Sequence record: NC_054935.2
DNA length: 64,000 bases
From: Escherichia phage YUEEL01
Strand: one strand, 5' to 3'
Shown: piece after piece, positions 1-64,000 of the stretch
Layout: each line of letters opens with the position of its first letter
How positions within the stretch are numbered: position 1 is the stretch's first letter
The notes under the pieces: generated by a model
Database searches by the model: none
Seen by the model: the letters and a program-made list of their open reading frames with translations, nothing else
Told to the model about the DNA's origin: nothing
Translations under genes and position numbers: made by a program

Positions 1-1
1 A

Positions 2-1168
<1,167 letters not shown>

Positions 1169-1171
1169 GCT

Positions 1172-1201
1172 GTTTACAAGTCCCTCATGTTGTGTTATAG
1201 T
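1172..1201 (+). promoter_or_regulatory. T4-type early promoter (GTTTAC -35, TATAGT -10) upstream of alc
   Basis: GTTTAC 1172-1177, 18-bp spacer, TATAGT 1196-1201; immediately after rnlA stop. Confidence 0.6.
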
Positions 1202-1226
1202 AGACTTACTGACATAACATGAGGAC
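1172..1226 (+). repeat. copy A of ~55-bp early promoter/leader cassette
   Basis: GTTTACAAGTCCCTCATGTTGTGTTATAGTAGACTTACTGACATAACATGAGGA; differs from copy B (16636-16690) at about 3 positions. Confidence 0.8.
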
Positions 1227-1232
1227 TTTATG

Positions 1233-1736
1233 ATGGATTTACAGCTTATTACTACTGAAATGGTCGTTGAAGCATACGGTGATACTACAGATGGGATTTC
1301 TGTATTTAAAGGAAATCGTCGAGTTGGATATATCACCGATCTTAAGAAAGATTTAGCTAAGCAAGTCAAGCGGAAAACGACCATTAAAGAATATCGAAAT
1401 CGTCGTCTTGAGCAAGCCCGTGATATGCTTCCTGATGCGGTTGAGGAGATGAAAGTCTTTTTAGAAAATCAGCTTGCGAAATACGATTGTGAAGTATTCA
1501 TTAATCAGACTCAACCTAATGTTCACATTAATAGCTGTAAATGCTACATCATCGTTAATCCTTTGACGGGAAAACATCGTCTTGGAATTAGTAATCCAAA
1601 TCGTAGTGCATCAGATATGGCAGAAGATGTTGAGGCATGCTTTAAAATTTCTAAATCTCCAGCTGAACATCATATTTTAATTAACGGTCTTTCTCAAGAC
1701 GATATTGTAGAGGTTATTAAAACTTTATGCATGTAA
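1233..1736 (+). CDS. alc: Alc, host transcription shutoff protein
   Basis: 167 aa from second ATG; MDLQLITTEMVVEAYGD... resembles T4 Alc; position immediately downstream of rnlA as in T4. Confidence 0.85.
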   Translation: MDLQLITTEMVVEAYGDTTDGISVFKGNRRVGYITDLKKDLAKQVKRKTTIKEYRNRRLEQARDMLPDAVEEMKVFLENQLAKYDCEVFINQTQPNVHINSCKCYIIVNPLTGKHRLGISNPNRSASDMAEDVEACFKISKSPAEHHILINGLSQDDIVEVIKTLCM

Positions 1737-2080
1737 GTAATTTTACAGCTGGATTGCTATTACTTGTAATAGCATTTGGCGGAACATCTATTATTTTAAA
1801 AAATAAGGTAGAAAGATTAGAAACATCGGTTACTGAAATTACAAAAACAGCCAATGAAAACGCTTTAGCATTAGATAATTTGCGAATTCAGTATAATTAT
1901 ATTGATGCGATGAATAATAAAAATCGTGAGGCAATTGCTGCTATTGAGCGTGAAAATGAAAAACTGCGCAAAGATGCAAAGAAGGCGGATGTGGTGGCTC
2001 ATAAGCCAGGATTGGTTGAAAAACAAATCAACAACTCCTTCAACAAGTTCGCAGAAGACATCCAGGACCTTTCTAAATGA
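1727..2080 (+). CDS. i-spanin-like protein (N-terminal TM helix + coiled coil)
   Basis: 117 aa; hydrophobic segment FTAGLLLLVIAFGGTSIIL then heptad-like charged region; 4-bp overlap with downstream lipoprotein gene; equivalent to the T4 pseT.3/pseT.2 Rz/Rz1-type pair. Confidence 0.7.
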   Translation: MHVSNFTAGLLLLVIAFGGTSIILKNKVERLETSVTEITKTANENALALDNLRIQYNYIDAMNNKNREAIAAIERENEKLRKDAKKADVVAHKPGLVEKQINNSFNKFAEDIQDLSK

Positions 2081-2376
2081 TTAAACTATCAGCAGTAATA
2101 TTATCTATTGGTCTTCTAGTTGGTTGTTCGACAAAGCCTCTAGAAGTAAAGAAAGAAACAGTTCATCCTAATTGGCCTGTGCAAATAAAGTCATATGACG
2201 AAGCTAAACTATCTTGGCAAGTTAAAGTTATTGATGGCAAAGCTTGGGTCGGTATGCCATTTGAAGATTCCCAGGAATTTCGCATTTGGCTTAATGATGT
2301 AAAACGATATGTACATGACCAAAAAACTATGATATGTTATTATCGTCAAGAGCTAAAAGAGGATAAATGTAAATGA
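2077..2376 (+). CDS. o-spanin-like outer-membrane lipoprotein
   Basis: 99 aa; signal peptide MIKLSAVILSIGLLVGC with lipobox LVGC; C-terminal cysteines; translationally coupled to upstream i-spanin. Confidence 0.7.
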   Translation: MIKLSAVILSIGLLVGCSTKPLEVKKETVHPNWPVQIKSYDEAKLSWQVKVIDGKAWVGMPFEDSQEFRIWLNDVKRYVHDQKTMICYYRQELKEDKCK

Positions 2377-2599
2377 TTTCATGGCATCAATTTGAACATC
2401 TCAAAGGATTGATTTATGAATCTGAGATGGCTGCAATGATTTATGGACGCCAGATTCAACGATTAGAATCTTTACCTCCAACTAATGATGTTTTATTAGC
2501 TCAATCACGTGCTAATCTCAAAAATGAATATCAAAATAAGTGGGGCAAAGCATCTAAAGACCTGCATGATTATATTCAATCATTGGTTGAGAAAAATAA

Positions 2600-2603
<4 letters not shown>
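2373..2603 (+). CDS. hypothetical protein (76 aa)
   Basis: ATG-initiated ORF with 4-bp overlap to neighbours; fits T4 pseT-alc small-gene block. Confidence 0.55.
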
Positions 2604-3825
<1,222 letters not shown>

Positions 3826-3889
3826 TGGCTTTGCACCATGAAACTTGGACTATTATTAATTGGCTCGAAGAAAATTATGTGAGGTAAAT

Positions 3890-4165
3890 ATGTTTCCGAC
3901 TTACTCTAAAATCGTAGAAGTAGTGTTTAGCCAAATTATCGCTAATAATATGTTTGAAAAACTTGATAACGCAGCTGAGCTTCGAATCCACGCTCAAGTG
4001 ACTCATGTATTGAACACTTTGCTTCCAGACCAGGTGGATTCTATTGCCATTACGTTGTATCCAGGTTCCGCGCATATCATTGTTGTATTCGGTCTTGATG
4101 CTGAGCTAGTTATCAAAGGCGACATTCGCTTTGAATCTCAAACTGCGGAATTCAAAGCGATTTAA
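3890..4165 (+). CDS. hypothetical protein (91 aa)
   Basis: ORF track 3860..4165; ATG at 3890 preceded by GAGG SD chosen as start. Confidence 0.5.
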   Translation: MFPTYSKIVEVVFSQIIANNMFEKLDNAAELRIHAQVTHVLNTLLPDQVDSIAITLYPGSAHIIVVFGLDAELVIKGDIRFESQTAEFKAI

Positions 4166-4167
4166 TG

Positions 4168-4197
4168 GTTTACTTTACGGTAGAGTTGTGATATTAT
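4168..4197 (+). promoter_or_regulatory. T4-type early promoter
   Basis: GTTTAC 4168-4173, TATTAT 4192-4197 with upstream TG; precedes ORF 4228. Confidence 0.55.
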
Positions 4198-4227
4198 AGC
4201 TCTATCAAAACAAATGAGGAAATTAAA

Positions 4228-4755
4228 ATGAGCGAATGGTTTGAAGAAGATAAGGTTTATCGCTTTAAAACTGGGTATAAAGATATTTTTAATGAAACTT
4301 GCGGGGCTAATAAACGAATTGCCCAGTTTATTGGGGAAAATTCATTTAAAGTAAAAATAGATCCTGCGAAAAATGTTATTAGCATTAAACGCGAAATTGA
4401 TGACTGCTGGTATAAAGCTGTTGATGTAATGGGCGAATCCTATAAAGTTAGCCCGTTATTTTCAATTGCTTATATGTTAGAATATTCTTTTTTCGAAGAA
4501 GTTCAAAAAGATGATTCTGCCAGTAAATTTGAAATTAAAACTGATAAAGAAATTAAGTGGAAAGTAGTAGGTATTACTGGTTGTATGTTTTATATCTATG
4601 CTCAAACTGATACGAAGGAAGAAGCTAAAAATAAAGCTCTAGAATATCTTGAAGAGTATGAAGAAGGTCCGGTAATGATTACTCAAGATGCTGAATTAGT
4701 TTCTGTCAAATTAGTTAAAAACGTTGAAAGTAAGGAGCTGGGATCAACATGCTAA
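4228..4755 (+). CDS. hypothetical protein (175 aa)
   Basis: ATG with GAGGA SD; preceded by early-promoter-like element. Confidence 0.6.
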   Translation: MSEWFEEDKVYRFKTGYKDIFNETCGANKRIAQFIGENSFKVKIDPAKNVISIKREIDDCWYKAVDVMGESYKVSPLFSIAYMLEYSFFEEVQKDDSASKFEIKTDKEIKWKVVGITGCMFYIYAQTDTKEEAKNKALEYLEEYEEGPVMITQDAELVSVKLVKNVESKELGSTC

Positions 4756-4985
4756 GTGAAAAACCAATTACTGTTAAAGAATTCCAAGAAAAAGTTAAAC
4801 TATTTGCACAGGAATTAGTAAATAAGGTTTCTGAACGATTTCCTGAAACGTCGGTTCGTGTTATTACCGAAACTCCTCGTTCAGTATTAGTAATTGTGAA
4901 TCCAGGTGATGGCGATCAAATATCGCATCTTAAACTGGATTTTGATGGATTAGTTGAAGCACAAAGGGTGTATGGCGTACTATGA
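4749..4985 (+). CDS. hypothetical protein (78 aa)
   Basis: ORF overlapping neighbours by a few bp in cd-pseT block. Confidence 0.5.
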   Translation: MLSEKPITVKEFQEKVKLFAQELVNKVSERFPETSVRVITETPRSVLVIVNPGDGDQISHLKLDFDGLVEAQRVYGVL

Positions 4986-5320
4986 TGAATTTAACTGATA
5001 TAATTGATAATTGTCTTGAAAATGATACTGGCGATCATAGAGCGCTTGACTCTGAAACAGCACAGTTCATTAGAATAACTTTAATGAATGACACTCTAGT
5101 GAATAGTATTCATCCTTCTGTGTATGATGCTATTATTGTGACGAAGTATCCAGTTGAGCTTCACAAAAAGATGGTTGGCGCAATTTTTATTGATAAGAAA
5201 AACCGCTTTAAAGATGGGCAGAATATAATTAGTTCTGTTATTAAAAGTATAACTAAACTTCGTCACGAAATTTATCGTGTTGAAACTGCTAAATCTGCTT
5301 ATCTGGTGATTATGAAATGA
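4982..5320 (+). CDS. hypothetical protein (112 aa)
   Basis: ORF in cd-pseT block, 4-bp overlap with cd. Confidence 0.55.
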   Translation: MMNLTDIIDNCLENDTGDHRALDSETAQFIRITLMNDTLVNSIHPSVYDAIIVTKYPVELHKKMVGAIFIDKKNRFKDGQNIISSVIKSITKLRHEIYRVETAKSAYLVIMK

Positions 5321-5898
5321 AAGCGAGTACAGTACTTCAAATTGCATATTTAGTATCGCAGGAATCAAAATGTTGCTCCTGGAAGGTAGGAGCAGTAATT
5401 GAAAAGAATGGACGTATTATTTCTACTGGGTATAATGGTTCACCTGCAGGGGGTGTGAACTGTTGTGATTATGCTGCTGAGCAAGGTTGGTTGTTGAATA
5501 AGCCTAAACATACTATCATTCAAGGTCATAAGCCTGAATGCGTATCATTTGGTTCAACTGATCGTTTTGTCTTGGCGAAAGAACATCGTAGTGCTCACTC
5601 GGAATGGTCATCTAAAAATGAAATTCATGCTGAACTAAATGCGATTTTGTTTGCTGCACGAAATGGCTCTTCTATTGAAGGTGCTACTATGTATGTAACA
5701 CTTTCTCCTTGTCCAGATTGTGCAAAAGCGATAGCTCAATCTGGTATTAAAAAGCTGGTTTATTGCGAAACATATGATAAAAATAAACCTGGCTGGGATG
5801 ATATTCTGCGAAATGCAGGTATTGAAGTGTTTAATGTTCCTAAGAAAAACTTGAATAAGTTAAACTGGGAAAATATCAACGAATTCTGTGGTGAATAA
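5317..5898 (+). CDS. cd: dCMP deaminase
   Basis: 193 aa; cytidine/deoxycytidylate deaminase zinc motifs HAELNA and PCPDCA; length and position match T4 cd. Confidence 0.92.
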   Translation: MKASTVLQIAYLVSQESKCCSWKVGAVIEKNGRIISTGYNGSPAGGVNCCDYAAEQGWLLNKPKHTIIQGHKPECVSFGSTDRFVLAKEHRSAHSEWSSKNEIHAELNAILFAARNGSSIEGATMYVTLSPCPDCAKAIAQSGIKKLVYCETYDKNKPGWDDILRNAGIEVFNVPKKNLNKLNWENINEFCGE

Positions 5899-6134
5899 TG
5901 AAATTTCGTTTGGTACAACTCACAGCAATTAGTTCTTATTCCAACGAGAACATTTCATTTGCTGTAGAGTATAAGAAGTATTTTTTCTCTAAATGGAAGC
6001 AGTATTATAAGTCAAACTGGGTTTGTATTGATAGACCACATAGTTGGAAATCTGATTTAGAAAAATGCCAAAAATTACTTTCCACTCTTAAAGAACGTGG
6101 AACAACTCATATTAAAACTGTAATAGGTAAATAA
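5898..6134 (+). CDS. hypothetical protein (78 aa)
   Basis: ORF between cd and gene 31. Confidence 0.5.
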   Translation: MKFRLVQLTAISSYSNENISFAVEYKKYFFSKWKQYYKSNWVCIDRPHSWKSDLEKCQKLLSTLKERGTTHIKTVIGK

Positions 6135-6443
6135 ATGAAACTGACGACTGAACAAAAAGTAGCAATTCGTGAAATTTTGAAAACTAAATTGTCCATGGGT
6201 GTTTCAAACGTAGTTTTTGAAAAGTCTGATGGTACTATTCGTGTTATGAAAGGTACTCGTGATGCAGACTTTATGCCAACCATGCAAACTGGTAAATTGA
6301 CGGAATCTACTAGGAAAGAATCTACTGACATGATTCCAGTATTTGATGTTGAACTTGGTGTATGGCGAGGTTTTTCTATTGACAAATTGATTTCCGTTAA
6401 TGGTATGAAAGTTGAGCATTTGCTCCAATTTATTGGTAAATAA
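6135..6443 (+). CDS. hypothetical protein (102 aa)
   Basis: ORF between cd and gene 31. Confidence 0.55.
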   Translation: MKLTTEQKVAIREILKTKLSMGVSNVVFEKSDGTIRVMKGTRDADFMPTMQTGKLTESTRKESTDMIPVFDVELGVWRGFSIDKLISVNGMKVEHLLQFIGK

Positions 6444-6469
6444 ATGCTTTAAGAATTATTTGTTATTAT
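6444..6469 (+). promoter_or_regulatory. MotA-dependent middle promoter for gene 31
   Basis: MotA box ATGCTTTAA 6444-6452, 12-bp spacer, TATTAT 6464-6469. Confidence 0.55.
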
Positions 6470-6500
6470 TAATTCATCTGTTAACAAAAAGGAAAAAACG

Positions 6501-6836
6501 ATGTCTGAAGTACAACAGCTACCAATTCGTGCTGTCGGTGAATATGTTATTTTAGTTTCTGAACCTGCACAAGCCGGTGATGAAGAAGTTACAGAATCAG
6601 GACTTATTATCGGTAAACGTGTTCAAGGTGAAGTTCCTGAACTGTGTGTAGTTCACTCTGTCGGTCCTGATGTTCCTGAAGATTTCTGCGAAGTTGGTGA
6701 TTTGACTTCTCTTCCAGTTGGTCAAATTCGAAATGTTCCGCATCCTTTTGTAGCTCTGGGTCTTAAGCAGCCAAAAGAAATTAAACAAAAATTCGTTACT
6801 TGTCACTATAAAGCTATTCCGTGTCTTTATAAGTGA
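6501..6836 (+). CDS. 31: co-chaperonin gp31 (GroES analogue for capsid folding)
   Basis: 111 aa [30 protein letters not shown]... matches T4 gp31; middle promoter upstream. Confidence 0.92.
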
Positions 6837-6844
6837 TATAAATA
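6837..6844 (+). promoter_or_regulatory. late promoter TATAAATA upstream of rIII
   Basis: Exact TATAAATA overlapping gene 31 stop, about 140 nt upstream of rIII ATG. Confidence 0.45.
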
Positions 6845-6983
6845 ATAATATGAATTGGGTGTCGGAATAATAAGTTAACCGAACAATTCTATGTGGTAGT
6901 CTACAACTGAGAGATCTGTCGAAAGAAGATGAAATTCAGAAGAACGTGACTACCGAGTTTTAATCTCTAACGAGAATTTTTAA

Positions 6984-7232
6984 ATGATTAAACAATTACA
7001 ACACGCTCTTGAACTGCAACGAAACGCATGGAATAATGGTCACGAAAACTATGGCGCATCTATTGATGTTGAAGCCGAAGCTCTTGAAATCCTGCGTTAT
7101 TTCAAACATCTGAATCCTGCTCAAACTGCATTAGCTGCTGAGCTTCAGGAAAAAGATGAACTTAAATATGCTAAGCCTTTGGCTTCTGCTGCGCGAAAAG
7201 CAGTTCGTCACTTTGTGGTAACATTGAAGTAA
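6984..7232 (+). CDS. rIII: rIII lysis-inhibition accessory protein
   Basis: 82 aa MIKQLQHALELQRNAWNNGHENYG... matches T4 RIII. Confidence 0.9.
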   Translation: MIKQLQHALELQRNAWNNGHENYGASIDVEAEALEILRYFKHLNPAQTALAAELQEKDELKYAKPLASAARKAVRHFVVTLK

Positions 7233-7292
7233 TTTATTGGAGATTCATTGCCTTAGTGTGAGCTAAATCGAGGAGCCGTCGAACTGTCTGAT

Positions 7293-7320
7293 TAATGATT
7301 TGCGAATCATTATAGTTTTA
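7293..7320 (+). terminator. intrinsic terminator downstream of rIII
   Basis: Perfect 8-bp inverted repeat TAATGATT / AATCATTA with TGCG loop followed by TAGTTTTA. Confidence 0.5.
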
Positions 7321-7476
7321 AGACCCCGGCAGTTTTACGGTGTACCTCTTGAATGTGAATGATGACGGGTTTATGGTTATCCTGGTCGTTAAATATCCAA
7401 AAACCTATGTTCCCCTTGAGGGCTTGCGCAGGCAATGCCAATAAGTCCTGCATTTTCATTTAAAAGAGAATTTATA

Positions 7477-7653
7477 ATGGCAAAACAAGCTAAAGCAAAG
7501 AAAGCAGTTGAAAAGAAAGTTGGTGATTCTAAACGCGCTGGCTACAAGCGTGGGTCGAACTCTCGTATCAATCAAACTGTTGAGAAGATCATGCGCCGAG
7601 CACGTGCGGTTCTTCGAGATGATGCTTCTCGTTTTGGTAAGCAGAAAGCATAA
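7477..7653 (+). CDS. small highly basic protein (58 aa)
   Basis: Track ORF 7435..7653; ATG at 7477 gives MAKQAKAKKAVEKK..., Lys/Arg-rich; strong terminator directly downstream. Confidence 0.55.
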   Translation: MAKQAKAKKAVEKKVGDSKRAGYKRGSNSRINQTVEKIMRRARAVLRDDASRFGKQKA

Positions 7654-7658
7654 GTTGA

Positions 7659-7685
7659 GGACTCCTTCGGGAGTCCTTTTTTATT
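7659..7685 (+). terminator. intrinsic terminator
   Basis: GGACTCC-TTCG-GGAGTCC hairpin followed by TTTTTTATTTT, 6 nt after stop of ORF 7477..7653. Confidence 0.8.
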
Positions 7686-7706
7686 TTCCAAAGATTGCAT
7701 AAAGTT

Positions 7707-7739
7707 GTTTACAGTATGGTTCCTTTGTGATAGTATTAT
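7707..7739 (+). promoter_or_regulatory. T4-type early promoter
   Basis: GTTTAC 7707-7712, TAGTATTAT 7731-7739; precedes ORF 7764. Confidence 0.55.
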
Positions 7740-7763
7740 CTTACACAAACAAAGGAGAATAAA

Positions 7764-8096
7764 ATGAAAACGATTAATCTGAACGCTGCAGTTAAAACTA
7801 AATGCTTCAATGGTAAATATGATGAAACTATGTGGTTCTTAATGGCAGTTGAAGGTGATATTATTGAAGTAGAAACAACAGAAGGTATGGGAACAGATTT
7901 CACCTTTACAATTCAAGTTCATAATTTCTTTACTGGTTGGATTTATGAATTGAATACAGTAATCGTTGGAAAAATTGAACAAAATGAATTAGGTGAATGG
8001 TATTATGTTACAGCTCGCCAACGTGCCGAACGCTTAATTGAGAAGATGAAAAAAGTTGGTAAACTTGACATGCAGCATTGGAAAGTAGTAAAATAA
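7764..8096 (+). CDS. hypothetical protein (110 aa)
   Basis: ATG ORF with AAGGAG SD and its own early promoter. Confidence 0.6.
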   Translation: MKTINLNAAVKTKCFNGKYDETMWFLMAVEGDIIEVETTEGMGTDFTFTIQVHNFFTGWIYELNTVIVGKIEQNELGEWYYVTARQRAERLIEKMKKVGKLDMQHWKVVK

Positions 8097-8098
8097 TT

Positions 8099-8127
8099 GT
8101 TTACTTTGGTACAGGATATGATATTAT
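8099..8127 (+). promoter_or_regulatory. T4-type early promoter
   Basis: GTTTAC 8099-8104, 17-bp spacer, TATTAT 8122-8127; precedes ORF 8165. Confidence 0.55.
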
Positions 8128-8164
8128 ATACCTGTACCGCAATTAAACATCTTGGAGAATAAAA

Positions 8165-8530
8165 ATGAACTACATCAACTTTGAACGTAAATATGTTTCT
8201 AATGGTATTGCAGGTTCTATTGATACTATTTGCCTTTGGAAACATCAAAATGGATCAGTATGCGAAATTGAGCAGTATATGACTCCTAATTACGTTTATA
8301 TGCGATTTGAAAACGGTATCACGGTTTCAATCACGATGGAAGGTTCCAACTTTAAAATCGCTCTGGATGATGATTTCCGTGAACGCGATTTAGGGACTCA
8401 TCCTTGCTGGAATGGCGTTAATCGCAAGCTTTTGGTTAAAACTTGGATTCGTCATATTCTGAGTAACAGAGCTAAACCTGAGCATCTTGAAGCAATCTTT
8501 GATGTAGTTCTTAACGAATTTGATATTTAA
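8165..8530 (+). CDS. hypothetical protein (121 aa)
   Basis: ATG ORF with GGAG SD and its own early promoter. Confidence 0.6.
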   Translation: MNYINFERKYVSNGIAGSIDTICLWKHQNGSVCEIEQYMTPNYVYMRFENGITVSITMEGSNFKIALDDDFRERDLGTHPCWNGVNRKLLVKTWIRHILSNRAKPEHLEAIFDVVLNEFDI

Positions 8531-8538
8531 AATAAATG

Positions 8539-8554
8539 AGGGGCTTTGGCCCCT
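8539..8554 (+). promoter_or_regulatory. GC-stem hairpin between ORFs (attenuator/processing structure?)
   Basis: AGGGGC-TTTG-GCCCCT; no following U-tract; lies just upstream of SD of ORF 8571. Confidence 0.4.
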
Positions 8555-8570
8555 TACTGAGGAAAATGTT

Positions 8571-8858
8571 ATGTTTATGACTACTTATTTTGATACCCGT
8601 AAAAACTTCTGCGAAGTAGTTTTCTCAAAGGCGCCTAAAGACCTTCCTGCACATTTGCAACCTACTAGCGAATCGATTAAAAACTACGTTGATGTGGTTT
8701 GTCCTTTAGAGTTTCGTACTGTAAATGGGCGCGATACTTTAGCTATCACTAAACTCAATCGTGAAATTGACATTGACCCTTCAATTGCACGTGAAATTAA
8801 TAGTTCTGATATTAATGGCGGTAATGTTAAATCGCACGGTTTTCAGATGAGGTTTTAA
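8571..8858 (+). CDS. hypothetical protein (95 aa)
   Basis: Track ORF begins at TTG 8520; ATG at 8571 with GAGGA SD preferred; hairpin lies between previous stop and this start. Confidence 0.5.
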   Translation: MFMTTYFDTRKNFCEVVFSKAPKDLPAHLQPTSESIKNYVDVVCPLEFRTVNGRDTLAITKLNREIDIDPSIAREINSSDINGGNVKSHGFQMRF

Positions 8859-9055
8859 TGAAATTCTTTTTAGGTCAAACTGTTGAATTAAAGGGAGTTG
8901 GTATACCTGGATTAATTTCTAAGGTTCTACCTTCGTTTAAATGGAGTGGTATTCAAATAAAAGAGGCTTATATTGTTTCTTGGGTAGATGGAAATGAAGA
9001 CCTTCGTATGGGCGATGAATTATCTCCTATCTACGGATTAAAGGAATTAGTATGA
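8858..9055 (+). CDS. hypothetical protein (65 aa)
   Basis: ATG ORF, overlapping stop/start with neighbours. Confidence 0.5.
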   Translation: MKFFLGQTVELKGVGIPGLISKVLPSFKWSGIQIKEAYIVSWVDGNEDLRMGDELSPIYGLKELV

Positions 9056-9258
9056 ATATAATTAATAAGATTTTTGGAATTCAGTACATTAAGGTCACAT
9101 ATAAAGTAACAGATAAAAATCCGTATACTGATGAACACGAAGAACCGCAAGTTAAGTCTATTATATTAGAAAAAGGCAGTGACTGGCCAGTTGAATTTCG
9201 TCTACCAAACTGTGGTCATTGGGCTGATGTTGAAATTATAAGCATTGAAAATGTCTGA
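9052..9258 (+). CDS. hypothetical protein (68 aa)
   Basis: ATG ORF, 4-bp overlap with upstream gene. Confidence 0.5.
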   Translation: MNIINKIFGIQYIKVTYKVTDKNPYTDEHEEPQVKSIILEKGSDWPVEFRLPNCGHWADVEIISIENV

Positions 9259-9709
9259 GTTAGAGATTAGAAGCAATTTTAGGTGGCCATCATGCGCATT
9301 AAGTAATTTCGCCCAATGGCCTTTCGTTATGGATGGCATTCAATTTGGAGGTCTTGAAGGATTCCTCCAAGGGTGCAAGGTGAAAAATGTTGAACAACAA
9401 CGTCGTATATTTGGGTTATCCGGGCTTGCCGCCCAACAAGCTGGAAGGTCTTATGCTAGAGCTCAGGACCGTGGGACCCTCTTCTGGCTTGGAGTTCCGT
9501 TTTCAAGATACTCCCCAGCCTGGAAAGAATTATACACAAATGCGTATTTTGAAGCAGCGCTTCAAAACAGAGGCTTTCGCGATGCATTACAAGCCTCGAA
9601 AGGAAAAGTTTTGAAGCACAGCATGGCTAGTGGTCTAACAAAAGATGATACAATACTAACCGAAGCTGAATTTATTGATGTGTTAAACCTATTAAGAGAC
9701 TCTCTATGA
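9251..9709 (+). CDS. NADAR / YbiA-like (DUF1768) domain protein
   Basis: Motif ALSNFAQWPFVMDGIQF resembles the FSNFxxWP...DG core of E. coli YbiA/NADAR; ATG at 9251 (track starts TTG 9245); locally GC-rich; corresponds by position to T4 30.3. Confidence 0.7.
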   Translation: MSELEIRSNFRWPSCALSNFAQWPFVMDGIQFGGLEGFLQGCKVKNVEQQRRIFGLSGLAAQQAGRSYARAQDRGTLFWLGVPFSRYSPAWKELYTNAYFEAALQNRGFRDALQASKGKVLKHSMASGLTKDDTILTEAEFIDVLNLLRDSL

Positions 9710-10560
9710 AGCCTACTATTTTAACTGATATTGATGGAGTATGTTTAAGCTGGCAATCAGGCCTTCCTTATTTTGCTCAGAAATATAATCTTCCGTTAGA
9801 ACATATTTTAAAAATGATCCAGGATGAGAAATTTATTTCTCCTGGTAAACTATTTAATTGCGATGAAGAACTTGGCGTTAAGCTAATTGAAAAATACAAT
9901 CGTTCGGATTTTATTCGATACTTGTCTCCATATAAAGATGCCCTATGTGTAATTAACAAATTAAAAGAAGATTATAATTTTGTAGCTGTTACAGCATTGG
10001 GTGATTCTATTGACGCTCTGCTGAATCGTCAATTTAATTTGAATGCTCTTTTTCCTGGTGCCTTCTCAGAAGTACTGATGTGTGGTCATGATTCTTCAAA
10101 AGAAGAGTTGTTCAAAAAGGCAAAAGAAAAATATAACGTAATTTGTTATATTGACGATCTCGCTCACCACTGCGATCACGCAAGTGAAATATTAAATGTT
10201 CCTGTTTATTGGATGGCTCGAGGGGAACGTGACAGTATTCCAAAAACTGCACAGCGAGTTTATACATGGAATGATGTAGAGAATAAGCTTTTTCCATCGA
10301 AGGAAAATAAAGAAAGTTTTGATAGTGAAAAAGTTATAAAAGATGTAATTGAGAAGATGATTAAAAACGATTCTTTTCGTTGGAACACTACTTGGAGAAC
10401 TCCTGGATTTAATCCTTATAATCCATATCATCCATATTATACACACTCGCATCAGATGCATCCATTCCATACGTGGAGTTATATTAAGCCTGGCGACGCA
10501 GGGTATTTTAATAGACTTACTAGTGGTAGTGGTGATAATATTTTCCAAGGAGCATTCTAA
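9706..10560 (+). CDS. HAD-superfamily phosphatase-like protein with His/Tyr/Pro-rich C-terminal tail
   Basis: N-terminal ILTDIDGV = HAD motif I (DxDxV); 284 aa; C-terminal PGFNPYNPYHPYYTHSHQMHPFH segment. Confidence 0.65.
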   Translation: MKPTILTDIDGVCLSWQSGLPYFAQKYNLPLEHILKMIQDEKFISPGKLFNCDEELGVKLIEKYNRSDFIRYLSPYKDALCVINKLKEDYNFVAVTALGDSIDALLNRQFNLNALFPGAFSEVLMCGHDSSKEELFKKAKEKYNVICYIDDLAHHCDHASEILNVPVYWMARGERDSIPKTAQRVYTWNDVENKLFPSKENKESFDSEKVIKDVIEKMIKNDSFRWNTTWRTPGFNPYNPYHPYYTHSHQMHPFHTWSYIKPGDAGYFNRLTSGSGDNIFQGAF

Positions 10561-10829
10561 TGTTTGTTGTTCACACTATTTATGAAAATGAAGGTAATAC
10601 TACACGTGATTACGGTCACGTAAATCAATTTTTTAGATGCAATCCAGAATTCCGAGCTCAAAAAGACGAACGAATTTTTAAAAAATGTGTAGAGCAAGGT
10701 TTCATTTACGTCAAGCACTGGATGCAAGGAAATAAAGTTAGAACCACGTACCACAGGTCTTTGACTGAGCTTAATGATGAATTGATTTATAATAGAGCTG
10801 TAAACCAAACTCTAAAGGATGAACAATGA
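10560..10829 (+). CDS. hypothetical protein (89 aa)
   Basis: ATG ORF directly upstream of DNA ligase, overlapping stop/start. Confidence 0.55.
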   Translation: MFVVHTIYENEGNTTRDYGHVNQFFRCNPEFRAQKDERIFKKCVEQGFIYVKHWMQGNKVRTTYHRSLTELNDELIYNRAVNQTLKDEQ

Positions 10830-12289
10830 TTCTTAAAATTCTGAACGAAATAGCATCTATTGGTTCAACTAAGCAGAAGCAAGCAATTCTTGAAAAGAAT
10901 AAAGATAATGAATTGCTTAAACGAGTATATCGTCTGACTTATTCTCGTGGGTTACAGTATTATATCAAGAAATGGCCTAAACCGGGTATTGCTACCCAGA
11001 GTTTTGGAATGTTGACTCTTACCGATATGCTTGACTTCATTGAATTCACGTTAGCTACTCGGAAATTGACTGGAAATGCGGCAATTGAGGAATTAACTGG
11101 ATATATTACTGACGGTAAAAAAGATGATGTTGAAGTTTTGCGTCGGGTGATGATGCGAGACCTTGAATGCGGTGCTTCAGTATCTATTGCAAACAAAGTT
11201 TGGCCAGGTTTAATTCCTGAACAACCTCAAATGCTTGCAAGTTCTTATGATGAAAAAGGCATTAATAAGAATATCAAATTTCCAGCCTTTGCCCAGTTAA
11301 AAGCTGATGGAGCTCGGTGTTTTGCTGAAGTTAGAGGTGATGAATTAGATGATGTTCGTCTTTTATCACGAGCTGGTAATGAATATCTAGGATTAGATCT
11401 TCTTAAGGAAGAGTTAATCAAAATGACTGCAGAAGCTCGCCAGATTCATCCAGAAGGTGTGTTAATTGATGGCGAATTGGTATACCATGAGCAAGTTGAA
11501 AAGGAGCCAGAAGGCCTAGATTTTCTTTTTGATGCTTATCCTGAAATTAGTAAAGCTAAAGAATTCGCCGAAGTAGCTGAATCACGTACTGCATCTAATG
11601 GCATCGCCAATAAATCTTTAAAGGGAACCATTTCTGAAAAAGAAGCTCAATGCATGAAGTTTCAGGTCTGGGATTATGTCCCGTTGGTAGAAATATACGG
11701 TCTTCCTGCATTTCGTTTGAAATATGATGTACGTTTTTCTAAACTAGAACAAATGACATCAGGTTATGATAAAGTAATTTTAATTGAAAACCAGGTAGTA
11801 AATAACCTAGATGAAGCTAAGGTAATTTATAAAAAGTATATTGACCAAGGTCTTGAAGGTATTATTCTCAAAAATACCGATGGATTGTGGGAAAATGCTC
11901 GTTCAAAAAATCTCTATAAATTTAAAGAAGTAATTGATGTTGATTTAAAAATTGTAGGAATTTATCCTCACCGTAAAGACCCTACTAAAGCGGGTGGATT
12001 TATTCTTGAATCAGAGTGTGGAAAAATTAAGGTAAATGCTGGTTCAGGCTTAAAAGATAAAGCCGGTGTAAAATCGCATGAACTTGACCGTACTCGCATT
12101 ATGGAAAACCAAAATTATTATATTGGAAAAATTCTAGAGTGCGAATGCAACGGTTGGTTAAAATCTGATGGCCGCACTGATTACGTTAAATTATTTCTTC
12201 CGATTGTGATTCGTTTACGTGAAGATAAAACTAAAGCTAATACATTCGAGGATGTATTTGGTGATTTTCATGAGGTAACTGGTTTATGA
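10826..12289 (+). CDS. 30: ATP-dependent DNA ligase
   Basis: 487 aa MILKILNEIASIGSTKQKQAILEKNKDNELLKRVYRL... matches T4 DNA ligase; adenylation lysine context AQLKADGARC. Confidence 0.95.
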   Translation: MILKILNEIASIGSTKQKQAILEKNKDNELLKRVYRLTYSRGLQYYIKKWPKPGIATQSFGMLTLTDMLDFIEFTLATRKLTGNAAIEELTGYITDGKKDDVEVLRRVMMRDLECGASVSIANKVWPGLIPEQPQMLASSYDEKGINKNIKFPAFAQLKADGARCFAEVRGDELDDVRLLSRAGNEYLGLDLLKEELIKMTAEARQIHPEGVLIDGELVYHEQVEKEPEGLDFLFDAYPEISKAKEFAEVAESRTASNGIANKSLKGTISEKEAQCMKFQVWDYVPLVEIYGLPAFRLKYDVRFSKLEQMTSGYDKVILIENQVVNNLDEAKVIYKKYIDQGLEGIILKNTDGLWENARSKNLYKFKEVIDVDLKIVGIYPHRKDPTKAGGFILESECGKIKVNAGSGLKDKAGVKSHELDRTRIMENQNYYIGKILECECNGWLKSDGRTDYVKLFLPIVIRLREDKTKANTFEDVFGDFHEVTGL

Positions 12290-12474
12290 AAGCTTACTTA
12301 GAAACAATTGTCGTGGCTCAAAAAGAAGGTGGAGATGTTTCTACTTCTGTATCACAAGTCATTCTCGAATTTGTAGATGCATACGCTTATAATAAATTTA
12401 CAGAAACATTTGATGCCTATGAAAAAGGACCAAAGTTTGAAATATATCGTACTCTCTTACCACTAGATTACTAA
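12286..12474 (+). CDS. hypothetical protein (62 aa)
   Basis: Small ORF overlapping ligase stop, followed by hairpin terminator. Confidence 0.5.
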   Translation: MKAYLETIVVAQKEGGDVSTSVSQVILEFVDAYAYNKFTETFDAYEKGPKFEIYRTLLPLDY

Positions 12475-12492
12475 AGGCCTTCGGGCCTTTAA
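12473..12492 (+). terminator. intrinsic terminator upstream of alt late promoter
   Basis: AAAGGCC-TTCG-GGCCTTT hairpin followed by AATTTT. Confidence 0.65.
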
Positions 12493-12495
12493 TTT

Positions 12496-12503
12496 TATAA
12501 ATA
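12496..12503 (+). promoter_or_regulatory. late promoter TATAAATA for alt
   Basis: Exact TATAAATA 21 nt upstream of alt ATG, just after a terminator hairpin; alt is a late-expressed packaged protein in T4. Confidence 0.65.
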
Positions 12504-12526
12504 GAATAAACACTAGAGAGGCTATG

Positions 12527-14575
12527 ATGGAACTTATTACAGAATTATTTGACGAAGATACTACTCTTCCGATTACAAACTTAAATCCAAAGAAGAAAAT
12601 ACCGCAAATTTTTTCAGTTCATGTTGATGATGCAATTGAACAACCAGGCTTTCGTTTATGTACCTATACATCTGGAGGTGATACTAATCGCGATTTAAAA
12701 ATGGGCGATAAAATGATGCATATTGTTCCTTTTACATTAACTGCTAAAGGTTCAATTGCTAAATTAAAAGGTCTTGGTCCAAGCCCAATTAATTATATCA
12801 ATTCAGTTTTTACTGTTGCAATGCAAACAATGCGTCAGTATAAAATTGATGCTTGTATGCTTCGTATTCTTAAGTCTAAAACCGCTGGTCAAGCTCGACA
12901 AATTCAAGTTATTGCTGATAGACTTATCCGTAGTCGTTCAGGTGGCAGATACGTCCTTCTTAAGGAACTCTGGGATTATGATAAAAAGTATGCATATATT
13001 CTTATACATCGCAAAAATGTATCACTAGAAGACATTCCAGGAGTTCCGGAAATTAGTACCGAGCTCTTTACTAAAGTTGAATCGAAGGTCGGTGATGTTT
13101 ATATCAATAAAGATACCGGAGCTCAAGTAACCAAAAATGAGGCAATTGCAGCATCTATTGCACAAGAAAATGATAAACGTTCTGACCAAGCTGTAATCGT
13201 TAAAGTTAAAATTTCCCGTAGAGCAATTGCACAAAGTCAGTCATTGGAATCTTCTAGATTTGAAACACCGATGTTTCAAAAATTTGAGGCTTCAGCGGCA
13301 GAATTAAATAAACCAGCGGACGCGCCTTTAATTTCTGATTCTAATGAATTAACGGTAATTTCTACTTCAGGATTTGCACTAGAGAATGCTCTTAGCAGTG
13401 TTACAGCTGGGATGGCATTCAGAGAAGCTTCTATAATTCCTGAAGATAAAGAATCCATTATTAATGCAGAAATAAAAAATAAAGCTTTAGAAAAATTACG
13501 AAAAGAATCTATTACTTCAATAAAAACTTTAGAAACTATTGCTTCTATCGTCGATGATACTTTAGAAAAATATAAAGGTGCTTGGTTTGAAAGAAATATT
13601 AACAAACATTCGCATTTAAACCAAGATGCTGCAAATGAGTTAGTACAAAATTCTTGGAATGCAATAAAAACAAAGATTATTCGAAGAGAATTACGTGGAT
13701 ATGCTCTTACAGCTGGATGGTCATTACATCCTATAGTCGAAAATAAAGATTCATCTAAATACACACCAGCACAAAAACGCGGAATTCGTGAATACGTAGG
13801 TTCAGGATATGTAGACATAAATAATGCTCTTTTGGGATTATATAATCCAGATGAGCGTACAAGTATTTTGACAGCATCTGACATAGAAAAAGCTATTGAT
13901 AATTTAGATTCAGCCTTTAAAAATGGTGAACGATTACCAAAAGGTATTACTTTGTATCGTTCACAACGAATGTTACCTTCAATATACGAAGCAATGGTAA
14001 AAAATCGAGTTTTTTATTTTAGAAATTTTGTATCAACATCATTATATCCAAACATTTTTGGTACTTGGATGACTGATTCAGCTGTTGGTGTTTTACCAGA
14101 TGAAAAGCGTCTAAACATTTCTATCGATAAAAATGATGAAGGGCTTGTTAATTCTAGCGATAATTTAGTCGGAATTGGATGGGTTATTACTGGGGCTGAT
14201 AAAGTCAATGTTGTTTTACCCGGTGGAAGTTTAGCGCCTTCAAATGAAATGGAAGTCATTTTGCCACGTGGATTAATGGTCAAAGTTAATAAAATAACTG
14301 ATGCATCTTACAATGATGGAACAGTCAAAACTAACAACAAGCTTATTCAAGCTGAAGTTATGACCACCGAAGAACTCACCGAATCAGTAATTTATGACGG
14401 TGACCGTTTAATGGAAACCGGCGAAGTAGTTACAATGACAGGTGATATAGAAGATAGAGTTGACTTTGCATCATTTGTTTCATCAAATGTTAAACAAAAA
14501 GTAGAATCATCTCTTGGAATTATTGCGTCTTGCATAGATATTACAAACATGCCTTACAAGTTCGTTCAAGGATAA
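12527..14575 (+). CDS. alt: Alt ADP-ribosyltransferase (packaged, modifies host RNAP)
   Basis: 682 aa from second ATG; MELITELFDEDTTLPITNLNPKKKIPQIF... matches T4 Alt; ART-like R / STS / E motifs (LYRSQ, FVSTSL, EVILPRG); late promoter upstream. Confidence 0.93.
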   Translation: MELITELFDEDTTLPITNLNPKKKIPQIFSVHVDDAIEQPGFRLCTYTSGGDTNRDLKMGDKMMHIVPFTLTAKGSIAKLKGLGPSPINYINSVFTVAMQTMRQYKIDACMLRILKSKTAGQARQIQVIADRLIRSRSGGRYVLLKELWDYDKKYAYILIHRKNVSLEDIPGVPEISTELFTKVESKVGDVYINKDTGAQVTKNEAIAASIAQENDKRSDQAVIVKVKISRRAIAQSQSLESSRFETPMFQKFEASAAELNKPADAPLISDSNELTVISTSGFALENALSSVTAGMAFREASIIPEDKESIINAEIKNKALEKLRKESITSIKTLETIASIVDDTLEKYKGAWFERNINKHSHLNQDAANELVQNSWNAIKTKIIRRELRGYALTAGWSLHPIVENKDSSKYTPAQKRGIREYVGSGYVDINNALLGLYNPDERTSILTASDIEKAIDNLDSAFKNGERLPKGITLYRSQRMLPSIYEAMVKNRVFYFRNFVSTSLYPNIFGTWMTDSAVGVLPDEKRLNISIDKNDEGLVNSSDNLVGIGWVITGADKVNVVLPGGSLAPSNEMEVILPRGLMVKVNKITDASYNDGTVKTNNKLIQAEVMTTEELTESVIYDGDRLMETGEVVTMTGDIEDRVDFASFVSSNVKQKVESSLGIIASCIDITNMPYKFVQG

Positions 14576-14578
14576 ATC

Positions 14579-16636
14579 ATGGAACTTATTACAGAATTAT
14601 TTGACGGCGCTTCGGCGCCGGTTGTTAACTTAAATCCTAAGCATAAAATACCTCAAATTTTTGCTATTCAAGCCGGCGAAGAAAGCGTGCTTCCTGGATT
14701 TAGATTTTGTACATACACCTCTGGAGGTGATACAAATAAAAACGTTAAGCCGGGCGATAAAATGATGCATATCGTAATGATAGGTGTCAACGAGAAATTA
14801 TCACTGGTTAAACTTAGAAACTTGGGTGGAAATCCAATTGGCGTCATTAACGCTGTTTTTGATACTGCTCTTCAAACAATGAAACAGTATAAAATTGATG
14901 CATGCTTATTCCGCGTACTAAAGAGTAAAACAAATGGAGCTGCTCGTCAAATGCAAGTTATTGCTGACCGTTTAGTACGTACTAAAGGAGCAGGTCGATA
15001 TGTTCTTTTAAAGGAAATCTGGGATTATGATAAAAAGTACGCATATATTATGGTTTATCGTAAAAATGCCAATTTAGAAGACATTCCAGGTGTACCTCCT
15101 ATTTCAACTGAGTTATTCACAAAAGTTGAATCAAAGGTTGGTGATGTTTATGTAGATGTTAAAACAGGTAATGCTGTTCCTAAAGCTGTTGCTGTTGCTG
15201 CTTCTATTGCTTTAGAAAATGATAAGCGCACGGACCAAGCTGTTATTCAGAAAACTAAAATTAGTCGTCGATTAGCAGCACAAGCTCAATATTCTACTGT
15301 TGATGCTTCACTTCAGGGTGATAGCTTCGCTGCTAAGAAATATCAAGAGTTTGAATCTAAAGTTCCGGTGTATAAAGCAGAAGGACCAATGAACTCTGGC
15401 GTTATTCAAATTGGTTCAAACTTCAGCAAAGGAGCTATAGGCGGTATGAGAAGCGCTTCTCGTTTTAAATCTAGTGATTATGAACTCGAAAGCTTCCGAA
15501 ATCATATTGCATTAGCCCATGCACGTTTACGTGATCCATCTATCAAGTTACAGAGCGATATAACATATCAAGGTTCTCAAGAATATTTAAAGAATAAAGA
15601 ATTCTTTGATTATAAGACTGATAAAATTTTAAGCGATCTTGCTGATATTAATATTTCTAATAGCTTTGATGTTATTAAGAAAATTATCAATGATTTGGTT
15701 AAAGGTTCTAAAGCTACGCCAGATGAAAAGACAGCTATTATTCAATTTGTCATGAATGGCATTTATAAATTGATTAATGAATCTGCTGCTCAGGCATATG
15801 AATACGCAAGCACTGAAGTAACTCCAAAAGGATTAACTCAAGCTGAATCTGATGTAATTGAAGATTATTGTGCAGATTCATATGTTGAAATGAACTCGTT
15901 CCTTTTGGGTAAACCAGATTCTACCCGTGAAGAATATATGGAACGAGCTATTAAACATATTGAGACGCTTGATTCTGCATTCGCTAAAGGTTCAGTTCTT
16001 CCTCCAGGAACTACACTTTACCGTGGACAAGAAGTTACCTTTAAAACTTTGCGTCATAACATTGAAAATAAAATGTTCTATTTCAAGAACTTCGTATCCA
16101 CATCGCTTAAACCAAATATCTTCGGTGAGCATGGTAAAAACTATATGGCTCTAGATGATTCCGGCGCAGTATTTTCTGGTGAAGGAGAAGGTTCCGTTGA
16201 TGCAGAAGATTTGATGCATATGGGTAGTCATTCTACATATGCTAATGAAGATGCTGAAACTAGCGTGGGTATGGTAATTAAAGGAGCTGAGCGAATCAAA
16301 GTTATCGTTCCGGGTCATTTATCAGGATTTCCGTCAGAAGCTGAAGTTATTCTACCACGTGGAATTTTACTGAAGATTAATAAAGTAAGTACTTACTTTA
16401 TGAAAGAAACTGCTTATAACAAGTATCTAATCGAAGGTACAATCGTTCCTCCTTCTGAACAATTAGAAGAATCAGTATATGATGGCGACCATCTAATGGA
16501 AACTGGTGAAGTTCGTCCAATGGCTGGATTTAATCAATTCCTTGTAGAAGAATCAAAAGAAGAGGAAAGCGAAGTTTCTCAAATCTTAGCTTCTTTGGTT
16601 AACATCAACGGAATGTCTAAAAAGTTCAAAATGTAG
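14579..16636 (+). CDS. Alt-like ADP-ribosyltransferase paralog
   Basis: 685 aa; N-terminal ~230 aa and C-terminal ART-like region (LYRGQ, FVSTSL, EVILPRG) clearly homologous to the upstream Alt, central region divergent; 3-bp spacer from alt. Confidence 0.85.
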   Translation: MELITELFDGASAPVVNLNPKHKIPQIFAIQAGEESVLPGFRFCTYTSGGDTNKNVKPGDKMMHIVMIGVNEKLSLVKLRNLGGNPIGVINAVFDTALQTMKQYKIDACLFRVLKSKTNGAARQMQVIADRLVRTKGAGRYVLLKEIWDYDKKYAYIMVYRKNANLEDIPGVPPISTELFTKVESKVGDVYVDVKTGNAVPKAVAVAASIALENDKRTDQAVIQKTKISRRLAAQAQYSTVDASLQGDSFAAKKYQEFESKVPVYKAEGPMNSGVIQIGSNFSKGAIGGMRSASRFKSSDYELESFRNHIALAHARLRDPSIKLQSDITYQGSQEYLKNKEFFDYKTDKILSDLADINISNSFDVIKKIINDLVKGSKATPDEKTAIIQFVMNGIYKLINESAAQAYEYASTEVTPKGLTQAESDVIEDYCADSYVEMNSFLLGKPDSTREEYMERAIKHIETLDSAFAKGSVLPPGTTLYRGQEVTFKTLRHNIENKMFYFKNFVSTSLKPNIFGEHGKNYMALDDSGAVFSGEGEGSVDAEDLMHMGSHSTYANEDAETSVGMVIKGAERIKVIVPGHLSGFPSEAEVILPRGILLKINKVSTYFMKETAYNKYLIEGTIVPPSEQLEESVYDGDHLMETGEVRPMAGFNQFLVEESKEEESEVSQILASLVNINGMSKKFKM

Positions 16637-16665
16637 TTTACAAGTCCCTCGTGTTGTGTTATAGT
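16636..16665 (+). promoter_or_regulatory. T4-type early promoter (second copy of the 1172 cassette)
   Basis: GTTTAC 16636-16641, TATAGT 16660-16665; near-identical to 1172-1201. Confidence 0.6.
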
Positions 16666-16690
16666 AATCTTACTGACATAACATGAGGAA
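16636..16690 (+). repeat. copy B of ~55-bp early promoter/leader cassette
   Basis: GTTTACAAGTCCCTCGTGTTGTGTTATAGTAATCTTACTGACATAACATGAGGA. Confidence 0.8.
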
Positions 16691-16696
16691 CACAAA

Positions 16697-16987
16697 ATGA
16701 AATCTTCTTTACGCTTTTTAGGTCAAGAACTTGTAGTTGAAGGCGTTATTCCTGCTGATAACGCTTTTAATGAAGCAGTTTATGATGAATTTATCAAAAT
16801 TTTTGGAACAGATAAAAAGTTCGGAATTTTTCCTTCTGAAAATTTTTCAAAGCCAGAACAGACTGAAAGTATTTTCCAAGGTGTAGTAACAGGTAAATTT
16901 GAGTCAGAAGCTCCGGTAAAAATTGAAGTTTATATTGAAGACAGTTTAGTTGCTTCAGTTTCTGCTTTCATTTCATTCCGTAAATAA
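16697..16987 (+). CDS. hypothetical protein (96 aa)
   Basis: ATG ORF with GAGGA SD behind duplicated early promoter cassette; followed by bidirectional terminator. Confidence 0.55.
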   Translation: MKSSLRFLGQELVVEGVIPADNAFNEAVYDEFIKIFGTDKKFGIFPSENFSKPEQTESIFQGVVTGKFESEAPVKIEVYIEDSLVASVSAFISFRK

Positions 16988-16991
16988 AAAT

Positions 16992-17013
16992 ATGGGGACC
17001 GAAAGGTCCCCAT
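16992..17013. terminator. bidirectional terminator between convergent ORF 16697 (+) and gene 54 (-)
   Basis: ATGGGGACC-GAAA-GGTCCCCAT hairpin flanked by A/T runs on both sides. Confidence 0.7.
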
Positions 17014-17015
17014 TG

Positions 17016-17981
17016 TTATATTGCTCCTAATATTTTACTCTGCGAATTGACAATTCCTGTCATAGTATTAATATTTGAAATGCTTCCTGCAGTTCCCCCT
17101 AATCTACTAAGTCGTGAAAGCGAATTAGATAGTCCAGTAACACCTCCACTATTTCCGAGAACGCTTTGAATACCATTTATAGTAGCAGATTCAAGCCATT
17201 CAAGGGCAGCTTGTCTATCAACTGCTCCAGCCTGCATCACTCTATACGCAAAAGTAACATCAAATGTAGTTATTTGGTTATCTCCATCATATGATAACTC
17301 AGGAGCGCTTACGGACACTGGAATGCATCCAGTGAACATCACCGCAGTATGTGGTAATCCATTGCGAGAATGAAGATTAACCTGAATATCTGCCTCGACA
17401 TCTTGCGGCAAAGCACGCAATCCAGTTACTGGGTCTTGAACAGCGTTAACCCAGTCTTGCATTGCACGATAGTTACAAGCTTCTGAATCCATTCTGAATG
17501 AAATAACCAAAGGGTCTAATTCTCTCCCAGTTATACGAATATTAGGAGAATTATAGTTCCAGTCAGTTTCATAGGATAATCTATTCTCTGGCATTTTTAC
17601 AGAGTATATCATCAATCCAGATGAGTTATATGCCATGTTAAAGAAGTCAATTAAATATGTACCAACTGTAAATGAGCCTAATAAACTTTGAACTGTACGT
17701 TGACTCATGGCACCAATAAGATATTTACTAACCCCTGATTTTCTTATCAGTTTTTGTGTGCCAGCTGTAATTAGCGTAGTAATTCCCTGATTAATATCGC
17801 CTTGAGTTAATCCTAACCAATCTGAATTTAGGCCCAAGTTATTATAAGAAAAGTTGCTAATTGAACTTATCAACGAAGAGCTTTTAGTTGATGGAGTTGT
17901 AGCAAAAACACAGCTGAACATATTATTACGTTGGAAATCTGCGTTTATTGCTTGATTATTAAATTCCTCTAAAGAATACAT
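17016..17981 (-). CDS. 54: baseplate tail-tube initiator gp54
   Basis: 321 aa MYSLEEFNNQAINADFQRNNMFS...; length and synteny match T4 gp54. Confidence 0.9.
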   Translation of the reverse strand: MYSLEEFNNQAINADFQRNNMFSCVFATTPSTKSSSLISSISNFSYNNLGLNSDWLGLTQGDINQGITTLITAGTQKLIRKSGVSKYLIGAMSQRTVQSLLGSFTVGTYLIDFFNMAYNSSGLMIYSVKMPENRLSYETDWNYNSPNIRITGRELDPLVISFRMDSEACNYRAMQDWVNAVQDPVTGLRALPQDVEADIQVNLHSRNGLPHTAVMFTGCIPVSVSAPELSYDGDNQITTFDVTFAYRVMQAGAVDRQAALEWLESATINGIQSVLGNSGGVTGLSNSLSRLSRLGGTAGSISNINTMTGIVNSQSKILGAI

Positions 17982-19075
17982 TAAAAAGTCCCCGCATATA
18001 AAGAAGCACGGTTTAACGTGATAATTTCTCTCATAGTAATCTCGAGAGTAAATGTACTAGGGAGATTTGGAGCAATAGCTAATCCGTTAAAGTTACCATT
18101 AGGTGTTTTATCAAATCTGATACTCTGGATTTGACATGGACCGAATATTTCCGTTTTTCCATCAAACTTAGATGTTGCACCAAAGTTTTTCACCATCCAA
18201 ATTGTCGGGTTTGAAACTACAAGAACGTTAGTTAAACTCGATGTCATTTTCTCAAATAACGTCTTATTTTTAACTGCATCTTCTGGAGTTAACGGCTCAA
18301 TAAAAGTAGAACGGTACCACTCATCTAGATATCCTTTTATTTCAGCAGCATATTGAGATTTACCAGTTTCACCGTAAGAAAAATAGTTAAAATACTGATA
18401 GATATTAATAATAGCCATTAAATCTTCTGTTGAGCGCGGAGTCAAATCCCAAGTGAACACTTTAGTTCTATTTTCAGCACCGCCGTACATGCTTCTGGCT
18501 GTCGTATAAATCTGTTCATTATTATCAGCCATTATACCTTGTGTTATACTTTCCAGCGCTCCAAATACTGCTGTTGAAGCCATATTGCTTAGCACACCAG
18601 TAGCAGTACCTCCACCTTTTGTAATAAGACTATCTTGAACATCATTAAATCTATGTGATGACGTATCGACGTCAGATTTAGATCTAGGTAAAAGAATATT
18701 TGCAACAGGAACTTTACTTATTGTTCCTGAATTATTATTTGATATTAGTCCATTTGATAGTTTTGATACTGTATTACTGATAGTGTTTCTGGCTGTACGT
18801 AAAATACTCGAAGATGAAGAAGAGTAGTTAGATCTCATCGTTCTAAGACTTCCAGAATCCCTAGATGACATATTGTATGCAGTAAATAATAATCCATTCT
18901 TATATAGATCTGTTACCTGGAAGTCCCCTGTAGTGTCATTACCACTAGCACGCCCAGTTGGAAACTGGGCTGTGTATGTTTTAGTTCCTACTTCTGATTT
19001 AGTACTCTGTCCGGCTGAAATTGTTTCACCGGACTTTTTAATTAAATCAGCAGTTATTTCTTTAACAATTGCCAT
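17981..19075 (-). CDS. 48: baseplate tail-tube cap gp48
   Basis: 364 aa, length and synteny as T4 gp48. Confidence 0.9.
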   Translation of the reverse strand: MAIVKEITADLIKKSGETISAGQSTKSEVGTKTYTAQFPTGRASGNDTTGDFQVTDLYKNGLLFTAYNMSSRDSGSLRTMRSNYSSSSSSILRTARNTISNTVSKLSNGLISNNNSGTISKVPVANILLPRSKSDVDTSSHRFNDVQDSLITKGGGTATGVLSNMASTAVFGALESITQGIMADNNEQIYTTARSMYGGAENRTKVFTWDLTPRSTEDLMAIINIYQYFNYFSYGETGKSQYAAEIKGYLDEWYRSTFIEPLTPEDAVKNKTLFEKMTSSLTNVLVVSNPTIWMVKNFGATSKFDGKTEIFGPCQIQSIRFDKTPNGNFNGLAIAPNLPSTFTLEITMREIITLNRASLYAGTF

Positions 19076-19083
19076 ATTATTCC

Positions 19084-20856
19084 TTAATTAACTCCCGTCG
19101 CACCAAATACACCAGGAGCAGTCGTGCTCGTTACAGGTGTCATATTATGAACGACAGTATTTTTCTTAATAACATTATTAGTATTATTGATTGAAGGAGA
19201 TGCTTGTTGAACAGGAGCTTGTTGTGCTTTGTTCTTTTCAATCACCTGGACCTGTTTTGCTTCTGGTGATTTAGCAGAAGTTTCAGGTTTTGCTTCAGGT
19301 TGATTTTTCTTGAGCTCTTGATAAGTGGCATCAATTTTAGCAAATCTAGAAGCAAGTTCTTTTTTAACTGCTGGTGAATTATTTAAATCCGGATCATTCA
19401 TTCGTTTTTTAAGGTCTTCATGAGCAGCTTCAATTGATTTAACTGTCGAGTCTTTGCTCATATCAGCTGAATCAGCGTATTTTTCAAAACGAATCATCGC
19501 AGCACGAGCTTCATTAGCTTTCATTAAAGCATTTTTTCTTTCTTCCGGTGAAAGTTGTTTTAATTTTTCTTCTTCTGCTGCACGTTCTTCGTCAGTAGTC
19601 AATGCTTCTTTATTATCTACACCACGAATCCAGTTAGATGCACGAGTTTTCCAGTTCGCAATTTTGTCTAATCCTTTTGCTATTGGGCCAAGATCATCAT
19701 TCATTCGTTTATCTTGATAATTTGCTACTTTTTCTTGGTCTTCTTTATTAAGAGATGCTCCAGTAGAATTTTGGAAATTTTCTAATGCTCTTCCTTCTAC
19801 TTCATCAGCAGTATCCTTCATGCCAGGAATGACTCGAAGAATTGCTGCAGATAATTTAGCCATACCCAATTGAATAAGCTCTCCTAAATTATAAAGAACC
19901 TTTCCAAGCCCTTCTACAATAGCTACCGTCAAACCGCCCCAATCTCCCGCTTCCCAGAACTTTTTAATTTCATCAATAGATTCAAAGATGCTCTGTAATA
20001 AAGGACCCCAAGTTCCGGTTTCGCTTGAAAAAGTTTTAAAATCAGTGCTAAACAAATCCCAGGCTTTTGAAAATTTATCTGACCAATATTTAAAATGAAC
20101 CATCAGTAGGTCTATTCCAATAACAACAGCCATTATTAATGCAACCATTTTAGCAGCTTCAATAGCAGCACTGACAGTATACTTAAATAGCATGCTTGAT
20201 ATTTTATCAGTAATTGAAATGGATTTTTTAAATCCAAAATCAACAGTCTTTGTTAATTTATCTAAAGCTTGAGATAATTTTAAATTAAATGCTTCTTTTT
20301 TCTGTTTTTCTTCCGGTGACTCTCGCTTAGGTTCAACTGGTTGAGGGGCAGGGAAAAAATCAGCGTCAGGATCATTATTAACTGCTTCAGGAGCTGGTAA
20401 TAATGGACCAACAAATTCAGCTGTATCATCCTCAACAACTTTAACGGGAATAGCACTTTCGACTACAGCTAAGCTGGTTCCTGTCTGTTGAATTCCAGCT
20501 GTTTGAATTTTTTGTTCTAGTAAACTCGTTAATTTATCTAATTTACTTCCGAGTGATTCACCGATTTCTTTATTAATATTGTTGCCAATTTCTACAGTTT
20601 CAGCAATTAACTCAGAACCAGCAGTAGTATCACTCACTGCGCTTTCTACATTGTCAATTGCTCCAATTATTTCATTCGATTTTTCTTCAACGGTTTGAGC
20701 TATTAATTCAGAAGCAGCTTGAGCATCATCCAATTTTGTAGAAATGTCATTAAGCCCAGATAAAGTGTTAGAAGCGGATTTAGCCGCTTCCTGAACTGGT
20801 TTATTATCTGAAATAACTTTTCTACGCATCGTTTGCATTTCTTGTGGCTTTTTCAT
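19084..20856 (-). CDS. 29: tail length determinant / tape measure and baseplate hub protein gp29
   Basis: 590 aa, coiled-coil rich, synteny as T4 gp29. Confidence 0.9.
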   Translation of the reverse strand: MKKPQEMQTMRRKVISDNKPVQEAAKSASNTLSGLNDISTKLDDAQAASELIAQTVEEKSNEIIGAIDNVESAVSDTTAGSELIAETVEIGNNINKEIGESLGSKLDKLTSLLEQKIQTAGIQQTGTSLAVVESAIPVKVVEDDTAEFVGPLLPAPEAVNNDPDADFFPAPQPVEPKRESPEEKQKKEAFNLKLSQALDKLTKTVDFGFKKSISITDKISSMLFKYTVSAAIEAAKMVALIMAVVIGIDLLMVHFKYWSDKFSKAWDLFSTDFKTFSSETGTWGPLLQSIFESIDEIKKFWEAGDWGGLTVAIVEGLGKVLYNLGELIQLGMAKLSAAILRVIPGMKDTADEVEGRALENFQNSTGASLNKEDQEKVANYQDKRMNDDLGPIAKGLDKIANWKTRASNWIRGVDNKEALTTDEERAAEEEKLKQLSPEERKNALMKANEARAAMIRFEKYADSADMSKDSTVKSIEAAHEDLKKRMNDPDLNNSPAVKKELASRFAKIDATYQELKKNQPEAKPETSAKSPEAKQVQVIEKNKAQQAPVQQASPSINNTNNVIKKNTVVHNMTPVTSTTAPGVFGATGVN

Positions 20857-21386
20857 TCAAATAATCCAATAATATTGCCAATTCCAGTTATTGGACCATT
20901 AGGGCCAGGAATTGCTAAAGTTGTAAAAATATCATTTGCCCATTTTAAAACGAATGCTGGCATCTCAAGAAAATTAATTTCTTTAACTTCATCGTTGACC
21001 TTAAGCAAGCATTTAGATAACATATCGCTCACCGTTAAAAATTGTTCAAATTTTCCAGGAGGTCTAAAATAAAATGTATTTCCTTGGTATTGAAATTCTA
21101 ATCTTTGGCATACATAAACATCATTAATGTCATAAGTATAGCCATCTATTTCTTTACGAGATTTAATCTTTCCATTAAATTCCAATAAATGAATAGAAAC
21201 GAAATCAACTTCTGCCGGTGACAAATTCGGACAAATAGAATCAATAAGAAGTTTTAAATTTTCATCAGGGCCTTTAACATCTTTTAAAATGTTATAATGT
21301 TTAAGACCCATTTTAGGAATAGAAACTTCTTTATTGCTTATTGGAAGAACTACTTTCTTCAGTGGTAGTATCAGATTTAAATTCAT
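20853..21386 (-). CDS. 28: baseplate hub distal subunit gp28
   Basis: 177 aa, ATG start, synteny between 27 and 29. Confidence 0.85.
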
Positions 21387-22506
21387 TTTTAACCTTAACT
21401 GGGTCTATTGTTTCCAGTTTCGTTGCATTAGTGAACATATATAGATGAGTTACTGAATTATTATTTGATAATTCATGGATAACTTCATCAACGTAAAATT
21501 CTGTTTTAAATTGGTTTTTACTATCATTAAAAATAATTTTAACACCAGGAGTCAAGTTAAAATTACCGACAGTAGAACATTTAGCATAGCCATCATATTG
21601 CGCCATAGTTTGAAGACGAATAGCTTCTTCATAGCCATTCCTATAAGTCATTTCAGAATAAGCACCTGACCTTGACACTACAATAGAGTTTTCACCCTTT
21701 CCTGTAGTAATCATTGGCAGTGAAGAATCTAAAAACGAATGAGCATAGATAGTAGCATTTTTCATTGGATCACGTTTATGCGGGTTTGATTTAGTCAACC
21801 AAACAAAATCATATGCCAATGGATATTTTAATTCTTGGATGAATTGACCTATTAAAGATGGCTCACCTACAATCATTGGATATGGTTCTTGATTTATCAT
21901 CATATCATAGTCCATCATGTTAACTCCCATGATGTCTTGCCACACAAATACAAATTTGTCACTTCCTACAGCTAGAGCAACTTCTCTTACATAGGACAAA
22001 TAATTTTCAAATGTACTAGTCCATGGAATATCAGGAACATAAGCATTTATAGCATTTATTGCTGGAGTTAATAATGTGCGGTCTTGATAAATGACACCAA
22101 GCATTTCTTTTATAGATTCACCTGCATCAGGGAAAAATGGTCTACCAAATTTAAGATTTTCTATAGAATGAATAGTTCCCAATTCAATAGCAATGATGTT
22201 ATCGCCTTTTGAATCTACTGACACGGAAAAATGCTTGCATCCATAAATTCGTGTTTTAACATTATTAATATCGTTTGCATTAGCTACAGAAATTTGAAAT
22301 ATTTCATTTCCATCCATTTTTGTGTGGATATTTTTAGAATCATAAAACTGCAGCATTCCTTCATTTCGACCATAAAGAGAGTCACGCATAGTTAATGTGG
22401 TAATAGTAGCAGCTAATTCAACAAATCTATTATTACTCCAAGCGTCATAACTCTCAAATAATTTAACGCTGAGATTTGGATATCCAGGACGTTGTAACAT
22501 ACTCAT
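21331..22506 (-). CDS. 27: baseplate hub subunit gp27
   Basis: 391 aa [28 protein letters not shown]... matches T4 gp27. Confidence 0.9.
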
Positions 22507-23255
22507 TGATGTTTATCCTTCTCAATCAGTTTTAATACGAATCCGCGCTCGGCAGGAATCATTTTCATTATTGAATTTAAGCTATAATTACTTTTTACAA
22601 GCGTGTGATTAATTTGATAAAAAGTAAATATCTCATCTGGATTAACTAATAGCTTAAACACATCTACTATATCAGTGTATTTTTTAATGTACTTATCACA
22701 ACACGACATGTGCAATGTTAAATTAATAGGATTCATTGCATCGAGAATTTTTTCTAATGTTTCTATCTCGATGGCGTCAACAAGTTCTATTTGACTCGAT
22801 TCACTAATTTCCTTCCAATCATACCACATTTCATCTACTTGAACAGAATGAATATTTTCAGTAATCATCTTTGCTTTATTTTCATAAAACTCAGAAGGAA
22901 AATTTAATTTAATTTTAACATTAGCTACATCAAAAATAGGTTCCTTTAATTCTTTTTGATATATTTCAAATGGAACTGTCTTTTCTTTTTTACATTTTGG
23001 ACATACAAATGTGACTGGTACTTTAGTTTTACCTATTGAACCTACAAATACCTGCAAAAATATAAATGGTTGCCAAGTCTTCGGATAGTCTCCAAAATAA
23101 TCATCAATTAAATCAGTAATTATTTCTTTTTGTTCTTGTGGTGACCGATGTTCTATATCGTTTCGAACTAACAAAAAATCTCGATAATCTTCTACCGTAA
23201 ATGGTTTAAAACGATGAACACCATCTGGTAATTTACAACGAATAATGTTTGCCAT
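22503..23255 (-). CDS. 51: baseplate hub assembly catalyst gp51
   Basis: 250 aa, Cys-x2-Cys pair, synteny; late promoter upstream. Confidence 0.88.
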
Positions 23256-23272
23256 AGATGCTCCTTTTATTC

Positions 23273-23280
23273 TATTTATA
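23273..23280 (-). promoter_or_regulatory. late promoter TATAAATA for gene 51
   Basis: Reverse-complement TATAAATA 18 nt upstream of gp51 ATG; overlaps the gene 26 promoter. Confidence 0.6.
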
Positions 23281-23284
23281 AATA
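23277..23284 (+). promoter_or_regulatory. late promoter TATAAATA for gene 26
   Basis: Exact TATAAATA about 22 nt upstream of gp26 ATG; part of palindrome TATTTATAAATA. Confidence 0.6.
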
Positions 23285-23305
23285 TGATAAATAAAGGAGC
23301 TAAAT

Positions 23306-23932
23306 ATGTATGAATACAAATTTGATGTGAGAGTTGGTTCTAAAATAATCAACTGTCGCGCATTTACTCTTAAAGAATATCTAGAACTTATTACTGCCAA
23401 AAATAATGGTTCTGTAGAAGTAATTGTTAAAAAGCTAATCAAAGACTGCACAAATGCAAAAGATTTAAATCGCCAAGAATCAGAACTATTGTTGATTCAT
23501 TTATGGGCGCATTCTCTTGGAGAAGTTAATCACGAAAACTCCTGGAAGTGCACCTGCGGAACTGAAATACCAACCCATATAAATCTATTACATACACAAA
23601 TAGATGCACCAGAAGACCTTTGGTATACACTTGGTGACATTAAAATTAAATTCCATTACCCTAAAATTTTTGATGATAAAAATATAGCCCACATGATAGT
23701 ATCATGTATAGAAACGATTCATGCTAACGGTGAAAGCATTCCAGTTGAAGACTTAAATGAAAAAGAACTGGAAGATTTATATTCTATCATCACAGAGTCA
23801 GATATTGTAGCTATAAAAGATATGCTTTTAAAGCCTACTGTTTATTTGGCTGTTCCAATTAAATGTCCAGAGTGTGGAAAAACTCACGCTCATGTAATAA
23901 GAGGACTCAAAGAATTCTTTGAGCTATTGTAA
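23306..23932 (+). CDS. 26: baseplate hub subunit gp26
   Basis: 208 aa, divergent from gene 51 as in T4; late promoter upstream. Confidence 0.88.
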
Positions 23933-24330
23933 TGGCAAATATTAATAAGCTTTATTCTGATATTGACCCAGAGATGAAAATGGATTGGAACAAAGACGTT
24001 TCAAGATCACTTGGATTAAGGTCAATTAAAAATAGTCTTTTAGGAATTATTACAACAAGAAAAGGTTCAAGACCGTTTGACCCTGAATTTGGATGCGATT
24101 TATCTGACCAACTTTTTGAGAATATGACTCCTCTTACTGCTGACACGGTTGAGCGTAATATCGAAAGCGCAGTAAGAAACTATGAGCCACGTATTGATAA
24201 ATTAGCAGTTAATGTAATACCGGTTTATGATGATTATACTTTGATAGTAGAAATACGCTTTTCAGTCATCGATAACCCTGATGATATTGAGCAGATAAAA
24301 CTACAACTGGCTTCCAGTAATAGAGTATAA
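23932..24330 (+). CDS. 25: baseplate wedge / sheath-initiator gp25
   Basis: 132 aa [29 protein letters not shown]... matches T4 gp25. Confidence 0.9.
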   Translation: MANINKLYSDIDPEMKMDWNKDVSRSLGLRSIKNSLLGIITTRKGSRPFDPEFGCDLSDQLFENMTPLTADTVERNIESAVRNYEPRIDKLAVNVIPVYDDYTLIVEIRFSVIDNPDDIEQIKLQLASSNRV

Positions 24331-24356
24331 TGCTTCACGTATAAACGTGGTATAAT
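24329..24356 (+). promoter_or_regulatory. MotA-dependent middle promoter for uvsY
   Basis: MotA box AATGCTTCA 24329-24337, TATAAT 24351-24356. Confidence 0.65.
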
Positions 24357-24396
24357 GAATCTAAGTCCATCCAATAACAATTGAATAGAGAACAAT

Positions 24397-24810
24397 ATGA
24401 GATTAGAAGATCTTCAAGAAGAATTGAAGAAAGATGTATTTATAGATTCGACTAAATTACAGTATGAAGCAGCTAATAATGTGATGTTATATAGTAAATG
24501 GCTTAATAAGCATTCAAGTATTAAAAAGGAAATGCTTAGAATTGATGCACAGAAAAAAGTTGCTCTTAAAGCTAAATTAGACTACTACTCGGGACGAGGA
24601 GATGGTGATGAATTTAGTATGGATCGTTACGAGAAATCAGAAATGAAGACAGTTCTATCAGCTGATAAGGATGTTTTAAAGGTTGATACCTCGTTACAGT
24701 ATTGGGGGATTTTATTAGATTTCTGTAGCGGAGCTCTTGATGCTATTAAATCACGTGGATTTGCTATTAAGCATATTCAAGACATGCGAGCATTTGAGGC
24801 TGGAAAATAA
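24397..24810 (+). CDS. uvsY: UvsY recombination mediator
   Basis: 137 aa MRLEDLQEELKKDVFIDSTKLQYEAANNVMLYSKWLNK... matches T4 UvsY; classic MotA-box middle promoter upstream. Confidence 0.9.
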   Translation: MRLEDLQEELKKDVFIDSTKLQYEAANNVMLYSKWLNKHSSIKKEMLRIDAQKKVALKAKLDYYSGRGDGDEFSMDRYEKSEMKTVLSADKDVLKVDTSLQYWGILLDFCSGALDAIKSRGFAIKHIQDMRAFEAGK

Positions 24811-25034
24811 TGAGATATAGCATTGATGATGCTTTTAATTATGAAGAAGAATTTGAAACGGAAATTCAATTCTTAATGAAAAAGCATAATCTTAAGCGTC
24901 AGGATATTCGTATCCTGGCCGACCACCCGTGCGGTGAAGATGTTCTTTATATTAAAGGAAAATTTGCCGGATATCTTGATGAATATTTTTATTCTAAAGA
25001 TATGGGCATTGATATGCATATGAGAGTTGTATAA
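24810..25034 (+). CDS. hypothetical protein (74 aa; T4 uvsY.-1 position)
   Basis: ORF overlapping uvsY stop (ATGA-type coupling). Confidence 0.6.
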   Translation: MRYSIDDAFNYEEEFETEIQFLMKKHNLKRQDIRILADHPCGEDVLYIKGKFAGYLDEYFYSKDMGIDMHMRVV

Positions 25035-25037
25035 ATA
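25030..25037 (+). promoter_or_regulatory. late promoter TATAAATA upstream of small ORF 25063
   Basis: Exact TATAAATA overlapping stop of ORF 24810..25034. Confidence 0.5.
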
Positions 25038-25062
25038 GATATATAATTCAGAGGAGACAATC

Positions 25063-25230
25063 ATGTCAGATAAGATTTGTGTTGTCTGTAAAACTCCAAT
25101 CGATTCTGCATTGGTTGTTGAAACAGACAAAGGTCCTGTACATCCTGGGCCTTGCTATAATTACATTAAAGAACTACCAGTTTCAGAAAGTTCGGAAGAA
25201 CAATTAAATGAAACGCAACTTTTGCTATAG
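25063..25230 (+). CDS. hypothetical small Cys-containing protein (55 aa; T4 uvsY.-2 position)
   Basis: Not in ORF track (<60 aa); ATG 25063 preceded by GAGGAG SD and a TATAAATA late promoter; product MSDKICVVCKTPIDS...PGPCYNY. Confidence 0.45.
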   Translation: MSDKICVVCKTPIDSALVVETDKGPVHPGPCYNYIKELPVSESSEEQLNETQLLL

Positions 25231-25253
25231 TGTGACCTTTAGTCTATAGTTTT

Positions 25254-25282
25254 GGCCCTTCCTTTTTGGTTGGGCCTTTTTT
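25254..25282. terminator. candidate bidirectional terminator between convergent ORF 25063 (+) and uvsW.1 (-)
   Basis: GGCCC ... GGGCC stem with 13-nt loop followed by TTTTTT; weak stem. Confidence 0.35.
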
Positions 25283-25285
25283 AAT

Positions 25286-25516
25286 TTAAAAGCTTTCTTC
25301 TACTTCATCGTCTGAATCTTCTAATTCAGCTCTTTTTCCTGCCAAAGCATCTCTGACTGAGATGTCATCAGTATCTTTTAATTCAGTTTCTTTAACTCTT
25401 TTCTTATAATAAGCTTCAAGTTCTTCTAAACCTTCTAATGTTTGACAAGAGGCAATTTTACCCATAAATTCATCAATAGAAGCTTCATAAAGAAATTGTT
25501 TAAATTCTAGTAACAT
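25286..25516 (-). CDS. UvsW.1 small helicase-associated protein
   Basis: Track start is TTG at 25528; ATG at 25516 with GGAG SD gives 76 aa, the length I recall for T4 UvsW.1; directly downstream of uvsW. Confidence 0.75.
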   Translation of the reverse strand: MLLEFKQFLYEASIDEFMGKIASCQTLEGLEELEAYYKKRVKETELKDTDDISVRDALAGKRAELEDSDDEVEESF

Positions 25517-25527
25517 CTTTTTCTCCA

Positions 25528-25543
25528 AAGGGCCGAAGCCCTT
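25528..25543 (-). promoter_or_regulatory. hairpin at uvsW stop / uvsW.1 leader
   Basis: GGGC-TTCG-GCCC (minus strand) overlapping uvsW stop, 12 nt before uvsW.1 ATG. Confidence 0.4.
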
Positions 25544-27053
25544 ATAAATTAACTGTTTTCATTACGTAATTAAATTTTTCATCTGCGTAGCGCTGAATAC
25601 GATCAATGCCGTGTTTTAAAAGATAGTTCAAGTGAACATATTTCTTTTTAGTATTAGCAGATTTTGGCTTGACACCACAGTCATCTATGAGGTCCCAGAC
25701 TGTTGCGATTGTTTTAGAACCATGTTTACGTAATACGCGACCTATTGTTTGCAATACAATAATTTTAGATTTAACACCGTGTGCTAAAACAACGTGATGC
25801 AGATTTTTAACTGAAATACCAGTAGAAAATACACCATAACTAGCTACTATAATTATTCCTTTACCGTTTTCAGCTAAGGTTTTCATTATATTGCGGGTTT
25901 CGGTATCAACTTCCCCTGATACGTAATAAACTTTATCGTATTCATTTTTAATTAAATCGAAAATAGCTTTACCGTGCGATACGTGTTTAAACATGACAAA
26001 AGCGTTTTCATCTTTTTGTGCAAGCTTAATAGCTAATTTAGCGATCCATTTATTTCTTTTACTAAGCCCAGTAATAATTTTTATTTCTTCTTGGTAAGTT
26101 TTTCCCTTTAATTTAGTAGTGAACTCATCGGGATAGCGAAGAAAAATACTATTAATTTTTAACTCAGTTACTTGTCCATCTTCCATTAATTTAGAGGTCG
26201 TTACTGGCTTAAATATTTCACCGAACATTCCAACATACTGCATGATATTGGCTTTGCCATCACGTAATGAACCAGACAAACCGAATTTGAACATGCAGTT
26301 ATTTAAACCTGATATGATAGATGAAATACTTTTTCCTGTAGCAAGATGACATTCATCATTCATCATCATTCCAAACTGTGAGAACCATTCTTTCGGTTGT
26401 TTTACTACAGTTTGCCATGTACCAACAACGACCGGTGCATCATTTTTATATTTATCATCTTTTGATGCTCCACCACCGATTTTCTTTATCATTGCATGAC
26501 TGAATAAACGATAGTCAACAAAGTCATCAGCCATCTGAGTTGTCAGAGCAGTTGTTGGAACAATAATAAGAATTTTGCCTTCATAATTTTCCAAATAATA
26601 CCGAGCAAGCAAAGCTTGAATTAAAGATTTACCTGCGGATGTTGGAAGATTAAGAATTCTACGACGATTAACTAATCCTTCGAACACTGCATCTTTTTGA
26701 TACCAATGCGGTTCAATTCTTTTATTTCCTGAATAGATTTCTAATTTAGAAAGCCATTCATCAAAATCTTTTCTTGATAATTCTTCTTTTTCGTTAATCT
26801 GTGGGTCAATCCAGGCTTTATAGCCAAAGTTATCGCAGAACTTTTTAATTTGCCCGACTAAACCGAATGGAAGAAGGCGATTATAATCTAAAAGACGAAT
26901 TCGTCCATCCCAGTGGCCATATTTGTACTTCGGATTAAAACGATACCCATCAGCTTCAAAGCTAAAGAAATCACGGAGTTCATGAAATGTACTTTCTTCG
27001 CAATCAATTCTCACGTGACTAAAATCATAAAAATGTACTTTAATGTCAGTCAT
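25542..27053 (-). CDS. uvsW: UvsW DNA/RNA helicase (SF2)
   Basis: 503 aa; Walker A LPTSAGKS and DECH box (MMNDECH); N-terminus MTDIKVHFYDFSHVRIDCEE matches T4 UvsW. Confidence 0.93.
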   Translation of the reverse strand: MTDIKVHFYDFSHVRIDCEESTFHELRDFFSFEADGYRFNPKYKYGHWDGRIRLLDYNRLLPFGLVGQIKKFCDNFGYKAWIDPQINEKEELSRKDFDEWLSKLEIYSGNKRIEPHWYQKDAVFEGLVNRRRILNLPTSAGKSLIQALLARYYLENYEGKILIIVPTTALTTQMADDFVDYRLFSHAMIKKIGGGASKDDKYKNDAPVVVGTWQTVVKQPKEWFSQFGMMMNDECHLATGKSISSIISGLNNCMFKFGLSGSLRDGKANIMQYVGMFGEIFKPVTTSKLMEDGQVTELKINSIFLRYPDEFTTKLKGKTYQEEIKIITGLSKRNKWIAKLAIKLAQKDENAFVMFKHVSHGKAIFDLIKNEYDKVYYVSGEVDTETRNIMKTLAENGKGIIIVASYGVFSTGISVKNLHHVVLAHGVKSKIIVLQTIGRVLRKHGSKTIATVWDLIDDCGVKPKSANTKKKYVHLNYLLKHGIDRIQRYADEKFNYVMKTVNL

Positions 27054-27082
27054 GTCTAAATACCATGTAATAAATATATCTA

Positions 27083-27090
27083 TATTTATA
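27083..27090 (-). promoter_or_regulatory. late promoter TATAAATA for uvsW
   Basis: Reverse-complement TATAAATA 30 nt upstream of uvsW ATG. Confidence 0.6.
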
Positions 27091-27103
27091 CTGAGGAAAT
27101 ATT

Positions 27104-27784
27104 ATGATAGATAAAGATTATATTGCAGAGCTGAAGGCTCTTGATGATAATAAAGAAGCTAAAGCTAAATTAGCTGAATATGCTGAACAGTTTGGTATAA
27201 AGGTCAAAAAGAATAAATCTTTTGATAATATCGTTAATGATATTGAAGAAGCTCTCCAGAAGCTCGCTAGTGAACCTATGCCAGAGACTGATGGGTTATC
27301 TATTAAAGACTTAATTGATGCTGCTGATGCCGCAGACGGATTAAAATATGACGATGAAGAAGTCAATCCAGAGGCAGCACTTCTGATTGATTCTCCGGTT
27401 AAATCTGACATTAAAATTGAAGTAGTAGAAACGGATAAAATTCCTGAAAATACCACTGTTTTAATTGAAGATACTCCTTTTGTTGAAGAAAAATTCGAAC
27501 AGGCTGTAGCTGAGATTATTGAATCCGAAAAGCCGTCTGTATTTACTCTTCCGGAAAACTTTAGTCCGAATCTTCAGCTGATTGGAAAAAATCCAGGATT
27601 CTGCACTGTTCCTTGGTGGATTTATCAATGGATTGCTGAAACCCCAGATTGGAAATCTCACCCAACTAGTTTTGAACATGCGTCGGCACACCAAACTTTA
27701 TTTAGCTTAATTTACTACATTAATCGTGACGGATCAGTTCTAATTCGTGAAACACGTAATTCTTCTTTCGTAACATTAAAATAA
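27104..27784 (+). CDS. inh: Inh, inhibitor of prohead protease (by position)
   Basis: 226 aa acidic protein directly upstream of hoc as in T4; assignment by synteny and length only. Confidence 0.6.
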   Translation: MIDKDYIAELKALDDNKEAKAKLAEYAEQFGIKVKKNKSFDNIVNDIEEALQKLASEPMPETDGLSIKDLIDAADAADGLKYDDEEVNPEAALLIDSPVKSDIKIEVVETDKIPENTTVLIEDTPFVEEKFEQAVAEIIESEKPSVFTLPENFSPNLQLIGKNPGFCTVPWWIYQWIAETPDWKSHPTSFEHASAHQTLFSLIYYINRDGSVLIRETRNSSFVTLK

Positions 27785-27793
27785 GGATAACTT

Positions 27794-29500
27794 ATGGCTT
27801 TTACAGTTGATATAACTCCTAAAACACCTACTGGAGTTATAGATCAGACTCAGCAGTTTACTGCTACACCCAGTGGTCAAACTGGAGATGGACCTATTAC
27901 ATATGCTTGGACTGTAGACGACGCTCCACAGGAAGAAACGTCAGCAACTTTTAGTTATGTACTAAAAGTACCTGCCGGTCAAAAGACTATTAAAGTAGTT
28001 GCAACCAATCAAGTTGCAGAATCTGAACCTGAAACAGCAGAAATTAGTACAACTATCACAGTTCAAAATAAGACACAAACAACTACTTTAGCTGTAACTC
28101 CTGGTAGCCCTGATGCTGGAGTGATTGGAACTCCAATTGAATTTACCGCTGCCTTAGCTTCACAGCCATCAGGTGCAAACGCTACGTATCAATGGCACGT
28201 TGACGGTTCTCCTGTAGACGAAGCAACTGACGCTACATTCAATTACACTCCTGACACAAGCGGAGTTAAAAAAATCAAGTGTGTAGCTCAAGTAACTGCG
28301 GCAGATTATGATGCACTAAGCGTTACTTCTAATGAAGTATCATTGACTGTTAATAAAAAGACGCAGACGACTACCTTGGCAGTAACTCCTGATAGTCCTC
28401 CAGCTGGAGTGATTGGAACAGCCGTTGAATTTACTGCTGCCTTAGCTTCTCAACCTGATGGGGCATCTGCTACGTATCAGTGGTATGTAGATGATTCTCA
28501 AATTGGTGAAGCGACTTCTGCTACATTTAGCTATACTCCAACTACAAGTGGAGTAAAAAGAATTAAATGCGTAGCGCAAGTAACAGCAACAGATTATGAC
28601 GCAAAAACAGTTACTTCTAATGAAGTATCATTAACAGTTAATAAGAAGACACAGACAACTACGTTAGCCGTAACTCCTGCTAATCCTGCTGCCGGAGTAA
28701 TTGGAACCCCAGTTCAATTTACTGCTGCCTTGGATTCACAGCCACCAGGAGCGTCTGCTACGTATCAGTGGTATGTTGACGGTTCTCTGGTCGATGGAGA
28801 AACTACTACTACATTTAACTATACTCCTACCACAGTTGGAGCTAAAACAGTTAAGTGTGTAGCGCAAGTAACTGCAGAAAATTACAATGAAAAGGAAGTT
28901 ACTTCTAATGAAGTATCATTGACTGTTAATAAGAAAACAATGAATCCACAGGTTACATTGACTCCTCCTTCTATTAACGTTCAGCAAGATGCTTCGGCTA
29001 CATTTACGGCTAATGTTACGGGTGCTCCAGAAGAAGCACAAATTACTTACTCATGGAAGAAAGATTCTTCTCCTGTAGAAGGGTCAACTAACGTATATAC
29101 TGTCGATACCTCATCTGTTGGAAGTCAAACTATTGAAGTTACTGCTGTCGTTACTGCAACTGATTACGATAGCAAAACTATTACAGCAGAAGGTCAAGTT
29201 CAGGTAACTGATAAAGTTGCTCCAGAACCAGAAGGTGAATTGCCTTATGTTCATCCTCTTCCACATCGTACTTCAGCTTATATCTGGTGCGGTTGGTGGG
29301 TTATGGATGAAATCCAAAAAATGACCGAAGAAGGTAAAGATTGGAAAACTGAAGATCCAGACAGTAAATACTACCTGCATCGTTACACTCTTCAGAAGAT
29401 GATGAAAGACTATCCAGAAGTTGATGTTCAAGAATCACGCAATGGATACATCATTCATAAAACTGCTTTAGAAACTGGTATCATCTATACCTATCCATAA
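27794..29500 (+). CDS. hoc: Hoc, highly immunogenic outer capsid protein (expanded Ig-domain form)
   Basis: 568 aa; five Ig-like modules, three of them near-identical 96-aa tandem units, plus C-terminal capsid-binding region (WCGWWVMDEIQ...); synteny inh-hoc-rnlB. Confidence 0.88.
   Translation: MAFTVDITPKTPTGVIDQTQQFTATPSGQTGDGPITYAWTVDDAPQEETSATFSYVLKVPAGQKTIKVVATNQVAESEPETAEISTTITVQNKTQTTTLAVTPGSPDAGVIGTPIEFTAALASQPSGANATYQWHVDGSPVDEATDATFNYTPDTSGVKKIKCVAQVTAADYDALSVTSNEVSLTVNKKTQTTTLAVTPDSPPAGVIGTAVEFTAALASQPDGASATYQWYVDDSQIGEATSATFSYTPTTSGVKRIKCVAQVTATDYDAKTVTSNEVSLTVNKKTQTTTLAVTPANPAAGVIGTPVQFTAALDSQPPGASATYQWYVDGSLVDGETTTTFNYTPTTVGAKTVKCVAQVTAENYNEKEVTSNEVSLTVNKKTMNPQVTLTPPSINVQQDASATFTANVTGAPEEAQITYSWKKDSSPVEGSTNVYTVDTSSVGSQTIEVTAVVTATDYDSKTITAEGQVQVTDKVAPEPEGELPYVHPLPHRTSAYIWCGWWVMDEIQKMTEEGKDWKTEDPDSKYYLHRYTLQKMMKDYPEVDVQESRNGYIIHKTALETGIIYTYP
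28070..28933 (+). repeat. three tandem ~288-bp repeats inside hoc (Ig-like domain units)
   Basis: Units at 28070-28357, 28358-28645, 28646-28933 each encode KTQTTTLAVTP...TSNEVSLTVNK (96 aa) with high mutual identity. Confidence 0.85.
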
Positions 29501-29518
29501 TCATAATCATAATCATAA
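29496..29518 (+). repeat. (CATAAT)n microsatellite, about 3.8 units
   Basis: CATAATCATAATCATAATCATAA overlapping hoc stop codon and leading into terminator hairpin. Confidence 0.7.
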
Positions 29519-29545
29519 GGGGCTTCGGCCCCTTTCTTCATTTTG
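29517..29545 (+). terminator. intrinsic terminator downstream of hoc
   Basis: AAGGGGC-TTCG-GCCCCTT followed by TCTTCATTTT. Confidence 0.7.
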
Positions 29546-29601
29546 AAAGCACACAAAACATACTCAGAAAATGATGTATATAATGGCATCAACTCGATAA
29601 C

Positions 29602-29799
29602 ATGAGATTGATTATGAGAACTGAGGTTGTGGTGTTTACTCTTCATGAGTCTGGAAAGTCATTCATTGAAATTGCTCGTGAATTAAACTTACAGGCGAAA
29701 GAAGTGGCTGTATTATGGGCTCGAGCTATGACTGCTAAGAATAAATTTGAAACTCGAGAAAAAGTTGTCTATAGAAAAAGACATATTAATAAAAGGTGA
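29602..29799 (+). CDS. small putative helix-turn-helix protein (65 aa)
   Basis: Segment SGKSFIEIARELNLQAKEVAVLWARA looks like an HTH; basic C-terminus; T4 24.3 position. Confidence 0.5.
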   Translation: MRLIMRTEVVVFTLHESGKSFIEIARELNLQAKEVAVLWARAMTAKNKFETREKVVYRKRHINKR

Positions 29800-29802
29800 A
29801 AA

Positions 29803-30081
29803 ATGGAACAGTATGATCTTTATGAAAATGAATCTTTTGCTAATCGATTACGCGAAAAAGCACTTAAAAGTAAACAGTTTAAGCTAGAGTGTTTTATTAA
29901 AGATTTTTCGGAACTTGCTAATAAAGCAGCTGAACAAGGTAAAACATATTTTAGTTATTATTGTACTGCTCGCGATAAATTGATTACTGAAGAAATTGGT
30001 GATTGGCTGAGAAAAGAAGGATTTAGCTTTAAAGTCAATAGTGATCAGCGTGATGGTGATTGGTTAGAAATTACATTTTGA
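29803..30081 (+). CDS. hypothetical protein (92 aa)
   Basis: ATG ORF between hoc and rnlB (T4 24.2 position). Confidence 0.55.
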   Translation: MEQYDLYENESFANRLREKALKSKQFKLECFIKDFSELANKAAEQGKTYFSYYCTARDKLITEEIGDWLRKEGFSFKVNSDQRDGDWLEITF

Positions 30082-30090
30082 GGATTAATT

Positions 30091-31095
30091 ATGTTTAAAA
30101 AGTATAGCAGTCTTGAAAATCATTACAACTCTAAATTTATTGAAAAACTTTATAGCTTGGGATTGACTGGTGGGGAGTGGGTAGCTCGTGAAAAGATTCA
30201 CGGCACAAATTTCTCATTGATTATTGAGCGTGATAAAGTAACTTGCGCTAAACGCACTGGTCCTATTCTTCCTGCTGAAGATTTCTTTGGGTATGAAATT
30301 ATTTTGAAGAATTACTCTGATTCCATTAAAGCAGTACAAGATATTATGGAAACTTCAGCGGTTGTATCTTATCAAGTTTTTGGCGAATTCGCTGGACCTG
30401 GCATTCAGAAGAATGTCGATTATGGCGATAAAGATTTTTATGTATTTGACATTATTGTTACTACAGAAAGTGGTGATGTGACTTATGTCGATGATTATAT
30501 GATGGAATCATTCTGCAATACATTTAAATTTAAAATGGCTCCACTTTTAGGTCACGGTAAATTTGAAGAACTTATTAAATTGCCAAATGATTTAGATTCT
30601 GTCGTCCAGGATTATAATTTTACGGTAGACCATGCTGGATTAGTTGATGCAAATAAATGCGTTTGGAATGCTGAAGTAAAAGGCGAAGTATTTACCGCTG
30701 AAGGATATGTATTGAAACCTTGTTATCCTTCTTGGATGCCTAATGGCAATCGCGTAGCTATCAAATGCAAGAACTCTAAATTTAGTGAAAAGAAAAAGTC
30801 TGATAAGCCTATTAAAGCTAAAGTTGAACTGTCAGAAGCTGATAACAAATTGGTTGGAATTTTAGCTTGTTACGTTACACTGAACCGAGTAAATAACGTT
30901 ATTTCTAAAATTGGTGAAATTGGTCCAAAAGATTTTGGAAAGGTGATGGGGCTAACTGTTCAAGATATTTTGGAAGAAACTTCTCGTGAAGGTATTACTC
31001 TAACTCAAGCGGATAATCCTTCTTTGATTAAGAAGGAATTAGTTAAAATGGTACAAGATGTACTTCGTCCGGCTTGGATTGAATTGGTAAGTTAA
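30091..31095 (+). CDS. rnlB: RNA ligase 2
   Basis: 334 aa [42 protein letters not shown]... with adenylation motif KIHGTN; matches T4 Rnl2. Confidence 0.93.
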
Positions 31096-31100
31096 ATAAA

Positions 31101-31124
31101 AAGGGACCTTTCGGTCCCTTTGTT
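31101..31124. terminator. bidirectional terminator between convergent rnlB (+) and gene 24 (-)
   Basis: AAGGGACC-TTTC-GGTCCCTT followed by TGTTTTATT on plus strand and preceded by AAATAAAA. Confidence 0.75.
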
Positions 31125-32408
31125 TTATTCATCAATGATAATTTTTGGTAGCTTAACACCTAATAAAACAGACAAATCTGAACGACCCGCCATTTTATCC
31201 ATATCTCCACCATCAATTACTCTTGCTTCTTTTTCATCTTTTGCTACAGTGTAAGGATTTGCAGATAAAGCATATCTAACTAATAAACCGATAGATGGCT
31301 GCAAACTTTCTGGATCAACTACAACTTTAAATGCACCTACATGTTCAGGGTCATCTAAGTCAAGACCTTCTGTATACGGAGCATAGAAAATTGATCCAAC
31401 AATTTCTTTTTCACCAATATTTTCTACTACGCCAACGATTACATAATCTAATGGACTGTTGGTATCGCAATAAAGCGGTAAACCATTAGCTAAGAACCCG
31501 TAGGCATTTTGTGAAAGATATTTGTCATCTTCTGGTTTATGTTTTAACCAACCTGATGCAGCAAGAATCGCAGCGGCACGAGCTGAAGCAACACAGAACG
31601 TTGCTGTATAAGTTGATTCTTTCTGGATATGTGAAACCATTTCACACACCATTCGGTATAATGAACGACCAGCTTCAGGTGCAGATGCATAACTCAAATC
31701 AATGAATCCAGTATCAGTAATTCCTGTAACTTTATAGCGTTTTGATACTGTAATCAAAGACTGCAGAATATCTTTATTGATTTCATCCGCCATTTCAGTT
31801 GCAAGCAAATCTTCCAAGAAATTAGGAGCATCGAATCCGTTTGCTTCTAAATCTTGTGCTAATTCAACTGTGATGCCAGTTTTAAGTTTACGAGATTTAA
31901 CTGCGGTTTGCCATTTATTAATCTGGAATCTAGCATCCGCAATTTCGCTATCAGAGTTTTCAAATTTGCTTGTTACTGCAGCATCAGAAAATAGACGAAC
32001 CTTTAAAAGAACGATTGCAATCTGAAGAGCTAATTCTAAATCGCTTTCTTCAATATCAGCAAATGGTGTATCTTCTAATACTTTATAAACGATATTATTA
32101 TATTTGAATAAATCGCCTTTATTGAGAGTTAATTTAGACTCTTCTGTTAATTCTGTGATTTGTTCTCGGTCTACATACCCAGCTTCGCCAGCGTAAGTAG
32201 CACCAGTTTTAAATGTAAATTCGTTATCCGGGTTAAGGTATTTGATACCATAAAAAGCAGCAACAGGTTGATTAGTTCTTTGCGTTGCTACAATGTCAGA
32301 ATATATTAATTTAGTGGTAGCGCGAGTCAAAGCAACGAGATTTGGGCGACCGATTGAGTTGCTATTCGTTGTGGTTGATTCGCGCAGAAGTTCGTTGATT
32401 TTAGCCAT
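31125..32408 (-). CDS. 24: head vertex protein gp24
   Basis: 427 aa MAKINELLRESTTTNSNSIGRPNLVALTRATTK... matches T4 gp24; late promoter upstream. Confidence 0.93.
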   Translation of the reverse strand: MAKINELLRESTTTNSNSIGRPNLVALTRATTKLIYSDIVATQRTNQPVAAFYGIKYLNPDNEFTFKTGATYAGEAGYVDREQITELTEESKLTLNKGDLFKYNNIVYKVLEDTPFADIEESDLELALQIAIVLLKVRLFSDAAVTSKFENSDSEIADARFQINKWQTAVKSRKLKTGITVELAQDLEANGFDAPNFLEDLLATEMADEINKDILQSLITVSKRYKVTGITDTGFIDLSYASAPEAGRSLYRMVCEMVSHIQKESTYTATFCVASARAAAILAASGWLKHKPEDDKYLSQNAYGFLANGLPLYCDTNSPLDYVIVGVVENIGEKEIVGSIFYAPYTEGLDLDDPEHVGAFKVVVDPESLQPSIGLLVRYALSANPYTVAKDEKEARVIDGGDMDKMAGRSDLSVLLGVKLPKIIIDE

Positions 32409-32435
32409 TGCGCTTTCCTTTCAGTTTATATGATT

Positions 32436-32443
32436 TATTTATA
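32436..32443 (-). promoter_or_regulatory. late promoter TATAAATA for gene 24
   Basis: Reverse-complement TATAAATA 28 nt upstream of gp24 ATG. Confidence 0.65.
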
Positions 32444-32457
32444 CCATAAAAACAACT

Positions 32458-32478
32458 AAAGGGACCCGAAGGTCCCTT
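32458..32478 (-). terminator. intrinsic terminator downstream of gene 23
   Basis: Minus strand GGGACC-TTCG-GGTCCC followed by TTTAGTTGTTTTTATGG, 14 nt after gp23 stop. Confidence 0.8.
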
Positions 32479-32491
32479 AAATCGTCAAAGA

Positions 32492-34057
32492 TTAGATACC
32501 TTTAACATATACACGGCGGAAGTAAGCGTTTTTACCAAGGCTATTCAGAATAGAAGGCATACCGCTCTGGATGCGAGAAGCCGGAGCCTGAGCAGCGGAT
32601 TCTGCAAATGGGTTGATACCGATACCGTAACGAGTTTTGAATCCCATTACCGGTTGGAAGTTCTTCGGATCAGAACCACGCAGCGGAGTCAGAGCTACAT
32701 ATGGAGCATAGTAAATACCAGCATCCATTTCGTTCGGACCTTTATAACCTACGGTGAAATAATCCTGTTTAGCATACTGGTCGATATATACACGGTATTT
32801 ACCACCCAGAACACCAGCAAATACTGACTTGGTAGTATCAGTGTTAAAGCCAGTAGCCAGACCTTGTGCAGCATAAGAAATGCCGGTATCAACTGAAGCC
32901 AGAACGTTAACTACGTTACGGGAAGCGATAATGAAGTTACCTTCGCCGCGACCAGTCTGACGAGCAATTTCAACTGCTTCTTTGTCAATCTGGAACAACA
33001 GAGCTTTAAAGGATTCACCTGCCCAGCGAGCACCACGAATATCGATTGGGTCCTGGAAGTCAAATACACCAGCTTTAGAACCCGGAGTCAGGGTCATACC
33101 AGATTTACCAACCTGAGCGGAGTAGTTAATCCAATCAACAACTTCGCGGTTGATTTCCAGCATAATTTCGGTAGCCAGAATACCAGACAGTTCAGCATCA
33201 GCATCCATACCGTGAACAGCGCGAAGGTCTTGTGCTAATTCAATAGAGTAAGCAGCTTTCAGCTGACGAGATTTAGCTTCGATAACTTGCTTATCGATAC
33301 GGAAGCCCATTTCATTCCATGGGTTATCGGTAGAACCGTTAAAACCTTCCTGAAGTTCAGCGATAGAAGTAGCCATACCTTCAGCGATTTCTACCAGTAC
33401 ACCAGCTTCCATTTGTTTCTTAATTTCAGCATCTAATTTGTCTGCGTCAGATGCGCCTGAATCAATTTGTTTAACTTCTGTAGCTTGCAGATATACTGTA
33501 CCAGTTTCCTGGAAGAAGTGAGTGTAAATAGTTCCGACTTCAAGAGTATCACTTGCTTTCAAAGCAGCGAATTTCTTAGCAGCACCCTGACCAGAGAACA
33601 TTGCATCTGGACCATACATTGGGTGGAATGCTTCTTTAGCACCGGAAGCGATTGGGTCTTTACCATATACTGCGCGCAGTGCGAATACCTGGCCAGTCGG
33701 GCTGTTCATTGGCTGAACACCACAAATATCGAAAGCAATCAGGTTAGGAATAGCACGACGTACCATACCCATAACAGCTGGGCCAATCTGAGTTACTGCT
33801 CCAGAAGTCTGACCTGCAGCGATGTTGGTAGCATTGTAACCGTGGTCACCACCGATTTCAGCTTCTGTTAAGAAAGAACCGAATGCCTGAGCAATTTTTT
33901 CGTCTTTATATTCCGGAGCTGTCTGGAAATCTTTTTCCTGGTTTTCAAAGATTTTAGCGATAATCGCTTGTTTGCTATTAGCAATTTCCGGTAAACCTTC
34001 ACCTTCCAGTAATGGCTTCCATTTGTTCAAAAGTTCAGCTTTAGTTTTGATAGTCAT
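32492..34057 (-). CDS. 23: major capsid protein gp23
   Basis: 521 aa MTIKTKAELLNKWKPLLEGEGLPEIANSKQAIIAKIFENQEKDF... matches T4 gp23; strong terminator downstream. Confidence 0.96.
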   Translation of the reverse strand: MTIKTKAELLNKWKPLLEGEGLPEIANSKQAIIAKIFENQEKDFQTAPEYKDEKIAQAFGSFLTEAEIGGDHGYNATNIAAGQTSGAVTQIGPAVMGMVRRAIPNLIAFDICGVQPMNSPTGQVFALRAVYGKDPIASGAKEAFHPMYGPDAMFSGQGAAKKFAALKASDTLEVGTIYTHFFQETGTVYLQATEVKQIDSGASDADKLDAEIKKQMEAGVLVEIAEGMATSIAELQEGFNGSTDNPWNEMGFRIDKQVIEAKSRQLKAAYSIELAQDLRAVHGMDADAELSGILATEIMLEINREVVDWINYSAQVGKSGMTLTPGSKAGVFDFQDPIDIRGARWAGESFKALLFQIDKEAVEIARQTGRGEGNFIIASRNVVNVLASVDTGISYAAQGLATGFNTDTTKSVFAGVLGGKYRVYIDQYAKQDYFTVGYKGPNEMDAGIYYAPYVALTPLRGSDPKNFQPVMGFKTRYGIGINPFAESAAQAPASRIQSGMPSILNSLGKNAYFRRVYVKGI

Positions 34058-34075
34058 TTGTGTTAACCTTTAAAA

Positions 34076-34885
34076 TTAGAAACGAGATGCGACTTTCGCA
34101 TATACACTTACAATATCTTCTGCACCTTGTGCAGATTTATCTTCTACAGCTTCAGTGACGAAATTCAGTCCGGCTGCTTCAGTATCAGGAGTATTTATAC
34201 TCTCAGTAATAGTGCTTTCATCTTTATTAGATTTCTTCACCATTTCTACGATTGCACTCAATTTACTTGAGAATGCATCTGAATAATCCATACCTTCGAC
34301 CAGAGCAGAGACTTTTTCTTTTTGAGACTCAGTCAGATCTTTAGTACTTTCGCTCAATGCCACTTCACGCTGCACATAATTGATATATGCGTCACGCTTA
34401 TTGAGTTCTTCGAACAGACGAGCTGATTCTTCTTTATGTTCTTGCAGTTCTTCTTCCATTTCAGCTACAACATCAACTGATTCTTCTGGAACAACAACGT
34501 TGTGTTCAACGAAGAGCTCTTTCAATCCACCAAGCATGGATTCAAACAGTTCGGCTTTGATACCTTTATCTACTGCTAATTTATTTTCAGTGAGCCATTC
34601 TTTTGCAAGATGGTCAAGGAATTTAGAAGCTTGCTCAGCGATTTTCTTCTCAGCTTTTTCTTCTGCTTCTTCTTTATTTTTTTCTACTTCTTCTTCTGCT
34701 TTTTCAGCAATTTTAGCGATATGAGATTCAGCTAATTTAACGGCGTGCTGCTTGACGGTAGCTTCGAATACAGTGCCGAAAGTTTCTTTTGCTTCCGGAG
34801 AAATATTAACTGATTCGAAAATACTATCAAGAGCAACGGAAGCATCAATTTTTTGCGCTTCAGCAATCAGTTGTTCTTTAAGCAT
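34076..34885 (-). CDS. 22: prohead core scaffold protein gp22
   Basis: 269 aa, highly acidic/helical; synteny 21-22-23. Confidence 0.9.
   Translation of the reverse strand: MLKEQLIAEAQKIDASVALDSIFESVNISPEAKETFGTVFEATVKQHAVKLAESHIAKIAEKAEEEVEKNKEEAEEKAEKKIAEQASKFLDHLAKEWLTENKLAVDKGIKAELFESMLGGLKELFVEHNVVVPEESVDVVAEMEEELQEHKEESARLFEELNKRDAYINYVQREVALSESTKDLTESQKEKVSALVEGMDYSDAFSSKLSAIVEMVKKSNKDESTITESINTPDTEAAGLNFVTEAVEDKSAQGAEDIVSVYAKVASRF
34192..34199 (-). promoter_or_regulatory. candidate late promoter for gene 23 inside gene 22
   Basis: Only TATAAATA (minus strand) within 150 nt upstream of gp23 ATG. Confidence 0.4.
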
Positions 34886-34912
34886 TTTGTAGTCCTGTTG
34901 TTTAGATAATAA

Positions 34913-34920
34913 TATTTATA
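34913..34920 (-). promoter_or_regulatory. late promoter TATAAATA for gene 22
   Basis: Reverse-complement TATAAATA overlapping gp21 stop, 28 nt upstream of gp22 ATG. Confidence 0.65.
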
Positions 34921-35554
34921 ACGCTTTTTTCATGGCCTCTGCGAGAGCCATATAGGCGTCATCGGCACTTGTATCGGCTTCCGCCGTCTGTGATTCGGTA
35001 ATTTCCTTAGGAGTTACCCATGCATCTGGAGCACTTGGACCCCATACTGCATCAACACCTACAGTTAATTTGAATCCTTCGTTTACGATACGATAACCTT
35101 TATTTGTGTCAGTCAATGAACCTAATCCACGAGAAGAAACTCCTGGAATCCATCCGGCACGAATATTAGCTGCTAATTTATCTCCAGGACCGTGGTCACC
35201 TTCAATAACACGAGCTCGTCCGTATACGTCATTTCCTTTCCACCACATATCTTCTATAATGATAGCGGCTTGCATCGGGTCAACATTAGCGCGTGGAGGA
35301 TGATTTAATTCTCCGAGAGCTTGTTTAGTTAAAACTTGCTCATTAATATAGTCTTTTACCGCTTTTTCTAATATACGTTTTGGATAAAGACGTTTATTTC
35401 TATTGACGACTTCCGCTTGCATGAATATTCCTTCGATGTATAAACCCGGTTTTAAACCTAAGTCTTTTCCATCATGAGATTCAAGCATTGGTACGCCATC
35501 AATAATTTCGCCAGGTTGACCCCAAGTTTCAATTAGTAATTGGGGTTCATTCAT
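34916..35554 (-). CDS. 21: prohead protease gp21
   Basis: 212 aa, synteny and length as T4 gp21. Confidence 0.92.
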   Translation of the reverse strand: MNEPQLLIETWGQPGEIIDGVPMLESHDGKDLGLKPGLYIEGIFMQAEVVNRNKRLYPKRILEKAVKDYINEQVLTKQALGELNHPPRANVDPMQAAIIIEDMWWKGNDVYGRARVIEGDHGPGDKLAANIRAGWIPGVSSRGLGSLTDTNKGYRIVNEGFKLTVGVDAVWGPSAPDAWVTPKEITESQTAEADTSADDAYMALAEAMKKAL

Positions 35555-35979
35555 TAGCTTAATCCTAATGCTTTACGGCGTTTAAGAGCTTTTTTACGCT
35601 TACGCTGAGCACGAGATTGACCTGCTGGATTGGCAATCTTCGTTTTGGTAGCTTTACGAGCAATTTGTCTACGTTTTGCTTTAGACAACCCGGTAGTTTG
35701 AAATGCATTACGTTCGCGGGTTTTGCGATCTTTAGTGCGAGTAATTTCACCACGGGCAGAAACATGTTTAACGATAAATTCATTTAACGGCATATTTTCA
35801 TTAATAGAAGCTAATGCAACCGCTAAATCAGTTTCATCATCAAGCATATTCTCGACAATTGTATTTATATCGTCTTTATTTAAAGCAGAAGACAATTCGT
35901 CAAAGCGACCCTGTGCTTCAGGAATAAGTGCTTCGACATTCTCGAGAACTAATTCATGAGTTTCAGGGATCAGAAGCAT
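35554..35979 (-). CDS. 68: prohead core protein gp68
   Basis: 141 aa, basic C-terminus, between 67 and 21 as in T4. Confidence 0.8.
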
Positions 35980-36217
35980 TATTCATCATCCTCGTCTTCG
36001 TCAGAGTCTTTGTCTTTTTTGTCGTCTTTATCATCACTATCTTCGTCTTCGTCATCATCCTCGTCATCAGGTTCTTCACCTTCGATTAAGAAATTACGAG
36101 CGATAGCGATTTTTTCTTCTTTAATTAAATCAGTCGTTCTTGCAGCCATGGCTTCAGCAAATAATTTACGAGCGGCTACGAGGTCGTTTGATTTAATAGC
36201 TTCAATTAAACCTTCCA

Positions 36218-36218
<1 letters not shown>
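35979..36218 (-). CDS. 67: prohead core protein gp67
   Basis: 79 aa with poly-Asp/Glu C-terminal tract, between 20 and 68. Confidence 0.8.
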
Positions 36219-37843
<1,625 letters not shown>

Positions 37844-37854
37844 TTAAGCAGGAT

Positions 37855-37868
37855 GGGGATTTCTCCCC
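37855..37868 (-). promoter_or_regulatory. hairpin in 19-20 intergenic region
   Basis: GGGGA-TTTC-TCCCC just after gp19 stop; no clear U-tract on minus strand. Confidence 0.4.
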
Positions 37869-37875
37869 ATTCATT

Positions 37876-38367
37876 TTATTCCCAATAATCGAGAGCAAGA
37901 GTTACTTCAAAGGTTTGGATTTCATTGTTTGAATCCCAATCTAATTGAAGTTCACCCACGTTAGTAGGCCACAGACCTTTAATTTCAATTTCTTTTGTTA
38001 CTGTTTTAGCATCACGAGCATATTGACGAACAATAGCGCTCTTTTTATACTCTGCAGGTTTTCCACCAGTAATTTCGTTTCCTTGACCAGCAGCAATGCT
38101 TTGCCAATCAACAAACTTCTGGCGAGCATCATGAGCTTCATCGTTCATTACTGTAACAGTCCAGTCATCGAATGTACGATCGCCTGCTACGTTAATTTTA
38201 CGGTTCATAAATCCGACTGGAATTTTTTCTACAATACCAGCTGGTAAAGCAGTGGCTTTACATTGGAATGTAAAATTTTGTCCAAGATAAGAAATTTCTA
38301 CTTGGAATAAGTTAGGTCGAGCAAAATCACCAGATTCAAACGCTCGTGTTACATCATCTACAAACAT
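37876..38367 (-). CDS. 19: tail tube protein gp19
   Basis: 163 aa, synteny and length as T4 gp19. Confidence 0.93.
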   Translation of the reverse strand: MFVDDVTRAFESGDFARPNLFQVEISYLGQNFTFQCKATALPAGIVEKIPVGFMNRKINVAGDRTFDDWTVTVMNDEAHDARQKFVDWQSIAAGQGNEITGGKPAEYKKSAIVRQYARDAKTVTKEIEIKGLWPTNVGELQLDWDSNNEIQTFEVTLALDYWE

Positions 38368-38381
38368 ATTAGCCTCTGTAG

Positions 38382-38389
38382 TATTTATA
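38382..38389 (-). promoter_or_regulatory. late promoter TATAAATA proximal to gene 19
   Basis: Reverse-complement TATAAATA 15 nt upstream of gp19 ATG. Confidence 0.45.
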
Positions 38390-38440
38390 TCCCTATGTTT
38401 AACCTAGGGCATATAGAATTAAAGAATTAAGGATATAGTG

Positions 38441-38448
38441 TATTTATA
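38441..38448 (-). promoter_or_regulatory. late promoter TATAAATA distal to gene 19
   Basis: Second reverse-complement TATAAATA in the 18-19 intergenic region, adjacent to hairpin. Confidence 0.5.
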
Positions 38449-38449
38449 T

Positions 38450-38467
38450 GGCCTGCCGAAACAGGCC
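38450..38467 (-). promoter_or_regulatory. hairpin in 18-19 intergenic region
   Basis: GGCCTG-CCGAAA-CAGGCC, 16 nt after gp18 stop, directly followed (minus strand) by a TATAAATA late promoter. Confidence 0.45.
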
Positions 38468-38483
38468 TTTAGAATGCACCGTA

Positions 38484-40463
38484 TTAACCAGCAAGACCAG
38501 TTAACTCATCGAAATCTGCACCAGTAGCAGTTGCTACGAAGTTTAAGGTAATGTAGTTAATGCTTCTAGCCGGTTGGATGTAGAATGTTGCAACAAACTC
38601 ATTTCTATCAATTACTGACGGAGTGTTATTTGTTGTATCGCAAACTACACGATATTCATAAATTCCACCGAGAGCTTTAATTCCCTGTAAGTACTGGGCA
38701 GTTTCTGTGCGGAATGATGAACGAGTAAACGCGTTGTTTAATTCGAACAAACGATATTTTGAACTACGTCCGATATTCGTTTTCAACATATTAAACAGAC
38801 GACGAACGTTAATACGATCAAATGGAGAAGGAACAGAAGTAGCTGTTTTATCACCATACAATACGTAACCATCACCACCTGTACCAGTTACTGGGTTGAT
38901 AGCTTCTTGATATAAACGGTCGCGCTGAGCTTGGCGAGTTTCAATAGCAAGTTTAATAACGTTAAGAATCTGACCACGATTATAACCAGCTGGAGACATC
39001 CAAGTCTGAGAAACGTTATCAGTTCTCGCGCATAAACCAGCAATGTCAGCTGCTAATGGAACCCAACGATTTACATCATTATATTTGTCATACTGATATT
39101 TGTAGTTACCATCAATTGCTGCGTAGGTTGAACTAATATTAAAGTTATTATCAGTATATGAACCTGCCGCAGTTCTCCAGTTAACTAAATTATCTACTGC
39201 ACGAGTTACAGGAATTCCAACAACAGTTTCACGCGGTGGTGAGCACAATACTAAGCAATCTTGGCGAGCATCTCCAATTGAAACGACGTGTTTTTGGACA
39301 GTAGATGCTGTTTCTAAAGATTCACCGGCACAAGAACCCGCAATAAACAGTTGAACGTCAACAGATTCACGGTCAGCAAAGAAGTCCCAAGCTTCCATCA
39401 AATCTCCTGCTGTAACTTCAGCATTTGATGATAATCCACCAGAAAGAGTTAAAATTCCAGAGAATCCTTCTGGCCAGTTTTGTGCAGTTGCAAAAATATA
39501 TTCTGAACCACCTTTTGCGAAAAAGTCATCGATATAGATGTTACTATCGTAAATATCTTTTTCACCACGCTTAGTTGAAAGAACAACGCTTTGAACAATA
39601 GCATCATTTCGACGAACTATAATAGCGTACTGTGAGTCAGTCTGCGGCCCATATCCAAATACTGCCTTGGCAGTAGATGCACGAGTACCACCACCTGGAT
39701 AAATTGGCAGTAATGCAGAAGCGCCTTTCGCATAGTCAGCTTTAGATACGATTTCAATTTCAATTTTATCGCCTAATTCGCCTGGATAGAGAGCTACTAC
39801 TCCTGGAATTCCATATTTTTCAAGATTTGCCTGAAAATCAACTGCTGTCATAGCAGTTTCAGCGCTCTCGATTTCAGCTAATAAAATACCGGAATCAGTA
39901 ATAATTTTTCCAAGAGTTATTACTGCAGCTAAACCGGAAGAAGATGAAGAAATTTCTGCAGTCCAGTTAGAACCTAATGTTGGGTATTCGCCAACTTCTT
40001 TAGCTTTAGCAATAATTTTTGCAGTAGGAATATTAATTTTCTTAATTTTTCCATCAGCATCTACTTCGGTAATTTTACCTTCTGTTTCAACATCTTCTGA
40101 AACATATTTGACCGTGATTTTATCTCCAACCGCGTAGTTACTACCTGGGGTAGAAATTGTGTATTCAATATTACCAGCAATCGGAGATGAGTTTTTAGCG
40201 GTATCTCTATCGACAGCGCGCACAACTCGCAAATCATTTCCATATTGTAAGAAATTCATTGCAGACATAAAATAGTCAGCAGTTTCAGCTGTAGGTTGAC
40301 CAAAAGTATTAACTAAATCTACTTCGTTTGTAACCTGTTTAATCTGAAAAGCAGGACCCCACTGGAATTTACCGGCCAAAGCTGCTGTACCAGTAGAGTT
40401 ATTAACCACGGTGCTTTGAACCGTAGTTTCTTTGAGCTCAATGCCCGGAGATAATAAAGTCAT
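38484..40463 (-). CDS. 18: tail sheath protein gp18
   Basis: 659 aa, synteny and length as T4 gp18. Confidence 0.95.
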   Translation of the reverse strand: MTLLSPGIELKETTVQSTVVNNSTGTAALAGKFQWGPAFQIKQVTNEVDLVNTFGQPTAETADYFMSAMNFLQYGNDLRVVRAVDRDTAKNSSPIAGNIEYTISTPGSNYAVGDKITVKYVSEDVETEGKITEVDADGKIKKINIPTAKIIAKAKEVGEYPTLGSNWTAEISSSSSGLAAVITLGKIITDSGILLAEIESAETAMTAVDFQANLEKYGIPGVVALYPGELGDKIEIEIVSKADYAKGASALLPIYPGGGTRASTAKAVFGYGPQTDSQYAIIVRRNDAIVQSVVLSTKRGEKDIYDSNIYIDDFFAKGGSEYIFATAQNWPEGFSGILTLSGGLSSNAEVTAGDLMEAWDFFADRESVDVQLFIAGSCAGESLETASTVQKHVVSIGDARQDCLVLCSPPRETVVGIPVTRAVDNLVNWRTAAGSYTDNNFNISSTYAAIDGNYKYQYDKYNDVNRWVPLAADIAGLCARTDNVSQTWMSPAGYNRGQILNVIKLAIETRQAQRDRLYQEAINPVTGTGGDGYVLYGDKTATSVPSPFDRINVRRLFNMLKTNIGRSSKYRLFELNNAFTRSSFRTETAQYLQGIKALGGIYEYRVVCDTTNNTPSVIDRNEFVATFYIQPARSINYITLNFVATATGADFDELTGLAG

Positions 40464-40491
40464 TTTTAATCCTCTTTAATATGCTTTAATA

Positions 40492-43632
<3,141 letters not shown>

Positions 43633-43673
43633 GATTTCTCCTAATCTGGGCTTTAATTAGTTTATAATATTTA

Positions 43674-46184
<2,511 letters not shown>

Positions 46185-46196
46185 TTAAAATCCTTT

Positions 46197-46212
46197 GGGG
46201 CCCTGCGGCCCC
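46197..46212 (-). promoter_or_regulatory. hairpin in wac-13 intergenic region
   Basis: GGGGCC-CTGC-GGCCCC between wac stop and gp13 start. Confidence 0.45.
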
Positions 46213-46215
46213 ATG

Positions 46216-47673
46216 TTATGCTGGTGATAAAAAGGTAGAAAGTAGTACCCATTCGCCGTCTTTACGAACGTAAGCTTGGCCATCTTTTGGAGCTTCAGGA
46301 ATATAACCTGCTTCTTGTAGAGCTTGAACGCTGCTCTGTAAAGAGGATATATTGTCTTTAGCTGTATTTACTTCATGCGTGACTACCGCAATGTTAGTTT
46401 CATTCGTTTTTATAGAATTAGTTAATCCTCGTTCTTCAACAGTTGATCCGTCAGGATTATTTCCATTTATAAGTGAAGTAAGTTCAATAACTTGACCTTT
46501 AATTCCCGTTCTATTATTTCCTATTTCAACTTGTATATTTTGAACATTATTGTTTAAAACTGAAACTTCTCCTTCAAGCACTGAAACTTTATTTAATAGA
46601 GATCCAGAAGGAGACGGTTGTCCTCCGCTGGAGTCAGTTCCAACAATTTGATTTAACCACGAAACATTCGCTCTTAAACCAGACGAAGTGTTTTCACCAA
46701 CAATTCCGTTTAAAGACTCAATAGAAGTTGTGTGATTTTTAATTTTTCCTTTAATACTAGAAGGAATATCATCTGAACCTATAGAAGTTTCAATAGCCGT
46801 TAAGCGCTGTTTAACACCTTCACTCTGATTTAATTCATTATTAATAGATTCAATGCTACTTTTGTTATTATTAATTTCTGTTATTATAGAAACATTTTCT
46901 GGGTATCCAATAGAAGATTTAATTTCTGCTATATCAGAATTTATTAAAGTTTGTTTATCATCTATAGTGTTTAATCTATTATAAATATTTGGTCCAAAAT
47001 CTACTGGTTTATTACCAAGTTCATCGCGTAATTTACCAACTTCAACCGTCAATGATCCTACGTCAGATTCAGTAAATTTATTTTCTAATTCACTTAAACG
47101 AATGCCTTGTGAAGATAATAATGTACTATTTGTTATTATTCTATGTTTCATTCCTGTGCTAGCATTACCAACAACAGGAAGACCGTTAATGTCTTGGCCA
47201 GAATATTGCCCTAGTTCTTGTTTAATCCACAATAAATCATTTCTAATTGTTCTATAAACAGAGTTTTCTTCATCATTAAATGGACCTATATCAGCAATAA
47301 TTTTGTCAACTGTATTATTAGTTCCAGTTAATATATCAGTGTGTTCATTAGTAAGTGTCTTTAAATTTGATATGTCATTTTTATTAACACTGATCTGTGC
47401 TAGTGCTTCTATATCTCCTGATACATCTAAAACTCCTTGAATTGTTTTAATATCTTTCTGCGATGTTTCAATGGCAGTTTTAAGAATTCCCACATTTTCA
47501 TCAAGAACTTCGACATTTTTAAACACGGAAACAATAGGTCTATTCATTGATCCATCATTTCCATACTTAGTACTAGCTCCTAATATTTCTTCACCATTTT
47601 TAATCCATGAAATACGTTCCTGACCTTCATCAGGAACGCTATCAACAAAAGGTAAATCTTTTAATTCAATCAT
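46216..47673 (-). CDS. wac: fibritin (whisker antigen control)
   Basis: 485 aa, coiled-coil segmented protein; C-terminal foldon-like [27 protein letters not shown]. Confidence 0.9.
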
Positions 47674-47682
47674 TTGTAATCC

Positions 47683-49233
47683 TTAGTAATGAACTTTAAT
47701 AATATAGTTTAATGATATATTCCATGGTCTAGTTTCATAACCAATTAATCCTTCACGATTAAGTGTACCAAGGGCATCTCTCGGTCCGCCTAATTCAAAT
47801 CCATCATTAGTGAAGTATGAAGCATTATCCCAGTCGGCATATTTTCTAGTTCCAAGATATCCTTGATAAACAGACGCGCCAAATGGGCCTTCACTTCTGT
47901 TATATTCCCCCCAACCACCGGCGTGTTTATGGTATGACATTTGTTGTGCTTGAACACCACCAACATGCATTCCGTCACATCCTACGCCAAGTCTATCCTT
48001 TCCATAACCATCTTGTCCTCGTTGATTTAAAATATGACCGCCTGTGCCAGCTCCTCTGACGAAAAGACCCCGCATATCAGGAACGCCAGGATTATTCCAA
48101 TCGCCACCAAATCTTGTTCCAACTACGTTTCTATAATCAGGAAATTGGTCACCTGACACGGTTCCACCATGACACATAATCCAACCTGGAGGTGCTGAAT
48201 CACCCGCAAACATCATAATAGTTCCAACCGGAACTCGTTCGGACGCATATCTTTCAGTGGCAACAGGTTGATCGCCATTTTTCCACATTCCACCGCGTGA
48301 CCAAATTCCATTTGCTGTAAGATGGTCTAAATTTAAAGAACCATTAATAGTTTGTCCACCACGAGTATTAATTACATCTGCGTTCCATGCTAATGCTCCA
48401 GAGCTATCACCTTCAGGGGCAATACCGGCTTGCGTCGTTAATTTAACTACTCCACGCATAGAACCGGTAGCTCCTCGACCATTTAGTGTTTCACCTGTTA
48501 CTGCAACACCACCCAAATTATTATTAATTTCAGTCTGCGTTCCTAGGCGTATAACACCCTTATATTCATGTGTTGCAACAGAATTCATAAAGGTATACGG
48601 GGAAATTGCATATCCTTCGCGGAGAGTTCCTTGACGAATTTGTGCAACAGTAGATAATTGAACTACTCCTCTCACCGATTCTGTTGCAGTGTCTTCTGAA
48701 GGAGCTATTTGCGAAATTAATTTTATTGCAAGTTTTTGGGTTTTTAGCGGAGTCATCGCAGTAGTATCATCAACTCCAGCCAAAGCTGCAGGTGTAGATG
48801 ATATTTTAATAACCCCGTTTGATGACTCAGACGAATATCTATTTTTGAACACATCGTCAGTGTGGTATTTCAGTTTTTGTGGTGTTATTGATGAATTATT
48901 ATCTGAGCCTTTTAATGTTTCTTCATTTGTTGAATAACGCGTTAAACCATATTTAGTTTCAGTAGCATTTGGATACAATAATCTTGTTGCTAATGTAGCT
49001 GGTGTAACGATTTTAGAATTATTAGTTCCATCTAAAACCTCTTGCTCTGACGCAATCATTGCTATTCCTTTAACTTCCATAGTTGCATCAGGAATACCAT
49101 TTACGCCGATATTACTTATTTTTGATAATGCAGACTGTACTGTCGTAACAGTGCCAGGAAAATTCGATCCAGTAGGATCGAATTTAACATATTTTGATTC
49201 ATTTGATACGTGCTGATATGTATTGTTACTCAT
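47683..49233 (-). CDS. 12: short tail fibre gp12
   Basis: 516 aa [27 protein letters not shown]... matches T4 gp12 N-terminus. Confidence 0.9.
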
Positions 49234-49889
49234 GCTACTCTCTCAAAATAATAAAATACTGTAGGTTGTGTGTGACTATCTAGCGTAACAGTTTGCGCAC
49301 CTAATAATTGCCAAGTTCCATACCCAGGTTTAGAAGGAGAAATTATTTCCTGTTTGAAAGTAATTCCTTTATCAGAGTATTGTTCTAAGATATGTTCTTG
49401 GTTATCTAAATACTTAACTTGTATTTTATTTCCTATGGTAGGATGGTCTTCAAATGAATCAATTGCAATAAATTTTACAACCATTTCCTGTAGAGCTATT
49501 CTAACGGCACTAGTAAATTCAACTGAAGTCATTCCATTAGTAGCTTTAACTGGAATACCAAACATGTTAACAATAACTGGGTCACCTGATTTGACTGAAG
49601 TATCAGTAACAGTTCCTTCAAATGACCAATAGTCGGTTTGTTGCACGCCAGTAGGAGATACGCCGCTTATATTAACTAATACAGCTCCAACCGGTTGCTC
49701 TGCCATATTTCTAACGTCATTGATAGCAGATTCTACATTTGAATCATAAAAACCTTTTGATATTTGTGAAATTGTTACAGCGCCTACTGGCTGATTATTC
49801 ATAATCGAAATATCATTTTTCTTAGTTCTAAAACCAAGAAAATCCGCTAAGCGGGAAATAACTCCCGCTTTATTATTAAGTAAACTCAT
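49230..49889 (-). CDS. 11: baseplate wedge protein gp11
   Basis: Track start is TTG at 49907; ATG at 49889 (TAATG overlap with gene 10 stop) gives 219 aa, the T4 gp11 length. Confidence 0.88.
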
Positions 49890-51694
49890 TATGCAATCCT
49901 TATCCAACGGTATACAGTAATAGACGGTTGAATATTACTAATATTAGTAGGAGGAGTATGTGAAGAGTTTGTTGTTGCATAGTCTTCACGATATTTTGTA
50001 TATATAGGACCAGTTTCATCTGGGTCATATTGACAACCTCCAATAATAACTGATCCATTTTCATCTTCAATTAAAACTCTTTCGTCAGTTTTAGTCGCAG
50101 GAAGATTTGCATTTTCAAGCGTTACTGACGTTGTTCCAACTGTTCCACCGGCAGTGTGTGAAGGATTTCCGCTAGAATCTAAATCATTATTGTTTAATGC
50201 AAAGTTTGGATCTGTAACATCATCATTCCATCCTACTAAAACTTGTCCTTTACCAAATAATTTCCACGAACCAAACCCCATATAAGTCACCGGATTATTT
50301 GGGTTTATAGCATTTTCATAAATTGAACCTACAGGATAAATGCTATCGAAAATAGATGATATTGAATTATACGTTCTAGTATAAGAATCAACTTTTTCAA
50401 CATTTGGCCAACCGATTTTATCAAAATCTGTTAAGGCTACATCCCCAGTAACTTCAGTAGATGATCCTTTACTAACATAACGGTCATCAGTTAATTCAAT
50501 AATGTCATCTTTTTCTAAAAGAGTTCCTAAATCATTATTAAACCATGTTATAACGATTATATCACCTGATTCAAATTTTCTATCAAATAAAAGACTGACA
50601 GGTTTTCCATCTTCATATTCTATAGAATAATCTGTGTTAGATTCTTTCCATTCACCACCAAGAGATATACATCCTGCTTGCGTATCTGAGTTAGCACCTT
50701 CACACAAAAACAGAGGATATCCTGCTGTTCCAGCTTGTTGTTGTAAAATTCCATTAAAACGAACTTCAAGAGAATTAGGATTAATAGGTTCTCCAGGAAT
50801 TAATCCAAATGCAGAGAATGGAATTGATTTCATTGTTGATAAATCAGTAACGTAAATACTTCCTTCTAAAGAAGTTTTTGACGTTAATTTTGAATCTAAT
50901 ACTTTTATTTGGCGTCTTGTATATGAACTTCTCCATTGTGATATACCATCCATAAATGTTTCAATTTGAACAGTGTCACCAATATTACAAGGCTGTCTTA
51001 ACCTAATATTAAATCCATCAAGAGGAATCAATTCTCCTTCATTTTCCCCAGGAGAGCCAAAGTCACTGTTTTCACTAAATACATCGCCGTAATATAATTC
51101 ATTACCACGGTGTTTTACTCGGATGTTATTAACATTATAGCTAGTTCCGCGGAAAACATCTAAAAAGTCTGTTTGTCCTTGAACTTCGACTAAAAATTCT
51201 TTACGTGCTACATTACTAATATCTGAACTAATAATTTTGTCAATTTGTTTGTTTTTGACATATTCCCAACGTCCTGGAGCACAATAAACGAGCTCTAAAT
51301 CACTAAATTGAATATTAATTTCAACTGACGATGACGACCCTTTAATTGTATCCCCAGAAGCAGCTACTAAAGTAACTGGATTAATGTTCCATGTTGCAAA
51401 TACATCCCTAGCTCTAATTACTTTATTATAATCATTAACAGTTCCTTTAGGAAGTTGTAAAGTTACTCTTCCAGAAGAGGTATTAATAGCGTATGATTTT
51501 CCCCACTTAGCTTTTAATGTTTGACCGGATGAAGCATTATAAGTTTTCCAGGCACCGGCTGAATATGGAACATCTCCATCGCCAAGTTCATAATAAAGTT
51601 CATCAAAGTTTTCATTTATTTTTATACCACCTTTACGCAGGTAGTCACCGGTACCATCATCAACAACATTACCGATATTAATATTTTGTTTCAT
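49889..51694 (-). CDS. 10: baseplate wedge protein gp10
   Basis: 601 aa, synteny. Confidence 0.9.
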
Positions 51695-52560
51695 TATTGA
51701 GCCACCCCGATTTTCTGCGTAGCGATAACTTTAACTGCTGCTCTCATACCGACAGTTGAAGAACTTATAGTTGCCGTTACATAATTTTCTTTAATACTAA
51801 ATGCAATATTAGCGATTTCGTCTTCTTCTGTTTCATTTCCAACCCGCATGACAGCATATTCAGAAGAAATGACCGCTGAATTAACAGTATCTACAAGAAT
51901 ATTTATTTCTGCCGTTTTAATTTTTCTTCCATCTACTGATTGGCATGTAACTAACAATTTAGCCATGTTATATTCAGTACGATGAAACAATGGAATGTCA
52001 ACTGACCCAGATGTAGAAATATTCCATGTACCTTCGGCCGGTGATTCCTTTTGACCAAACATACTTTCAATAGAATAATTCCAAACCGACGTAGAATTAT
52101 CAGATGAAATACAACGTAAAGTAACTTTACTATATGGACTAGTTACTACTAAATTACCTGAAACGCCTTTAATTGAATCAATAGCCTGAATCGTTAAAGG
52201 ATTAGTAACTGATATTGATCCATTAGAGTTAATGAATTCAACACAATCGCCAAGTTCTCCTCTTTCAATAATAACTTTAACACCTACAGTAGAGGTATCA
52301 ATATCATGTCTAGTGCCAACTTTCACTGGAGTTGCGTACTCCGCGATAGAGTGCTTTTGATAATATCCAGTAGCATGGATAATTTGACCATCTGCTCCAG
52401 TGCCATTTGCTACTGCCATTTTACGCTGATCGCCAAACGCATTATAAATTGCGTTAAAATCACTATTAATTTTATTACCACCGTCGAATAAGATATCACC
52501 AGTAGAAGCGTTACCAATTTCGCCGGTATCAATCAATTTCTTTGGTTCTTGAATGAACAT
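51694..52560 (-). CDS. 9: baseplate wedge / long-tail-fibre socket protein gp9
   Basis: 288 aa, synteny; late promoter upstream. Confidence 0.9.
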   Translation of the reverse strand: MFIQEPKKLIDTGEIGNASTGDILFDGGNKINSDFNAIYNAFGDQRKMAVANGTGADGQIIHATGYYQKHSIAEYATPVKVGTRHDIDTSTVGVKVIIERGELGDCVEFINSNGSISVTNPLTIQAIDSIKGVSGNLVVTSPYSKVTLRCISSDNSTSVWNYSIESMFGQKESPAEGTWNISTSGSVDIPLFHRTEYNMAKLLVTCQSVDGRKIKTAEINILVDTVNSAVISSEYAVMRVGNETEEDEIANIAFSIKENYVTATISSSTVGMRAAVKVIATQKIGVAQ

Positions 52561-52584
52561 AGCGGTTTCCTTATGAGTTTATAG

Positions 52585-52592
52585 TATTTATA
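52585..52592 (-). promoter_or_regulatory. late promoter TATAAATA for gene 9
   Basis: Reverse-complement TATAAATA 25 nt upstream of gp9 ATG. Confidence 0.65.
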
Positions 52593-52595
52593 AAG

Positions 52596-52620
52596 AAAAA
52601 GGGAGCCCATGGGCTCCCTT
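52596..52620 (-). terminator. terminator-like hairpin downstream of gene 8
   Basis: Palindrome GGGAGCCCATGGGCTCCC; on minus strand followed by TTTTTCTTTA; immediately upstream of gene 9 late promoter. Confidence 0.6.
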
Positions 52621-52623
52621 AAT

Positions 52624-53628
52624 TTAAAATGTAAACAGAATATTGATTTCTTCTGTCTGATCCATTGCCATGATAATAGGTGGCCTATTTTCCATATAAA
52701 TCATTTCGCCCGAATGCCTCATTAAATCTTCTGGATCATAATAATCCTTTTCAGCTTTAACATTTGGGTCATTTGGATGAGCTTTAGCTTCAAGAGGATT
52801 TGTGATTATTGATATTTGTCTAAATCCTTTATTTCCTGGCAATGCAGCATCAGGAAAGTAAACTGAATCTAAATATGCTTTAAAACGGATAGTATTTGCC
52901 TTAACCCGGTAAATTAATCCAAAATCATCTTGTTGCCAAGTGAGATTATCTTCATACCCCCATCTAGTTGGGTCTTCTTTTAATTCCTCAGGCCAAGGAA
53001 CTACGATATATTCATTTGTGCATCTATTTATAGATACATCGGGCGGAATCTCAAAAAGATATTCCCAAACATATCCGTCTCCAGGTTCGATTGTTCCTTC
53101 CGCATCTCCTCGACCTTCAGGAGGAGTCATTGACCTAACAGAAGGAGTCCATTTTCCGCCTAATTTGAGGCATTCATCCTTATTAGTTAAAGATGCTATT
53201 GAACACATTCCGGTATCAGGAACATCTAAACAACGATATACTAACCAGCCTGCGCCTGATTCAGTAGCGTTGTAAGGAGCTGAGTTACACACTACAATAT
53301 CGTTAATTCTAAATGTGTATGGATCCGGATATCTAGTATCTCCCCAATCTCTGCGAGGAATAACAGCATCAAGCATTGATGGAAGAACTTTTACTGTTCC
53401 CATCATATGCGTCCACATGTCAGTTACGCCTAATACAGAATCGGTTGGATAAGGTGGGGCAAAGCCCACCTCATTTTCATTTGATGACCACGGTTCTGAT
53501 CTTCCAAATGTGATAAAGATAGTGTTTTTATCCGGACCACTTCCAATTGAATTATAAAAATTCAGCATTTTTTCTGTTCTAAATTTTGAAGTAACTATCG
53601 CACGATAGATAACACTTGAATCATTCAT
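52624..53628 (-). CDS. 8: baseplate wedge protein gp8
   Basis: 334 aa, synteny. Confidence 0.9.
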   Translation of the reverse strand: MNDSSVIYRAIVTSKFRTEKMLNFYNSIGSGPDKNTIFITFGRSEPWSSNENEVGFAPPYPTDSVLGVTDMWTHMMGTVKVLPSMLDAVIPRRDWGDTRYPDPYTFRINDIVVCNSAPYNATESGAGWLVYRCLDVPDTGMCSIASLTNKDECLKLGGKWTPSVRSMTPPEGRGDAEGTIEPGDGYVWEYLFEIPPDVSINRCTNEYIVVPWPEELKEDPTRWGYEDNLTWQQDDFGLIYRVKANTIRFKAYLDSVYFPDAALPGNKGFRQISIITNPLEAKAHPNDPNVKAEKDYYDPEDLMRHSGEMIYMENRPPIIMAMDQTEEINILFTF

Positions 53629-56600
53629 CTATTTTAACCTGTGTTGGATTTTCAGGGTCTCTTGGATTTCCTATATTATCTTTTAGACGTTTATTAACTA
53701 AATCCCTAAATTGCGCAAATGTTGTTCCAGAAGCATCAAATAGGGGACTCATTAATTTACGTCGTTCAGACGGCAATTGACCTTGAAATATTGAATTATT
53801 ATTTTCAGCATTATAGTCATCAGGAAGAGGATATTCTACACCAGCCATTGGGCCAGGCTCATAAATTGCTTCGCCTGTTACTGAATCATACTCAATTTCA
53901 CCGGTTGGAGTTAATTTAGCTACTCTATCAGCATATTCAGTAGGCAATCCAGAATCCCATTTATAGTTTTTGTATTTATTAATTATAGTCTCTGTATGTT
54001 TAAGAGTTAAACCAACATTAATAAACATCGTTAAAAGGGTAATTGCTATAAATCCAAATCCTACTGGATGAACAAAACGAATAACGTCAGATTTCCAGCG
54101 GGAAGAAGGTAAATTGGATTTAATTTTCATTACATAGTATGATCTACTTCTATTAATATAGTCTATATTGTTTTGAAGCAAATCCTTTCCTTTAACTCCA
54201 CGAATAATTTCGCCTTCAAAACTAGGGAGTCTTTCTGCTTTAACTTCTTGACCAGCAATTAATCTTCCCAAAAGATTATGAATAGTTACGGTCCATTGCA
54301 ATTTACCATTAGAATAACTTCTTTCTATATAAGTAACATTACATCTTCCTGTGGCTGTATAAATCGTTTGTCCTACTAAATCTTCAGTCAAAGAATCAGA
54401 TTGAACGATTATGTCATATTCAGTACCAGCCCCAGATTCAATTTCAATTTCAACTTCTTCATTATAAAGAACTTTAAAAAGAAATTTGTATGATGCTTCA
54501 ATTCCTTTAGTAGAATAAAAATCATAACTACGTGATTCAAAAAATCTTGCAACAGCATCACGTTTGTCAGCATTTAAATAAATGTTTCTTTTATATATCT
54601 CTGACCACAAATATTCCCACGCATGCTCTTCTCGTGGATACTGATTACGAATTAAATTTCGTAAATTATTATACTGAGTTCCGTATCCGTCAGAAAGATA
54701 TTGAATATATGCTTCACAAAATGCCTCAAAATTCGAATCCTGCAACAAATAAGAATCAGGCATCATTGTGCCAATTAATGGTCTTAAATCAGGGTCAGCT
54801 AATCCATGCTCTTCTTCTGGCGACCAAGGAGTCTCATGCTCTTGGTTTTGTAAAAATGCTTTTAAAAATACTCCAGTCGGCTTCCAAATAATTTCTACTG
54901 TATCTCTCACACGATAGTTAAAATCATAATAAGAAATTATTTCACCAGAAGATTTATAAAAAAGCATCCCAGACGCATATTTTTTAAATCCCGTGAATTT
55001 AACATTTGGCATTACTATCGTACAATCACCATCATCCCAGTATTCATGAACTAATCTATCTGGTGATGTTTCCGGAATATTTTCTATAACTTTAGTGTAT
55101 TTTAAATCAGCATAAACTACTACAGCTCTATTAGAGTTGTTTATCCAGCACCGTGTATTAGACTTTTTAGACCAGTTAAAGAATGGTTCTGCATAGTATT
55201 TCATTGGCTGAGGCGTAAAAGTTTCCCAATCAGACTTTTCATCTGCTATAAATGCCATCATATGATAATGCTTATCAGCTAACCATTCACGAGGAAATTC
55301 ATATTTAACGGCACCGATTAACTGATATTTTGCTACAGTTTCAGGGTCATTAACAACGTTATCATTTAAAAATTTAAAATTACTCGAAGATAGAGAAACT
55401 AATTTACCATCAGTTGACATATTCGCATACCCAGGTTGAATACGTCTTCTTTCTTCTTCAGTGTTGCCAAAAACTCTTTTCCACGTTTTTGTGTCATGAT
55501 TTAAAACATATATTCCTTTATCAGTAGAATCAATTATTTTTGACGTTCTAGGATTAGCATTTAATGTTTCAACTTCACCGATAATAAGAGCAAAAACTTT
55601 ATCACCAATAGAATCCATTTTATAGCATACTGCTTTAGGATTTCCAGTTATAGTCATTGTATCAGGTTCAAATAGCCTTTCCGAATATGTTGGAGATAAT
55701 GGATCAGAATCTATAGGTGCATTGCTCGTTTTTATATATCTAACTTTATCTCTGGCAACAACATAGATATAATCATCCGTACAAGTAATGGCTTCAGCTA
55801 TACGATATACATTCGCTGGTAAAGTCGCATAAGTACCAAAGATTTCTACATCAAATCCTAAATGTAACTGGTCGCCAAGTTTAGCAAATGTTATATCCTG
55901 CGAACTGAATCTGACATCATCTGCTGACCATCTAACGTCAGTCGATTTACGGCCATAGAAAATCTTGTCGTATCCTAGAACGTATGTTGTGTTCGCAGAT
56001 TGGTAATATACTGTCTTAGATAAAGGATATCCTACACGGTCATTGAAGAGCTTTACGGCTTTCCAGGTTTGTCCTTTATCATTGGATACTTTAACTACAG
56101 GTTGATAGCGCTCAAAAAGATATAGAATTCCTTCTGATTCCATCAAATAAACTCGGTTAATATCCTTACATACTTGCTGAATAGAACCTTGTATTTCATG
56201 ATACTCATTTTCACCAATAATAAAATTACTTATTGATGAAACATCAACATACGATGGGCTGAATTGAAATGATTCATTCATCAATGCAGCCATTATAGTG
56301 TCATTGTTAAAATTAACATAATCAGAATTATTAAGAGTAAATTTTTCCTGAATGAATTTATTGGCTAATTGTATTTCAATCATGTTTTGAAATGTATAAG
56401 CATTTGTAGCAAAAGTTTCAAACTCTTCGGTATAAATCCAATCAGACTGCTCAAAATCTTGCGCAGCTGTAGCTACTCTGATAATGTATGATGTCAATGG
56501 GTCAGCATCATCAAAAAAGAAGCTGTTATTTGCAGTATATCCTAAGTTAATCCATCTGTATTGATTACTCGGGAGATTTTCCCCCGAGTTCGTTTTTGTC

Positions 56601-56719
56601 TCAGCGATTTCTACAAAATAGTAGAAATTAGCACCAACGTCATCCCAGCGTACTTGCACCTGATTTGCGGATAACTTGGAAATTCTGAGACTAGTGACTG
56701 AAGGTGCTTTTACTGTCAT
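53621..56719 (-). CDS. 7: baseplate wedge protein gp7
   Basis: 1032 aa, synteny and length as T4 gp7. Confidence 0.92.
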   Translation of the reverse strand: MTVKAPSVTSLRISKLSANQVQVRWDDVGANFYYFVEIAETKTNSGENLPSNQYRWINLGYTANNSFFFDDADPLTSYIIRVATAAQDFEQSDWIYTEEFETFATNAYTFQNMIEIQLANKFIQEKFTLNNSDYVNFNNDTIMAALMNESFQFSPSYVDVSSISNFIIGENEYHEIQGSIQQVCKDINRVYLMESEGILYLFERYQPVVKVSNDKGQTWKAVKLFNDRVGYPLSKTVYYQSANTTYVLGYDKIFYGRKSTDVRWSADDVRFSSQDITFAKLGDQLHLGFDVEIFGTYATLPANVYRIAEAITCTDDYIYVVARDKVRYIKTSNAPIDSDPLSPTYSERLFEPDTMTITGNPKAVCYKMDSIGDKVFALIIGEVETLNANPRTSKIIDSTDKGIYVLNHDTKTWKRVFGNTEEERRRIQPGYANMSTDGKLVSLSSSNFKFLNDNVVNDPETVAKYQLIGAVKYEFPREWLADKHYHMMAFIADEKSDWETFTPQPMKYYAEPFFNWSKKSNTRCWINNSNRAVVVYADLKYTKVIENIPETSPDRLVHEYWDDGDCTIVMPNVKFTGFKKYASGMLFYKSSGEIISYYDFNYRVRDTVEIIWKPTGVFLKAFLQNQEHETPWSPEEEHGLADPDLRPLIGTMMPDSYLLQDSNFEAFCEAYIQYLSDGYGTQYNNLRNLIRNQYPREEHAWEYLWSEIYKRNIYLNADKRDAVARFFESRSYDFYSTKGIEASYKFLFKVLYNEEVEIEIESGAGTEYDIIVQSDSLTEDLVGQTIYTATGRCNVTYIERSYSNGKLQWTVTIHNLLGRLIAGQEVKAERLPSFEGEIIRGVKGKDLLQNNIDYINRSRSYYVMKIKSNLPSSRWKSDVIRFVHPVGFGFIAITLLTMFINVGLTLKHTETIINKYKNYKWDSGLPTEYADRVAKLTPTGEIEYDSVTGEAIYEPGPMAGVEYPLPDDYNAENNNSIFQGQLPSERRKLMSPLFDASGTTFAQFRDLVNKRLKDNIGNPRDPENPTQVKIDE

Positions 56720-58698
56720 TGTGATATAGGCTCCAAATCGATAGTTAAGTATTGTGGACGTAAGTCATTTTCAAATACAATCAGTGAACCGTCGCGAGTA
56801 AAGATAACATCATCGGTTGGGTCAGAATATAATTCGATGGTCTGAACTTCAAATTTTTCAGATGTTAAATTAATTTTAGCGATATTCCAATAAATCACAT
56901 CAGCTGGATAATTTATTTCACCGATAACATAGTATTTGTCGCGTCCATCAGAATTTGCTAATTTGTTAAAATCGTTGCCTGTATATGGCTGAATGTTTTC
57001 ATTTTCTGTAACATCGCCAGAAGCAAATGGACCAATAATAACTTTACCAATTCCTTTAGAATCTCGGTCTGTTGATACTATGCGAACGTCATATAATACA
57101 TCTTCTTCTAAACCAGTATCAGGATTTACAACCTTTCGTCCAGAATTAAATGAAAACGTATTAGATTCCATAGAACGATCTTTTATTTGATTATTGTATT
57201 TAATACCTGCTTCAGGCGTTTTATAGAAGTTTTGTACTTCACGAACAATTTGAATTGTCGCTGATGAGCCAATGATAGAATGATCTGCATCATCTACATA
57301 TGTCAACATCTTAGATTTAGCGAAAGATGAATTAAAAATTTCTACGTCTTCAGTATAATAACGATCAATTTTATCAATTATTTGACCTTCGAGCCACTGT
57401 TCGGATTCTTGCAGCTTATTTAAAGCATATGTGACTTTTAAATTAGTCTTAATAAAAAGATAATTAGGAGAAATAATTGATGGCGTAATAGGAGCTAAAT
57501 TATAGTCTTTGAGATAATTTTTAATATCTTCACGCTGTACAGTAGTTAAATACAGACCTGATTTAGGTTTAGCAGCAATAAATGCATAACCAGGTTTAGT
57601 AGAATCAGTGAAAGTCTGAACTGCTTGAATAATAGAACCAAATCTCTCTGAAACGAATGTATCATAGTCAGTCGCAGTTACGCAGCGTTGCTGGGTTTCG
57701 CGTTTAATAGTACCCAATTCGCGGATACGCTCAATATCTTCTGGATCACCGCCGCCATCTGCCCCAACAAAATCTGGGTCATCGTTTGGATTTTCATTAA
57801 TATTGATGACAGTTATATTTGTTAATGTATCTGCGTATGAAAATCCGACTGCTCCGTTCGCGTCAGCACCATTAGTACTGATGTACTCAATAACAATCGT
57901 AGAGTTCTGAGTAGGTTTAAGACCTCCGATATAATTAGCGGTCAAAGCTCCTTCAGAAGCATTAACAGAAATTTCACCTTCACCAAAATAGAATTCAGTA
58001 TTTCCATCAATAGTTTCACGCATGTAGTAAATTGTCGATGTAGAACCAGCATGAACCATTGACTTTCTTGTCCAGTTAATCCATTCTGCTCCATCAACGT
58101 ATAATTTAACCTGGTTTCTATCAATATTTTTATCATAAATGATAATAGGTGTTAATTTATCATAAATGATTTCAGTTCTTACTATACGTCCCTGGGCCAA
58201 TTTTAAACGCGGAAAATATTGGTTATTTTTATCACGAATAGCAATAACGTCTTCGGTAGAAACGAAGTTATATGGATTAACAGAAGTATCTTTTGCATAT
58301 GCTAAAAAGCGAGTTCCGCGAGGAATAGTAATGTAATTCCTATTCAATGCGTCGGTGCATGTTAACATAATTTCGGTCTGCGCAGCGGATTTTGAAGTAG
58401 GTAAATATCCGTTATCTTGTGCAGCTTGAACAACTGAACTTCGTAAGTTAGCAGTACGCATAAAGCTTTCATACACAGCAGCATTACCAAACTGTTGAAT
58501 GTACAGCGTATTATAAGCCAAAAGGTCGCACAGAACGTTTAATCTTGAGCCTTCAAAATCATAATCCAAAAATTCATTTTGGCCATTAAGCCATTCAATG
58601 AGGTTTTGTTTTATTTCAGCAAATGTACCCCCGACGAATATCTCGGGAATAGCATTTGCTGTTCTTGTTAATTGATAATTTACAGGGGTATTTGCCAT
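56716..58698 (-). CDS. 6: baseplate wedge protein gp6
   Basis: 660 aa, synteny and length as T4 gp6. Confidence 0.92.
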   Translation of the reverse strand: MANTPVNYQLTRTANAIPEIFVGGTFAEIKQNLIEWLNGQNEFLDYDFEGSRLNVLCDLLAYNTLYIQQFGNAAVYESFMRTANLRSSVVQAAQDNGYLPTSKSAAQTEIMLTCTDALNRNYITIPRGTRFLAYAKDTSVNPYNFVSTEDVIAIRDKNNQYFPRLKLAQGRIVRTEIIYDKLTPIIIYDKNIDRNQVKLYVDGAEWINWTRKSMVHAGSTSTIYYMRETIDGNTEFYFGEGEISVNASEGALTANYIGGLKPTQNSTIVIEYISTNGADANGAVGFSYADTLTNITVININENPNDDPDFVGADGGGDPEDIERIRELGTIKRETQQRCVTATDYDTFVSERFGSIIQAVQTFTDSTKPGYAFIAAKPKSGLYLTTVQREDIKNYLKDYNLAPITPSIISPNYLFIKTNLKVTYALNKLQESEQWLEGQIIDKIDRYYTEDVEIFNSSFAKSKMLTYVDDADHSIIGSSATIQIVREVQNFYKTPEAGIKYNNQIKDRSMESNTFSFNSGRKVVNPDTGLEEDVLYDVRIVSTDRDSKGIGKVIIGPFASGDVTENENIQPYTGNDFNKLANSDGRDKYYVIGEINYPADVIYWNIAKINLTSEKFEVQTIELYSDPTDDVIFTRDGSLIVFENDLRPQYLTIDLEPISQ

Positions 58699-58706
58699 TT
58701 TAAATC

Positions 58707-59000
58707 CTATTTAATGAATACTTTAGATGATGCCTGAGCCACAGTATCACCGCATGATATTGGATCAGCCATTTGAACAGCTTTCTTTCCAGTGACATAT
58801 ACCTTAGAAGTTCTAGGTTGTGTCACTCCGCCATGTGTTTCATATGGCTTTTTAATTTCTGTATGTTCTGTAATTGGATCACCTGCTACGAGAACAGCAA
58901 TTCCTCCAGTGAATACTTTACTTTGTGTAGCATTCACAACTGTTGGAGGCCATGCTTCATGGCCGGCAGTAACACACTTATCATAACTTAATCCTGACAT
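58707..59000 (-). CDS. 5.4: PAAR-like spike-tip protein gp5.4
   Basis: 97 aa, small beta-rich protein between genes 5 and 6 as in T4. Confidence 0.85.
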
Positions 59001-59558
59001 CTATGACCTCTCATACACATAGCTTCTTAATTTATTAGCCCAACGACTCCAATTTCCAACTATAGTTTTAGTATAATTTTTAACGAGAGTTTTTCTTACT
59101 GGAGCAGGAGGATCTGTCGGTTCAGTAGTATCAGAAGATGACCTAGAATTACTGCCAGAACCTCCAGATTCACTTTGTTCTTGGTAGTCATATATTAATG
59201 TTACTTCGTAAGTGAATGTCTTCTGGAGGTTTTGAGGAGCTTTCCATAAATACAACTGAGTATCAGAATCAGTAGGAAGTTCTTCCCATGAAGCAGCAGT
59301 TTTAAATTCATCGCCTAAACGATATTTCAACGCGTCATTTCCAAATCCAAACACAGATTCATATGTTCCGTATAAGCGATTTTCTTCTACTAAAACCCCA
59401 GGAGTTTCTTCGTAACTAGTTATATTTATAGATACTAACGTTTCACCTGTTTCTAATTGAGCGGTAAAGGTGACGTCGATAGAAGAACCTTCCATGGATT
59501 CTCCTAAATCAGCGCTCATTGGAAGTATATTAGCCAATGTCAATCCTCGATCCATCAA
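59001..59558 (-). CDS. hypothetical protein (T4 5.1 position)
   Basis: 185-aa ORF between gene 5 and 5.4; start uncertain (overlaps gene 5 end by 29 bp). Confidence 0.6.
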
Positions 59559-61257
59559 TTGTGTATTGACCAGATGAAATAGAACTCATAGATGCCATTT
59601 TTTCTGTCCAATCACCACCAACGTCCCAATCAACTGTCCCAGCAACTTTCCAAGAAAGATTTCCATTTACTGTGTTAGTTTGATTTCCTTCAACTAAAGT
59701 GGTAGCATCTCCTTTAACTGTAATGTCAGCATTACCTTCAACTACAATAGTAACATTACCTTTAACTAGGATAGTTCCATTGCCTTCAACAGTTTTCGTT
59801 TCGTCGCCACGTACAAATATTGTATTGCTTCCATCTATCTGGTGAAGACGATTATCCATGTTGTAATAAATTTCTGATCCACCGACGTTAGTCTTTTTAT
59901 CACCGGCTACCAAAAAATTACCATCAGCGTTGGTTATATCATACAAATTATCAACAGTTTTTCTTGTTCTTCTTCCTGACGGTGATACTTCTTCATAAGT
60001 TCCAGTTGGATGAACTAATCTGTATCGTTCTTGCCCAGGGGTATCATCAAATTCCTGAATATGTCCACTTTCAGTTTCCATTGTATGCACATAAGGATAT
60101 TCACCTTTATATGAAGAAACTGGTTCTTTGAATAAAATTCTCGAGTCATTTGGAATAGGAGGGTCAGCAGGGTCAGAAGATTTAGCTACAGTAGCAGCCA
60201 TTGCTGATAGAGACCTAGCTGGGGTTTTCACTTCAACGCCATATGATTCTAAATTTCCCGTAAGAATAATCATGGTAACACGGGATGCACGGCCTTTTGT
60301 TTGTTGATACCATAATGAATCACGACCGGCTTTATACGCTTTTTCCCAATCTCCTGCTAACATAGCAGTTAACATTGTGTTAAATTTAGCTACACCACCA
60401 ACACCCATCTGAAATGCCATATTTTCTAACGCCATTTGACGAGAACGGTTGACAGCTTGCCAGACTGGTCCTACTTTAGAATGTGATTTAATGTCCCGTT
60501 GCATATCAGCCAAATCACGTTCAAATAAAGTCGTCGCCTCTTCCATCGTAATAGAACCTGGGTTTCCAGTAATTTCACGACCAACTTGTTTTGATAAAAC
60601 TTTATTAATTTGAGCCATATCACGAACTGGCTGCTTCATGATAAGATGACCAATACCAATTGTCGGATATCCTTCGGTATCCCAATAAACTTTTAATCTT
60701 AATCCTTCATCACGGCGAAGCATTTCAGCCATTGACATATTTGGATTATCATCGGTTGGAATCTCTGATAGTGGTCTATCATCGGGATTTATTGCAGTGT
60801 CTAAGTTACTATCTTGGATAATGTTAGAAGACGAATCATATCCTACTTCTCCGCCTTGGTTTAATACATTAGTATCATTTCCTAAACGTCTAGGATATTG
60901 CCCAGTTGGGTCAGAAAATCCTTCAAGTCTATTCGGTTTTTCGCGAACTATTCCACCATACGTGCCAAGGACAATTCCGTTAGTTTTCCATTTGTCTAAA
61001 AAATGACCATAAACTCTAGTTCCTTCTACCGGTCCAGTAACAGAACCTCCAATTCCAGACATTGCTGCAGAAGTTATAGGTTGAATAACTGACATCCATG
61101 GTAATTTTTCAGTTGGAATACCCATTACATCGCCTTGTGCTCTTTGAGGTGGATGCAGACCAACCACACGAACACGAACACGACCTAATTTTAATGGGTC
61201 CATTCTATCTTCAACAACACCAACAAACCAATTAAGGTTATTACTTATCATTTCCAT
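59530..61257 (-). CDS. 5: baseplate central spike / cell-puncturing lysozyme gp5
   Basis: 575 aa MEMISNNLNWFVGVVEDRMDPLKLGRVRVRV...; C-terminal VEGN-type beta-helix repeats; matches T4 gp5. Confidence 0.95.
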   Translation of the reverse strand: MEMISNNLNWFVGVVEDRMDPLKLGRVRVRVVGLHPPQRAQGDVMGIPTEKLPWMSVIQPITSAAMSGIGGSVTGPVEGTRVYGHFLDKWKTNGIVLGTYGGIVREKPNRLEGFSDPTGQYPRRLGNDTNVLNQGGEVGYDSSSNIIQDSNLDTAINPDDRPLSEIPTDDNPNMSMAEMLRRDEGLRLKVYWDTEGYPTIGIGHLIMKQPVRDMAQINKVLSKQVGREITGNPGSITMEEATTLFERDLADMQRDIKSHSKVGPVWQAVNRSRQMALENMAFQMGVGGVAKFNTMLTAMLAGDWEKAYKAGRDSLWYQQTKGRASRVTMIILTGNLESYGVEVKTPARSLSAMAATVAKSSDPADPPIPNDSRILFKEPVSSYKGEYPYVHTMETESGHIQEFDDTPGQERYRLVHPTGTYEEVSPSGRRTRKTVDNLYDITNADGNFLVAGDKKTNVGGSEIYYNMDNRLHQIDGSNTIFVRGDETKTVEGNGTILVKGNVTIVVEGNADITVKGDATTLVEGNQTNTVNGNLSWKVAGTVDWDVGGDWTEKMASMSSISSGQYTIDGSRIDIG

Positions 61258-61831
61258 AAGATTTCTCCATTATACGTATAAGGTCGTTCATAAATGAATT
61301 AATGTCTGATTTTGCTATTATTTTTATTTGACGAAGTTTTTCATTTTCAAGAACAGCATCTTCATACGTATTAACAGCAGCAAGTGCTCCTTCATATTGA
61401 GGATATTTTCTAGCTTTATCACCTTTATCATACCAAACATATGGATTATCATCGTATGATATTAAATTATAAAATTTTTCACCGTTCTCATTCACATGAT
61501 ATACTATTTGGTCTCCACCTACATTTTTGTATTTTTGTATAGATGCTTGATAAGCTGCTTCTTGTGAAGTAATCCATCCATAATACGGGTCATAATTATC
61601 ATTACACATCAATAAAACCCAATACAACTGTGGATTTCCATATATAGTATTTGCTAATTCTTCCGGGCGTGGTGAACCTTTGATATAATAAGTACGTAAG
61701 CGGTATCCCGCAAGAGCGCGTTTAAAATAGTCTTTATAGTTTCTAAAAATATCTGTCATAGGAATAGTCGGCGCGTTTTTATTCACCGTTTTGGCCGCAT
61801 ATTCAATCGGATCAAAAAATGTAAAGAGCAT
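61241..61831 (-). CDS. 53: baseplate wedge protein gp53
   Basis: 196 aa, synteny; late promoter upstream. Confidence 0.88.
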   Translation of the reverse strand: MLFTFFDPIEYAAKTVNKNAPTIPMTDIFRNYKDYFKRALAGYRLRTYYIKGSPRPEELANTIYGNPQLYWVLLMCNDNYDPYYGWITSQEAAYQASIQKYKNVGGDQIVYHVNENGEKFYNLISYDDNPYVWYDKGDKARKYPQYEGALAAVNTYEDAVLENEKLRQIKIIAKSDINSFMNDLIRIMEKSYGNDK

Positions 61832-61844
61832 GGGCCCTCCTGTT

Positions 61845-61852
61845 TATAAATA
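61845..61852 (+). promoter_or_regulatory. late promoter TATAAATA for gene 4
   Basis: Exact TATAAATA 27 nt upstream of gp4 ATG. Confidence 0.6.
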
Positions 61853-61859
61853 TATTATC

Positions 61860-61867
61860 TATTTATA
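61860..61867 (-). promoter_or_regulatory. late promoter TATAAATA for gene 53
   Basis: Reverse-complement TATAAATA 29 nt upstream of gp53 ATG. Confidence 0.6.
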
Positions 61868-61878
61868 AGGAGAATCCA

Positions 61879-62331
61879 ATGGCATATTCTGGAAAATGGG
61901 TTCCTAAAAATATATCAAAGTATAGAGGTGACCCTAAAAAAATTACGTATAGATCAAATTGGGAAAAATTCTTTTTTGAATGGTTAGATAAAAATCCAGA
62001 AATTATTGCATGGGGTAGTGAAACAGCAGTAATTCCTTATTTTTGTAATGCAGAAGGGAAAAAACGTAGATACTTCATGGATATTTGGATGAAAGATTCT
62101 TCTGGACAAGAATTTTTTATTGAAATAAAACCTAAAAAAGAAACACAACCACCAGTTAAACCGGCGCATCTAACAACCGCAGCGAAGAAAAGATTTATGA
62201 ATGAAATTTATACCTGGTCTGTTAACACCGACAAATGGAAAGCAGCACAATCTTTAGCTGAAAAGCGTGGAATAAAATTTAGAATTTTAACAGAAGATGG
62301 ATTACGAGCTCTTGGCTTTAAGGGGGCATAA
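61879..62331 (+). CDS. 4: head completion protein gp4
   Basis: 150 aa, divergent from gene 53 as in T4; late promoter upstream. Confidence 0.88.
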
Positions 62332-63155
62332 TGGCTATTTTTCAAATAATTAATGAAAGCACTCCCCAAGTTCCAAAGGTTAAGCAATCATTAAACGAAA
62401 AGAAATGGATTCAGATAGGTCTTGAATATAAAAAGGCCAAAGCAAAAGGAATGACAGGAAAGCAATTTGCTGAAGAAAGAGGAATCAAATACTCTACGTT
62501 TACTTCAGCAATGTCAAAATATGCTTCAGGAATTAAAACGGCTGAAAAGATTCAAAAGCTTGAATCAAAACCAATGAATAAACTCAATAAGCAAGAAAGA
62601 CAACTGCTTATGATAAATTCATTCAGACAAACATTGCGTGATAAAATTCGTAATGAAGGTGCAGCAATTAATAATAAAACCAGAAAGTGGTTTGCTGAAA
62701 CTATTAAGCAAGTAAAAGGACATAAAGTTGTTCGCCCGCAGCCGGGACGAATATATGCTTTTGCTTATGATGCTAAACACAAGGAAACTCTTCCTTACTG
62801 GGATAAATTTCCTTTAATAATTTACCTTGGTTTAGGTAAGCATAATTTAATGTATGGATTAAACTTGCACTATATTCCACCTAAAGCTCGTCAGCAATTT
62901 CTAGAAGAGCTTTTAAAGCAATATTCAAATACACCTACTATTACTAATAAAACGAAATTAAAAATTGATTGGAGTCAAGTGAAAGGATTTAGGGGTGCAG
63001 ACCAAATGATTAAGGCATATATCCCCGGTAATATTATGGGTAGCCTTGTTGAAATCGCCCCGAAAGACTGGGCGAACGTTGTGTTAATGCCACTTCAGCA
63101 GTTCGTTTCAAAAGGAAAACGTTTCTCTGCAAACAAAGTCTGGTCAAATATCTAA
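62331..63155 (+). CDS. 2: DNA end-protector protein gp2
   Basis: 274 aa, synteny and length as T4 gp2. Confidence 0.88.
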
Positions 63156-63261
63156 TTCTATTATCTTCCATTCTTTTCTATTGTTTGTTCTAATTGGAAT
63201 TGAATGGAAGGGACTTAGACCCATTATACCACCAACATTTATAAAGCATTATGAGGAATAT

Positions 63262-63792
63262 ATGTCGCAAGCACTGCAACAAATTTTTAACCAAGCAAAT
63301 ACAACTAACTTTGTAGTATCAATACCACATAGTAATACTACATCTGCTTTTACTTTAAATGCTCAGTCAGTTCCTATTCCAGGAATTAGGATACCTGTTA
63401 CTGATACCGTGACTGGGCCGTTTGGACTAGGCAGAGCACAACGTCCAGGAGTTACATTTGAATACGATCCACTCATCGTGAGATTTATAGTTGACGAAGA
63501 GCTTAAGTCGTGGATAGGAATGTATGAATGGATGCTAGGAACTAGTAACTATCTTACAGGCGAAAATACTGCCCAAAAAACAGGTCCTGAATACATTACG
63601 CTTTACATTTTAGATAATAGCAAAACTGAAATCGTGATGTCAATAAATTTTTATAAGCCTTGGGTTTCTGACCTATCTGAAGTAGAATTTAGCTACACAG
63701 AAGATTCAGACCCGGCTTTAGTATGTACAGCAACGATTCCTTATACGTATTTTCAAGTAGAAAAAGATGGAAAAATTATAGCGGAAGTTTAA
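63262..63792 (+). CDS. 3: tail completion / tube terminator protein gp3
   Basis: Track ORF starts at 63181; ATG at 63262 with GAGG SD gives 176 aa MSQALQQIFNQANTTNFVV... matching T4 gp3. Confidence 0.88.
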   Translation: MSQALQQIFNQANTTNFVVSIPHSNTTSAFTLNAQSVPIPGIRIPVTDTVTGPFGLGRAQRPGVTFEYDPLIVRFIVDEELKSWIGMYEWMLGTSNYLTGENTAQKTGPEYITLYILDNSKTEIVMSINFYKPWVSDLSEVEFSYTEDSDPALVCTATIPYTYFQVEKDGKIIAEV

Positions 63793-63816
63793 TGCTTCAG
63801 TTTCATGTGTTATAAT
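63791..63816 (+). promoter_or_regulatory. MotA-dependent middle promoter for gene 1
   Basis: MotA box AATGCTTCA 63791-63799, 11-bp spacer, TATAAT 63811-63816. Confidence 0.55.
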
Positions 63817-63841
63817 CTTAACTAAATTTGAGGAGAAACAT

Positions 63842-64000
63842 ATGAAACTAATCTTTTTAAGCGGTGTAAAGCGTAGTGGAAAAGATACTACTGCTGATTT
63901 TATCATGAGCAATTATTCTGCAGTTAAATACCAACTTGCTGGTCCTATTAAGGATGCATTGGCTTATGCATGGGGAGTATTTGCAGCAAATACCGACTAT
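63842..64000 (+). CDS. 1: deoxynucleoside monophosphate kinase gp1 (5' part; runs off window end)
   Basis: MKLIFLSGVKRSGKDTTADF with P-loop-like GVKRSGKDT; AGGAG SD; middle promoter upstream; truncated at window edge. Confidence 0.85.
   Translation, partial: MKLIFLSGVKRSGKDTTADFIMSNYSAVKYQLAGPIKDALAYAWGVFAANTDY

Follow-up and report, generated by a model that had tools for sequence, protein, structure and literature searches.

Three diverged domain-2 units in the hoc gene of Escherichia phage YUEEL01, and a copy-number series among its relatives

The hoc locus and the domains of its product

The window is the 64,000-nt stretch of Escherichia phage YUEEL01 (NC_054935.2) that we analysed. It includes the gene hoc, preceded by inh and followed by a short repeat and a hairpin:

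27104-27784, + strand: inh, inhibitor of prohead protease, the upstream neighbour of hoc (ORF, with synteny as in T4); its stop codon is 27782-27784
27783-27787, + strand: Shine-Dalgarno sequence AAGGA, 6 nt 5' of the hoc ATG (read from the sequence)
27794-29500, + strand: hoc, an intact ORF of 568 aa
29496-29518, + strand: CATAAT hexamer microsatellite across the hoc stop codon (Tandem Repeats Finder)
29517-29534, + strand: intrinsic-terminator-like hairpin AAGGGGCTTCGGCCCCTT and then a T-rich tail, directly 3' of hoc (read from the sequence)

The hoc product matches T4 Hoc (5vf3_Z) with a phmmer E-value of 1.9e-207, and the Pfam families PKD, PKD_4, Ig_3, Ig_2 and I-set match it above their cut-offs. 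The locus order in the window is uvsW - inh - hoc - 24.3 - 24.2 - rnlB - gp24/gp23, and ECML-123-2, slur03, HP3.1 and the four relatives L026-L029 share it, as supported by annotation or Pfam matches. The upstream gene is annotated as inh in ECML-123-2 and slur03, and Pfam Phage_Inh_N and Phage_Inh_C match the equivalent gene. The protein has an N-terminal linear string of Ig-like domains (Pfam; AlphaFold2 model) and, at its C-terminus, a capsid-binding domain that corresponds by homology to T4 Hoc residues ~281-376. The YUEEL01 gene is a natural and intact hoc allele of T4 type, encoding a head decoration protein. Hoc of this type sits as a single monomer in the middle of each gp23 hexamer. 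It is non-essential in T4 (PMC10580926). A sigma-70 promoter scan gives scores at or below chance, and the exact T4 late promoter TATAAATA is absent from the + strand upstream of inh/hoc. By eye, there is a 7/8 match to the T4 late promoter near 27069.

The coding region divides into six domains:

27794-28069, + strand: Ig-like domain 1, aa 1-92, the orthologue of domain 1 in T4 Hoc (alignment; AlphaFold2 strands 4-91)
28070-28357, + strand: unit R1, aa 93-188, Ig domain of the domain-2 (D2) type (unit alignment and typing)
28358-28645, + strand: unit R2, aa 189-284, D2-type Ig domain (divergence from T4 D2)
28646-28933, + strand: unit R3, aa 285-380, D2-type Ig domain (unit alignment and typing)
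28934-29221, + strand: T4-type domain 3, aa 381-476 (T4 alignment)
29222-29497, + strand: C-terminal capsid-binding domain, aa 477-568 (T4 Hoc residues 285-376 are almost identical)

T4 Hoc has 376 aa (PDB 5vf3 chain Z) and three Ig-like domains, while the window Hoc has five followed by the capsid-binding domain; the lengths of 568 and 376 aa given in the initial annotation are both right. The two proteins align over window residues 1-190 and 369-568 with a clean 192-aa insertion between, T4 Hoc being the shorter, as had been proposed. The source of the extra length had been misread: it was put down to three units plus a diverged fourth, while in the alignment the extra 192 aa are two more copies of T4 domain 2, and the remaining D2 unit and domain 3 belong to the normal T4 protein. 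The supposed fourth unit is T4's normal domain 3. It is near-identical to T4 residues 189-284, it is matched by Pfam Ig_3 and I-set over residues 385-469, and it shares ~33-37% identity (gapped; 31-36 of 96 residues) with R1-R3, to which it is no closer than domain 1. Domain 3 (28934-29221) is an ancient paralogue outside the variable array.

Outside the array, the window Hoc is close to that of T4 (376 aa; PDB 5vf3, 8t1x). It occupies the same locus between inh and 24.3/24.2/rnlB, its domains 1 and 3 and its capsid-binding domain are near-identical to their T4 counterparts, and its domain-2 units have the T4 fold; it differs in having three diverged domain-2 units where T4 has one. The dS of domain 1 to T4 is 0.32. 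Window residues 369-568 match T4 177-376 almost unchanged, and the capsid-binding domain (dN 0.009 and dN/dS 0.04 to T4) is nearly invariant among 24 aligned homologues. The AlphaFold2 model shows five all-beta domains with pLDDT ~80-92 and then an alpha/beta C-terminus, and each repeat-unit boundary falls on a predicted domain boundary. When the full model was compared with the PDB by Foldseek, only generic multi-domain Ig/MG-type proteins (complement C3, MDGA1 and Dscam) came back, with rmsd of 13-72 angstroms. The model resembles flexible beads on a string, so these matches carry no information, and the Hoc assignment rests on the sequence match to T4 Hoc.

Divergence of the repeat units

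Tandem Repeats Finder reports one array in hoc (28070-28939, period 288, 3.0 copies, score 1005, 77% matches). The initial annotation had placed three head-to-tail 288-bp units at 28070-28933, and these boundaries (28070/28358/28646/28934, 96 aa per unit) are exact by both Tandem Repeats Finder and unit alignment. It had also called the units near-identical, which they are not. Any two of R1-R3 share only 76-79% of their nucleotides and 74-81% of their residues, with longest identical stretches of 23-35 nt that end at unit nt 275-287. The pairwise dS of R1-R3 is 0.54-1.14, exceeding the window-to-T4 backbone dS of 0.24-0.32, with a dN/dS of 0.11-0.30. Relative to T4 D2, dS is 0.80 for R1, 0.25 for R2 and 0.55 for R3. 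The value for R2 equals that of the backbone, so R2 is by divergence the orthologue of T4 domain 2; by the same measure, R1 and R3 diverged from T4 D2 longer ago than R2. The units vary mainly in their loops (entropy 0.62 vs 0.26 in strands). On these rates, we take the units to be old paralogues, selectively maintained under purifying selection, and not fresh duplicates.

Close matches to all three units occur in other Hocs. R1 is identical to the sole D2 of three 376-aa proteins (P0053, P0056 and P0066). The single unit of a one-copy gene (L028) is 100% DNA-identical to R3, and unit 4 of slur03 and FJ1 is 98.6% identical to it. Unit 3 of the FJ1 gene, which has four copies, matches R2 at 96.5% identity.

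Copy number and recombination among relatives

In Tequatrovirus, hoc comes in sizes of 1131, 1419, 1707 and 1995 bp, which correspond to 1-4 units; across 676 phage records, the 1131, 1419 and 1707 bp classes were found. Sixty records sampled at even intervals include 28 one-copy, 21 two-copy, 1 three-copy and 1 four-copy hoc genes, with one copy the commonest class. About four in ten sampled relatives have four Ig domains, and a few percent have five or six. The two-copy genes encode a 472-aa Hoc, as in HP3/HP3.1, ime09 and PP01, and the four-copy genes (slur03/08/14, FJ1, Sfk20) a 664-aa Hoc. Approximately 11 GenBank Tequatrovirus records have a 1707-bp hoc like that of the window (carriers are ECML-123-2, OMNI12, KMB26, EC101, ESh16/26/34/36, UGKSEcP1/2 and T4_ev151), and that of ECML-123-2 is 99.8% identical over the whole gene. 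The 568-aa Hoc proteins fall into 7-8 clusters from metagenome and isolate assemblies. The 472- and 664-aa Hocs and the other 568-aa forms share the array with the window, with the same unit types in the same order; the 472- and 664-aa proteins differ from the window Hoc only in the number of units and in which ones are present. IMG/VR viral contigs yielded 21 loci; few of these were close, and no three-unit hoc was among them. A query of a large protein database with the four-copy slur03 Hoc gave no form with at least five copies and no new multi-copy architecture, but it missed slur03 itself, so this negative carries little weight.

Very close relatives differ in unit number. In a protein sample consisting of the best 120 clusters of a non-exhaustive search (one that missed the 664-aa slur03 protein), 15 of 98 protein pairs with backbones at least 98% identical do so. 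Genomes ~98.5% identical over 24 kb carry a 472-aa or a 568-aa Hoc, and the backbones of one-, two- and three-unit genes can be apart by 0-9 nt. All copy-number classes coexist in phages of similar hosts, and some relatives have split hoc genes.

Several of these genes look like recombinants of the window units. A two-copy allele (P0014) lacks R2 and otherwise differs from the window gene at 11 of 1419 nt; its unit 2 starts as R2 and continues as R3 from a point between unit nt 13 and 17. The one-copy genes L027, L028 and L029, whose backbones have 0-2 differences from the window, carry R1-to-R3 hybrid units with switch points before nt 9 (L027), at nt 10-17 (L028) and at nt 25-34 (L029); in L027, L029 and P0014 the hybrid signal consists of 1-3 informative sites at the unit 5' end. 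The HP3.1 hoc has gene-conversion patches. The window R2 may itself have been joined from units 2 and 3 of the four-copy genes, a signal that is suggestive but patchy against slur03 and amounts to two sites against FJ1; it would be consistent with a deletion model, and is not proof of one. Relatives switch between unit types at unit nt 1-35, directly 3' of the unit junction, which is the most conserved DNA between units:

28322-28362, + strand: R1/R2 junction, the conserved end of a unit, ...VTSNEVSLTVNK, and the first bases of the following one (nucleotide alignment)
28610-28650, + strand: R2/R3 junction, the same conserved sequence (nucleotide alignment)

Out-of-register recombination is likely to use this junction for pairing. 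Higher synonymous conservation there was considered as a sign of homogenisation and set aside, as the drop in pS is only modest relative to the rest of the unit. One- and two-copy genes sit on backbones more than 99% identical to that of the window gene and differ in their hybrid switch points; therefore, in-register recombination has been recurrent.

The unit order is strict. Among 47 multi-copy arrays in 18 architectures, no unit type occurs twice and the order is never violated, R1-type units being always first and R3-type units always last. In all three four-copy genes, units 1, 3 and 4 match the window R1, R2 and R3. Position-specific selection could mimic a conserved order, for example if the first unit packs against domain 1; against this, R1-, T4- and R3-type units each also occur as a sole unit.

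The best overall explanation, to which we give a probability of about 75%, is a natural hoc allele with an old ordered D2 array whose copy number changes by recombination. Under this explanation, hoc arrays would be order-preserving subsets of a longer ancestral array of R1-type, T4-type, R2-type and R3-type units. The number of units would change by in-register homologous recombination between units, with exchanges resolving within ~35 nt after a ~40-nt junction that is nearly identical between units. The exchanges seem to be mainly deletions, plus gene-conversion patches, a direction that we read from the hybrid units and the conserved order. The initial annotation had proposed that the array can expand and contract by recombination. 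The 1-4-unit genes and the hybrids on backbones more than 99% identical bear this out, while a recent, slippage-prone expansion is not supported in view of the unit-to-unit dS and the fixed order. It had also described hoc as enlarged. The gene product is indeed 192 aa longer than that of T4 by in-frame whole-domain units, but an array kept from a longer ancestor, with T4 reduced, appears to fit better.

A recent in-situ tandem duplication would instead make hoc a VNTR-like contingency locus, in which slippage or unequal crossover acts on unstable, near-identical units. The head-to-tail, in-frame layout with an exact 288-bp period is in keeping with it, as are the copy-number differences, which hoc shares with VNTR loci in that they occur among near-identical genomes. 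Adjacent units are not near-identical, however: they have 21-24% nucleotide difference and short identical runs, their dS exceeds that of the backbone to T4, and the same types recur in distant backbones in constant order and never twice in one gene. As no type is repeated and the order is fixed, an old ordered array trimmed by deletions is favoured over recent duplication. A true slippage repeat does lie next door, the CATAAT hexamer, with 1-3 perfect copies among relatives and no change to the protein. Recent duplication is already largely refuted by the divergence data, and we consider it very improbable. Still less credible, to the point of being negligible, is an assembly artefact in which one domain-2 copy was mis-assembled into three, a concern raised by the initial annotation. 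Repeats are a classic source of assembly errors, and the exact 568-aa window protein was absent from the gene index in which it was looked up. Against this, the ~11 GenBank genomes are independent and have the 1707-bp hoc in a single aligned piece, the 568-aa clusters come from both metagenomes and isolates, and short reads can tell apart without ambiguity units that are 76-79% identical. The reading frame is unbroken and has its Shine-Dalgarno sequence and terminator.

The preferred reading, deletion from an old array, also has to be weighed against gain, in which T4's one copy is ancestral and the window gene was enlarged by stacking the single-copy D2 alleles of co-infecting phages out of register. 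In its favour, R1-, R3- and T4-type units are the sole units of 376-aa Hocs, some of them 100% identical to the window R1 or R3, one-copy genes are the commonest class, and recombination between T4-type phages in mixed infections is very active (PMC9271167). But one-copy parents do not have the junction homology for out-of-register pairing, as the end of domain 1 is unlike a unit end, and unequal exchange between arrays should now and then give repeated types or order violations, of which the 18 architectures have none. The one-copy R1/R3 hybrids on the window's backbone, with their three switch points, are the footprint expected of deletion from an R1...R3 array. We regard gain as unlikely. 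A different question is whether copy number matters to the phage at all. The units could be neutral spacers, Hoc being dispensable, with copy number drifting without a fitness effect, and the non-essentiality of Hoc in T4, the coexistence of copy-number classes in phages from similar hosts and the split hoc genes of some relatives are compatible with that. On the other side, purifying selection acts on all units, hundreds of records have unbroken reading frames, and most variation lies in loops. Together, these three observations indicate that all units are being kept as folded, exposed domains, though they do not prove selection on copy number itself. We see the neutral reading as a real possibility, but a doubtful one.

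Fibre reach, glycan binding and related systems

The T4 Hoc fibre is 180 angstroms long and has four domains (PMC10385173). Each extra unit would lengthen the capsid fibre by one Ig domain, and we infer an increase from ~18 nm in T4 to ~27 nm here, with domain 1 held farther from the capsid. The initial annotation expected both reach and valency to be altered. The effect on reach is a reasonable expectation; whether the extra units would also act as added glycan-binding sites of higher valency is uncertain, because the published domain mapping conflicts. Domain 2 of PNJ-9 Hoc binds MUC2 (PMC11853027), while the isolated domain 2 of PNJ-6 Hoc (376 aa, the closest tested homologue) did not, and the mucin-binding domain has been mapped to domain 1, 2 or 3 depending on the phage. 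An S183/L184/T185 motif is reported for PNJ-9 domain 2 (PMC11853027). All three window units have this motif, at aa 183-185, 279-281 and 375-377.

The bacteriophage-adherence-to-mucus model is reportedly due to Barr et al. 2013, and Ig-like domains on phage structural proteins are said to be described by Fraser et al. 2006 in J Mol Biol. The window Hoc resembles the domains of that model in having exposed accessory capsid Ig domains, proposed as weak glycan binders subject to gain, loss and exchange; mucin-domain mapping is inconsistent across phages. The model has been tested for Hoc in PMC9271167 and PMC11150434. The number of Ig domains is known to vary in Hoc homologues (PMC10385173, PMC11853027, PMC13435897): Serratia phage Muldoon Hoc (1174 aa) has 10, PG7 has 1, PNJ-9 has 2 and is without domain 3, and Klebsiella phage PMBT63 has 4. 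These proteins share with the window Hoc a conserved capsid-binding domain and a variable Ig-like string, but they are distant homologues in which different domains were added or lost, whereas here we have a within-genus series of one domain in near-identical genes. Bacterial adhesins also have variable tandem Ig-like repeats, as in GBS Rib/alpha C and the B-repeats of staphylococcal SasG/Aap. These too are whole-domain in-frame units whose number sets the reach of the N-terminal tip and is changed by recombination; unlike the hoc units, which are 21-24% diverged and occur once per type, their repeats are usually near-identical in DNA and change at high frequency. DGRs are not known from T4-type genomes. 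A preprint reports DGR-targeted, hyper-variable "Hoc-like" proteins in other phages, which are unrelated to the window Hoc.

A bolder proposal is that the three-Ig Hoc of T4 is a reduced form of an ancestral, ordered array of at least four domain-2 paralogues, and that the number and choice of units form a selected, fast-changing, recombination-driven "length dial". We offer this tentatively and think it on the whole rather unlikely. If true, the dial would act on 155 capsid fibres, tuning their reach and/or glycan-binding valency to mucosal or surface environments. Hoc is the main handle for phage mucus adherence and for T4 display and vaccine engineering, and the 1-4-copy series on nearly identical backbones is a ready-made experiment on fibre length versus domain valency, with mucus retention, aggregation, immunogenicity and clearance as readouts that it touches. 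The statement that T4 Hoc has three Ig domains is not representative of the genus Tequatrovirus.

Our literature search found no paper on the domain-2 copy-number series of hoc. Variable Ig-domain number in Hoc is already published, and the long hoc form is already catalogued. As both the sequence class and the general principle are public, the gain is incremental; the window hoc is ordinary natural variation, not a new kind of feature. Long hoc forms are often unnamed or missed in genome annotation.

Architecture of hoc and its repeat units

The window carries an intact hoc gene, and cutting the encoded protein at residue 93 defines three 96-aa pieces, the units R1, R2 and R3:

27794..29500, + strand: intact hoc ORF, 568 aa (ORF scan)
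28070-28357, + strand: R1
28358-28645, + strand: R2
28646-28933, + strand: R3
6 nt 5' of the start codon, + strand: Shine-Dalgarno AAGGA (sequence reading)
29517-29534: GC-rich hairpin terminator 3' of hoc (sequence/terminator reading)

A sequence search against the PDB identifies T4 Hoc (5vf3 chain Z, 376 aa, E = 1.9e-207), and together with the ORF this bears out the initial annotation of a 568-aa Hoc, against 376 aa in T4. Residues 1-190 of T4 Hoc align with window residues 1-190, and 177-376 with 369-568; the two blocks therefore delimit a clean 192-aa insertion, which amounts to T4 domain 2 being present two more times. Pfam places PKD and Ig-type domains across the N-terminal 470 residues. 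The AlphaFold2 model (mean pLDDT 81) has five all-beta domains (1-91, 93-187, 189-283, 285-379, 381-471) and then a less confidently predicted alpha/beta C-terminal domain, so that one repeat unit corresponds to one structural domain.

With Tandem Repeats Finder there is one array (28070-28939, period 288, 3.0 copies, 77% matches, score 1005), and our split coincides exactly with the three 288-bp units initially placed at 28070-28933. The array is real and rightly placed, but it was partly mis-described. The units had been called near-identical, while pairwise they share 76-79% identity at the DNA level and 74-81% at the protein level; identical stretches are at most 23-35 nt long, at the unit 3' end. 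A supposed diverged fourth unit (28934-29221) is the ordinary T4 domain 3, which agrees with R1-R3 at 31-36 of 96 residues and is not nearer to them than domain 1 is. Between R1-R3, dS is 0.54-1.14 and dN/dS 0.11-0.30 (Nei-Gojobori), with mostly synonymous differences. The units are under purifying selection and vary mainly in predicted loops, as expected of exposed, folded domains. Compared with T4, the window has a dS of 0.24-0.32 in the backbone (domain 1, domain 3 and the C-terminal domain), and the dS to T4 domain 2 is 0.25 for R2, 0.55 for R3 and 0.80 for R1. Since its value matches the backbone, R2 is the orthologue of T4 domain 2; R1 and R3 are older lineages.

Occurrence in other phages

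A megablast of the window hoc against 50,697 phage records finds matches in 676. The top 11 (ECML-123-2, OMNI12, KMB26, EC101, ESh16/34/36/26, UGKSEcP1/2 and T4_ev151) contain the full 1707 bp in one piece at 94.4-99.8% identity, which rules out the assembly artefact that had been considered possible. The 568-aa Hoc is already in GenBank many times and is not unique to the window. Four units, for a Hoc of 664 aa, are present in slur03/08/14, vB_EcoM_FJ1 and Shigella phage Sfk20. The best 120 clusters of a large protein database include 78 of 376 aa, 29 of 472 aa, 7 of 568 aa and 1 of 570 aa.

Span of the hoc locus in 60 records, an evenly spaced sample of the matching records
~1131 bp (T4 class): 1 unit, 28/60
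~1419 bp: 2 units, 21/60
1707 bp: 3 units, 1/60
1995 bp (slur03): 4 units, 1/60
Partial or other genera: units not given, 9/60

Several records have irregularities of their own. The closest match, ECML-123-2 (L001, OL631480.1, 99.8%), has no annotated CDS over its intact 1707-bp hoc at 1501-3207, an annotation gap. The 32-kb record MG010123.1, 'Staphylococcus phage SAJK-IND' (hit H33), includes a T4-like two-unit hoc at 18685-20103 with 90.7% identity to the window, and is probably mislabelled or contaminated. In FriedrichMiescher (MZ501066.1, H123) and T2 (NC_054931.1, H77) hoc is annotated as two CDSs; such entries read 'Hoc part 1 / part 2', or are two 'Hoc-like head decoration' entries spanning 1117 bp, and suggest that some relatives have a hoc that is frameshifted or inactivated. 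T4_ev151 (L030, LR597660.1, 1201-2907) has a three-unit, 1707-bp hoc whose backbone differs from that of T4 at 99/843 nt, so despite its name it is not T4-like in this region. Protein P0123 (567 aa, 24 member sequences), almost the length of the window Hoc, shares only 58% identity with slur03 Hoc and may be an independent five-Ig form from a more distant lineage.

Recombination between units and direction of change

Of 98 protein pairs that share at least 98% identity outside the repeats, 15 differ in unit number. The gene of the 472-aa protein P0014 (metagenome contig L026) equals the window hoc minus R2 except at 11/1419 nt; in its unit 2, the bases at unit nt 6 and 12 are those of R2, and from nt 18 on they are those of R3. 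Three loci (L027, L028, L029) hold one-unit genes that encode the protein of Yersinia phage fPS-65; they differ from the window at 1-2 sites in domain 1 and at none in domain 3 and the C-terminal domain (567 bp). Their sole unit is R3 preceded by a stretch of R1, with a switch that lies before nt 9 in L027, within nt 10-17 in L028 and within nt 25-34 in L029. The two units of HP3.1 are both mosaic: an R2 patch interrupts R1 at nt 243-252, and two more interrupt R3, at nt 63-108 and 276-279. These comparisons show recurrent, in-register recombination between hoc units, in agreement with the initial proposal that recombination can change repeat number. The exchanges resolve immediately 3' of a conserved junction, the unit end GTTACTTCTAATGAAGTATCATT.AC.GTTAATAA. 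plus AAGAC.

As for direction, 121 distinct units cluster into 11 types. A recent duplication predicts adjacent twin units, yet no type is repeated within any of 47 multi-copy arrays (18 different architectures). Frequent unequal gains should occasionally break the order of units, but it is constant throughout these arrays, {R1-family} > T4-type > R2-type > R3-type, 5' to 3', with the R1-family first in 38/38 and R3 last in 11/11. Three independent four-unit genes all read R1-like, T4-like, R2-like, R3-like, and window R1, R2 and R3 are 95.8%, 96.5% and 98.6% identical to FJ1 units 1, 3 and 4. Unrepeated types in constant order are the expected outcome if an old, ordered array has lost units again and again by deletion. 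We therefore favour the reading, drawn from a non-exhaustive sample with few informative sites per switch point, that, of at least four ancestral units, the window keeps three, the single unit of T4 being a reduced state.

That Hoc homologues vary in their number of Ig domains is known from the literature: Fokine et al. 2023 described 1 to 10 Ig-like domains (PMC10385173), and the Klebsiella phage PMBT63 paper (2026) an additional Ig-like domain and a number widely variable among T4-like phages (PMC13435897). In the literature searched we found no description of a within-genus domain-2 series, constant unit order or hybrid junctions, a modest new evolutionary angle.

Fibre, binding sites and surroundings

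According to PMC10385173, T4 Hoc forms a fibre of ~180 angstroms in which a capsid-binding domain carries three Ig-like domains, with 155 copies per head; two added domains would lengthen it by roughly 9 nm. In PNJ-9 Hoc, which differs in that domain 3 is missing, the domain 2 residues S183/L184/T185 are reported to bind MUC2 (PMC11853027). They fall in the invariant NEVSLTVNK motif closing every unit, so the window Hoc has three copies, candidate sites by sequence. Isolated domain 2 of PNJ-6 Hoc (376 aa) did not bind MUC2. Glycan binding of T4 Hoc is changed by domain-3 mutation (PMC9271167).

The gene starts 9 nt past the upstream stop codon (sequence reading), and the ORF scan finds no overlapping ORF of >=60 aa on the opposite strand across hoc. 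Its GC content is 40.7%, against 35.8% for the whole window. The order uvsW, inh, hoc, two small ORFs, RNA ligase 2 and gp24/gp23 homologues is that of annotated relatives, and the Tequatrovirus phages HP3, HP3.1, EC101 and ECML-123-2 are 98.0-98.6% identical to the window across 24 kb. Next to L026, L027 and L028, the window (25542-27104) lacks homing-endonuclease-like ORFs that these close relatives have alongside hoc and its neighbours: a SegE-like GIY-YIG ORF between uvsW and inh (L027, L028) and a NUMOD3 ORF beyond uvsW (L026, L028). In mixed infections, elements of this kind promote local gene conversion and, speculatively, could aid hoc allele shuffling.

A CATAAT hexamer microsatellite (29496-29518) overlaps the hoc stop codon, with three full copies in the window and L027, two in ECML-123-2, HP3.1, L026, L028 and L029, and one in T4, slur03, FJ1, Sfk20 and T4_ev151; copy number shifts the distance from stop to hairpin (29517-29534) in 6-nt steps and leaves the protein unaffected. 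A window-wide scan (1-64000) finds no tRNA genes. For the T4 late-promoter motif TATAAATA the window has 22 occurrences where 9.7 would be expected; most are on the minus strand, ahead of the structural genes.
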